Source of the DNA: Prorocentrum cordatum
Taxonomy: Eukaryota
DNA: 57,425 nucleotides
Assembly (NCBI GenBank): GCA_963575745.1
Contig: CAUYUJ010000027.1
Coordinates: 62,001 to 119,425 of the forward strand
Direction: 5' to 3'
Shown in pieces: positions 1 through 57,425 of this stretch. The notes below the pieces were generated by a model. It did not search any database. It saw only the letters and a list, made by a program, of their open reading frames with translations, and was not told the DNA's origin. The position numbers and the translations under genes are program-made. Numbering within the stretch: the stretch's first letter is position 1; each line of letters opens with the position of its first letter.

Positions 1-26
1 ACCTCCTCTTTCTGCCTCCCCTCATT

Positions 27-59
<33 letters not shown>

Positions 60-64
60 GGTCG

Positions 65-96
<32 letters not shown>

Positions 97-359
97 GTCG
101 TCCTCCTCCTCCTCCTACTCCTCGTACTCTTCCCCCTCCTGATTCATCCTCCACCCGTTCTCCTCCGCCCTCCCTCCTACCCCTGCCGCCCACACCCCTC
201 CACGCCCACCTGCCTGTCCCACTCCGCCCCCGCCTTCTTCCGTCGCACTCCCCACCTCGTCCTCATTTTCGCCCTCGAGTCTGTCGCCACTGTCGTTCGT
301 CGTCGTCGCCTTCGTCGTTCATCGTCGCAGCCGCCGCGCCGCCGCCGCCGCCGCCGCGG

Positions 360-447
<88 letters not shown>

Positions 448-875
448 GGTCGTCGTCGTCGCGTAGAGCTGACCGCTGCGGCGGCGCCGCCTGCCGCGCC
501 GCGCCTGGCGGAGGCGGCCTCAGACTGCACCCCGGCGAGGCGGCGGAGCCGCTGGGCGGCGCGGCAGGCGGCGCCAAAACCGCCCCGTCGGAGAGCCCAG
601 GGGCGATCGGAACGGGTGCGGGAAAAAGGGGTACAGAGACCGACAGATTGTCGGCCACGCGCAGAGGGGGGCAGGGTCCGGGGGCAGGGGTGGAGGGTTT
701 CTCCGAATGGCTTAGGCGACCCGTCCTTCTCCTCCTCCTGCCCCTCCTCCCTCCTCCTCCATCTCCTCCTGCTCCTCCTCCTCCTATTCCTCCTCCTCCT
801 CCTCCTCCTCCTCCTCATCGGCCATCTCCTCCTCCTCCTGCTCCTCCTCGTCCTCCTCATCCTCCTCCTCCTCTT
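1..875. repeat. (GTC)n and (CCT)n microsatellites
   Basis: Blocks at 31-120, 296-461 and 725-875. Confidence 0.95.
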
Positions 876-2810
876 GTCGCCTACGGCCCCGGGGGAAACC
901 GTGCAGTGGGGGGCAGCAGGGGGAGGGGGGAGGGCTTCTTAGAAGCACCCCTGCTTCTAGACGGCGCGGGCCTTGCCTATGTATGTGAGGCCTGTAAGGC
1001 TGGCGCCACTACCCGCAGAGTGCCTGCTCGCAAGCGCCCGCAAAAACACGTGGTCGCCTCGATGTAATGGATGTTCCAGAGGTGACCGTTGAGTCATTCC
1101 GGCCAGGCACCCTGGCCGTGCGCTGCTGGCATATATCCCGGCCCCACACCCCTACAGAGAATATGACGGCCGGCTTTAGGAGGCATACCTCGCGGCTGCC
1201 CGCGCAGAGAACTAGGTCCGGAGTTCCTGTCGGACGCGGTTCGCGGCAGCCGAGCCACGAGCAAAATATCCCCCTCGGCGGATCCAGACCATTCGCGAGT
1301 AGTTACTTTGCGAGCAGTGGAACGCGCTTGTCTGAATAATGAGTGCACAGACCGACAGAATGGGTGCGGAAATGATGGGTACGGAGAGAGTAGGTACTAT
1401 CGAGTCGGCCCGCCAGTTTCCCCCTGTTTGGTCCTCCTGGGATGCCCTCGTCGCCTCCGCTTGATTCGCTTCGAAGTCCTGGTCAGAGCGCACCCCAGGA
1501 GAGGTCCAGGGAGTAGCAGTATGGGTACTTTTTGATTTCCCCATGAGAACCAGCAGGATTCCCGGTTCATTTTGAGCAGGACTCGCTGTCGGTGTTGCCG
1601 CGGATTCTGTCCACTTGAGACAGAAAGCCGCCTGCCCAACAGCGGCCGTTGCTGGTTGGGAAAAGGGTGTTGTGCCCAGTCTTTCCGTATGCATCTTGGG
1701 CGTCTAAACAGAGGTTGGAACCAGCACCAATATCGCAAGGTTGATCATGGTTCAGTCGGTTCGGTTGCGTCGCAGTCGGTCGCGTTCGGTCGGGTCGATT
1801 CGGTCGATTGTCGTGTCGTTGCCGCGTCACTGCGCCCTTTAGCCTGCTTGCGGCATGTCGATTCCAGTCGGTTTCGGTTTCGCTGCCGCCGTGCACGGCC
1901 TGGTATCGGCGGTGTGCCTCCACTGAAGGAAGATGATCCCGATCTCGGCCATGGTGGTACTACTCGGGCTTCTAAGGTGGCCGAGAAAAGTAGGATCATC
2001 CTTCTCGTATGGACGTATCCCCCTGTTCTGGTGCTGGTGCCCATTTCCAAGCCTCCAACGTCGGCGGTCAGTCCGGGGAGGAAGTGAGAAGGGGCGGGCC
2101 TTCTCAGAAGGCTTGGGAATCCTCCAGCCTTTTGAGAAGTTTCCTAAGCGTTCCCCGAAGACGCAGAAAACCTCTCAGAAGGCCGGAGGGCTTTGAGAAA
2201 CCTCGCCGCTTTTGAGAAGGCCTCCTCCTTCTCACTTCCCCCCTCGCTCGCTGCCGGCAACGCCCGCTTCCACTGCTCTGCGGGCGACCTGTGGCAGCCC
2301 TAGACCTCAAGCGCATACAGTCAACCCGCAAGGTAAGGCTGAGCATCTTCCAAGGTCACCCCTGGATCCTTCACCTTCGTCCTTGGCCGCTTCTGTTGGG
2401 CGCGCTCCGCTTGCAAAGTGTCGATCTGGTCTTCCAATGCCTTTGCATTCTTACACGCAGATCGTTGAAAGTAGGTATTTCTGGATTTCCAGATCCCAGC
2501 CTGCTTCAAGCGCCTTCCCACTTCAAGAATCGCTTTGCTTTCGCTGTGATTTGTGATTCTTTGGGAGGGCCTGAACCCAGTCTACTCCATCCGCCTTCCA
2601 ACTTTTTTTCCGCCTCTTTCTTCTTCCGGCCGACGTGTATCGTGCGTTCGCGGAACTCTTCCACCTCTGAGCGCTTCCCCCCCTCCACCCCCCGCGCGGC
2701 CGCCCTCGTCTCGTTCCCTTTGGCGCGACAGACGACCTGCCTCTCCGTTGCCCCGCTTCGCCTCACGCTGGAGCGGACTGCCTCTGCCTCGCCGCCGACG
2801 AAGAAGTATC

Positions 2811-2980
2811 TCAGGAGAGGAAAAAGCACACACAGGCACAATCGATCTTCGATTCCCCAGGAAGTGCGGGAAGATGTATGGGAAGTGGGGGGGGAAGACA
2901 GAAACCCAGAAGGTATTGGAAAATACGGGGAATCTTTTTATTTGCGTGTGTGTTTATCTGTGTGTCCTGGGGCCCCTTCA
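2811..2980 (+). repeat. Dispersed repeat of about 165 bp (other copies 31795-31961 and 48087-48249)
   Basis: All three copies run TCAGGAG(A/G)GG...ACACACAG(G/A)CACAAT...GGGCCCCTTCA with sharp shared ends. Confidence 0.8.
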
Positions 2981-4299
2981 GTATCGTGCGCTCCTGTCAT
3001 ATCGGTTGACTGCATCGACGGAGCAGGACGGAGGCTCGCTGTCGGCCTCGGCGTCTGGGGGCCGTCGCGGGGCCCCCGGGACCGCCACGCGGCGATCCGG
3101 GGCGATCGGCCCGTCGCCGGGACGCGGTGCAGAGCTCCTCGACGAGGCGCAACTCAGAGACCCCCTCGCGTTGTGCAAACATCGGGACGGGAGTTTTTTT
3201 TTTTTTTTTTTTGTTGTTGTTTTTTTGCCTATTTCGGCCTCCCCGGGCCCTTACCAGACCTCGGGGCCGTCAGAGTCTGTTCAGGATGAAGGGCTGGTCC
3301 CGGGGAAGGGGTCGAGACCTTTGGGGGCCGACGCTGTGAAAAGCACGACGTCGGGGGTCTGGGAAGAGTGACCTTTTGCTGGAGTGATTTTTTGTGCGGG
3401 ACCAATGGGGGCCCCCGATCGCTGAACGCGAAGCGGTAGCAGCGGCTTGGGCGCCCAGGTTTGGCAACTCCGAGTTCCTCGTTTAGTCGCGCACCAGAGT
3501 TCATTTTTGCCGAGGGTCACTCTTGCGTGCAGCCGAGCTCCAGGGACCCTGCATGGAAAATATCAAGACCAGAGGTCTTGGGCCAGGCATGGGCCCGATG
3601 CAGTCTGCAGGCTAAAGGCGGGTTCCGAGTGGGCGGTAGCTCGCCTTGTAGTACTAGGGCGAAAGCCAGACTTCTTCAAGAAACCGGCCTCCATCCTTGT
3701 AGCGGTTGCCAGCTGGTAGAAGAGGTACATTCTTCTAGCGAACAAGGGATGCGACAAGTTATGATCATGCAGATCGAAGAGGTGTTCAGCGAGAACCCCG
3801 TTTTGATAAAAGGACCGCCCCCGTCTGTGCAACTGTAAGGCAAATTTCCACTTTTGGTCTTGAGCTTCGAAAAAGTGCCAAATGAGAGTCCCATTCCGAC
3901 CATCCGCGCAGCTGTTGCATCTATTAAGATGTGTTTGGTTTCATATTCGAGGATGTTGCGAGCGAAAGTCGCATCTAGGAAAGGCACATTTGTGAAGCTG
4001 TTGCATGCTTTTGCGACGAATGTGTGCGACGCTCTGGGCGAGGCCCCCATTTTGAAAACGACTCGATCATTTTTGAAGCTGTTGCAAACTTTGAAGGTGA
4101 ATGTGGGCGGCGCTGAGGCGGCAACAGCATTTTTTATTCCACCAGCCCGCCGTCCGTGTAAACCTCTACGATCTTTCAAAATGAACATGGGCGCGTTAAG
4201 GAGGAGAGAGCACCATTTTCCCCAAGCAGGCGTTGCCAGAGGGGTTCCTACATGTCTGCGAAAGAAACAGGTGGGTACGGGGCCCCTCACAGCCAGTGT

Positions 4300-4985
4300 T
4301 CCTCGGGGATGCCCGAGGTTTGCCAACGGATGCCTGGGGTTGCCTGGCGTGGCTCGAGATTCGTCAGTGTTGTTTGGGGTCGCTCGGGGTTGCCCTGGGC
4401 TGCCAGGGTTTGCCTGGGGATGCCTGGGGTTGCCTGGCGTTGCTCGGGATTCCTCAGGTCGGCCACGCGCAGAGGGGGGGTTGGGGGAGTGGGGAAGGCT
4501 TCGTAGAAGCACCCCCGCTTCTAAGAAGGCGATTGCCTTCTCTATGGACGTAAGGCCGGGGTCTTCTAAGAAGCAGGGTGCGTCTAAGAAGCCTTCCCCC
4601 TTCCCCCTTGTGCACCCTGTCCCCCTTTGCGCGCCGCCAATCAGGGCTGTCTGGGGGTTGCTGCCCGGGGTTGCCCTGGGCCGTCGGGGGTTGCCTGGGG
4701 TTGCCGGGGCAGCTCCTGGCGTTGCTCGGGGCTGCTTGGGACCTCGCAGCGCCGAGCAGCGCCAAGGAATGCCAAGGAGTTCAACGCAGTGCCAGGCAAT
4801 TACACGCAGAGCCCAGCGAGGCCGAGGAGTGCCCGGGAATGCCCAGGGAACGCCACGCAACTTCAGGACCTTCTGCGCAGCCTCGAGCAGCGCCGAGCAG
4901 CGCCGAGCAGTGCCGAGCGGTGCCAAAGCGGTGCAGAGAGCAAGGCGTACCCTTGCCGAGCAGTGCCAGGCAGTGCCGAGCAGTC
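4300..4985. repeat. Degenerate 10-bp satellites (TTGCCTGGGG and GCCGAGCAG types) split by a palindrome at 4460-4635
   Basis: Seen directly. A related GCCAAGCAAT decamer array lies at 6060-6220. Confidence 0.75.
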
Positions 4986-5115
4986 TCAAGCCGAGGGGAA
5001 GCCAATCGTTGTGCCGATCGGCGCGGCCCCCCCCGCCCCCCGATGGAGTAGGTAGGTATAGGCTGCTTGTGGAGCCCGTCGCGGGCAGGCGGAGTGCGCA
5101 CAGGGGGTCCCGACG

Positions 5116-5461
5116 CCTCCTCCTCCCCCTCCTCCCTCCTCCCCCTCCTCCCTCCCCCTCCTCTCCTCCTCCCTTCCTCCTCCTCCTCCTCCTCCCCTCC
5201 TCCTCCCCCTCCTCCCCTCCTCCTCCTCCTCCTCCTCTCCTCCTCCTCCTCCTCCTCCTCCTCCTCCTCCTCTCCTCCTCCTCCTCCTCCTCCTCCTCCT
5301 CCTCCTCCTCCCCCTCCTCCTCCTCCTCCTCCTCCCCCTCCTCCCTCCCCTCCTCCCTCCTCCTCCTCCTCCTCCTCCTCCTCCTCCCCCTCCTCCTCCT
5401 CCCCCCTCCTCCTCCCCCTCCTCCTCCTCCTCCTCCCCCTCCTCCTCCTCCTCCTCCTCCC
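5116..5461. repeat. (CCT)n tract
   Basis: Seen directly. Similar CCT/GAG tracts at 6494-6570, 17057-17191, 17424-17472, 31553-31622, 36680-36805, 42780-42950, 49095-49690 and 57370-57425. Confidence 0.97.
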
Positions 5462-6600
5462 CGGTGCACACGCCAATCGCTGCTTCGCGAAACTGCGTGC
5501 ACGGGTGAGTGCTACACAGTGTACGCGCGCGGACGCCTTGGCAACGCCGCCCGCGTGAGCAGCCCGGGGCGCGGAGGCAGAGCGAGGGGCGCGCAGATTC
5601 GGTGCGCTGTGTTTGCGGGGCGCAGCTCGCGAGAATCGCGAGAATGAGAAAGGGGCTCCACTGCGCCGGGCGCGCTGGCATTAGATTTCAGCAGAAAGGA
5701 TCAGATTTCGGATCCAGAGGGCCCGAATTGGGATGGAGAGCAGATCCCGGATCCACAGGATTCCGACTGGATTCCAGCTGGTTCCAATCGGGAACCAAAT
5801 TTGAAGGGAGCGGACCCAAGATAAACTTGGATTCTGATTATGTTCTGATTGGGTTCTAACTGGAATGGAGCAGAATCCACTTCCGGAGGATTCATTCCCT
5901 TTGGATTTCAATTGATTTCAATTTGAATCCCAGTAGAATGGAGCGGGCCTTGGATCAAAGCAGAGGCCCAAACAGATGCACTAAGCAGGGGGCCGGAACC
6001 AGACTCCCACCCTTTCCCCCCCTGTGCCAAGCGTAGAAACACGAATCAAAAACAACAAACGCTTACCAATGCAAGGCCAATGGTTCCAAGCCATGCCACG
6101 CAATGCGCAGCGAATGTCAAGCAAAACCAAACAACGCCAAGGAAGTCAAGGAATGCATAGCAATGCCAAGCTTTGCCAATTAACACCGATCATCACCAAG
6201 CAATGCCAAGCGATGCTTTGCATCGGCCCCGCGCTGTTTTGCTTTACCGATAATTGATCTGATTGGCTTTGAAAGAAGGAAGACCCTGAAGTGGGGTCGC
6301 GAGAGGTTCATGGCAACGATCGCCCTGACATCTTTATATTGTGAACATTGCAAGGCGCTTGTGCGCGGCGCTAAGGCGACAATCCCATGTAGATCGCGAG
6401 CTTCAGTTTCATAGTGGTGATGAGCTCTCAGGCGAAACGCCGAGCCCGCGCTACCGACACGTCTGGGGGTGCGGCAGGGAGGGGTTATCTGCAAGGAGAA
6501 GGAGGAGGAGGAGGAGGAGGAGGAGGAGGAGGAGGAGGAGGAGGAGGAGGAGGAGGAGGAGGAGGAGGAGAGAGTTGGAGAGAGAAGCATCGTGAGGCAG

Positions 6601-6695
6601 GAGCATCGGGAACCGCAGCCGCCTGGGCCTGCCGTCGCCGAGAGCTCGGCTGCGCCGCGGGGGGGTGCGCCGCCGCCAGGAGCGCTGGCGCCCAG
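6601..6695 (+). CDS. Candidate exon of host coiled-coil gene (end uncertain)
   Basis: CAG|G acceptor after a (GAG)n tract; GC-rich EHREPQPPGPAVAESSAAPRGG. Several possible GA/GC/GT donors between 6680 and 6712. Confidence 0.4.
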
Positions 6696-6833
6696 GCGCC
6701 CTCCAGCCCGTGAGGGCTTGACGGCTTTTCTCCGATCGACTCGCGCGGATCAGCCTTGATAGATCTGGGCAGATCCAGGGACATGGAGGAAACTCCAGAG
6801 GATTGGAGGCGGATCCAGAGATCTCCGGGGCAG

Positions 6834-7004
6834 GCCAGAGCAGGCCGTGGGCGCGCCCCCCCGCGCGAGCCCGAGGGAGAGGAGCAAAAGTCGCTGTTGC
6901 CCTCGGCGGTCCACGGGCGGCCAATGGCCGCTGCCGAGGCGCGGCGGGAGGACCCCCGCCTCGAGAGCGCGCTGCGCGACGTGCGCGCGGTGGCCGAGGC
7001 GCAG
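6834..7004 (+). CDS. Exon of host coiled-coil gene (start uncertain, 6834 or 6844)
   Basis: ...EARREDPRLESALRDVRAVAEAQ ends at a CAG|GC donor and splices in phase 0 to 7127. Confidence 0.65.
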
Positions 7005-7126
7005 GCGAAGCTGCTGTGGGTGGTGGTGGTGGCGGCGGTGATGGTGGTGGTGGTGGTAGTCGTCGTCGTCGTCGTCGTCGGCGGCGTCGTCGTCGTCGTC
7101 GTCGTCGTGGTCATCGTCGTTCGCAG

Positions 7127-7267
7127 GCGAGGCTGCTGCGGGTGGTCGAGGGCATCTCCGAGGAGCTCTCGCGCCTGGGCGCCGAGGCGGGCCGCCTCCG
7201 CGCTGGCGAGCTGCCCGCGGTGCAGGGTCCGCTGCAGGACCTGCGGCGGGCCTGGCAGCGCGGCGAG
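7127..7267 (+). CDS. Exon of host coiled-coil gene
   Basis: CAG|G acceptor, 47 codons ARLLRVVEGISEELSRLGAEAGRLRAGELPAVQGPLQDLRRAWQRGE, GAG|GA donor. Confidence 0.7.
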
Positions 7268-7331
7268 GATCGACGAAGAGCAAAGCGAAGATCGAACAAA
7301 TAATAGCAATACTTCTACTACTACTACTACA

Positions 7332-7383
<52 letters not shown>

Positions 7384-7443
7384 TTACTACTACTATTACT
7401 ACTACTATTACTACTACTACTACTACTATTACTACTACTACTA

Positions 7444-7479
<36 letters not shown>

Positions 7480-7854
7480 ATATTACTGCTGCTACTACTA
7501 CTACTTACTGCTGCTACTACTACTACTATTACTACTACTACTACTACTGCTACTACTACTACTACTAGTACTACTAGTACTACTAGTACTAGTACTACTA
7601 TACTACTACTACTACTACTACTACTTGCTGCTAATACTCTACTACTGCTGCGCTACTACTACTAGACTACCATTCCTACTATTACTATTACTACTACTAC
7701 TACTACCACTACTACTAACTACTACTACACTACTACTATACTACACTACTACTACACTACTACTACTACGACTACTACTACTACGACTACGACGACGACT
7801 ACTACTACTACTGCTACTACTACTACTACTACTACTACTTACTACTACTCACTA

Positions 7855-7894
<40 letters not shown>

Positions 7895-7903
7895 GCTACT
7901 ACT

Positions 7904-8730
7904 TACTCCTATCCTTATTCCTTATTCGAATATACTCCTACTCCCCCCTCAGGCCGGCCATTAGGGGCCGCATCCGGGGGGTCCCATCCTAACCTGTAAA
8001 AAACAATACAAAATCAACATTTTTCTTATTTTTTCCTCTCGACATGGACGTCCTGTCGTCCACGGCGATTATCCATTGCAAAAAATACCACAAAGAGCAC
8101 ACGCGCGCGTTCATGTCAGAATCCTACCGAACACCGTGTGTTTGCAAGCATTTCAACATAAAAACATCAAAAACCCAATGTTTTTTTCACAAAAATTGTA
8201 CAAATTTCCCGCCCGGGCTCTCTTGCTGAAATCATAGGAAAACCATAGGAATCTTAAGAATTCGGTCGAATCCAGCGATTTCACGTCATCGCGCGGTGCA
8301 CTCGCGATGCTCTGTCATGCACCCAGGCCGCGAATCCTGTGCAAAAAATACACAAAGAGCACACTCGCGCGTTCATGTCAGAATCCTACCGAACACCGTG
8401 TGTTTGCAAGCATTTCAACATAAAAACATCAAAAACCCACTGCTTTTTCACAAAAATGCTTTGGGGTGTCCTGTCAGACCGTCGGGCTTCCTCCGGCCAC
8501 CTCTGGCTTCCTGCGGTGTACCGGGCCATTCTCGACTCGTCTGGGAATGCGTGCGCGGCATTCAACACGCGCTCGCCAGTTCCCGTCGGCAACCGCCATC
8601 GCGGCCGCATCAGCTGTACCAAACCGGCTGGCCGGTGTGACTTCGGCACCCAGTTGTGCCAGCTTTGCTTCTTATGTTGTGGGAGGGCGGGTGGGACTGG
8701 GCATGCCATGGCTAGCTTGACTCCTACTCC
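7904..8730. repeat. Unit of about 820 bp, copy 1 of a tandem duplication embedded in (CTA)n
   Basis: Near-identical to 9838-10680. Contains an internal direct repeat of about 118 bp (8079-8196 and 8342-8457). Confidence 0.9.
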
Positions 8731-9331
8731 TACTCCTAACCCTACCCCTACTGCTGCTATTATGACTATTATTATTATTCCTACTATACGCTACTACTAA
8801 CTACTACACTACCTGTTACTACCACTACTACTACTACTACTACTTACTACTACTACTTACTACTACTACTAGTACTACTACTAGGATGTACCTAAACTAC
8901 TAACACCACTAACTACTACTCCACCACAACTACTACTACTAAACTACCGCTACTACGTATACTACTACTACTACTACTACTACTACTAACTACTACTACT
9001 ACTTTCTACTACCCTTACTACCTACTACTAACTACTTTCTACTACTACTACCAACACTACTACTACTCACTACTACTACTACTCTACTACTAATACTACT
9101 AGTAAAGTAAAACTACTAATACTACTACTACTTACTACTACTCTACTACTACTACTAATATTATACTATACTACACTACTACTCTAACTACTACTACTAA
9201 CTACTACTACTCCACTACTACTACTACTACTTACCTACTACTACTATTACTCCTCCTCCTCCTCCTCCCACTACTACTACTATTAATACTACCACTACTA
9301 CTACTACTAGTACTACTACTACTACTACTAT

Positions 9332-9372
<41 letters not shown>

Positions 9373-9526
9373 ACCACTACCACTACCACTACCACTACCA
9401 CTACCACTACCACTACCACTACCACTACCACTACCACTACCACTACCACTACCACTACCACTACCACTACCACTACCACTACCACTACCACTACCACTAC
9501 CACTACCACTACCACTACAACTACCA

Positions 9527-9618
<92 letters not shown>

Positions 9619-9701
9619 ACGGCTACGGCTACGACTACGACTACGACTACGACAACATCTACTACTACTACCGCTACTACTATTATTACTACTACTACTA
9701 T

Positions 9702-9784
<83 letters not shown>

Positions 9785-9785
9785 G

Positions 9786-9818
<33 letters not shown>

Positions 9819-9837
9819 CTACTCCTACTCCTACTCC

Positions 9838-10680
9838 TACTCCTATCCTTATTCCTTATTAGAATATACTCCTACTCCCCCCTCAGGCCGGCCATTAGGG
9901 GCCGCATCCGGGGGGTCCCATCCTAACCTGTAAAAAACAATACAAAATCAACATGTTTCTTATTTTTTCCTCTCGACATGGACGTCCTGTCGTCCACGGC
10001 GATAATCCATTGCAAAAAATACCACAAAGAGCACACGCGCGCGTTCATGTCAGAATCCTACCGAACACCGTGTGTTTGCAAGCATTTCAACATAAAAACA
10101 TCAAAAACCCAATGCTTTTTCACAAAAATTGTACAAATTTCCCGCCCGGGCTCTCTTGCTGAAATCATAGGAAAACCATAGGAATCTTAAGAATTCGGTC
10201 AAATCCAGCGATTTCACGTCATCGCGCGGTGCACTCGCGATGCTCTGTCATGCACCCAGGCCGCGAATCCTGTGCAAAAAATACCACAAAGAGCACACTC
10301 GCGCGTTCATGTCAGAATCCTACCGAACACCGTGTGTTTGCAAGCATTTCAACATAAAAACATCAAAAACCCAATGCTTTTTCACAAAAATGCTTTGGGG
10401 TGTCCTGTCAGACCGTCGGGCTTCCTCCGGCCACCTCTGGCTTCCTGCGGTGTACCGGGCCATTCTCGACTCGTCTGGCAATGCGTGCGCGGCATTCAAC
10501 ACGCGCTCGCCAGTTCCCGTCGGCAACCGCCATCGCGGCCGCATCAGCTGTACCAAACCGGCTGGCCGGTGTGACTTCGGCCCCCAGTTGTGCCAGCTTT
10601 GCTTCTTATGTTGTGGGAGGGCGGGTGGGACTGGGCATGCCATGCTTGACTCGCTCGAGCTGGCTAGCTTGACTCCTACT
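9838..10680. repeat. Unit of about 840 bp, copy 2
   Basis: Matches 7904-8730 with scattered substitutions and an extra 18 bp (CTTGACTCGCTCGAGCTG) near the right end. Confidence 0.9.
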
Positions 10681-10834
10681 CCTACTCCTACTCCTACTCC
10701 TACTCCTACTCTTAGTCTGACTCCTACTCCTATTCCTCCTCCTACTCCCACTCCTATTCCTACTCATTCGCTTATTATTATTACTACTACTACTATTACT
10801 ACTACTACTATTACTACTACTACTACTACTACTT

Positions 10835-10874
<40 letters not shown>

Positions 10875-10915
10875 CAGTACTACTACTACTACTACTAGTA
10901 CTACTACTACTACTA

Positions 10916-10951
<36 letters not shown>

Positions 10952-10978
10952 TTACTACTATTACTACTACTACTACTG

Positions 10979-11011
<33 letters not shown>

Positions 11012-11827
11012 GTACTACTACTACTACTACTACTACTACTCCTACTACTATTTCTTTTACTACTACTACTACTACTACTACTCTTACTACTACTCATACT
11101 AATCATGCGCATCTAAGCAATATCATTCATACAGTAAGGCAATCAATAGTAATACTACGAGTGCTAGTAACAGTACGAATAGCACACGTACATCATAATA
11201 CCAGTAAGCATAATACGAATCATACTAATAAGAAAACATACAAAATCGGACAAAGTTTGTGACTTAAGGCTGAACGGGGTAAACACACATTGGGCTAACA
11301 CACGTCCTGAGGACCATCGATTCCAGCGGCAGCGCCTCGCCGAGAGCGTTCCAGGGGTGCCCTGATAGCCCCAGATCGCCGCCGGAGATCCGAGTTCTGA
11401 CCCGAAAACCCAATCTCGCTCTGGATGGCCTCGGGCAGATCCAGAAAACATGAACACCACACACGATTTATCCGTCCTTTCCAGCGTCTCGAGACACGCG
11501 ACGCACCAACAGAACACAATTTCTGACATTTGGCAGCCCTCGCTGGGCCGCAGGACCATCAAGAAACGCCTCAGGATGTGAACCAGTTCCATGGAAAGGG
11601 TCGAAGGTTCCTGAATCCGAGATTCTGGCGTAGCAGTTTGTTCACAACAGGCGATTTTGAAATGTTTCGGTCCCTGGGGCCCTCACGGATCTGTCCAGCT
11701 CGAGGAACGGCACAGGAAGATGGGACGATGTTTTCTGTTTTTGTTGTATGTTCAAACATTATGAGAACAATTGTCCAGGAGAGAGACCCAACCATATGCA
11801 GTTGTGAGTAGCGCACCAGTGAATAGC

Positions 11828-12510
11828 ATCTTCGGTGGAGCTCCCGATTGGGCCACCAATCGTTGAACGGGTGGGCCGAAATGGGTGGCGGGGACGCTTG
11901 CGAACACCACCATTGAAGCCTTCGGTGGAGCTCCCAATGAGGCCACGACGCGTGTGAGGGGTGAGCCGAAATGGGTGGCGGGGACGCATGCGAACACCGC
12001 CACTGGGGCCTTCGGTGGAGCTCCCCATGGGGCCACGAAGCGTGTGAGGGGCTGTGCCGACATGCGTGGCGGGGACGCATGCGAACACCACCACTGGGGC
12101 CGTCGGTTGTGCTCCCTATGGGGCCACGAAGCGTGTGAGGGGTTGTGCCCACATGGGTGGTGGGGACGCATGCGAACGCCGCCACTTGGGTCTTCGGTTG
12201 AGCTCCCTATGGGCCACGAAGCGTTGAAGGGGTGGGCCGAGATGGGTGGCGGGGACGCATGCGCGCACCGCCACTGGGGCCTTCGGTGGAGCGCCCCGTG
12301 GAGCCACAGTGTGAGGGGTGTGCCGAAATGTGTGGCGGGGACGGATGCGAACTTTGCCACTGGGGCCTTCGGTGGAGCTCACCATGGAGCCACGAGACGT
12401 GTGAGAGGTGTGCCGAAATGGGTGCGGGGACGCATGTGAGCACCGCCGCTGGAGCCTTCTGTGGAGCGCCCTATGGGGCCACGAAGCGTGTGAGGGGTGT
12501 GCCGAAATGG
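11828..12510. repeat. Tandem minisatellite, unit of about 88-90 bp, about 8 copies
   Basis: CTTCGGTGGAGCTCCC...GGCCACGAAGCGTGTGAGGGG...GGCGGGGACGCATGCGAAC recurs at about 11830, 11920, 12010, 12100, 12192, 12281, 12367 and 12456. Confidence 0.93.
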
Positions 12511-13035
12511 TAGACTGATGCGAAGAGCAGGGGCACGCAGGGGAGGAGGGAAGAGCGAGAGGAGGAAGGTGAGGTGCGGTGGGACGCGGGGCGCTGTCTC
12601 GTCTGGACCCAAACCCACAGGAAGGTGAGGAACTGTGTGGCATTTTTCTGTGACGTCGGATCTCAGGGAGCTGGCAACCGAGTGAGGTCCAAGGAGGACA
12701 AAGCGGCAAACACGGCAGGTTCGCGTCATGTCGACCGGCGGCGACCCCGCCGCCGGCGTTCAACGTTGAACGCCGCCGTCGACCCAGAATGGCTCGATGT
12801 CGATCGTTCTGACCTTGCGGAAACGCCCGATCGTTCAAGGTCGAACGATCCGGATCCCTGGGCTGACGATGTATTCAATTTTTTGTGTGCTGCCGGTTAT
12901 GACACCCCTGACGAGGTCTGGATTACACGTGCTTGCAATATGGGGCCGTGGACGAGCTCGGAGGGCGGCCTCGTGTACGAGTCCATCTGAGGCACTGCGG
13001 TGCCAGGGCCGGGCGCTGCCCGACATCGGGTGCCT

Positions 13036-13180
<145 letters not shown>

Positions 13181-13448
13181 TAAAAGCGAGAGATAGCGAG
13201 CGTTTGTCCGCGGCCAGTTGTTCTCAAGCGGCCGGCCGCCGACATATGATTGTGCCTCATCGCGAGGCACACTAGTTGCCATTGGGACCGAAAACATCTT
13301 CGCGTGACATGGCCGTCGCTCCCGCGACGATCTCCTACTTCGGAGACTATCGTAACTACGGCGCAACAGAGTTGAATATGGGCTTTGCCTTAGCGGAAGC
13401 TTCTGGTTGGGCTTCCCAGCCCTCTTCAAACTCTTTGCTCCTCTGGAG

Positions 13449-13541
13449 GAGCGGTTGGACCAGGTGTCGGAGCGCCTGGCGCGGCACGAGGCCGCCACCG
13501 CGGCGCTGGCGGGGCTCGGTGGGGAGCTGCGCACGCTGCAG
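13449..13541 (+). CDS. Exon of host coiled-coil gene
   Basis: Pyrimidine tract then GAG|G acceptor, 31 codons ERLDQVSERLARHEAATAALAGLGGELRTLQ, CAG|GA donor. Confidence 0.7.
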
Positions 13542-13907
13542 GAGACTTTCGCAAGGGGCTCCTACTTACGCACCGCCGTCGTGTACGGCAAGGGCCACCC
13601 CTGGGCCTCAGGACCCTGGGGTCCTGGCGTTGCAATGTGTTCACGAGTCAAGTACAACTGGCACGAGGGTAAAGACCAATCGTAGTTTTGGGAAGGTATC
13701 CTTCAATTCTTCGCTGTTGGACGCTCCACCTGGGACTGCTCTTCGTTTTGGATATCTCCATGGGTCCTTGGGCTTTCAGCGAAGGGGCCCATGTTCTTGA
13801 TCCATGTTCTTGGGGCTTTGTTTCGAGTGCATGCCTTCCACCAGGCGGTGCGTGAGCAGAGTGTGACATAACAACATGGCGGGCCGCTGGCCGCGCTAAA
13901 GTTGTTC

Positions 13908-14354
13908 AGAAGAGGAAGAGGAAGAGGAGGAGGAGGAGGAGGAGGAGGAGGAGGAGGAGGAGGAGGGGAGGAGGAGGAGGAGGAAGGAGGAGGAGGAGGA
14001 GGAGGAGAGGAGGAGGAGGAGGAGGAGGAGGAGGAGGAGGAGGAGGAGGAGGAGGGGAGGAGGAGGAGAGGAGGAGGAGAGGAGGAGGGAGGAGGAGGAG
14101 GAGGAGGAGGAGAGGAGGAGGAGGAGGAGGAGCGGAGGCGGAGGCGGAGGAGGAGAGGAGGAGGGAGGAGGCGGAGGGAGGCGGAGGAGGAGGAGGAGGA
14201 GGAGGAGGAGGAGGAGGCGAGGGGAGGAGGAGGGAGGAGGAGAGAGGAGGAGGAGGAGGAGGAGGAGGAGGAGGATGAGGAGGAGGTTGAGGAGGAGGAG
14301 GATGGAGGAAGCGGAGGAGGAGGAGGAGGAGTTTGAGGAGGAGGAGGAGGAGGA
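13908..14354. repeat. (GAG)n tract
   Basis: Seen directly. Confidence 0.97.
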
Positions 14355-14864
14355 GTGGATCGACCACATAATTGATATGCTCCAGAAATGATTTTCGCGT
14401 CGGATTTACGAAAAACGCGTACAGTCAACCCGCACAGTAAGGATAGGCAACCCTCCCCAGGGTACCCGTGTATCCTTGCCTCCTCGGCCCATCCTTGGCC
14501 ACTTTCGTCGGCCGCGCCCCGCTCGAGAAGCTTCGAGATGGGCGTCCAAGGCCCTCGCATCCGTATGGCGCATCCTTCTGAGACGGGCTGACCGTAGGGG
14601 ATCAACCACATAATCGATTTGCTCTAAATGGATTTGCTCGTCGGATCCACGAAACAAATACGTGGAGTGTGCCGTATATCTGCGAGCACTCCACGTATTT
14701 TTCGTACACTCGATGAGTAGATCAATTTTGGGGTACACTGATTCTGCAGTCGACTCCCTTCTGGAACAGACCAGCACCGAAGCCGCCACGACGCGAGCCC
14801 ACCGCAGACGCCCTCCTGCCCGAGGAGATCCAGAACGAGATCGCCGAGGTGCAGAGGTCGGCCG

Positions 14865-15212
14865 CGCGCAGAAAGGGGGGCACGGGGGGAGGGGGGAGTG
14901 CTTCTCGGAAGCACCCCTGCTCCTCAGAAGGCGCGGGCCTCGTCTGTAGACGTAAGGAAAAACGCCATAAACATAAACTTTTGGCGCTCCGTGCGGATTT
15001 CTTGGATGCGTGCTGGGCTCCCCTGGCGGCGCCTCCGGCCCCGCCCCCTGGCGCGCTCTGCGCGCCAGGGGGGCCCAGCGCAGATCCAAGAAATCCGCGC
15101 GGAGCGCCCAAAGTTTGTTTATATGGCATTTTTTCTTGTTCTATTAAGGCTGGCGCCGTCTTAGAAGCAGCCTCCTCCTGAGAAGCCTTCCCCCCTCCCC
15201 CTACCCCCTTCC
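14865..15212. mobile_element. Nested palindromic MITE-like elements
   Basis: An inner palindrome at 14965-15127 (CCATAAACATAAACTTTTGGCGCTCCG...CGGAGCGCCCAAAGTTTGTTTATATGG) sits inside an outer palindrome family seen uninterrupted at 4460-4635. Confidence 0.65.
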
Positions 15213-15760
15213 AGACAGGCGACGTCCTGATTTTTTTCTGCGCGGTCCCGAGAAGTCCCGACCCTTTGCCCTGGGGCTTGTTCTTCATTCCGAGATTCGG
15301 CTTTTGCCGGTCCTGGGGCCCAGTGAGGGCCAGGGCCCCCCAGGGGCGAGCACGGACGTTGCAACAAACATTGCAACATCGCAAACAATCACGACCAGAG
15401 CCCCGGACCCCATCTCTCTGCGCCATTTTTCGAGCCCGATCGATCCGCGAGGGTCCCAGGGCCCGAAATCGAGCGAAATCGCCCGGTGTGATGAAAAGAC
15501 TTGCCACGTAAGGATCTCAGGGTGATTCTCTGACCAGAACCTCCCGTCCCGATCTCTCCGCGGCGCGAGCACCCCAGACCCCCGACGTCGTGCTTTTTTT
15601 TCGCAGCGTCGACCCTCAGAGGTCTGGACCCCTTCCCTGGGACCGGTTCTTCGCCCCGAGTCGTTCATTGACGGTCCCGCGGCACGGTGAGGGCCCCTGT
15701 GAGGCTGAAGGTGAGCGACAAACCTCCCGCCGTGATTTCTCCACCGCGCGAGGGGTCGCA

Positions 15761-15954
15761 GGCCTAGAGATTGACACAAGCACCAATATCGGCGGTGTGC
15801 ATCCACCGAGGGAGGAAGATCCGGATCTCTGTGATGGGGGTAATATTCTGGCTTCCAAGGTGGCCGAAATACTGCCACCAACCCCGAAATCGAGGGTCGT
15901 CTTCCCCCTGGGGAGGCAACCCCCGGTGTTGGTGCTGGTGCCCATTTCTAGGCC
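15761..15954. mobile_element. Palindromic MITE-like element; an interrupted homolog lies at about 1712-2057
   Basis: GGCCTAGAGATTGACACAAGCACCAATATCGG...CCGGTGTTGGTGCTGGTGCCCATTTCTAGGCC. Confidence 0.65.
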
Positions 15955-15999
15955 TCCAGGGGGGGTCCGGGGGCGCCCGGGCCCTGCGCGCCGCCGGAG

Positions 16000-16131
16000 A
16001 GGCTCGCCGGCGAGGCCACCTCCGCGCACGAGGCGGACGTCCTGGCGCGCCTCGCGCGCCTCGAGGCCGGGGGCGCCGGGCACGTCTCGCGGCTGGAGGC
16101 CCGGGTCCTCGCGCGCCTGGACGGCCTGCAG
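16000..16131 (+). CDS. Exon of host coiled-coil gene (absent from the ORF track)
   Basis: 44 codons RLAGEATSAHEADVLARLARLEAGGAGHVSRLEARVLARLDGLQ with very high GC3, CAG|GA donor. Acceptor position less certain. Confidence 0.65.
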
Positions 16132-16170
16132 GAGCAGGGGGGCGAAGGCCTCCCGAGTATCGGGGGCGTC

Positions 16171-16595
16171 AAAGAGGGGGGTGATGACTGGGGGGGGGGT
16201 GGATATCATGGCCGGGGCCATGATATTCCCCCAGATTTCACGGCGCCTCTTCTTATTTCATTACGTCCCCGGCCCCCCCGCTGGGCCGCGCACATGCCGC
16301 CGGTCATGATTTGCACCCCCCGCTCTTGGACACCCCCCTCTTGGCCGCTCCCGGGAGGAGCGGGGGGGGGCGAAGACCTCCCGAGTAGGGTTAAGTCGGG
16401 CCTGTCCCCCATACAGGAGGATTTTCGACGAAAAGTAAAGAATACCCCAAAAGTACCCCCCAAAGGTAACAAAAATACAAAGAAATAGTCCCCCGACTAT
16501 TTTTGGACTATTTTTTGACCATGTTTTGGGTATTTTTTATTTCTCGTCGAACATCCCCCTGTAGGGGGACAGGCCCGACCTAAGAGTAGGGGGTC
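16171..16595. mobile_element. Two adjacent foldback/MITE-like palindromes (16171-16342 and 16375-16595)
   Basis: AAGAGGGGGG...CCCCCCTCTT, and GTCGGGCCTGTCCCCCATACAGGG...CCCTGTAGGGGGACAGGCCCGAC. Confidence 0.6.
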
Positions 16596-17929
16596 GGCTG
16601 CAGACCCAGAGGTCCGACGCTCCAGCAAAGATGGAAGCAGCGGGTTTGGACCCGTTTGTCGGCCTCGGGGGCCCTCGCTGAGCCTCGGGAGCGTCAGCAA
16701 GAGGGCTCAGGACGAAAGGCCGTCCCTGGGGAAGTGGTCCAGGCCTCTGGGGCCGACGCATCGGAAAAATTGGAGCGGTCGGATGTCTGGGGAGTGGAGT
16801 GGAGGTAGGACAGGGGTTGTTGTGGAGACCCAGGTGGTGTCGCAGTTGATGGTGTCGGAGGATCGCGCCGCATCGCCAATGCATCGCCGATGCTGCTCGA
16901 TGTGGAGCCCGACTTCCTTCACGTCGACGTCGCCGATGCATCGCTGGGCACCGCAATTACCCCTGAATGCCACCTCTCTCCGACATCCAAAAAGCGTAGG
17001 GGACGTACTACAGAATTGATGTACCCGCTGTGGCATGCAGAGGGGATAAGCAGACACCTCCTCCTCCTCCTCCTCCTTTCATCTCTCTCCTCCTCCTCCT
17101 CCTCCTCCTCCTCCTCCTCCTCCTCCTCCTCCTCCTCTCCCTTCTCCTCCTCCTCCTCCTCTTCCTCCTCCTCCTCCTCCTCCTCCTCCTCCAATCCGCG
17201 TCGTTCCCCCTGTGGCAGGGCGGGGGGACAAAAGATATCTCTCAGAGACCGTGCGGGCCCTCCGTCGCTGGCGGGCATACGAGGGCGCAGCGGCCTCCTC
17301 GGTCCCCCTCCCCGGGGGGCCCTGCCGTGCGAGCCTTGCCACGGGAAGCGGTGACGAAGAAGTCTCCCTCGGAGCCCTCTGCGGCACTCCCGAGGCAAGC
17401 AGGGGAGGAACATTGAGACAGTTGAGGAGGAGGAGGAGGAGGAGGAGGAGGAGGAGGAGGAGGAGGAGGAGGATCGGATCGGATCGGATCGGATCGGATC
17501 GGATGTCCGCGAAAGAGCTGCAGTCAGCTTCTGCCGGGGGCGTGTCGCGGCCAAGGGTGCCACAACGAGCCACGGGCCTGTTCAAATCGGGCCTATTCGA
17601 TCGAGGGGTCCATATGATGTGACCCTCAACGATCAACTCGACTGTGGAAGCACGAGCAAGGGAAAGTGACAGGGCACCTGACGCCCAACAGCACCCCAAC
17701 CCAATCGATACTCATCCTCATCCAACCGTCAACCCACCTCCTCCTCATAGGCGGCGGCGGCGGCAGGCAAGCGCGGCGCGCCTCGCCGAAGTTGGTGTTC
17801 CCGACCAATCGGGACGGATGGCACGAGAGGAAAGAGCAAGTCATGAAGCACGAGCACGCTGCTGCTGCTGCTGCTGCTACTGCTTGCTCTCCCTCGCATA
17901 CTACAAAAAGAAAGACAAACACATTGCCT

Positions 17930-20900
17930 AGCTAGACGGCGCACAGACGAAATCCGTGCTGCACAAGCCTAGCCAAGGCACAAGTGTGACGAACATAAGA
18001 CATATAACATATACTCAACCCCATCCTCGTCAAGTCAAGTACGCGTAGCAGCTCGAAACCATTGATGCAAATCGGCCTGCACGATTGAGGGGCTGTAGTA
18101 TAAACTGTAGAGCCTGTATACGATGCGATACTAGCCGACACAATAGAGCCAAGCCAGACCAGCACCGAGAACCAACGTGATGAACTGTAAGCCTCGGAAT
18201 ATCGCCGATAAGCCTGAACCAGTTCAAGCACTAAAAATCACTGCGTGCCAGAGCTTCGCAATCGGCTGCCTGACCTGCCTAATACCTCTTCGATACGAGC
18301 GAACCGACGCAATATAACCGAGTGTGATCTCCGGCATTCCTGCTTTATTTTTCTGTCGATCGTGGTTGGCGGAACATGCTTCCGTTCCTTAACGTACGTG
18401 CTGCGTGCCAAGCGTGCAGTGCTCCGTAGGCGGTGCCGCACACGATGGCGCAGGGCATGCCTGCATATGGGAACTGAAAGCCTGAATACACTCTAGGTCT
18501 TGAAGCATGCGCCTGTCCAGCTGCGGCTTCGCGGATAACATACCTAGGCTGGCCCGTGCCGAAGGCACAGGCACGGTGACACTCAATTGGACAAGGTAAT
18601 GATCAGCTTTGGAGACAATGAGCTCGATATCCTTACTTACCTTTGACCCTGAGGGGTATTGTAAGCACTTCTTAGGGACGCCAATCTAGTCAATGCGTTG
18701 TGCATGGAAAAAGCCATCAGGAGGGATCCAGGTTTTGCGGTCAACCGCGGGGCCCAGAAACGTGCAAGACAAACACAAATCCAGCTCCCTAAACATTTGA
18801 TGCATACATGTCCCGCAGAAGGACTCCAGCTCTGCATCAACACTTCCAATGGACCCTGAAACGGTCGAGCCCGCCGTCGCGTTGGCATCCATGAGTAAAA
18901 ACAATTAGTCGGCCTGGCCAGCCGCTCTTCTCAACGTAGCTGTAGTATCCTTCCACCATGCGAGTTTCTCACTGTTGTTTTGTCCTGAATGCGGTGCGTG
19001 TGCTACACAAAAGGTCACGCTTAAAGCAGCCAGCGCCAGGTTAGCGACCAACAGTGTAGGTGCAGCAGCAGCCGCCACGTTAAGCCTGTTCCTGGAAATT
19101 CAAGTGTCCTTCCTGCCTGGAATGAAACCCTTGTGTAAACGAAACCATAAAGAACAGCCGTGACTCCCAGACTCATGTCTTGGGTCATGTAGTACCAGGA
19201 AAGATCCGACATGACACCCACCCGGATTAGGCATACGAGTCTCGGCAGTACCAACAACCATAAAGTCATACTGTCGAAACTCTTCAGCTAGAAGCCTAGG
19301 ACGACCAGCCATATAAGCTCCAATGTATCTAGGACCACGTTTATGCTTGTTCCTGCTCATATTCTTGCCAATGCACCTGATCTTTTTAGGTTACACTAGT
19401 GTGATCATGTTAGCAACTTCTAGGCGAAGTTCCAAACGCGAGGACAGGTCTCGCCCCTGAGAGTTTTCCAGAGTAAAAAGATCTGGAACGTGTCCAACGC
19501 ATCTTTGCATTGGTGGATTCTCATGTGGGGCATTTGAGTCGACGATGATCATGCCCCCTTGCCTAATGCTCGGATATTGTCGTCTCCCACTGGTCGGCAA
19601 TAGCGGCAACCATGCCCACAAAGCCAACTGTGGATCGTGTAAAAAAGGCAGTCACGGACACGCAACAGTATTCTCTAGTATTCCCATGCCCGCTAGCGCT
19701 GCGTGTTTATGAACAAGATGTTGTGCGTGTGCATGAACAGGATGCTGTGAGTGTGCACGAACAGGATGCTGTACGTATTCGTTGAAACGATGCTGTGCGT
19801 GTGCATGAACATGTCTGAAAGCTGCCGTTTGCTTGTACATGAACACGTGAAAGACAGAACGCAAACATGATGACAAACCTGCCAACGGTGGTATGTCCCA
19901 TACACCTTGCGCTGCGTTCGTGACAACAACGTTATCTAGGTAGAACTGAAACTGGACATCTGCAAAAGGAGACTGGAGTGCCCACGACATCGCCCACAAT
20001 AAAGCGAGCGTCTCTGACACTAAGCTGAGCTGCGTGGGCGCCACACAAAATTCATCACGAAGAAATGGGCCTGCACGATCGACGAAATGATGATAATCGC
20101 TGCTTCCAGAAACAATGAGGGTACATAATGCCCACGGAGGTTTCACATCTGTGGGGGCAGCGCCCCCACTGCCATCACAGCGTCGTCTATGTCGTCGACA
20201 CCTGCTGGAGAGGCCGCCGCCACTTCGACCGTGGTCTCCACCGCGTCCGTAGAGCCAGCATGAGCTGGTGCTCGTCGGCCTGGCGAAGGACTTCTGGTCG
20301 GGCGGCGTCGAGGCCGATGATCTGGATCGTTCCTGTGAGCTCCACCCCTCTTTGGCGTAGCCACAGGATGTTGCCGTGCAGCACGAGGTTGCGCAGCTGG
20401 TAGCAGATGGGGAGCAGCGGCATCCTCCGTAGCTCTCGCACTCTCCGCTGCCTCCACGTGTGATGCACCTCCGCGCAATGCCGACATCAAAGCTTCGTGT
20501 CTGTTGTTGACTGTGATAACTTGAGCTCCAATAGCATTGATACTCGCATCGATATGTGACAGACGCAGTGAGTGAGGTAACAATCTGTGCCAACTGTCTT
20601 TGCATGATGGCCATGTCCGATAAGTGCTGCTGTTGCTGCTGCTGCTGGTGTTGCTGAGACGCACTGTGCTGGGGTCCAACAGGCGACGGCGCATTGGGAG
20701 TAGTCGGCGCCGCATCTCCTGGTGGAGTCGCTGTACCCGTCACCTCTGCGTCCATGTCCGAAGCTGTCGACCGTAGCTCGATCATAGCTTCGTGGTGCCT
20801 TTGGACCCATTCGACTGCAAGATCTCGTTTGTCCTGCAGCTCGCTGAGATAGTGTTTTGACTTTTCTATCTTGGTGTCTATGTCCTGAAGCCTCACTTCC

Positions 20901-20941
20901 GATCGTTGAAGAGCCGATTCCTGTCTGGACAACTGACCTTT
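17930..20941 (-). mobile_element. LINE-like element A remnant: ORF1 coiled coil, RNase H, AP-like (EEP) endonuclease; no RT visible
   Basis: RNase H motifs CDGSG, SETLALLWA, FYLDN and HVHAH..FNE (about 20190-19700). Endonuclease-like VVGTAETR, GSHGCSLW, MDANAT and ADHYLV in broken frames (about 19420-18590). Left boundary approximate. Confidence 0.72.
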
Positions 20942-21071
20942 TGTAACTGATCAGTAATTTTCTCTATCCGTTGCGTTCAGGTTTAGCGTTTAGTGTTGTA
21001 CGCATGTTTGCACCCGTGGACGGTACTTTGGCTCAAGGGAAAAGTGTCCAGTGTGCTCTGCTGCTGCCACA
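20942..21071 (+). repeat. 5' LTR (130 bp)
   Basis: TGTAACTGATCAG...CTGCCACA. Identical to 30532-30661 except at position 5 (A vs G). Confidence 0.97.
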
Positions 21072-21073
21072 GT

Positions 21074-21093
21074 TGGTAGCGGAGCCGGTTCGA
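21074..21093 (+). promoter_or_regulatory. Primer-binding site, probably for initiator tRNA-Met
   Basis: TGGTAGCGGAGCCGGTTCGA begins 2 nt after the LTR. Its reverse complement TCGAACCGGCTCCGCTACCA resembles the T-arm, acceptor stem and CCA end of eukaryotic tRNA-iMet (compare TGGTATCAGAGC/TGGTAGCAGAG PBSs). Confidence 0.85.
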
Positions 21094-21204
21094 CCGGCGC
21101 GGCCATGGGCAGCGCGGCCAGTCCCTGAGGGGGCGCGGCACGCGCGGCTCGAGAGCCGCCGGTCGGCGCCGGCTCGCGCGAGCTAGGCGGCGTGGATCCA
21201 CGGC

Positions 21205-24200
21205 ATGCCCGATGACGGCGACGACAGGGGCGGCACGTTCATGGCGACACTGCCCAGCGCCGAAGGCGCAGGGGGACCAGCGTCCCCTCCGACTGCGCAG
21301 ACGGCCGTGTCGGTCACACCGGAGCAGCTGAGGGAGCTCGTGGCGGGAATGGTGCGAGACACCATGGGCGCCGCGGCGGGGGCCGCGGCGAGCGAGGACC
21401 CTTGGCAGCGCGGGGCAGCAGCGTCGTCAAGACGCGGAGCGGCCGAGTCGGCCGCAGCAGCAGCAGCAGCAGCGGCAGAGCAGCCCCGCAGTACCGACAG
21501 CGACAACGATTGGAAGAAGAACGGCTGGAAGGACTACGGCCAGAACGACGACGATTGGAAGAAGAACGGCTGGCACGAGTACGGCCAGGACAAGGATGAC
21601 ACCTGGGACGGCTGCCGCCAGAAGAGCGACTGGTCCAACACCTGGTGGGGCCCCTCGCCGAAAGGCGACTTCAGCGACCCTCCAGGGTGGCCTGGGTGGA
21701 CGCATTACCGAATCTGGAAGAAAGCCATCAGACGTTGGAATGACAATACCGACGTTCAGCTATGGAGGAGATCAGAAAAGTTTTTTCGTCTGTTTGATTG
21801 GAATATGCAGATGAAGTTCGAGGATCTTCCAGATACAGTGTTGAGCAGTGCTGGATGGCTCGATGCAGTTCTAGGTCGTATGGACCTCATGATTGGGGAA
21901 CGCGAAGGTGATGAGTTGAGACGGTCAGGCAGAAAAGCACTATACGAAGGTCTGCGTGAGCCCAAAGAGACCTTGACACAGTACGTGAGTAGAAGAGAGT
22001 CTCAATTTCTAGAAGCTGAAGGCAATGATATGTGGCTCTCGTCAAAACTGAAGGGCCTGATGCTCGAGGAAGGTGCCCAGCTGACTCAGCAATCAATGCA
22101 AAACCTCAGGACCCTCACGAAGGGTCGCCTCGACTACGACAGTGTCAGTTGGGCTCTGAGACAAATGGATGCCGCTGGGAGTGAGCGTCTCATGTCCGGC
22201 AGGCCCAATGCGGCACTGTTCGGCGCCGAGGACGAAGATCCCGGCGACAGTGAGCAGTTTCTCTCCTCTCACTCCTACCCCTCAGGTCGGTTCGAAGGTG
22301 GTGAGGACCTCGACGAGGACGAGGAGGAAGAGTACGAGGTCGACGAGCAGGACATCGAAGCTTTGATGGCCGATCTGGAGGATCTGGACCTGAATGAAGA
22401 TCAGGTCGATGAGGCTGTTGCCAGCTTCTTCGAGGCCCGATCGAACAAGAGGACCTGGAAGCAAAACAAAGACATGAAGCTGGCCGCTCGAAGAGATCGA
22501 GAATACTTCGGAGCAAAGGCCAAAGGAGCAGGAGCTTCTCCACCACCTCCTGGGCTTCCCGGCGGCCATCGGGGAGGAGGGGGTCGTGGCGGACGAGGAC
22601 GAGGACGAGGTGGAGGCGGCAAAGGGCGCGGATTCAAGCCCCAGCTCTCCATCGAGGCCTTGATGAAGATTACTCGCTGCCGCCTGTGCGACGAGAAGGG
22701 GCACTGGGGCAACGAGTGTCCGAACCCAGACAAGAAGAAGGAAGGCCCACAGCGCCGGCCCCGCAACGACCGGCGGCAGGGGCTGAGCGCCTACACGTTC
22801 ACCGGCTGCACGGTGACCGAGGAGCTGACCGCGGAGATGCTAGACGAGCTCACCGACGCGCGGAAGGAGCTCGACGGCGGCGACTTCCTGGTGGCCGGTC
22901 CCACACAGGGCCTGGTGGATCCAGGCGCAGCCGGGGATCTCGTGGGCCGGGAGGTGCTCAATCGAGAGTCCAAGGCTCTGGGGCGCTTTGGGCTCCGGTA
23001 CGAGACGATCCCGAAGGAGTATCAGCGGCCTCGAGCAGCTCATGGGGTAGGAGGTTCTGCGACTGTACTGTGCAGTATTCTCTTTCCTCTGTGCCTTGGT
23101 GGTGTGCTAGGGGTGGTCGAGACCACCGTGCTCGAGGATGACGTGCCACACATCCTGAGCGTGAATTTACTAGATTTCCTTGGATGCACCATAGATCTCC
23201 CGCGTAACGTCATGAGGTCGGAGACGCTCGGGATAGACTTGCCCCTGACCAGACTTGGGTCAGGCCACCGCATGGCCGAGATAGTAAAGAAACTGGCCGG
23301 CCCGACACACCCTTTGCCGGAGTCGGCACGCTTGAAATATCCTTTTCAGAACGATCAGTCGTTCCTGCTGAAGGACGGTTCGCCTCCCGAGATGCTGCGC
23401 TCCGGAGAGTTGCGGGACTATATCATCATTATCATCATACTGAGCACGATCATCTTCAGCATCAGGGTCATGTCCAGGCTCTTCCCCAGGATCCAGGTGA
23501 ACCTAGGTAGCATGATCAAGGGCGTCTGGGAGATCCCCATGGTGTCTGTCAGGCTCTTCGGGTCTCGAGCTCAGTTGGCGTCCCTAAGACAGGTCGGGAC
23601 CTTAGGATCAGAGAATGAAGCTAAGGTGAAAGCGAGGACCTGCGGACCAACCCCAGCACCAGACGAGGGCACTCTAGCTATAGATCGGTCGACTTTCTCC
23701 GTAGCCATCGGCTCGAGCGAGCGTCGACATACTTTGTCTCGACCTCGTGCCTTCTTTGAGTACGACCGACAACGCCACCACGAGAGAGGTCATGCGACCG
23801 AACCTGCTCCTCAGGATCATGGTGATTCGTCTCCTGGCGGCTGCCGCGGGAAAGGGCAAGAAGCCCGGCGCCCAGGAGGCCACGGAGGAGTTCCTGAGGC
23901 AGCAGGCTGCTATCCGTGCACTGGTGGAGGCCAACCCCGAGGCGTTTCAAGATCAGCCAGGCGCTGGAGGGGCACTCCCAGTCCCGATGGACACCGGCGG
24001 CGACCCGTGGGTCGATCAGGGTCTCCAGGGAGATCACGGCTTCCACGAGGACAGCATCGGGGGCATCACGGCGCCGGGCGGGAGTCAGCACCAGGCGGAG
24101 GAGACAGCCCCCGGCGGAGGTGCAGGTCAACCGGCCGAAGCAGCGGGACAGCCCCATCTTCCGCAGGGAGCACCTCCGCAGATGGGCAACGCATTCTTGG

Positions 24201-27045
24201 AGCCCACGGCGAAGCGCGTGACCCGTCCAGCAGGACCGCCCCCGTCGGGTCAGACACCGGCGACTCCAGGGACGTCCTCGGCCTCGGGTGGACCTCGCGC
24301 GGTCTGGGCCCAGAGTCAGTCTCCGTGGGGACCAGTGCCCGGAAAGCCACCTCCCAAGCCCGACCCTCGGGCGATTCCGCCGGCGGAGTGGACAGCGAGA
24401 CTCTATGCCAGAGGTCAGCAGTCTTCCTTTCCTTCGACGGCCGCAGCAGCGACAGGGATCCCAGTCAAGCCACCTCCGATCTCACTGTCGGGGGTCCCCG
24501 TCAAGCCGATGCCGGCATGCACGCACCCGATCGAGCACGTGAAGCACTACGGGAACAAGTACGGGTCCGGCTCGAAGTGCAAGCCGTGCGGCAAGTCCCT
24601 GGCGTGGGTCAAGAAGGGCGACCTCCCAGGCGACCCGAGTCAGATGGAGCGGGCTCCGTCAGCAGCCGAAGCTGCGAGGTCGGCAGCAGCGGCAGCGCAG
24701 AGAGCTGTGGACCTGTTGCAGCAGGATGGGGGCTTCACCCAGGGCGTGGCGGCCCTCAACACGGTCAACAGCCTCTCGGCCATGCTGCAGAGCCTGCAGT
24801 GGCAGCTCCACAACATCCCGGAGGGGGTGAGGGCCTTGGGAAACGTTCAGCAGGTGCTGGACCGCATGATAGCCTTTGCGATGGACAGCGCCAATCACCC
24901 GACGGAGATGCAGGAAGGAATGCACCGCATCTTTCAGGAGCTTTCGCGACTACGCGCGCTCCTGGAGACGTTCGAGAACTTCGGCGAGACGCTGGGCGGG
25001 ATCCAGACGGCGATCGAGGGACTCACGACGACCTTCGCCCAGTTCCAGCAAGGCATGGACCAGATGGTAGGCATGATAGTCCAGATCGGGACGGCGGTCT
25101 CGGCGCTGGCCACGCACGCCAACCAGCAGATGATCAACCCAGAGCTGCTGCAGATCCAGCAGGCCCAGATGATGGCCATGATGCAGGCCCAGGCGCAGCA
25201 GCAGCAGGTCGACAACTCCAGCGACGCGGCTCAGCAGGAGGGCGAGCCCGCGGGGCCGACGACGACCGCCTCCGAGGAGTTCTACATCGGCGACGCGACC
25301 ACCACCACAACGACGCCAGCCAGTCCAGAGGGCTGGCAGATTGTATGAGCGAGGAGATAGCCCGCTCACGCTTACGTTCTCTGAAGCTGACTCACAGCTT
25401 CTCCAGGTGCCCATGTCCAGCACCTGAGGAGAGAAAACAGTCCTCTCTCTCTCCCACTCCCCACTCGTCCCTCTGCCTCCCCTCCGTTAACGAACCCATG
25501 CCCCGTGCTCCCCTCGAGCATAGTTTTGAGGAGTATCAAGTCTATTGGCTAGACGGAGATTCGTGCAACGATGACCACGAGGCTTCATGGCCAAGGAAGG
25601 TCAGGGAGGCCGTCGAGCGGGGGGCGGTTGCGGATGCCGGAGGAAGCAAGACGGACCGGGCGGCAGCCGGCGGTGGGGAATTCCTGGTCCGCAAGGACAG
25701 GGCCCGCACGGCGTTTCTGGAAGTTTTCTCTCCGCCCCGAATTGCTCCCGAGGTGGAGAAGCGGGGGGCTCCACTCGGATCGTGCCCCAGCAGGGATCTG
25801 GTCTTGGGCTGGGATGCGTCGCGCCCTAGTCACGTGCGTGATCTTTGGAATCAAATCGAGAAGGAGGATCCTGAAGTCATATGGCTTAGTCCGGAGTGTC
25901 GTGTCTTTTCAGCGATTAATCACCTGAACAAAGCCAAGCGAGACCCCAGCGTGTGGCACCAGGAAGTGATGAACGGGCTCCGCGATCTAATCCTCTGTAT
26001 GGAGATCGCTCGTCACCAGATCGATCGGGGTCGATGCTTCGCTTTCGAGCATCCGCTCTACGCGACTTCCTGGAACGCTGAGGTGGTTCGGGTGATCCTC
26101 TCAATGGATGGAGTTAGGAAGCTAAGGATCGACATGTGCCAGTTCGGGCTTCAGGTGGATGAGCGAGGGGTCAACAAGAAACCTACCGGGGTCATCACTA
26201 ACCATCCTCTCCTGGCCAGGGCTCTGGACGGAAAGTTGTGCACCGGGGGACACAAGCACGCCCTGCTTGAAGGTCAGGCCAGGACGTCCCGAGCGGCCAG
26301 GTATCCCCAACGATTTGTGAAGGCGGTGGCCAACGCGGTGGCCGAGTACTGGAGCGGTACCAAGGGGAGCGAGCGTCCTCAGTGGGGAGACTTCTGCGAG
26401 GAGTCATTCCCGGCGGCAGCTTCGGCGGAAGAAGAGCCCGGGAGGGCCGAGGAGGAAGCCGGCGAAGTCTCCGAGGACAGTGGCGATGAGCAGGAGACCC
26501 GGGGGCCGACCGGGACCCAAGGCCTCAAGGAGGCCGAGATCGATCCTTCCGAAGAAGAAAAGAGGCTGATCTATAAGCTGCACGTGAATATGGGGCACCC
26601 CGAGGTCCGACGTTTCTGCCGCGTCTTGCGAGCCGGCGGGGTCAAGAGGCACCTCGTCAGGTGGGCGCTTAAGGGGTTTCGGTGTGCTGAGTTTCAGGAG
26701 CGGCAGAAGTCCAGCAGCCACCGCAGGGTCGCTCTCCCTCGGACCTTCCGATTCAATCACATTATTGCCGTAGATCTGTTCTATATCGAGTTTCAGGGTC
26801 AGACACACCCAGTGCTCAACATAGTGGACCACGTATCCAATCTGCAAGTGTGCACCCGCATACCCCACCCTCGCGCCGCTGACGTCTGGAGGGCGTTTAG
26901 CGAGTGTTGGTTGCGGCCATTTGGTGCCCCCCATTTTCTGATGTCCGACGGGGGGTCCGAGTTCGGAGAACGGTTCGCGCGGGGTCTGGAACAATGGGGG
27001 GTCCGGCACCACGTGTGTGACGCGGACTCGCCCTGGCAGACCGGC
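21205..27045 (+). CDS. gag-pol: Gag-protease-linker-DNMT-integrase (N-terminal part) polyprotein
   Basis: 1976-codon ORF. Motifs: CX2CX4HX4C knuckle CRLCDEKGHWGNEC (22678-22719), protease GLVDPGA (D at 22918) with ILSVNLL, integrase HVNMGHP, IAVDLF and MSDGGSEF. The frame is lost by a 1-nt deletion near 27045; the shifted frame continues VERHGGW. Confidence 0.9.
23792..25348 (+). CDS. Nested out-of-frame ORF (518 aa from the first ATG) inside gag-pol; zinc-binding motif plus long helical region, function unknown
   Basis: Protein-like composition in this frame, whereas the overlapping pol frame reads as R/G/P-rich shadow sequence. Hydrophobic N-terminus, C-x-H-x17-C-x2-C motif (24518-24589), Q/M/L-rich amphipathic region at about 24660-25210. 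Confidence 0.8.
   Translation: MRPNLLLRIMVIRLLAAAAGKGKKPGAQEATEEFLRQQAAIRALVEANPEAFQDQPGAGGALPVPMDTGGDPWVDQGLQGDHGFHEDSIGGITAPGGSQHQAEETAPGGGAGQPAEAAGQPHLPQGAPPQMGNAFLEPTAKRVTRPAGPPPSGQTPATPGTSSASGGPRAVWAQSQSPWGPVPGKPPPKPDPRAIPPAEWTARLYARGQQSSFPSTAAAATGIPVKPPPISLSGVPVKPMPACTHPIEHVKHYGNKYGSGSKCKPCGKSLAWVKKGDLPGDPSQMERAPSAAEAARSAAAAAQRAVDLLQQDGGFTQGVAALNTVNSLSAMLQSLQWQLHNIPEGVRALGNVQQVLDRMIAFAMDSANHPTEMQEGMHRIFQELSRLRALLETFENFGETLGGIQTAIEGLTTTFAQFQQGMDQMVGMIVQIGTAVSALATHANQQMINPELLQIQQAQMMAMMQAQAQQQQVDNSSDAAQQEGEPAGPTTTASEEFYIGDATTTTTTPASPEGWQIV
25714..26345 (+). other. C5 DNA cytosine methyltransferase-like domain embedded in pol
   Basis: Motif series FLEVFSPPR (I, lacking the canonical GxG), WLSPECRVFS (IV, Cys at 25897), FAFEHP (VI), DMCQFGL...KKPT (VIII) and AARYP (X). 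This matches the layout of retrotransposon-borne DNMTs known from dinoflagellates. Confidence 0.8.
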
Positions 27046-30000
27046 GAGTTGAACGCCATGGGGGGTGGGTTAAGGATCGTGTCAAGGCGGAGGTGGAAGC
27101 GGGGGCCTCCGTGGTCAGGTGTATTGAAGACTTAGATGAGCTTCTCTACGAGCTCGTGTCTCACAAAACCAGATACTGGCACCGGGGAGGGTTCTCCCCC
27201 ATGCAGCTCGTGTTCGGGGAAAACCCTCGACTTCCTCATGAGCTCCTTTCTGACGACATCGCCATTCCGGGGTGGCAGGACATGCTGTGCTCGCCTTCCG
27301 AGCACGACGGCCCCGGGACCGAGTTTGCTAGGGCCCAGAGGGTGCGAGAGGCAGCGCGAAGATTGGCGATGGAGGCCACCTCTAGAGACAAGGTGAACCG
27401 CGCCTCGCACGCCAGGGCCCCTGCCCCCAAGACCTTCAGCCCCGGACAGTGGGTCTATGTGTGGAGACATCTTACCCGCACCTCATCCCGAGCCGACGCT
27501 CTGGGTCGGAGAAGGGACGGGTGGTGCGGGCCCGGGGTGGTGGTTCTGTGCGAGGGCAGTACGGTGTGGGTGGCTGTCCGTGCGCGTCTTTGGAAGTGCT
27601 CCGTGGAACAGGTGAGATTGGCGAGCGTCGATGAGGAGCTGGGGGTTCAGCTCTCTCAGAGCCCCCAGTGGCAAGAGCTGTTGCGGCAATCTCAAACTCG
27701 GCGAGGCGCTGCGGTTGACGTTCAACGGGAGGGTCCACCACCCGACGAGGCGTGGGATGACTCGGTCCGGATCCAGGAAGATTCCGCGCCCAGGGTGCCC
27801 GGGGTGGGACCAACTCCCGCTGAAGAGCAGGACGACCCCGGGCCAGGGCCATCCGTGATGGGCCCGAGTCCCGGCCCCAGGAACCCCAGGCCAGGTTGGA
27901 GATCCCGAGCTCCCTCGGAGGCCGGCTCCGTCTCAGTTCAGCCCGGGAGCGAGCGGACACGTTTGCCATCCGTGCCAGAGGAGGCTCAAAGCACACCTCC
28001 CCAGGCATCACCCGAGATGTCCAGGGAAGTGTCCGGTGAGCCCGAGGAACACCCGAGCGGGGTGAGGGAAGCTTCTCCGCTCGTTTTTCCCGCTCCTCCT
28101 CCTCCCTCTCCCGCTCCCTCCTCCGCTCGCACTCGTCTTTCCCAACCGAACGACGTCCCTCATTGCATCCGGTCACGCACTGCCGAGGCGAGGGCGTCAA
28201 GCTCACCCCCCGAGGTCAAGCGTGCTCGCACCGAGGAGCCCCCGACTCCCGCCTCGAGGCCAGCGGTCATCTTGGGCCACGAGCCCCAGGTGCCCGTCGC
28301 CGACCGGGTGCGGGAGATCGAGGGCAGGCGGGAGCGGAGCCGCTCGCCGTCAGCCCCGACGGGCTGGGAGGAAGAGGACGGAGGAAGGACCGAGGATTTC
28401 TTCCTCTTCCCCGGTGGTGGTGTCGGTGGTGGTCTCCTGGCCCGGCCAGTTCAGGAGTACGAGTCAGGCCTCGGAGACAAGGGGGAGGGCACGTTTGTGG
28501 CCAGCAGGGGGGGAGAGGTCACTTTGAAGAATTTGAACCCCTCCGAACGTGCCAAGTTCGACATTTCTGATAAGAAGGAGTGGGACGCGATGATGGCGAC
28601 CGGAGCCGTCGAAATCATCTCGCCCAAGAAGGCGGATGCGGTGCGCAAGGCACAGCCCGAGCGCATCATCTCGAGTCGGATGGTTCGTCGATGGAAACCG
28701 GTGGAGGGGACATTCGCTAACCCGGACGCCAAATCACGCTGGTGCGTGCATGGACATAGAGACCCGGATTCAGGTTCTCTCCAGGTCTACTCCCCCACCC
28801 CTCAGACCAGCAGCATCATGATGTTTATACAGATCATCATGAATCTCTCCCTCCTGGCCGACATCGCAGACGTTAAAAACGCGTTCTGCCAGTCAGATCC
28901 AATATCACGTCCTCAGGGCGATATATATGTCGAGCCCTGCGACGGTATAGACATACCCAGGGGCAGCCTCATACTCTTGAAGGTGAACGTCTATGGATTA
29001 GACGACGCTCCTGTTGCCTGGAGAAAAACAGTCGTTAACTTTCTTGAGAAACATGGGTTTACTCGATGTTTATTGGGGCCTTGTTGGTGGATCCGGTACG
29101 GCCCAAAGGGGGAGGTGTTGAACATGATGTTGCTAGAGGTCGATGACTTCTTTATCGGGAGTTCGTCGGAGGAGTCACGTTCGTGGCTTAGAGGTTTGCT
29201 CGAATCCAGATTCAAGTTTGGAAAATATCGTGACCTGCAGGCAGGACCTGTTGAGTATGCAGGGCGCCGGATTTCTCTGAATGCTCGGCGTGCTGTCATC
29301 GATCAAGAAAAATATATCTAGGAGGAAATTCGACCACTTCCTCTTGCCCGAGGCCGCCTTACAAAGAAGGACTCGCCCCTGGACTCTTCCGAGTTCAAGG
29401 CTTTACGTTCACTTGTATACAAATTCAATTGGGTGGGTAGGGAGAGCCGCCCTGAGGCGGCAGGGGTCGCCAGCATACTGGCGAGTCGCCTTAAGGCTCC
29501 GACTACCGGCGACGTTTCCCTGGCAAATAAGCTCGTCAAGCACTTGAGGACTACGGCCTCGAGGGGCATCGCTGTCTGGAAATTGGATCCTGAAAACATG
29601 TCATTTATGTCTTTCTCCGACGCCGGCGGTGTAGGTGCAGCCGAGAGCATGACAGATGACAAGGGCCTTCCAGAAGACCCTACCCAGGGAGCGTGGATGG
29701 TCCTGGCAGCGGACAAGAGCGTGCTGGCGAACCGATCGGTCAAGGCATCCATCTTAGGATGGAGAAGCTCCAAGTTGCGCAGAAAGGTTCCGTCGACCTT
29801 GGCCGGTGAAACCCAGGCTCTTTCCTCCGCAGTAGCAGAAGTAGAGTATCTACAAGTCATGTACCGAGACGTGATGTTTAGAGACGTGGACGTCCAGGAC
29901 TACCACCGGGGCTCTGGGCCATTTACGGCAGTGCTCTGGCGTGACTGTCGGTTGGGCGCCCGGGAAGAGCAGGTACATGTAGTAGATGCCAAATCTATTT

Positions 30001-30509
30001 ACGACACGATGCTCAAGGAGGGGAACGCAGGGGCCCGGGACCGAAGAACGGCAATCGACCTGGCCATTATCAGCGAGGCCCTTGAGAGGGCCCAGGGTCG
30101 GGTACGATGGGTCCCTCACGGGAGGATGCCGGTCGACGCGTTGACCAAGGACGACGTGTCGAAATGCAACGCCGCACTCTTCGACCTAATGGTCAGCGGT
30201 CGTCTGGTTCTAGTCGATGAGCCCGGGGAGTTGGAGCGTCGACGAGAACAGCCCGAGCTTAAAAGTAGGACCCAGGCAGCGTCCAGGAAGGAGTTGGACA
30301 TGATCACCTGGGAAGACCTCCGCAGTCAGACTCCAGGTCCTGGTGGTGGTGGTGACGGTGGTCCTCCTCCTCCTCCTCCCTCTCCCTCTCTATTCCAATC
30401 GTCTGCCTGTCTTCCAGTAGAATCACTTTTCCTTATTCTCCACAGGGGGGTCAGGCAGATCCTGACCAGACAGCTGCAGGCCACAGGGGCCGACAGCTGG
30501 GGGTGCTAA
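27046..30509 (+). pseudogene. pol: Integrase C-terminus, copia-type reverse transcriptase and RNase H; one in-frame stop
   Basis: Integrase: ERHGG (catalytic E), FSPGQWVYVWR...WCGPGVV. RT: KSRWCVHGHRD, ADVKNAFCQ, VYGLDDAP, EVDDFF. TAG at 29319-29321, after which the same frame continues. RNase H: FSDAG, STLAGETQAL, VDAKSIYD, WVPHGRMPVDALTK. Confidence 0.92.
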
Positions 30510-30531
30510 ACCTGCTAGAAAGTCTGACCAG

Positions 30532-30661
30532 TGTAGCTGATCAGTAATTTTCTCTATCCGTTGCGTTCAGGTTTAGCGTTTAGTGTTGTACGCATGTTTG
30601 CACCCGTGGACGGTACTTTGGCTCAAGGGAAAAGTGTCCAGTGTGCTCTGCTGCTGCCACA
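30532..30661 (+). repeat. 3' LTR (130 bp)
   Basis: TGTAGCTGATCAG...CTGCCACA, followed by the TSD CTTT. Confidence 0.97.
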
Positions 30662-31379
30662 CTTTGTGAGGTCGACATAGGTGGATGGCCGTCAATACCA
30701 CAGAGTACCATGAGCGCTCTTCGTGGGCCATCTCTCCAGATCTCTCTTTGAGCCTGATGGTGCCAGCAAGAATTCTCAACTGTTGCCTGCACTCTGTGAT
30801 GAAAGTACTGCGCTCTCTGGCCGACGCAGTTGGGTCCAACTCTCCTGGGAAATGCTGATGCAGTCGCGCCTCCGAAGCAAGATCGGGGATGCTGCCCAAA
30901 GGCCTCTGATCTTCGTCCCTGGAACCATCCTCCTCCCCGTCTGCGAACGTAACCGACGGAGACCTCGTACGCTGCTGCCGCTTCGCAGTCGTCTGTCTGT
31001 CGTCCGCGTCGGTCTGTGTGGCGGGACCCTGACCTGACGCTTTTCCCCGACGAGTTTTGTCCCTTCGTTGGAATGGGTGCGCGTTTGATTGTTCTTGACC
31101 CACTGCTGTCTCTCGAATGTATCCGCAATCTGAGCCGAACCGTACTCCTGTCCTCGCAGTGCCACGATTCCTGCAGTTTTGCCTCTCCAAGAAGTTTGAC
31201 GCAGCACAGGAAGCACAACACCACGACTTGGAGGACAAATAATGATGACGATTGAGCAGCCGTCTTGCTTGGATGACTGTGTACTCAGACAATCCAGCTA
31301 TAACACGAGCCTGCGCTCGTGCCTCCCTCTGCCGGCGATGCCAAGCGGGGTTCGCCTTCCTCCGCCGATGTCCAGACAT
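30662..31379 (-). pseudogene. LINE-like element A, 5' part of ORF1 (RanBP2-type zinc finger), interrupted by the LTR element
   Basis: MSGHRRRK... then WCCASCAASNFLERQNCRNRG, which fits W-x-C-x2-C-x3-N-x6-C-x2-C with the last Cys lost. Joins in frame to 20937 when the LTR element and one TSD copy are removed. Confidence 0.75.
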
Positions 31380-33317
31380 TCGCGGCAGGCGCGGCCAGCC
31401 ACACTCAGCGGCCAACGCGGTGGCTCCGAACGCTGGTACAGTGTGTGGAACGTGTGCTGCCCTCAAAGGGCAAGCGCCCCGCCTCGTCGCCACGTGAGTA
31501 GCGGACCCAGACGGGAATTTGGATGGGGGGGGGGGGCGCCGCGTTCGGGCCCAGGAGGAGGAGGAGATGGACGAGGAGGAGGAGGAGGAGGAGGAGGAGG
31601 AGGAGGAGGAGGAGGAGGAGGAGCAATCTCTCTCCGAGCCCCAGTGGGCTCCCGGGGCAGCCCGGGAGGGCACGGGCGACCCTCGCGAGGCACCCGAGCC
31701 AGATGGCACCTCGAGGCGGCCAGCTACAAAGTGCTCCCGTTTCCAATCGGAGTTCTGCCTGTGCGACTCCCCGTGGCAGGCAGGTGGATATGATTCAGGA
31801 GGGGAAAAGACACACACAGACACAATTCGTCGTCGATTCCCCCCAAGAGATGTGGGAAAGTATTGGAAGTGGGGGCGAAGACACAAACTCCGAAAATACA
31901 AGAAAATATGGGGCATCTTTTCATTTGTGTGTATTTATTTGTGTGTCCCAGGGCCCCTTCAATGATCAGATCGTCAAGGGACCCCCTGTCGGAACCTCTG
32001 GCAGGTGGGTCGTAAAACACATCTTCTTCAGCACTCGTGCAAGCCCCCTTTGGCAGGCAAGGGGGGAATCAACAACCCTAGCGTGCAGAGCCCGTGTTAG
32101 ATACCCTCTGACAGTCAGGGGGCAACGTATGTATTTCCCTTGGGAGCCGTGTGATATTTCCTGCGGCTTCTGTCGTCGTGGAGCCCGCGTGAGCATCCCT
32201 CTGGCAGGCAGGGGGGAATTCATACATCTCACTCGGACCCCCTGCTTCTTGCTACACTTTGCGTTATGCCATCCGCTTTTTGTTGTTTTTTTCGTTTTGT
32301 CTACTTCTTGACTGTTTTTGGTAAGATGTATAGCTGTATACGGTCGGATCTTTCTGCTTGGCATGTCGCTCCGCTTGTGCTGGCCCACCACGCTGCGGCG
32401 CGACACGCTAACTACGTCCCAGTCCTCAAGCGTCAACTTTCCGAGTCTATCGACGCCGCTCGCTCCGCGGAGCCTGCCGATACCCCATCGGCTCGCAGGG
32501 CATAGCGTGTTGCAGGGCCGCCGTGTCGCTGGGGTCGCCGCAGCTACGCGCCAAGCAATAGTTCCCTTCGTGTGTATACATACTCTGGGATACGACGTTG
32601 CGCACAAGTTGCAACGTCGAGAATAATGATGACCGTAGCTCTAGACCCTATCTTTCCGCGCCATTTTTCGAGCCCGATCGATCTGTGATGGCCCCGGGGC
32701 CCGAACCAAGACAAGATCGCCCGGTGCGCAAAAGCTGTAACGCCAGGATCTCAGGGCAACCCGACCCCGACTACGACTCGTCTTTTGACCTGCGGCCCGG
32801 GAGCGATGACCCTCAGGGCGTGCGTCAGCCCAAGGCGTCTGGGTTTACCCCGCTCAGCCTCGCAGATAGCACGCCGCCCGTGCCTGCCCTCGTGACCACG
32901 GCTGGCCCAGACATCCGGCCGCTCCCGCTTTCTCGATGCGTGGGCCCCGGAGGCAGGGCTCGTTTCGCTAGCTCCGCCTCGATTCTGGTCGACTTCGATG
33001 GCTTCCGATTCCGCTTCGATCCGACCTGGGATCCCGGTTTTGGCTCCGATTCCTCAGTGGATACCTGCTGGCCTGCCGATATCCGCCGACTCGACTTCTC
33101 CCGCCTCGGCTGCCGATTCCCGCCGATCCGATTCGTTTCGACTGCCGCGATCCGACTCATCGATTCGATTCTGGGTTCTCCTGCGGAGGTCCGGACCACT
33201 TCCCTGAGGCCGGTTCTTCGTCCTGAGCCATTTCTCTGATCGGGGCTGGACAGAACCCCCAACAGTGACACGTCCCACGTTTTGCTAAAGGGGGGCCCCC
33301 GATCTGACGGTCCCGAG

Positions 33318-33380
33318 GCCCGTCGAGGGCCCCTGGAGGCCGCGCACGCGGCCCAGGGCTCGCCGCTCCAACTGCTGTCG
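33318..33380 (+). CDS. Candidate exon of host coiled-coil gene
   Basis: GAG|G acceptor, 21 codons ARRGPLEAAHAAQGSPLQLLS, G|GA donor; joins to 33466. Confidence 0.5.
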
Positions 33381-33465
33381 GAGCGTCGGATATCTCGGGG
33401 TGCGTCGTGTCGGCGGCTGGGCACGCCGTCGGCGCGGCAGCGCCCTCGAGGGGGGCCCCCGGTAG

Positions 33466-33495
33466 GAGCGGCTGGACGGCCTCGCCGCCCGGCAG
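33466..33495 (+). CDS. Candidate micro-exon of host coiled-coil gene
   Basis: TAG|G acceptor, ERLDGLAARQ, CAG|GA donor. Confidence 0.55.
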
Positions 33496-33589
33496 GAGCC
33501 GCCCGGGAGCCCCGCGTCCGCGAGGAGCCAGCAACTGCACAGGCACAAGCTGTCGGAGGTCCGCGCCCATCTCCTGGATCGGCGCTGAG

Positions 33590-35780
33590 CCCCCCCCCTC
33601 CTCCTCCTCCTCCTCCTCCTCCTCCTCCTCCTCCTCCTCCTCCTCCTCCTCCTCCTCCTCCTGCCCCTCCTTCTCCTCCTCCCCCTCCCCCCCCCTCCTC
33701 CTCCTCCTCCTCCCCCTCCTCCTCCACCTCCTCCTCCTCCTCCTCCTCCTCCTGCCCCTCCTTCTCCTCCTCCCTCTCCCCCCCCCCCTCCTCCTCCTCC
33801 TCCCCCCTCCTCCTCCTCCTCCTCCTCCTCCTCCTCCTCCTCCGCCTCCTCTTCCTCCTCCTCTTCCTCTGATCGGCGCTGAGCCCCCTTCTCCTCCTCT
33901 CCTCCTTCCTCCTCCTCCTCCTCCTCCCTCCTCCTCCTCCTCCTCCTCCTCCTCCTCCCCCTCCTCCCCCTCCTCCTCCTCCTCCTCCTCCTCCTCCACC
34001 TCCTCCATCTCCTCTCCTCCACCTCCTCCTCCTTTTCCTTTTTTGACGCTGATCGGACTTCATGTACGGGGCACGCAGCGTGCTGAAATGGTACAAGAAA
34101 AGGAGCTGACCTAGGCAAAAGACGAGCAGCAACGGCCGCGGACGGGTGCAGGAAGAAATCAGGCTAGGAGAGGGGCGAACAATAGTAGCCCACGAGGGCG
34201 AGAGGAACCCAGTGCGCTGCACGAGGAGGCGAGGATACCAGCACAAGCTAACACACCTTGATCCACGATGTATAGGGGAGGTACTGATGAGGGAGACTAG
34301 CTACAGCTGCAGGTTGTCTGACAGGAGAGATTCCTGCCACCTCCCGCGAGCCAAAGGAGTACATTGACACCCTGAAGTAGGACTAAGGCATGCATAGCTA
34401 ACAGGTGGCACACGACACATAAACAAGTATGGGATGTACAACGCGTGAGGCTGGCACTCGTTAGACTGGCCTGAACTGGAGGAGCTAGCTGCACGTAAAC
34501 CAGAGTTGCTGGCATGTGAAGGCTGTCAAGAAGTGACCGCTCTGCGGCCTGTTGTGAGCCGTCGTCTGCCCCCCGCCACCACCCAGCCTACTCCTCCACC
34601 ATGATAGACCCGCCCTGCAACACCCAGCCCATTCCCTTCTCGAGTGCGGCTGGAGGGTCGGTGCTGCCTGACCCCTATAAGACTGATGGGACGAGGATCG
34701 TCCTCACTCGAATGCCGCTGAATGGGTCGACTCTGCCTGACCTTAGTAACGGTTTGGGCTGATGCCAGAGCGGGTGAGCACAGCAAGGTAGATAGGACTA
34801 GCATGGTGGATGCCTAATATACTAAGTAGAAGCGCGTGAGGCTGGCGCTGTACAAGGCTGGCCTGCACGCACCCTAGTTATGGGGTATGCGGAGGTCGAG
34901 GCTAAGACTGTGCAATGAAACTTGGCAATGTCATGCGGCAGCTACTGACCTGCTGAAAGGGTGCTGCATACTGGGCGGCGGCCAGCTGAAGCAAGCGCGA
35001 GTCACGGGAGGTGAGTATTGTAAAGAGATGAGTTTGGCTGCGGTGAAATGTTTCGGCCTGTCCTCTTCTTCCTCCTCTTCTTCCTCCTCTTCCTCCTGCT
35101 CCTTTTCTTCCTCCTCCTCCTCCTCCTACTTCCCTCCTCCCCCTCCTCCTCCTCCTCCTCCTCTTTTCCTCCTCCTCCTCCTCGTCCCTCCTCCTCCTCC
35201 TCCTCCTCCTCTTCCTCCTTCTCCTCCCCCTCTACCTCCTCCTCTTCCTCCTCCTCTTCCTCCTCCTCTCCTCCTCCTCCTCCCCTCCTCCTCCTCCTCC
35301 CTTCCTCCTCCTCCTCCTCCTGCTCCTCCTCCTCCTCCCCCTCCTCCTCCTCCTCCTCCTCGTCCTCCTCCTTCTCCTCCCCCTCATTTCTTCTCCTCCC
35401 CCCCTCCTCCTGCTCCTTCTCCCCTTCCCCCCCTCCTCTTCCTCCTCCTCCTCCTCGTCCTTCTCCTCGTCCTTCTCCTCCTCCTGCCACTCCTCCTCCA
35501 CCTCCTCCCTCCTCCTCTCCTCCTCCTCCTCTCCTCCTCCTCCTCCTCCTCGCCCCTCCCCTCCTCCTTCTCCCTCCTCCTCCTCCTCCTCCTCCTCCTC
35601 TCCCCTCCCCCTCCAGGTCCTCCTGCTCCTCCCCCCTCTCTTCCTCCCTCTCCTCCCTCCTCCTCCTCCTCCTCCTCCTTCTCTTCCTCCTCCTCCTCCT
35701 CCTCCTCCTCCTCCTCCTTCTCCTCCTCCCCCTCCTGTTCCTGCTCCTTCTCCTCTTCGTTCTCCTCCTTCTTCTCCCTG
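33590..35780. repeat. Long degenerate (CCT)n tracts (33590-34040 and 35060-35780) around about 1 kb of unassigned sequence
   Basis: Seen directly. Confidence 0.9.
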
Positions 35781-36680
35781 CAGTTCCGAGTGCACAAGGT
35801 CAAGGCCCACCAGAACGTTGAAGGGGCTGAAGCTAGTTGGGACCGTTAATTGCGCGACGATAACGACGCTGTCGATCCGCCGACGAAGGAGGCCGTGCTC
35901 ATTCACCCTCCGCCCGACAGCACGGAAGCTGATGTATTCGACCGGTCTTTGGCCGTGATGAGTGCCGTGGGGCTGCTCGCTGCCAAGCTGATGCCGTTGT
36001 GGCCGCGCCTCGATCCAGGTCCGAATGTGCAGCGGAACCCAATACCAGCTCCGTCGAGCAAAAGGCAGGGTCCGACGCATGCTTGGAGCTGGACGGGTCG
36101 GTTCTGGCAGTGCTCGCGATGTTTTCGTGGATCTCGCTCGACCGACACGCCGCCCGCAAGCTCGTGCCGCGGAGGTGCAGGCGTCCGGGTCCGAGGCATG
36201 GCTGCTCCTGTTTTCTTGGCGCTGGGGCACAACATGCTGTTTCCCGACGCCTGCGATACCAGTTTGGTTTTCGTCTGCCTGCGGTGTACATATTACACTG
36301 GCGGCGGCCAAGCCCGATGGCTCCGTCAGACTTGCCAGCCGCTGCCGAAGCAAGGAGCTCGGTGGCGGAAGCACGGGTGGCGGAAGCACGGGTGCCCAAG
36401 CGTGACGGAGTCACGGTGTCTGTTGTCCCCTGGGCCAGTATGGAGGAGGAGGATGAGGAGGTCCGCGCTCCCTCGGTTGAGCCTCGCCCTCCCTCGGCCT
36501 CGGAGGTGGAGGAAGCGCGCGAGAGGCGTAGGGCGGCCTTGGCCCAACGCCTCCTGGCGGCAGCCAGCTCTAGCCAGCCCAATCAGAGGTCGGCTTGATC
36601 ATTTTATTTGTTTTGCCCTGGGGGCTTCGCCCTATTCCGAGGTAGCCAGTGGGCTGCTTGTAGCGCTGCTGCAAACAAAA
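35780..36680 (+). mobile_element. 3' fragment of a LINE (RNase H C-terminus, Cys-rich tail, 3' UTR)
   Basis: VHKVKAHQ...DNDAVDPPTKEA (RNase H H/D motifs, with a stop between them), WQCSRC and FVCLRC motifs, ends in AAACAAAA. Confidence 0.65.
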
Positions 36681-36809
36681 TCCTCCTCCTCCTCCTCCTC
36701 CGCTTCCTGTCCCTTTTCCTCCTCCTCCTCCTCGTCCTCCTTCTCTTCTTCCTCCTCCTCCTCCTCCTCCTCCCCCTCCCCCTCCCCCTCCCCCTCCCCC
36801 TCCTCGTCA

Positions 36810-39800
36810 GGAGCTCGGGCAAAGGGCTCGGGCAAAGGGGACAAGCAGCAGATGGTCGACGCTTTGAGGGGCATAACCGAGTCGCTCTCCACCATTGGCA
36901 TCGCCGCTGGACCCACACAGCAGCTCAAGGCAGCTGCAGATGGTCTAGCCCCACCAGCTGAAGAGCCCGCACAGAATCGCGCTGGGCAGCTCCGCAACGC
37001 AGCTCCCAGGTTCGAAAGTGCCAGTTCAAAGTACGAGAACGCCTGCGAGGAAATGACGGCCACACGGAAGCAACTAGCCGAGCATCGCGCCTACCTGATG
37101 GAGTGTGCCAACGCTGTCACTGAAACGGAGAGGCCGGTCGAGGAAATCACGGGTGTCAAGGCAAAGTCCAAGGTGCAGGAGAAGGACGACAACCCCCATC
37201 AGAAGAACCTGACTTGAACCTTGACGACGAAGACAGCCTGGGCATCGCTGATGACCTGGAGGACGACGACCCCGACCAGGACGCCAAGGACGAGGTCGCA
37301 GAGGTCAAGAGGCGTCTCTTGAAGGTACACGACAGGTCTTCGGCTCAACCTCCAACAAGCTCGCGAGCAAGCCAAGCATAATCGTGAAGCCGTCAAGCAG
37401 GCTGCCAAGAAACGGAATGCAGAAGGAGGTGAGGCGAAGCATGTACTTGCTACTGAAGAACCAACGCCTCCAACACCTCAGCCTCGCGCGCCATCCACGC
37501 TTCGTTCAACGGAATCCAATAGCAGCAACGCTAAGCACGAGCTCTTGGCGAATGTGCGCGTGAAGGCCAAGAAGGAAGAGGAATGCCAAGAGCATGATGG
37601 CGAGGCGGTAGCTTCGCCAGGCAAACAAGAACAGGGACTACCGAGCTCTCATCGCCACGCCGGCCACAGAGGCGATGTTGAGCTCAGAATATTCGTCGGC
37701 AGCTGCACGGAGGTGGGTGCCAGGGCGAAGGAGTTTCTGGCCAGTGCCAGGGAGCGCAAGCCGATCGACGCCTTCGCCATCCAAGAGACCCATCTCATAA
37801 TTCTTGAGCTGATGGACGCCGAGCGCGACGTCCACAACATGGACTACATGTCTGCCTTCTTCCCAGCGCGGCAACCTACTGAGAGCCAGCAGGGTTTCAA
37901 TGGCGGGGCCTGTGCTGGCATACTATCATACTACTGGTGCGAGTGCTACCGCGAGAAAGCTGCCGAGGGTTCGACCTCAGCGACCACGGCTGGTCTCGTG
38001 GCCCTCCCCGCTGGCGGCCCTGGGCGCGACTGCTTCGACTGGGTCCTGGTGTGCTGGCACCTCCGCGGCAACAGCGTCACCGTTGTCGGCGTCTACCTGG
38101 CCCCTGCTGGCAGCCTCCAAGGAGTCAGTGCCAGAAAGCTTGCGACGTTGGCCTCATTCTTGGCCAGCTACCAATGTCCGTGGATCGTCATGGGCGACTG
38201 GAATGCGACTCCCCAGAGACAATGGGCTTCAGGAGGGCCACGAGCCATGGGGGACCCATCGCCACACTCCCAGACGGCTACGCATGTTTCACGCACAACA
38301 GCAAGAAGGGCACAACCTCTGCCACGCTCATCGACTATGCTGTGATCAGCCGCGATGCCCGGACATATTTTCTTGGCACAAGCGTGGTCGCGACGCCGTG
38401 GAGGACGCGGGCGGGGCAGATCTTGCGAGTCAGAGGTGAGGCCAAGCCGATCAAGATCAGACGGCTCCAACTACCAAAGCATTTTACGCATGCACCGGCA
38501 CCGTGCAAGCCGCCCAACCCTGGCAGCAAGAGGCACCAGCAGAAAGCAGCATGCGCGCCAGCGCCAGGTGGCGACCACCAAGGACATGACGAGCGCCAGC
38601 GACGTCAACATTGACGAGGAGATCAGCCGCTGCTGGGAACATCCTGGGCATTCCCGGCAACCAGTGCACAGAGCTGTTGGGCACCGCGCGAACTCCACCG
38701 AGCACGACCTCATGGAGGACCTCGAGAGCGAGAGCGGCCGCGTATCCGATGACGAGCCGCGCGAGGAGCCCTCGCCGAGGCGGGTCCCGAGGCGCCATCG
38801 AGCGCGCCTGGGACAGTGGGCGGGGCGCTGAGGAACGCTTTCTCAGGGGCCCTCCCTCCAGGTGCGCGCGCCGAGCAGATCGACGCCCGCGCAGTGGGCG
38901 ACCTCTGGGGGGTCTCGTCGATGATCGCGAAGCCGCGACCGGAACGCGAGCGCCCGCCAGAATACGTGCGGCGTGGTGCTGCTCGTGCCTCAGGCCCAGA
39001 GGCGGCCGCTGCTCTGGGGCAGGAATGCGGTCAGTTCACGGGTACTCTGGAAAAGTTCTATTGCGCGGCCTGCGACGTCCAGCCCCAGGATCGCCGGCAG
39101 TTTACTGGGCGCGGCGCGCCTTGCATAATTGGCACTAAATGCGTTAGACCACGGACGAGACGTACACGCAACAGCTGCACACCAACAGACATGTGGTGAA
39201 GGCTGGCGACTATCTTCAGCGCGTGCCACGCAAGTCGAAGACGTGGGCGCGGAGACCGACAGCAACGACAGCTCGCATCTGAAGCGCTGCAGTTCGTCTG
39301 CGAGGGCATGCCCGCAGCAGGAGCTCGATTGTCACCGGATGCAGCGCGTCGCCGTGACCTTTGGGGGTCTAGGCCTAAGACGCTGGACGCGCCCGACATC
39401 GGGACGATCGAGGGTATGTTGAACCAAGCCGAGCAGGAGGTCGCCAAGGTCAGCACTTTCGACATGAAGATGAGGTCACACTCGTTCGTGCGCTGGCTGT
39501 CGGACACCTCCAAGGCCACTGTCTGCGAGCTCTGCAGAATCACCGAACCACAGTCGCGGCGTTAGGACAAATTCTTACGCGTCAGAGGCAGGGCGTGCTG
39601 CCCCAATCATTGGCGCCAAGACGGAGGAATTTACAGCCTTCTGGACACGCCCGTCCATCACCCACAGCGACTTCCAGACCCTCATCCAGGACATCCGGGA
39701 GTGCGCTAGGACGGCGCCAACCGCGACCTGTAGGCTACTCCTTCATGTGCACGCCCGACAAGGGCAGTGGCGCATGCGAGGTTTCCAGCTCCGACCTACG

Positions 39801-42660
39801 ACGCCTGCCAACGGCAGGGCGCCAGCAGTTGGTCAACCCGTTCAGCATTTGCGAGTGGGGGCTCGCATGGCCTCGGCAACCTCGCAGCGCCATCATCGTG
39901 CTCCAGCCAGAGACGGAAGGATATGGATCGCTTGGCCTGCTACCGCAGATGTGTCGGGCCTGTGGGAAGCTCACTCGACCGGCGGTTGACGAATGGATGC
40001 GAGTCGCAGGACGGCGCCAGGACGCAGCTCTCGCAGGCAGCAGCTGCCTGCGCGAGGCCCCATGCACGCGTCGTGGGCGACGAGATCTGCGACGCGCTGA
40101 AGCTGGCCAACGCCGCGACACTTGCTGGCATGCGAAGGTTCCATGACGCGGTCGACCTCCTGGAGGTCGTCTACGCCTCCGGGCGCATGGCCCCCCCCCC
40201 CCCCCCTTGTACTCGCCATGGCCAGTCAGCTCCACGCGTTTGTCAGATTCGTGTGGGGCTGACTCGCCATGGCGAGTCAGCCCCGCGCGTTGTCTGCCGC
40301 GTTCGGCAGGCAGATGCTATGATCGCCCTCGCTAGTGGCAGGATCAAGACATGCCAACAACCTGGACAGGGCAGTTATGTATAAAATCCTCCATCGCATG
40401 CGCTACATGGGGATCAGCCGCGATCCCCAGCGCCTGGTTCGATGGCGTGGAGCTCAGCGTCACAGGGAGCCAGAAGCATGCCAAAGCAACCATCATTTCC
40501 GCCAACATAGCCTACTCCAGGTGCCCCAGCGAGCAGGGCCTCGAGATGGCGGACAAGAGCGTGGTCGGCACATCGAGTGGCGACGTGACTAACGACATCT
40601 GTATGCACGTCAGGGAAATGGGAGTGCCAGTTGAGCATGCAGCAGTTGGCCGAGACCTGGGCCATGACCGCGTCGGGGAGACTCCAGCAAGATAGCCCGC
40701 ACACAGCAAGCGAAGACAGCAAGCTATTAAGATACTTGCTAACAGCAGACTCGCTCTAAGATGGATGCGCTCTCAGCGCAAACGGGCGTTGGTCACTCAG
40801 GGGCCAAAGCCATCGGACCTATGGGTGCAAGTTTTATGGAGAGGTGCCCACAACAGTCACTATCACCAGAAGGAGACGCGTCAAATCCTCGGGTAAGCAC
40901 TGGGTCGGGAGAGGCCTGCGCGCATGTCTATCCCTGTCGGAAGCTGACCCAGCTGTCACCATCCTGCGCGGAGTGCCCAACGCACGGTTCGACGTCTGGG
41001 CTTTTCGAGAAAGCCTGCGCACTTGGGCCCATCTGGCCTGGCCCAGTATCCAAAACAGACTTGCTGACGTGCCCGCGCAGTATCGATGGGGGCAGCGCAG
41101 GGGTCAGATTGGCATTCTTTTTCTTTCATTCTGGAATTTTGGCCGGGGCCCGATCTCGCCCGCAGAGTGGATCGACCACCCAGGCAACGCCGGGCAGATT
41201 GGCGAAGGCGACGACGAGTGCGAGGGCGACCCATCCGACGTCATCCATGCTATCCTGGAAGCACAGCAGCTCCAGCAATGGGCCAAGGCCTCTGACCATT
41301 GGCTGGGCAAAGGCTCCGAGTACGGCGTCGACGCCGTCGACCTTCTCAAGAAGCTGGAGGTGCTGCGTGAGCGAGGGAAGCACCATGGGGCAGGTGCACT
41401 ACCTGCGGTGGCAAGCGTTGGCATGTGGACGTCTGGCTGGAAGCATAAGACATTCGCATCTGCATCCAACGCTTGCGCCTGCGGCTGGATCTGCGGGACC
41501 TTCGCAGAGTATGGGGTACATGTTCGTGCAAGGACTATCGCGAGGACTACTACAAGATGGAGTGCATCAGACAACGAGCCATATAATGAAGCCAACGCAC
41601 ACGCACCCTGCTCTTGGCTACGTGGGCTCGCGCCCAAGGCAGCGGCGGTGCCGTCAGAATGCGACGCGTCAGAGCAGCGCGCCAAGATCGGCGACTTCGG
41701 CAATGACCGCAAGGTAACGACTGCGGACGGTATCACTTCTGATATGCACCGACGGCAGCGGGGGGGAGCAATCCCATGACCCTCGATGCTGCAGCGACAA
41801 GGAGAATAATCGCAGCTGGGTGCTGGGCAGTGCAGACCACTCCCAGGACGACGGCAGACCCGCGACAGGGCGGAGCTTTGGGCAATTCTACAGGCCATAC
41901 GATGCTCATATGGACGGCTCCACATCTGGGCGGACTCAGAGGTGGCCATTCGAGGATGGCAGCGTGGTGGCCATATACAGAGTGCGCGGCGTCGCGCGAA
42001 CTACGACATCTGGAACCTCATCGGCAGGGCTCTTACATCAGAGCGCCCCCGACCACGGAGACCCCGAGGAGCTCGTGAAGTTGCAGCACGTAACAGGCCA
42101 CCTCGACAAGGAGCACAGGCTGAGGCTCGGAGTGAGCCTCGAGGCGCTATCGCAGCCCCGTAGCTCAAGATGTATGAATGGGTTCGCGCAAGCTGCTCGT
42201 TGGTGTGGAAATATTCATTCGTGCTCGTATCGGGGCTCACGCCAAGGACCCCGCCGCCCAGATGGGCGAGAAGCAGGCCTCCCAGGAGCTCAAGAAGAAA
42301 GCCACCAGTGAGCTGAGCCAGACCCTTTCTGCCTCGCCTCACGTCCTCCTCCTTTCCCGTAGTCGTTGGCAGTGTGCCGCGTGTAAAGAAGCAGTTAGTA
42401 AGCGTGCAGGAGCATTGGTCATCAAGAGATGTCTAAGTCATCGCAGAAGTTGTCCTGCGTCTAAGTGTACCCGAGGTCCCACGCAAGACATCCAAACATG
42501 CTATCGATCTGTCCACCTTCCCACGCGATGCAATGTGCATCTGTTTGTTCGATTTGGTGGTTCACCACCTGTGGCTGTCGGTCCAAAACAACAGATCGTG
42601 GGAGTGTTAAGGGGTTTGTGATTAGAGTGTAAGAGCCCGACCAAGAACGGGGTGTATGTA
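36810..42660 (+). mobile_element. Degenerate LINE B (ORF1 coiled coil, EEP endonuclease, decayed RT and RNase H)
   Basis: Endonuclease motifs FAIQETHL, VGVYLAP, WIVMGDWNATP and LIDYAVIS (37690-38350) are clear. RT-like remnant YGSLGLLPQMCR (about 39920) and RNase H-like MDGS and LQHVTGH (41900-42100) are weaker. Many frameshifts and stops. Confidence 0.75.
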
Positions 42661-43062
42661 ATCAGCTGCTTGTCCAAAGGCAAGCCAGTGCCACACTAGG
42701 GGCCGCCTCGTTCCCGAGCCCCGAGACGGCGCAGCCAATAGTCGTTACTCGACATCGTCGTCGCCGAAACTCCTTTGGACCTCGTCGTCCTCCTCCTCCT
42801 CCTCGTCCTCCTCCTCCGCCTCCTCCTCCTCTTCCTCTCCCCCCCCGCCTCCTCCTCCTCCTCCTCCTCCTTTTCCTCCTCCTCTTCTTCCACCTCCTCC
42901 TCCTCCTCGTCCTCCTCCTCCTCCTCCTCCTCCTCCATCCCCCCCCCCTCCGTGCCGCGCGGCGCCACCAGCGGGGCCCCAGTGCCAGTCCCAGGAAATC
43001 CGCGCGGAGCTCCGAGAGTGTATGTGTGTGTGCTTCTGCCTGCTGCTCCGCGAGCCTCGCAG

Positions 43063-43206
43063 CGCGGCGACGAGTGCGAGCACGACGCGGCGGGCGGCGG
43101 GCGCCCCTGGGCCGCGGCCTGCGAGCGCCACGAGGCGGCCATCGCGGAGCTGCAGCGTGCCGTGGGCCGCCTGCAGAGCGCGCCCGCCCTGGAGCCCGGC
43201 GGGCAG
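43063..43206 (+). CDS. Exon of host coiled-coil gene (boundaries uncertain)
   Basis: RGDECEHDAAGGGRPWAAACERHEAAIAELQRAVGRLQSAPALEPGGQ. ERHEAAIAEL parallels ARHEAATAAL in the 13449 exon. The donor after 43206 would be a non-canonical GG. Confidence 0.6.
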
Positions 43207-43548
43207 GGGAGGAAGAGGGCACCCCTCGAGTAGGGGATCGGTTGCAGAACTGATTTACCCCCGAGAGTGATTTGTCAGTCGAGCCTACGATCAGTGCGAG
43301 GATTGTTGCGTAGATCTACGAGCTCTCTACCTGTGCCTTCTTCGTAGATTCGGCGAGGAAATCAAGTCGGAGGTACATCAATCCCCCATTCGAGTACCGA
43401 TGCCGCTGCTTGGAGCCGGCTGGGGGTCTAAGTTGACCCAGCTTTGAGATCCTGGTCGGCAGCTGGAACAGATACATTACCAGTGCCGAGCTGTCTTTCA
43501 CTCCCAGGACTTGTTGAGTGTCGGGGACGACGTCGGGGTGGTGGGGTC

Positions 43549-44335
43549 TATACCCCCAATCAGAGCTTGCCTCTGTAGGGGTCCCAGCGGAATCATATGG
43601 TTAGGTGAGGTGCGTCGCCGATTTCGGTTGCTGGCCCGGGTGCCCGGGGGTGCCCAGAGTTGCCCGGTGGTGCCCGGAGGTGCCAGGTGGTGCCCGGGTG
43701 CCTGGGTGCCCTGGTGCTCTATTGCCCGATAGCCCTATGGCCCTATAGCTATATAGCCCTATAAACCTAGAGCCCTACATCCCTACAGCCCTATAGCCCT
43801 GTAGCCCTGTAGTCCTATAACCCTATAGTCCTATAGCCCTACAGCCCTACAGCCCTATAGCCCTATAGCTCTATAGCCAAATAGCCCAATAGCCCAGTAG
43901 CCCACATAGCCATATAGCCATATAGCCCTATAGCCCTATAGCCCTATTAGCCCTATAGCCCTATAGCCCTACAGTCCTATAGCTCTATGGCCTTACAGCC
44001 CTATAGCCCTATAGCCCTATATCCCTATAGCCCTATGGCCCTGCAGCCGTACAGCCCTATAGCCCTATAGCCCTATAGCCCTATAGCCCCATAGCCCTAT
44101 AGCCCTATAGCCCTATAACCCTATAGCCCTATAGCCCTGTAGCCCTATAGCCCTATAGACCTATAGCCTTATAGCCCCAGCCCTATAGTCCTAGCCCTCG
44201 TGGCCTTCATAGCCCTCGCAGACATCATAAACCTAAGGAGCAATGACAAAGGGATCTCAAATAAGATCAAAAAAGACTCTGATTGTCTCCGGTGTTATAC
44301 TTCCGTTTTCTGGGGAAACAAGGAACACTGTATAC
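43549..44335 (+). repeat. (CCCTATAG)n 8-bp satellite (43730-44200) and GGTGCCCG repeats inside a possible HINE-like element
   Basis: The satellite is seen directly. It is flanked by CAATCAGAG (43557-43565) and CTCTGATTG (44277-44285), with a 5' hairpin. The element interpretation is tentative. Confidence 0.7.
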
Positions 44336-45507
44336 ACTAGGTCCCGTATCCACGAGGATCCGCTTTCCTGTGCAAATTTCAGTGCAGGGCCGGAAAAAGC
44401 GTCAGTGTCTAGAGTTCGGTTCCCTCCCTGGCGTCCCATTTTTTGGCGAGCCGGGCGTGTTGGCCCAGATTTGGACAAAAGAACTCTCCCAGATCGATCC
44501 AGCTTGACACATTACGCGGAAAGATTGGGTCTATGGTTCCAGCCGTGATTTTTCGCGATGTTTTTTTTTTTTTTGTTGTTGTTGTTTTTTTCGAGACGTC
44601 GTATCTCAGGGAGCACTGGTTCAGGCGAGCAGGAGGTCACCACCTACCAAACCACCCGAACCCAACCCGAAAGCCCCAATTCGCCTTCAGTCCCAGGGGG
44701 GGGGGGGCGTCGGGGAACATTGGAACACGCATGTGGAACCCGTACCCCTCCCAACCCGACCCGAGATTTGGGCATCTTCGGATTAGGTTAGGGTGGTCGG
44801 GCAGGCAGTCAGGACCCAGACCCCCGACATCATGATTTTTTCATAACGTCGACCCCCAGAGTTCTCGACCCGATTCCCCTGGACCAGTTTCTCATCCTGA
44901 GTCGTTTCTTGGCGGTCCCGAGGCCCGATGAGGGCCCCCGAGGGCCGAAAACAAGGAATTACGCTACCGAGGAACCCCACATACTGATTTTTAATCTTAT
45001 GTGTTTGCTTGTCATTATCATCTATGCGCAATGCTGCGTTCTAAACCCTCGTCGACAACCCCCTGCGCACCCCCTATGGTGTCGAGAAACCCACGAAGCA
45101 TGTGGGGAATAACATCCCGTCGTGATTTTGTTCATGACCCGATGGGGGTCTGGGGAGGGCGAGTGCAGGTTCGAGGCGCCGGGCCCGACGAGGCTTTTCT
45201 GCCCTTCTGCCGGCCTCTGTCGTGGCCGCTTCGGGGCCCCAGGACCGTCGAGAGGGCTTTGGGGTGCAGAGGTGCACCAGATTTGCCAGCCTGGAGCATG
45301 TCCCTATCCCTATGTTTGACATCACCTGGCCTCGATGCCGATCTTCAGGATTCCCTCGGTTTTTGAGGGCCTATCCCTAAGATTGTCCTCGCTTTTTGCT
45401 CGCCCATCTTAGGGACAGGGATACGTTCGAGGCTGGTTACAGATGGGACCCTGGGAGCAGTCTGGGGGCCGATCTCGACCCAGACCCCCTCGAGCCATGA
45501 AAAACAA

Positions 45508-46235
45508 TTATCCCAGTGCGACCCTACCTAGGAGTTGGAACCCCTAGGAAAGCAGCATTAGTAGTAACAGTAACGCTAAGCTAAAGCTAAGCTAAAGCTA
45601 AGCTAAAGCTAAGCTAAAGCTAAGCTAAAGCTAAGCTAAAGCTAAGCTAAAGCTAAGCCAGCTAAGCTAAAGCTAAGCTAAAGCTAAGCTAAAGCTAAGC
45701 TAAAGCTAAGCTAAAGCTAAGCTAAGCTAAGCGAAAGCTAAGCTAAAGCTAAGCTAAAGCTAAGCTAAAGCTAAGCTAAAGCTAAGCTAAGCTAAGCTAA
45801 GCTAAGCTAGCTAAGCTAAGCTAAGCTAAAGCTAAGCTAAAGCTGAACAACAGCTAAGCTAAAGCTAAGCTACAGCTAAGCTAAAGCTAAGCTAAACCTA
45901 AGCTAAAGCTAAGCTAAAGCTAAGCTAAAGCTAAGCTAAAGCTAAGCTAAAGCTAAGCTACAGCTAAGCTCAAGCTAAGCTAAAGCTAAGCTAAAGCTAA
46001 GCTAAAGCTAAGCTAAACGCTAAGCGAAAAGCTAAGCGAAACGCTAAGCGAAACGCTAAGCTAAAGCTAAGCTACAGCTAAGCTAAAGCTAAAGCTAAGC
46101 TAAAGCTAAAGCTCCCAGGGGACTGGGGGGAACCGCTCCCAGGGGACTGGGGGAACCGCCCGGGGCGCTTTGCACTGCCCGGCCCCTTTAAGCAAAGAGA
46201 GTAAGAACCCTTCTAGGCAGAGCCTAGGTAGGGAA
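45508..46235 (-). mobile_element. Non-autonomous Helentron/HINE-like element, copy 1, with internal (GCTAAAGCTAA)n satellite
   Basis: 11-bp subterminal inverted repeats CCCTACCTAGG (45522-45532) and CCTAGGTAGGG (46223-46233), hairpins at both ends, inserted in an A/T run with no TSD. An empty version of the site is visible at 52053-52086 (reverse strand). Confidence 0.65.
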
Positions 46236-46427
46236 TCACGACGCGGGGTTAGTCGATCCTTCGGCCCCTGGGGGGCCCCCGCCGGGGCCGTCCAAAAAAA
46301 CGGCTCGGGACGAGAAGCCGGTCCTCGGGGATGGGGTCGAGACCTCCTGGGGGTCGGGGTCACGACCAAATCATGGCGTCGGGGGTCTGGGGGCCGATCT
46401 CGACCCAGACCCCCTCGAGCCATAAAA

Positions 46428-47098
46428 TTATCCCAGTGCGACCCTACCTAGGAGTTGGAACCCCTAGGAAAGCAGCATTAGTAGTAACAGTAACGCTAAG
46501 CTAAAGCTAAGCTAAAGCTAAACTAAAGCTAAGCTAAAGCTAAGCTAAAGCTAAGCCACATCTAAGCTAAAGCTAAGCTAAAGCTAAGCTAAAGCTAAGC
46601 TTTAGCTAAGCTAAAGCTGAGCTAAAGCTAAGCTAAAGCTAAGCTAAAGCTGAGCAACAGCTAAGTTAAAGCTAAACTACAGCTAAGCTAAATATAAGCT
46701 AAAGCTAAGCTAAAGCTAAGCTACATCTAAGCTAAATCTAAGCTAAAGCTAAGCTACAGCTAAGCTAAAGCTAAGCTAAAGCTAAGCTAAAGCTAGGCTA
46801 CAGCTAAGCTCAAGCTGAGCTCAAGCTAAGCTAAATCTAAGCCAAAGCTAAGCTAAACGCTAAACGAAAAGCTAAGCGAAACGCTAAGCTAAAGCTAAGC
46901 TACAGCTAAGCTAAAGCTAAGCTAAAGCTAAGCTAAAGCTAAAGCTAAAGCTAAAGCTAAAGCTAAAGCTAAAGCTCCCAGGGGACTGGGGGGAACCGCT
47001 CCCAGGGGACTGGGGGAACCGCCCGGGGCGCTTAGCACTGCCCGGCCCCTTTAAGCTAAGAGAGTAAGAACCCTTCTAGGCAGAGCCTAGGTAGGGAA
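46428..47098 (-). mobile_element. Non-autonomous Helentron/HINE-like element, copy 2 (tandem, together with flanks)
   Basis: Same subTIRs at 46442-46452 and 47086-47096 and the same 11-bp satellite. The left ends of the two copies are 920 bp apart. Confidence 0.65.
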
Positions 47099-47470
47099 AA
47101 CATCACTTCGCGGGGCTTTTTTGATCTTTCGGCCCCGGGGGGCCCCCGCCGGGGCCGTCCAAAAAAACGGCTCGGGACGAGAAGCTGGTCCTTGGGGAGG
47201 GGGTCGAGACCTCCTGGGGGTCGGGGTCACGACCAAATCATGGCGTCGGGGGTCTGGGGTGGGAGCTCGACCATGAGAGACCCTCTACAAGAGAGACCCA
47301 AGCCTGAGACCCCAGGATGTCCATGGATGTTTTGGGGCCTCGCTTTTCTCCATCGTAGAGAGCCATCGAGCCCCGAGTCACCCGGGGCACCTTGGAGGCA
47401 GGCAGGGAGCGGATTTGTGGCCGATTTCCTGGAGGTCCACCCAGTTCAGACTCTCCCCGGCCGCCTCCAG

Positions 47471-47503
47471 GCCGCTGCTGGTCCCGGAGTCGAGGAGCAG
47501 CAG
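47471..47503 (+). CDS. Candidate micro-exon of host coiled-coil gene
   Basis: CTCCAG|G acceptor, AAAGPGVEEQQ, CAG|GT donor. Confidence 0.5.
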
Positions 47504-47523
47504 GTTGCAGAAACCTCAACTCT

Positions 47524-47700
47524 TCGAGTAGGAGATCGACCGAGGAATTGATTTACCCAAGGATCGGTTTTCTCGTCGAATCTACAAACGAAAATGGTCG
47601 AAAGTTCGTAGACATACGGAACAATCTTTGTATTCATCGCAACTTCGACTGAAAAATCAATTCTGGGCCACATCAATTCTGTAGTCGATCCCCTACTCGA
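47524..47700. mobile_element. MITE-like element of the same family, opposite orientation
   Basis: Same TIRs; flanks ACTCT and ACTTT. Older or partial copies at about 14356, 14594-14760, 16996, 43226-43393, 53941-54050 and 55650-55773. Confidence 0.75.
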
Positions 47701-48044
47701 ACTTTTGGAGGTCCGCGCTGACTTTTTTGGGTCGGCGCTGGAGCCAGGGGCGGCGCCGAAGGCGCCAGGTGTGGGGGGGGCTCCAGCGCAGATCCAATAC
47801 ATCCGCGCGGACCTCCGAAACTGCATGTCCATGCGAAGCTTCTCCGCGGCCGCCCCCTCTGTCCTCTTCCCGCTCGTGCATGCTGGCCACTTCGCTTCTC
47901 GGTGCCCCCGTCCAGCTCCATCGCTGGGCAGCCAACTCTGCCTCGCCGCCGACTGAAAAACAAGCACACACATGTCTGTGCGGCAGTCTTGTGGAGGTCG
48001 TCGCGCTGTCATGCCCCTCAACTTTCCTCCTTCTCCTCCTTTTT

Positions 48045-48045
48045 G

Positions 48046-48090
<45 letters not shown>

Positions 48091-48268
48091 GAGGGGAAAC
48101 ACACACAGACACAATTAATCGTCGATCCCCCGAAAATATGGGAAAATCTGGGCAGTGGGGGGAGAGACAGAAACCCAGAAACTATAGGAAAATATGGGGA
48201 CTCCTTTTTTACTTGTGTGTATTTATTTGTGTGCCCCAGGGCCCCTTCAATATGTCTGTATGTATGTG

Positions 48269-48301
<33 letters not shown>

Positions 48302-48865
48302 TTCTGTCTGCCTGTCTGTCTGTCTGTCTGTATGTATGTGTGTGTATGTATGTATGCATGTATGTATGTATGTATGCATGCATGCATGCATATGTATGTA
48401 TGTATGTATGTAATGTATTGTATTGCATTGTATTGTAATGTATTGTAATGTAATGTATTGTAATGTAATGTATTGTAGTGTAATGTAAATGTACTGCAAT
48501 GTAATGTAATGTAATGTAATGTAATGTTATGTAATGTAATACATGTATGTATGTATGTATGTATGTATGCATGTATGCATGCATGTATACATGTATGCAT
48601 GTATATGCATGCACGCACCATTTTTATGTATTTATGCATATACGCACATGTGTATATTTGTATTTATATATATATATATGTAGATTTGTATGTATATATC
48701 TATATATGTATATATATGTACGTATCCAGGTATTTATGTATGTGTGTGTACATGTATGCATGTATACATGTATATATTTATGTATATATGTATATGTATG
48801 TACATATACATATACATATATGTGTACATATATATATATATATAACTATATATACATACATAAAT
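48045..48865. repeat. Compound microsatellite: (TA)n, (TCTG)n, (TATG)n, (TGTAA)n
   Basis: Seen directly; interrupted by the 165-bp dispersed repeat at 48087-48249. Confidence 0.95.
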
Positions 48866-48994
48866 AAAACTCTGCCCCTCTGTGTGCGAAGGGGGGCCTC
48901 GTCGCCATGGCGGGAGCCTCCTGGGACCCGTGCTGGGCAGGGCGCGCTCCCCCTGGAGGGGGGGGGGTCTCCGGGGAGCGGCGGCGTCGGCACC

Positions 48995-49094
48995 NNNNNN
49001 NNNNNNNNNNNNNNNNNNNNNNNNNNNNNNNNNNNNNNNNNNNNNNNNNNNNNNNNNNNNNNNNNNNNNNNNNNNNNNNNNNNNNNNNNNNNNN
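48995..49094. other. Assembly gap (100 N)
   Basis: Run of exactly 100 N; true gap size unknown. Confidence 0.99.
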
Positions 49095-49721
49095 CCTCCT
49101 CCTCCTCCTCCTTCTCCTCCTCCTCCTCCGGATCGGCGGATATAAAAAAGTCTGCCCCTCTGTGTGCGAAGGGGGCCCTCGTCGCCACGGCGGGAGCCTC
49201 CTGGGACCTGCTCTGGGCAGGACGCGCTCCCCCTGGAGAGGGGTCTTCGGGGAGTGGCAAGGGGTCTGTCGGCCACCTCTCCGGTCCTCCTCCCCACCCC
49301 TATACGCCCCTCTACCTCCTCCTCCTCCTCCTCATCCCTTCCTCCTCCCTCCTCCCTCCCTCCCCCTCCCTCCTCACTCCTCCCGCATCCCTCCTCCCTC
49401 CTCCCTCCTTCCATGCTCCTCCTCCCCCTCCTCCCTCCTCCTCACTCCTCCTCCCTCCTCCTACTCTCCTCCTCCTCATCCTCCTCCTCCTCCCTCCTCC
49501 TCCTCCTCCTCCTCCTCCTCCTTCCCCTCCTCCTGCCTCCCTCCTCCCTCCTCCTTCGTTTCCTCCGCCTCCTCTGCCTCCTCCTCCCTCGTCCTCCTCT
49601 TTTCCTCCTCCTCCTCCTCCCTCCTCCTCCTCCTCCTCCTCCTCCTCCTTCGCCTCCTCCTCCTCATCCTCCTCCTCCCGTCCCTCCAGGCGAGCACTCG
49701 GTCCCGACGAGCCGCCCGCAG

Positions 49722-49751
49722 GCGCTCACCAAGCGCCTGGAGGCGATGGAG
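49722..49751 (+). CDS. Candidate micro-exon of host coiled-coil gene
   Basis: CAG|G acceptor, ALTKRLEAME, GAG|GA donor. Confidence 0.55.
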
Positions 49752-50609
49752 GACCGCCGTGCCAGCATGTTAGTCCCAGAGAGCCAACGTATTAAACAAA
49801 TCAAGACGGAGGATTTTCGCAAATTTCGGCCCCTGGGGGCTTGCCGGGCCTCGGGACCGTCAAAAAACGACTCAGGATGAAAAACCAGTCCTGGGGAATG
49901 GGTCGAGACTTCCAGAGACCGCGTATTGAAAAAATCACGACATCGGATCTCTGGGGTTCAAGATGTATGGCAGGTTCGTGCGGGATGGAGCGGCGGCGGC
50001 GGCGGCAGAGGCGTTCAGGGTTGAACTCCTCGCCGCGGAGGCACCGAGGGACGCGGTAACGTCGCTGGACCCGGCCGAATTCAACCTTGAACGATCGGGG
50101 CCGCGATCTGCTAGAGGTTGAACGATCGACGCGGTGTTAAAAGCCTTTGCGCGCCGACGCCGCGTGCACCCTGCCTTCAAACCCCGCAGTTGGCGGAGAG
50201 CAGTCGGCCCCTGCCTCCCTTTTGCTGTGGCAAAACCGCGACGGGAGGCGTTTCGGGTCATCTTCGGCCTCCGGGGGGCCCTCGTCCAGTCCCAGGACCA
50301 TACCAGAGTCGATCTAGGATGAAACGCCAGCCCCGCAGCTCAGAGATCCGAGCTCCAGCAACAATCGGAGCGGCGGGTTTGGGGCCGCTTTCGGCCTCCG
50401 GTGCCTTCTCCAGGACTTGCGTCAAGAAACGATTCAGGATGAAAAGTTGGCCCTAGGGAAGTGGTTCGCAGCTCCTGGGCCCACGCATCGAAAAAATTGG
50501 AGCGGTCCAGATGTCTGGGGATGGCACGAGGGAGGTCGCTGGTGGCCTGCGAGGCTCGAAGGCAGATGAAGCCCGCCGCAGAGTCCCTCTGTGTGTTTCC
50601 CCTGGCATG

Positions 50610-50780
50610 GTCCCCCGTATGGACCCCTTCGAGTGCCGCCCCCGTGTGGCCCCCGCAAGTGGTTCCCCCGTGTGGTCCCCCCGTATGGGCCCCTCGTATG
50701 GCCTCCTTGTATGGTCGCCCCGTGCGATTTCTCCATTCATGGCCCCCCCCGTATGGACCCCCATGTGGCCCCCTCGTGTG
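50610..50780. repeat. Degenerate repeat of about 12 bp (TGGCCCCCCGTA-like)
   Basis: Seen directly. Confidence 0.7.
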
Positions 50781-51744
50781 GTCCGTTCCAGCGCGCGCCC
50801 AGGGACGAAGGGAGACCATGCAGCAGCCGCTCACTCTGGCCGATGCCGCTGCCCTGCCTCGCCGCCACGGCTGGATTCGCCCCAAGATCCTGGTCAGTAC
50901 GCGCCTCCGGAGAGGCCTGCGGAGCAGCGGTGTTGGTACTTTGTTTGTCCTCCTCCCTCCCGCTGGCGCAGGGGGAGACCCAGGCGGCAGCGGGCGAAGT
51001 CCGTATACAATCTCGATCATGTGGGTATCTGAAGCATTTATTGCACTCCCTTTTTTCCTCCACTCTCTTCCCCCTCCTACTGGCGCCGGCTCCGGCACCT
51101 TTTTCGTTGCGTTTTATCTTGCGTTGTTTGTCCACGCGTTTTTCATGGATGCACGGCTTTCTTGCCTCCCCCCCCGCTGGCCATGAGGCAAGCGGGTCCT
51201 GAGGGAGGCTGGTCCCGATCCTGTGCCGTGGTTGCGGGCCTGCGGGGCCCTCTCAGGCCCCAGGGCTGGTCGAAGAATTGCCCCAGGGATTGGAGGAGCT
51301 GGTCCTGGGGAAGGCCCCGGGGTCCAGGAGCCGTGCCCCTCAGGACCCGTCTGCACTGGAGAGCCAGCGCTGCGAACAAGAACGCCGCGCCGCGAAAGAT
51401 CACGACCAGGGCCCCGGACCCCATCTTTCTGCTGCAGCATTTGATGGGCCGGATCGATCTGTGATGGCCCTGGGGTCCGAGCCTGGGCGACAGCGCCTGG
51501 TGCGAGAAGAAGGCGGCGCCCAGACCTCAGGGGTTCTCATGCCAACGAGAATCCGGCACACGCATGAACTTTTGGAGTTCCGAGAGTTTCTGCCCATGCC
51601 TCGGCGGCGAGCGAGGAGGGGGAGACGAGAAGAGAAGGCCCTCTCAGAAGGCGGCGGGACTCCTCAGAAGCCCTTGCGCCTCCTCAGAAGTTGTCGGCGT
51701 CTTCGGGGAAGGCTCATAGGAAACTTCCACTCCCCCCTGTGCGC

Positions 51745-52090
51745 GGCCCCGAACCCTGAGATCCGGCGTTGCCAACAAAATTGCAACACTGCAAAAAATC
51801 ACGACCAGAGCCCCAGACCCCATCTTTCTGCTTCATTTTTTGAGCCAGATCGATCTGCGAGGGTCCCAGGGCCTGAAGTTGAGGCAAAATGCCAGCGGTG
51901 AAAAAATCGTCCAAGATTTTTTCGTAACGTCGACCCCCAAAGTTCTCGACCCCTTCCCTAGGACGGGTTTCTCGTCCTGACTCGTTTTTCCGACGGCCCC
52001 GAGTCCCAGCGAGGACCCCCCCCCAGGGGCCGAAAATGGCGACCCCCCCCCCGTCGTGATTTTTCCATGACCCGAGGGGGTCTGGGAATG
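51745..52090. repeat. Member of an abundant dispersed repeat family (GACCCCATCTTTCTG...GATCGATC and CGTCGACCCC...CTCGACCC modules)
   Basis: Related modules in both orientations at about 3260-3360, 11540-11730, 15240-15690, 32640-32760, 44820-44950, 46240-46390, 49820-49940, 51400-51480 and 53200-53330. Confidence 0.7.
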
Positions 52091-52239
52091 CCGTCGCCCT
52101 CCCAGACAGGACAGAAGAAGACACAACAGCATAAACAAAAACTTTTGGCGCTCCGCGCGGATCTCTTGGAGCCTCGCCGGGCCCCCCCTGGCGGCGCCTC
52201 TGGCGCCGCCCCTGGCGCGCTCCGTGCGCCAGGGAGGGG

Positions 52240-52417
52240 TCGAGTAGGAGATCGACTACAGAATTGATGTGCCCCAAATTTGATCTTCCAGTCGAATCTA
52301 CGATGAATACGAAGATTGTTCCGTAGATCTACGAACCTTCGACGCTTTTTGTTTCGTAGATTCGACGAGAAAACCGATCCTTGGGTAAATCCATTCCGTG
52401 GCCGATCCCCTACTCGA
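52240..52417. mobile_element. 178-bp palindromic MITE-like element
   Basis: TCGAGTAGGAGATCG...CGATCCCCTACTCGA, flanked by AGGGG on both sides. Confidence 0.8.
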
Positions 52418-52593
52418 AGGGGATCTCGCGCAGATCCAAGAACTCCGCGCGGAGCGCCAACATTATGTTTGTGCAGTTTTTGGTTTTGTTTTTCTTATAT
52501 ATATGTGTGTATATATATATATATATTTATGTTTTCTGTTTTTGTTGTTGTTTTTTGTTTTGTTTCTTCCTTTCCCCCCGTTCTTCTATAGAG

Positions 52594-52701
52594 GAGCGGC
52601 TGCGGGAGGAGCAGGCCCGCGGCCAGGGGGAGCAGCTCGCCGAGCTGCAGGCCGCCAAGCGGGAGCTGTCCGAGCTGTCGGGGCGGCAGGGCCGCCTGCA
52701 G
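52594..52701 (+). CDS. Exon of host coiled-coil gene
   Basis: Pyrimidine tract then AG|G, 36 codons ERLREEQARGQGEQLAELQAAKRELSELSGRQGRLQ, CAG|GA donor. Confidence 0.72.
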
Positions 52702-52741
52702 GAGCCGGTGGGCCTGGTTCCCCCTGCCACAGCCAGAAGTT

Positions 52742-52972
52742 GGAGGAGGAGGAGGAGGAGGAGGAGGAGGAGGAGGAGAAAGAGGAGGAGGAGGAGGAGG
52801 AGGAGGAGGAGGAGGAGGAGGAGGAGGGAGGAGGAGGAGGAGGAGGAGGAGGAGGAGGAGGTGTAGGAGGAGTGAGGAGGAGGAGGAGGAGGAGGAGGAG
52901 GAGGAGGAGGAGGAGGAGGAGGAGGAGGAGGAGGAGGAGGAGGAGGAGGAGGAGGAGGAGGAGAGGAGGAGG
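52742..52972. repeat. (GAG)n tract filling most of a host intron
   Basis: Seen directly; another tract at 54930-55230. Confidence 0.97.
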
Positions 52973-53027
52973 ACCCTCTCCCCCTCCAAGCATGGTGGCG
53001 GCGGTGGGAAGGAAAAGAGCCCACCAG

Positions 53028-53093
53028 GAGCAGCAGCGGGCCCTGGCGCGGCGCCTCGACCGCCTCGAGGACGCGCGCGCGGAGGGCGCCGAG
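53028..53093 (+). CDS. Exon of host coiled-coil gene
   Basis: CAG|G acceptor, 22 codons EQQRALARRLDRLEDARAEGAE, GAG|GA donor. Confidence 0.7.
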
Positions 53094-54185
53094 GACTGGA
53101 CCCGAAGGAGAAGAAGCGGCATGGCCGTGTACTTTCGGACCCCGAGATGCTGGCGCTACAATCTTTTCACAACGATTAATGGGTGGTTTCCCTCCACTTC
53201 GGGCCCCGGGACTCTCGCAGATCGATCGATCTGGTCCGGAAAATGACGCAGAAAGATGGGGTCTGGGGCCCCGGTCGTGATTTTTTGCGACGTTGCATTT
53301 TTTTGCAGCGTCGGATCTCAGGGGACCCCGAGATCCGGGCATTGCAGCTTGGCTTTCCCGCGCTGGGCGCCTTCGTCTGGTATTTTGGGCCCCAGGGCAC
53401 TCGCGACGCCCGATCCGGCTCGAGAGTCGCGGCAGAAAGATGTTGTCTACAGTGGAAGCCCATGGCAAGAAACACCTTGCTTGCCTCCAGGGTGCCCTGG
53501 GTTTCTTGGGTTTGGATGATTTCGCCATGGACAGCGTGACGTTCCCACACCTAAAATCCAGGCGTCCTGGGGTCTCCGGGTTGGGTTTCCTGTGGAAGGT
53601 TGCTTGTGGTCGAGCTCTTATTGTACAGTGCCGTTTTTAGTACATTCTCCGCGTGCGGATCATGTATTAAAATGCAGGGAGTTAGCATTAAAAACAACGA
53701 TGAGTTCAGGCATAATTTTATTCATAATTGGATCATGTATTAAGCATCCTGTATTTTTCAACATCCAATGTATGAAGAACTGCCCTGCAGGGCCTCAGTC
53801 GTGTTCTCTCGCGACTTTGCGGTTTTTTCGCATCGTCTGATCTCTGGGGAGGTCCGGGCGGCTTTCTCGGGTCGGCGCCCGAGCACCGCTGGCGGCGCCT
53901 CCGGCGCCGCCCCTGGCGCGCTCCGCACGCCGGGGAGGGGTCGAGCAGGGGATCGACTACAGAACTGTCGTGACCCCAAATTGATTTTCCAGTCGAATCC
54001 ACGATGAAGACGAAGATCGTTCCGTGAATTTACGTAAATCTACGAACCCAGAGAGGATCGAATAAGAAAACACGGCATAAGCAAAAACTTTTGGCGCCCC
54101 GCGCGGATCTCTTGGATCCGCGCCGGGCACCCCCCGGCGGCGCCTCTGGCGCCGCCCATGGCGCGCTCCGTGCGCCAGGGAGGGG

Positions 54186-54363
54186 TCGAGTAGGAGATCG
54201 ACTACAGAATTGATGTGCCCCAAAATTAATCTTCCAGTCGAATCTACGATGAATGCGAAGATTGTTCCGTAGATCTACGAACCTTCGACGCTTTCTTTTT
54301 CGTAGATTCGAAGAGAAAGCCGATCCTTGGGTCAATCCATTCCGTGGCCGATCCCCTACTCGA
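54186..54363. mobile_element. 178-bp MITE-like element, close copy of 52240-52417
   Basis: Same TIRs and AGGGG flanks. The upstream flank (about 54075-54185) also matches 52130-52239. Confidence 0.8.
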
Positions 54364-57300
54364 AGGGGGGGCCCAGCGCCGACTTGAGCAGTCCGTGCAG
54401 ATTCCTATACTGTGCGCATGCCGCTTTCTTTCCTTCTGCGGACGGCTGGGCCTGGAGCGCGGTAGGCCGGGCTGATGCCGACCTGCTTGTGTAGCAAGAT
54501 GCTCGCTTTCAGCGGGGACCGCCGGCCTGCCTTTCAAGAAGGCTCCGCGAGCGAACCATTCAGGCGATTGCGAATGGACAGCAAAACGGCGCCCTGCAGC
54601 CCCACCGTGGGGCCGCCGCGCCCAGCTCGGGAGGGCCGAGAGGCACCGGTGGCCTGCCCCCCCGGATTTGCGGGCGCTCACATCTCTTCGACGCGTGGGC
54701 CCCAGAGGTCCAGACCACTTCCCTACATGGCCGGCTTCTCGTCCAGAGTCGTCTTTTGCCGGCCTCGAGGTCCGGCGAGGGTCCCAGGATGCCGAACACG
54801 GCCCAGCATCCGCCGCTCCAGTTCTTCTGGAGCGTCGGATCTCTGTGTCTCCCCCGTCGGGAGCCAAGGTCCGAAAGGGCTCGGCTGGCAACGCTGCTAG
54901 GCCACCTGGCGCGGCCAGGAAGAGGACGAGAGAGGAGGAGGAGGAGGATACGGACGAGGAGGAGGAGGAGGAGGAAGAAGAGGAGGAGGAGGAGGACTAG
55001 GAGGAAGAGGAGGAGGAGGAGGAGGAGGAGGAGGAGGAGGAGGAGGAGAGGAGGAGGAAGACGAGAAGGAGGAGGGGAGGACGAGAAGGAGGAGGAGGAG
55101 AAGGACGAGAAGGAGGAGGAGGAGGAAGGAGGAGGTGGAGGAGGAGGAGGAGGAGGAGGAAGGAGGAGGAGGAGGAGGAGGGGGAGGGAGGAGGAGGAGG
55201 AGGAGGAGGAGGAGAAGGAGGAGGGGGGGGTGTTGGATGGCTCGTTATCGTTTAACCAATCCCCATCCTCATCCCCATCCCCTCCGAGACCCTCACCAAA
55301 TTACCCCCCAGCTGGGGGTGCACCCCTCGAAGCCCGAAGGGAGCGACCTGCATCCCCATCCAGGGGGGCAAATCGGCATGTGGGGCCCAGGCCACGCCGC
55401 CGGGGATGGGCATCGGTTGAACGATACTCATTCGAGTAGGGGGGGACCAGAGTTCATTTGCCCCAGAATCTCGGAGGGTGATAGACCTCCTACCCTGACA
55501 CGTCGATCAGCGAATTGGCCGTTTTCGGTTCGCGAGAGGGCGTCGCGGCCGTCATTTGCGTGGGTCCAGGGTCCGTCGGTTTCGGCCCTAGGCCGTTTTC
55601 GCTGAAGGGAGGTTTACCAAAGGGAGGTTTGTCCACCGCCGAACATCGATTTTCCCGTCGACTCTACGAATAATGCGTACGAAGCTCGTGGGTGTACGGA
55701 ACCGTCTTCATATTTATCGTAGATTCGACGCGAAAGTCCAGCTTGGGGTACATCAAGTCTGTCGTCGATCCCCTAATCCCTAACCCTAACGCAAAACCTG
55801 GGTACTAATTCCAAGTCTTGAGCCCAAACCCTAACCTTAAACCCTATCCCTCGCCCTAAACCGAGCCCCCACCCTCATCCCTGACCCCTCACCCTAAATC
55901 CCTGAGGGCAGGGCCGGCCTAGCGGGGAGGCAGGGCCGGCCTCCCCCCAGAGGCCTCGGGAGGCCCCCTCGAGCAGGATAATCTGAGTTTGGTTTGCCCC
56001 AAAGTCGATGTCCTCGTCGACTCCGCGAAGAATGCGTACAAGGCTCGTAGGCGTACGGAACCATCCTCGGAGTGGGAGGAGGAGGAGGAGGAGGAGGAGG
56101 AGGAGGAGGAGGCGGATGCATGGGCGCGTGGCTCGACGTGGGGCCCGAGTTTCCCCACGCCGAAGTCGCCGATGCACCGCCGACGTCGCCAGTGCATCGC
56201 CGATGCATCGCCGGTATGGCTCAGGGACAGTCGGCCGCGGGCCCGGGGGGGAAGGCGAGAAGGGCCGGGCCTTGTCAGAAGGCTCGGAAGCCCCCCGGGC
56301 CTTCAAGAAGTTTCCTAGAAGCCTTCCCCGAAGACGCTGGCAATTTCTCAGGAGGCGCGAGGGCTTCTGAGAAGACCCGCCGCCTTCTGGGAAGGCCTTC
56401 TCCCTCTCACTTCTCCCCTCGCTCGCGCCGAGATTTGGTGTCTCTCAGGGGCAACGTTACGGGCGAGGTTGTCGAGGCTTTTGACTGATCAGTTTCGTCG
56501 CGCCTCGCGATTTCTGCCACGCGGACGTCGCCGATGCAACGCCGATGCATCGCCGATGCATCGGTGAAGCATCGGCGATTCGGCGCGATCCTCCGATCCC
56601 ATGTGCTCAGACCCTATTTGGGAGGCCTCTGGACTGAAAGTTTGAATTGCCTGGCTGTTGTCCACGTTCCTTTGATGTGGCGTGCCATCCCTTCACAGGT
56701 GGATCCCGTTGCCAGATTTTTCGGGTATCTTGGCCTTCTTGTTGTCCCGCTTGGTATTCATTGCCCGAGCTACATTCATCCGCTGCGGCGTCTCCAGAGC
56801 ACCATCGGGTGGGTCTGGTCGGATCACAGGGTGCAGTACATCTCCCATGCCAGCAACGGCCTATTTCAAGCGTCCGGGCCAGGCATGGGTATCTTCTAGT
56901 TTGCTTCGGAGAAAGCTTTTGGGCAGCACCCGATCTTGGACGTGGTTCTTGGCCTTGCAAGGGGTTTGGGCTTCAGCCTGCTATCGGAGCACAGCAGCGC
57001 TCGTTCCCTCTTCCCAGGAAGCTTGCAGCAAGTTGGCGCTGGAGCCCTTGGCCAAGTCCATCGAACCTCGCCACCCGAGATCCGACGCTGCGAACAAACG
57101 GAGGCATCGCGGCACGTCACGACAGGAGCTCCTGGGCAGGATTGCCTATCGACTCCCCGGCAGAATATGCGAGATGGACAGCAAGTGGGCGTGTGCGTTG
57201 TCTCCCTCTCGCCTCTTCCTCCCCCTCTCCAAAATAGCGCTGGAAAAGACAAGAGTCACGACAGGAGCACCAGACTCTGGACCCTTGTCCTCCTGCGGCA

Positions 57301-57425
57301 CTCTTCGAGCCGGATCGACCCGTGCGGGCCCCCGGGCCCGAGCTCGAAAAAGCTCGAGGGGCCCACTCGGGGAGGAGGAGGAGGGAGGAGGAGGAGGAGG
57401 AGGAGGAGGAGGAGGAGGAGGAAGA

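What the first reader, a model, noticed from the sequence alone, without database searches (positions are those of the whole stretch)
23698..23717. Internal spliced-leader-like sequence 75 nt upstream of the nested ORF
Seen: TCCGTAGCCATCGGCTCGAG versus DinoSL TCCGTAGCCATTTTGGCTCAAG. The first 11 nt are exact, followed by GGCTC and AG (18 of 22 positions with a 2-nt gap). It is in sense orientation just ahead of the first ATG (23792). Under a uniform base model a specified 11-mer is expected about 0.03 times on both strands of this window. Inference: it is either a relic of a captured trans-spliced mRNA or a functional leader mimic for a subgenomic transcript.
Basis: partly seen in the sequence, partly recalled or inferred. 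Interest (0 to 1): 0.8.

Follow-up and report, generated by a model that had tools for sequence, protein, structure and literature searches.

The report
Spliced-leader relic inside a copia retrotransposon
A worn copy of the dinoflagellate mRNA leader lies inside a young copia-type jumping gene, just ahead of a conserved hidden gene, and related elements carry similar leader pieces there and in their terminal repeats, which suggests these elements copy their own leader-tagged RNAs back into DNA.

Summary
The sequence is as described: 23698-23717 matches the 22-nt DinoSL at 18 positions, the first 11 exactly, 75 nt before ATG 23792. Alone it is not significant: 44 of 300 shuffles reach its gapped score, and any exact SL 11-mer occurs in about 20% of simulated windows.

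Context changes this. The site lies in a young Ty1/copia element (20942-30661). Its LTRs hold the other exact half of the leader, TTTGGCTCAAG, in sense. Among 57 related metagenome loci, 7 of 22 LTR-like repeats score 9 or more against the SL in sense and 0 of 22 in antisense. The 100 nt before the nested gene is SL-like in 19 relatives (0 of 20000 resamples, 0 of 500 permuted leaders reach it). SmTCL3 of Symbiodinium microadriaticum shows both kinds of block.

The nested ORF is a conserved +1-frame gene of this lineage (23 of 57 loci), not a recent host capture.

Best reading (about 0.6): a relict DinoSL copied back from the element's own trans-spliced subgenomic RNA, probably still marking its splice acceptor. 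No RNA data were available, and host identity is unsettled. This is a new variant of the known relict-SL phenomenon.

The parts
20938..20941 (+). Target-site duplication CTTT, 5' copy (3' copy at 30662-30665)
   Evidence: Contigs of run X1 join 20937 to 30662 and 20935 to 30661, an empty-site form (table 5).
20942..21071 (+). 5' LTR, 130 nt, TG...CA
   Evidence: Direct repeat with 30532-30661, 98% identical.
21020..21037 (+). SL-like block in the 5' LTR: ACGGTAC then TTTGGCTCAAG (21027-21037 equals SL positions 12-22 exactly)
   Evidence: It ends 34 nt before the LTR end.
21074..21085 (+). Primer-binding-site-like TGGTAGCGGAGC
   Evidence: Read. The same 12-mer follows the LTR-like repeat in L001, L003, L016, L019, L023, L047, L049 and L053. 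The tRNA assignment is inferred, not tested.
21205..27135 (+). ORF1 polyprotein (1976 aa): gag with zinc knuckle, protease-like region, open spacer, DNMT-fold domain, integrase core
   Evidence: Pfam rve at aa 1851-1943. Colinear BLASTP matches to polyproteins of 2200-3500 aa.
23698..23717 (+). The finding: SL-like 20-mer TCCGTAGCCATCGGCTCGAG. Its TAG (23702-23704) is the stop that bounds the nested frame upstream.
   Evidence: nested frame open from 23705. Read in the polyprotein frame as F-S-V-A-I-G-S-S.
23792..25348 (+). Nested ORF, 518 aa, +1 frame relative to ORF1
   Evidence: GC3 is 0.79 against 0.52 in the polyprotein frame over the same bases. 22 homologues at E up to 1e-3.
25702..26400 (+). 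DNMT-fold domain of the polyprotein (SPPC..FS and FEHP motifs)
   Evidence: AlphaFold2 model pLDDT 89. The Foldseek PDB hits listed are DNMT-family chains, best E 2.6e-4. No Pfam hit.
27093..29321 (+). ORF2: integrase C-terminal part and reverse transcriptase, -1 frame relative to ORF1
   Evidence: Pfam RVT_2, E 1.1e-12..
30532..30661 (+). 3' LTR, with the same SL-like block (TTTGGCTCAAG at 30617-30627)

Best explanation
The 20-mer is a decayed copy of the dinoflagellate spliced leader (a relict DinoSL). It sits inside a young Ty1/copia LTR retrotransposon, at the 5' boundary of an element-encoded overlapping gene.

Proposed mechanism (inferred, not shown): the nested +1 ORF lies 2.6 kb into the genomic RNA and out of frame, so it needs its own mRNA. 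In a dinoflagellate that mRNA would be made by SL trans-splicing at an AG here. Candidates are the CCGTAG preceded by CTTTCTCC, or the terminal GAG.

Such an SL-capped subgenomic RNA, if reverse-transcribed together with the genomic RNA, can put the leader back into the element by template switching. The relic then supplies an acceptor and homology for the next round, so the block is renewed rather than simply decaying.

The SL block in the LTRs would be the same footprint for the full-length RNA, sitting at the U3/R border.

Shown here: the sequence match, the element anatomy, the reality and conservation of the nested gene, and SL-likeness at both places in relatives. Inferred: trans-splicing at this site, copy-back by template switching, and present-day function.
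For: (1) The match is 18 of 22 with the first 11 exact, in sense, 75 nt before the first ATG of the nested ORF.

(2) The only exact SL 11-mers in the 57-kb window are this one and TTTGGCTCAAG in both LTRs of the same element, all in sense. P is about 2.6e-4 for two independent hits.

(3) LTR-like repeats of related loci: the mean SL score is 7.7 in sense against 5.9 in antisense. 7 of 22 against 0 of 22 score 9 or more (Wilcoxon p = 5.7e-4). 2.5% of 1767 control windows score 9 or more, and 0 of 3000 resamples reach the observed mean.

(4) The 100 nt upstream of the nested-gene start in 19 relatives: mean score 7.84 against 5.97 in 1339 controls. 6 of 19 score 9 or more against 2.6% of controls, and 0 of 20000 resamples reach this. 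0 of 500 permuted leaders reach the real leader's mean for either set.

(5) GGCTCA is present in 9 of 9 group-A relatives, 49-74 nt before the start. It occurs in two different codon phases of the polyprotein: phase 0 in the window, L003 and L022, and phase 2 in seven others. This argues for nucleotide-level rather than peptide-level conservation.

(6) Different relatives keep different leader parts: L003 has TCCGT..TTTGGCTCA, L005 has GTAGTCATGCTGGCTCAA, and L055 has TCCGTTGCCA...

(7) SmTCL3 of Symbiodinium microadriaticum has CCTTTGGCTCAAG in its LTR. It also has TCCGGTAGCCCAGGCGGCTCA about 3.07 kb in, between two coding modules. This is identical in all 6 rows of the published alignment (PMC5776459 supplementary file 2, parts 4 and 7, read by eye).

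(8) The nested gene is real and ancestral. Substitutions concentrate at its third codon positions in 6 of 6 pairs. A GRF zinc finger is found in 3 of 8 relatives tested. The window's nested frame carries the coding GC3 signature.

(9) By the published criterion for relict DinoSL, an exact 9-mer or longer within 500 bp upstream of an ORF (PMC5585692, methods passage), this site qualifies.
Against: Alone, the match is within chance for a window of this size (44 of 300 shuffles; P = 0.20 for any exact 11-mer).

No RNA evidence exists, so neither trans-splicing at this site nor expression of the nested ORF is shown.

The relatives are not independent. Many come from one metagenome and include close pairs, so the resampling figures overstate significance. 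The shared GGCTCA may be a single ancestral event.

I chose the start codons of the relatives' nested genes from N-terminal conservation. Six loci were left out: L010, L040 and L041 have fewer than 110 nt upstream, and L001, L007 and L038 have no start identified.

MAFFT did not place the window's GGCTCGAG in the GGCTCA column. Its homology to that column rests on position, order and shared codon phase with L003 and L022.

Internal hits scoring 11 or more outside these two places are about as common on the antisense strand. Some are produced by coding motifs, for example AILDTG and DMCQFGL.

In seven relatives the block reads M-x-A-Q in the polyprotein frame, so some peptide constraint is possible.

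In run X1 both covering contigs read A at 23717, which removes the terminal AG.

The closest protein fragments (100% identity) are filed under a prasinophyte label, so a DinoSL-using host is not proven.
Confidence: 0.6

Rival explanations
1. Chance or coding-driven resemblance at the internal site. The 20-mer is ordinary polyprotein-spacer sequence that happens to resemble the leader. The family motif GGCTCA reflects a conserved peptide or another unrelated constraint. The LTR blocks may still be real.
For: 44 of 300 shuffles reach the gapped score. P = 0.20 for any exact 11-mer per window. Other SL-like hits arise from coding motifs and from a satellite repeat. M-x-A-Q is encoded over the block in seven relatives.
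Against: The hit falls next to the family-conserved GGCTC motif, upstream of the nested gene, and in sense. The SL-likeness of that region in 19 relatives is not reached by 20000 resamples or by 500 permuted leaders. GGCTCA is kept in two codon phases. SmTCL3 has TCCGGTAGCC five bases before GGCTCA. The same element carries the other half of the leader in its LTRs.
Confidence: 0.15
2. Relic of a captured, trans-spliced cellular mRNA. The segment from the SL to the end of the nested ORF was transduced from a host gene.
For: A relict leader directly ahead of an ORF is the standard mark of a retroposed dinoflagellate mRNA (PMC7245778, PMC5585692; passages). Four Prorocentrum cordatum proteins homologous to the nested protein are annotated as separate proteins. 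Their genomic context could not be seen.
Against: A +1-frame nested gene sits at the same place in 23 of 57 related loci whose polyproteins are only about 24-43% identical to this one. The arrangement therefore predates this element by far, and an exact 11-mer would not survive that long unaided. No A-rich tract follows the stop codon. The polyprotein frame is stop-free across all 518 codons, P = 2e-4 by codon shuffling, which is unlikely for a fresh insert. No relative of the nested protein was found outside this element family and the P. cordatum records.
Confidence: 0.05
3. A functional cis-element kept for its own sake, whatever its origin. Examples are a core-promoter-like TTTT/TTTG box in the LTR, or an internal signal for translation or RNA processing that mimics the leader, with no ongoing copy-back from spliced RNAs.
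For: Song et al. propose that the leader's TTT(T/G) acts as a basal promoter for retrogenes (PMC5585692, introduction passage). The LTR blocks mostly keep the CATTTTGGCT core. GGCTCA is conserved at nucleotide level.
Against: The window's internal block has lost the T-run (CCATCGGCTC), and so has SmTCL3's. Different relatives keep different parts of the leader, including the 5' end, which has no proposed promoter role. That pattern fits repeated copying and decay better than one fixed motif.
Confidence: 0.15

Closest known systems
Relict DinoSL of dinoflagellate retrogenes ('recycled' processed cDNAs: Slamovits and Keeling 2008, recalled; Song et al. 2017, PMC5585692; Stephens et al. 2020, PMC7245778)
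   Same: A DNA-encoded, partly decayed copy of the 22-nt leader lies in sense orientation a short distance upstream of an ORF. It meets the published exact-9-mer-within-500-bp criterion.
   Different: It lies inside the polyprotein ORF of an LTR retrotransposon, ahead of an overlapping element gene, not ahead of a retroposed host gene. A second block sits in the LTRs. The same two places are SL-like in distant relatives, which points to recurrent renewal or constraint rather than one retroposition event.
SmTCL Ty1/copia-like elements of Symbiodinium microadriaticum (Chen et al., PMC5776459)
   Same: Copia-type elements of about 10 kb with short LTRs and a TGGT..-type primer site. SmTCL3 has TTTGGCTCAAG in its LTR and a TCCGGTAGCC..GGCTCA block inside.
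   Different: The main text contains neither 'spliced leader', 'trans-splic' nor 'DinoSL' (term search, 0 occurrences each). In SmTCL3 the internal block lies between an upstream coiled-coil and D-rich module and gag-like sequence, not between protease and a nested ORF. I compared it by eye only.
Retroviral subgenomic spliced mRNAs (established retrovirology, recalled)
   Same: An internal gene of an LTR element would be expressed from a processed subgenomic RNA. Co-packaged RNAs allow template switching that writes processing scars into the genome.
   Different: Here the processing would be trans-splicing of a host leader, not cis-splicing from a 5' donor. The internal gene overlaps pol-frame spacer in the +1 frame. 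Nothing is shown at RNA level.
Additional ORFs of LTR retrotransposons (titles and abstracts of PMC7264820 and PMC5408684, seen only in the search listing)
   Same: An extra, lineage-specific gene in a gag-pol element.
   Different: This one is fully overlapped by the open polyprotein frame and sits between protease and a DNMT-fold domain. I did not read those papers beyond the listing.

Membership tests
Relict DinoSL | Exact match of at least 9 nt to the 22-nt leader within 500 bp upstream of an ORF, in sense (criterion of PMC5585692) | tested here: met
   11 nt exact, 18 of 22 overall, ending 75 nt before ATG 23792.
Relict DinoSL | Host is a dinoflagellate that trans-splices DinoSL | tested here: inconclusive
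   No genome is held. Named relatives of the polyprotein are from Symbiodinium. Named relatives of the nested protein are 4 from Prorocentrum cordatum and 14 from a EukProt set labelled Pyramimonas sp. CCMP1952, out of 18 looked up.
Relict DinoSL | Mature mRNA carries the authentic leader followed by the relic | not testable with these tools
   No RNA run holds the stretch. The laid runs are DNA contigs.
Relict DinoSL | More similar to the leader than chance allows | tested here: inconclusive
   Alone, no: 44 of 300 shuffles. With the LTR block and the relatives, yes, subject to non-independence of the relatives.
Ty1/copia LTR retrotransposon | Two LTRs, target-site duplication, primer-binding site | tested here: met
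   130-nt LTRs 98% alike, CTTT duplication, TGGTAGCGGAGC two bases after the LTR. Empty-site joints in run X1.
Ty1/copia LTR retrotransposon | Integrase upstream of an RVT_2-type reverse transcriptase | tested here: met
   rve in ORF1 and RVT_2 in ORF2, both above Pfam cut-offs.
Transduced (captured) host mRNA | Insert is absent from related elements and is bounded by a leader and a poly(A) remnant | tested here: not met
   The nested +1 gene is present in 23 of 57 related loci. No A-tract follows the stop codon.
Overlapping (dual-coding) gene | Both frames are open, and the nested frame is under purifying selection | tested here: met
   The polyprotein frame has 0 stops against 8.0 expected, P = 2e-4. 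In 6 of 6 related pairs the nested-frame identity exceeds the polyprotein-frame identity, and differences peak at nested codon position 3.
C5 DNA methyltransferase (for the domain at 25702-26400) | DNMT catalytic fold with a PC (motif IV) and ENV-like (motif VI) signature | tested here: inconclusive
   The Foldseek hits listed are DNMT-family chains, E down to 2.6e-4, TM 0.35-0.55. SPPC..FS and FEHP are conserved. No Pfam DNA_methylase hit. A glycine-rich SAM loop is not evident. The motif names are recalled.

The most novel reading that the evidence does not exclude
Dinoflagellate Ty1/copia elements have built the host's trans-spliced leader into their replication cycle. Both the genomic RNA and a subgenomic RNA for a conserved overlapping gene are SL-capped. 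The SL-homologous blocks in the LTR and at the internal cistron boundary serve as acceptor plus strand-transfer homology, and they are rewritten from the authentic leader at each round of reverse transcription. This would be retrovirus-like subgenomic expression achieved by trans-splicing. It would also directly link these elements to the mRNA 'recycling' that shaped dinoflagellate genomes.
Probability: 0.3. Interest if true: 0.8.

Novelty: new variant of a known kind. Interest (0 to 1): 0.62.

Why it matters
Relict leaders are the accepted mark of mRNA retroposition in dinoflagellates. Ty1/copia elements are the suspected source of the reverse transcriptase, with direct evidence said to be lacking (PMC5585692, PMC6050394, PMC3942190; passages).

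Leader-derived blocks inside the elements themselves, at the LTR and ahead of an internal gene, would show two things. Their own RNAs are trans-spliced, and spliced RNAs are templates for their reverse transcriptase. That makes the link directly testable with SL-primed cDNA.

The work also exposes two further features of this lineage: a conserved overlapping gene and a cryptic DNMT-fold domain. One paper states that Symbiodinium Copia elements lack any DNMT domain (PMC5890265).

My full-text searches and the passages read turned up no description of SL relics in LTRs or inside retrotransposons. Subscription journals are not covered by those searches.

Tried and rejected
- No whole genome is held for the window.
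- No RNA holder was listed for 22900-25900. The four runs laid are DNA contigs and show nothing about expression.
- The nested protein found nothing in the word-indexed search among proteins of 284-907 aa. It has no Pfam family.
- Scans with its alignment found no relative in JGI metagenome contigs, IMG/VR or GTDB genomes.
- Three alignments were too loose for the search for related loci and were replaced by tighter ones.
- The word-indexed search with ORF2 gave one unnamed hit, probably because low-complexity words swamped it.
- Profile-profile comparison of the window's nested family with the group-A nested proteins aligned the expected C-x-HP..GN..C motif, but at probability 2.8% and E 0.016. 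Homology is therefore positional, not proven.
- The AlphaFold2 model of the nested protein has pLDDT 56, so I ran no fold search on it.
- Rfam gave no family at gathering score in the whole window.
- No poly(A) remnant follows the nested stop codon.
- Other SL-like hits in the window were set aside. 11936 and 12396 on the minus strand are part of a tandem repeat array I estimated by eye at about 88 nt. 51866-51905 on the minus strand matches 16 of 20 but is followed only by a short ORF.
- Pfam on 35 other long ORFs gave no host gene that could fix the taxon.
- Earlier-findings look-ups gave nothing on this genome or sequence. One unrelated note on giant-virus DinoSL cassettes turned up.
- SmTCL1, 2 and 4 were only sampled by short-motif searches. 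Their files are printed in 10-base blocks, which break most motifs.
Full report
**Observation.** Window 23698-23717 reads TCCGTAGCCATCGGCTCGAG on the + strand. A local alignment to the 22-nt DinoSL gives 18 matches, 2 mismatches and one 2-nt gap, with leader positions 1-11 exact. The leader, DCCGTAGCCATTTTGGCTCAAG, is printed in PMC7245778. No ATG lies between the motif and ATG 23792, 75 nt downstream. The TAG inside the motif (23702-23704) is the stop that bounds the nested reading frame upstream, since that frame is open from 23705.

**Is it more than chance?** Alone, it is not.
- The gapped score of 13 is reached by 44 of 300 dinucleotide-preserving shuffles of the window (mean 11.5, maximum 14).
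- Any exact 11-mer of the leader occurs 0.28 times per simulated window, with P(at least one) = 0.20 in 600 Markov simulations.

The window holds exactly three exact leader 11-mers, at 21027, 23698 and 30617. All lie on the + strand inside one element. The first and third are the two LTR copies of one sequence. Two independent hits on the sense strand of 9.6 kb have a Poisson probability of about 2.6e-4. That test is post hoc.

**The surroundings.** The site lies in a Ty1/copia LTR retrotransposon.
- The LTRs are 130 nt (20942-21071 and 30532-30661), 98% identical and TG..CA-ended. They are flanked by a CTTT duplication and followed after 2 nt by TGGTAGCGGAGC.
- ORF1 (21205-27135, 1976 aa) has a gag zinc knuckle, a protease-like region and an integrase core (Pfam rve). 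ORF2 (27093-29321) has RVT_2.
- Contigs of run X1 join the flanks across the element, 20937 to 30662 and 20935 to 30661. An empty form of the site therefore exists. The insertion is young.

**The nested ORF is a real gene.** It runs 23792-25348 (518 aa) in the +1 frame.
- Over these bases the nested frame has the coding signature (GC3 0.79, GC2 0.52). The polyprotein frame has GC3 0.52.
- The polyprotein frame nevertheless has no stop where codon shuffling expects 8.0 (P = 2e-4, 20000 shuffles). Both frames are therefore kept open.
- An exhaustive HMMER search found 22 homologues at E up to 1e-3. Of the 18 I looked up, 14 are short fragments in a EukProt set labelled Pyramimonas sp. CCMP1952, at 100% down to about 35% identity. 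The other 4 are Prorocentrum cordatum proteins.
- The predicted structure is low-confidence overall (pLDDT 56). It shows an N-terminal hydrophobic helix, a long disordered stretch and a C-terminal helical region.

**The family.** Polyprotein relatives of 2200-3500 aa share gag, protease, a long non-homologous spacer of about 430-840 aa, a conserved domain and integrase. The only species-named ones are from Symbiodinium natans and Symbiodinium sp. CCMP2456.

A scan of JGI metagenome contigs with the conserved domain plus integrase returned 57 loci.
- In 23 of them an ORF of at least 250 codons is nested in the +1 frame of a longer sense ORF. Four have one in the +2 frame.
- The nested proteins fall into two groups.
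- In 6 of 6 related pairs the nested-frame protein is more conserved than the polyprotein-frame translation of the same DNA, for example 0.85 against 0.65 and 0.91 against 0.72. Nucleotide differences peak at nested codon position 3.
- Three of 8 nested proteins tested carry a GRF zinc finger above Pfam's cut-off.
- Group A shares a C-x-HP..GN..C-x-x-C..W motif with the window's protein. Profile comparison aligns it but is not significant (probability 2.8%).

The overlapping gene is thus an old, element-encoded gene and not a recent host capture. No A-rich remnant follows its stop codon.

**Leader-like blocks in LTRs.** Each LTR of the window's element holds ACGGTAC-TTTGGCTCAAG, which includes leader positions 12-22 exactly, ending 34 nt before the LTR end.

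Of the 57 loci, 22 have direct repeats at least 3 kb apart. Several are followed by the same TGGTAGCGGAGC.
- Their best local score against the leader averages 7.7 in sense and 5.9 in antisense.
- 7 of 22 against 0 of 22 score 9 or more (Wilcoxon p = 5.7e-4).
- Length-matched control windows reach 9 in 2.5% of 1767 cases, and 0 of 3000 resamples reach the observed mean.
- Examples are CATTTTGGCTGAAG (L023), GCCATTTTGGC (L003), CCATTTTGGCT (L050), TCCTGTAGCCTTTCTAGGCACAA (L022) and CCTTTTAGGCTGAAG (L016).

**Leader-like blocks ahead of the nested gene.** I took the 100 nt from -110 to -11 before the conserved start of the nested gene in 19 relatives. Six were left out: L010, L040 and L041 for lack of upstream sequence, and L001, L007 and L038 for lack of an identifiable start.
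- The mean best score is 7.84 against 5.97 in 1339 control windows of the same loci.
- 6 of 19 score 9 or more against 2.6% of controls. 0 of 20000 resamples reach either figure.
- With 500 random permutations of the leader as query, none reaches the real leader's mean, for either the LTRs or these windows.
- In group A, GGCTCA (leader positions 15-20) is present in 9 of 9 relatives, 49-74 nt before the start. The 22 nt anchored on it match the leader at 9-15 positions.
- The motif sits in codon phase 0 of the polyprotein in the window, L003 and L022 (F-x4-G-S). It sits in phase 2 in the other seven (M-x-A-Q). Conservation is therefore at least partly at nucleotide level.
- Relatives keep different parts of the leader: L003 has TCCGT..TTTGGCTCA, L005 has GTAGTCATGCTGGCTCAA, and L055 has TCCGTTGCCAGACTGAGATCAA.

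Caveats apply. The loci are not independent. I chose the starts. MAFFT did not place the window's GGCTCGAG in the GGCTCA column. Elsewhere in the loci, hits scoring 11 or more are about as frequent on either strand, and some come from coding motifs.

**A named dinoflagellate example.** This comes from the published alignment of SmTCL3 copies of Symbiodinium microadriaticum (PMC5776459, supplementary file 2, parts 4 and 7, read by eye).
- The LTR holds CCTTTGGCTCAAG about 57 nt before its end.
- About 3.07 kb into the element lies TCCGGTAGCCCAGGCGGCTCA. It sits between a coiled-coil and D-rich module and gag-like sequence, and is identical in all six rows.
- The paper's main text contains none of the terms 'spliced leader', 'trans-splic' or 'DinoSL' (0 occurrences each).
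- These sequences are not stored loci, so I ran no statistics on them.

**Host.** No genome is held, and 35 other long ORFs gave no taxon-fixing Pfam family. The nearest protein fragments carry a prasinophyte label, while every other named relative is from a dinoflagellate. The leader-like blocks argue that the element replicates, or recently replicated, in a DinoSL-using cell. That reasoning is circular for the present question, so I leave host identity open.

**Mechanism (inferred).** A gene 2.6 kb inside the genomic RNA and out of frame needs its own mRNA. In dinoflagellates 5' ends are made by SL trans-splicing (PMC7245778, PMC11453091; passages).
- The block offers a pyrimidine-rich run followed by AG (CTTTCTCCGTAG) and a terminal GAG. 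In six of the nine group-A relatives the block ends in CAG.
- A subgenomic RNA capped with the leader, if co-packaged, lets reverse transcriptase switch templates and write the leader into the element at the acceptor. The relic then gives homology for the next switch.
- Likewise, minus-strand strong-stop DNA copied from an SL-capped genomic RNA ends in the leader's complement. An SL block at the U3/R border of the 3' LTR would pair with it and would be rewritten each cycle.
- This would explain why elements only about 24-43% identical in their best-conserved proteins still carry leader pieces, why the 3' part of the leader is kept most often, and why different lineages keep different parts.

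None of this is shown at RNA level.

**Rivals.**
- Chance or coding constraint at the internal site: 0.15.
- A cis-element kept for another function, such as the TTT(T/G) promoter idea of PMC5585692: 0.15.
- A captured host mRNA: 0.05.

**Known and new.** Relict leaders ahead of retroposed genes are well known. Copia elements are known in dinoflagellates and are suspected as the reverse-transcriptase source. My searches and the passages read found no account of leader relics in LTRs or inside retrotransposons. Subscription journals are not covered. I file this as a new variant of a known kind.

Noticed in passing
window 25702-26400 (ORF1 aa about 1500-1732); same domain in L001-L028 and L045: A conserved polyprotein domain between the nested gene and integrase has no Pfam hit. 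Its AlphaFold2 model (pLDDT 89) matches C5 DNA methyltransferase catalytic domains (DNMT1, DNMT3A/B, Dnmt2; best E 2.6e-4, TM 0.35-0.55). SPPC..FS and FEHP motifs are conserved. PMC5890265 states that Symbiodinium Copia elements lack any DNMT domain.
   Followed up: partly
window 23792-25348; nested ORFs in 23 of 57 loci (e.g. L002 2069-3205, L004 2015-3217, L045 2584-3345): A conserved gene lies wholly inside the polyprotein ORF in the +1 frame, in two protein groups. Group A has a zinc-ribbon motif and often a GRF zinc finger. Group B has a WGKKH..GY..W motif. The polyprotein frame over it behaves as an open spacer.
   Followed up: partly
window about 27021-27135: Pol is split in this copy: ORF1 ends at 27135 and ORF2 continues in the -1 frame from 27093. 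Contigs of runs X1 and X2 carry one extra base behind 27042, and many relatives have a single ORF. This copy probably carries a one-base frameshift in integrase and may not be autonomous.
   Followed up: partly
window 20935-20941 / 30661-30665: Run X1 holds contigs that join the two flanks without the element, at depth about 3. The insertion is therefore polymorphic, or the flank is duplicated elsewhere (table 5).
   Followed up: no
window 23717: Both X1 contigs covering the site read A instead of G at the last base of the SL-like block, and are otherwise about 99% identical (4 differences in 336 nt) (tables 3 and 8).
   Followed up: no
window 11880-12480, minus strand: A tandem repeat array, with a period I estimated by eye at about 88 nt, whose units contain CCCATTTCGGC(A/T)CA. 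This accounts for two weak SL-like hits there.
   Followed up: no
window 51836-51905, minus strand: CCGCTGGCATTTTGCCTCAA (16 of 20 to the leader), then TGGCTCAA about 30 nt further on, 3 nt before an ATG. This might be decayed relict leaders ahead of a host exon, but only a short ORF follows.
   Followed up: no
window 37323-38342: An ORF with a weak Exo_endo_phos match (E 3.3e-4, below the Pfam cut-off) suggests a LINE-type element next to the copia element.
   Followed up: no
L001, L002, L004, L006, L007 LTR-like repeats: A second shared LTR motif, (C)AGGGGCCC, lies about 8-45 nt downstream of the SL-like block in one clade of relatives.
   Followed up: no
L001 16199-16220, minus strand: TCTGTGCCATTCTGTGCTCAAG followed by GT, outside the element. 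It scores 13 against the leader and has a donor-like GT, so it could be a decayed SL RNA gene or a relic.
   Followed up: no
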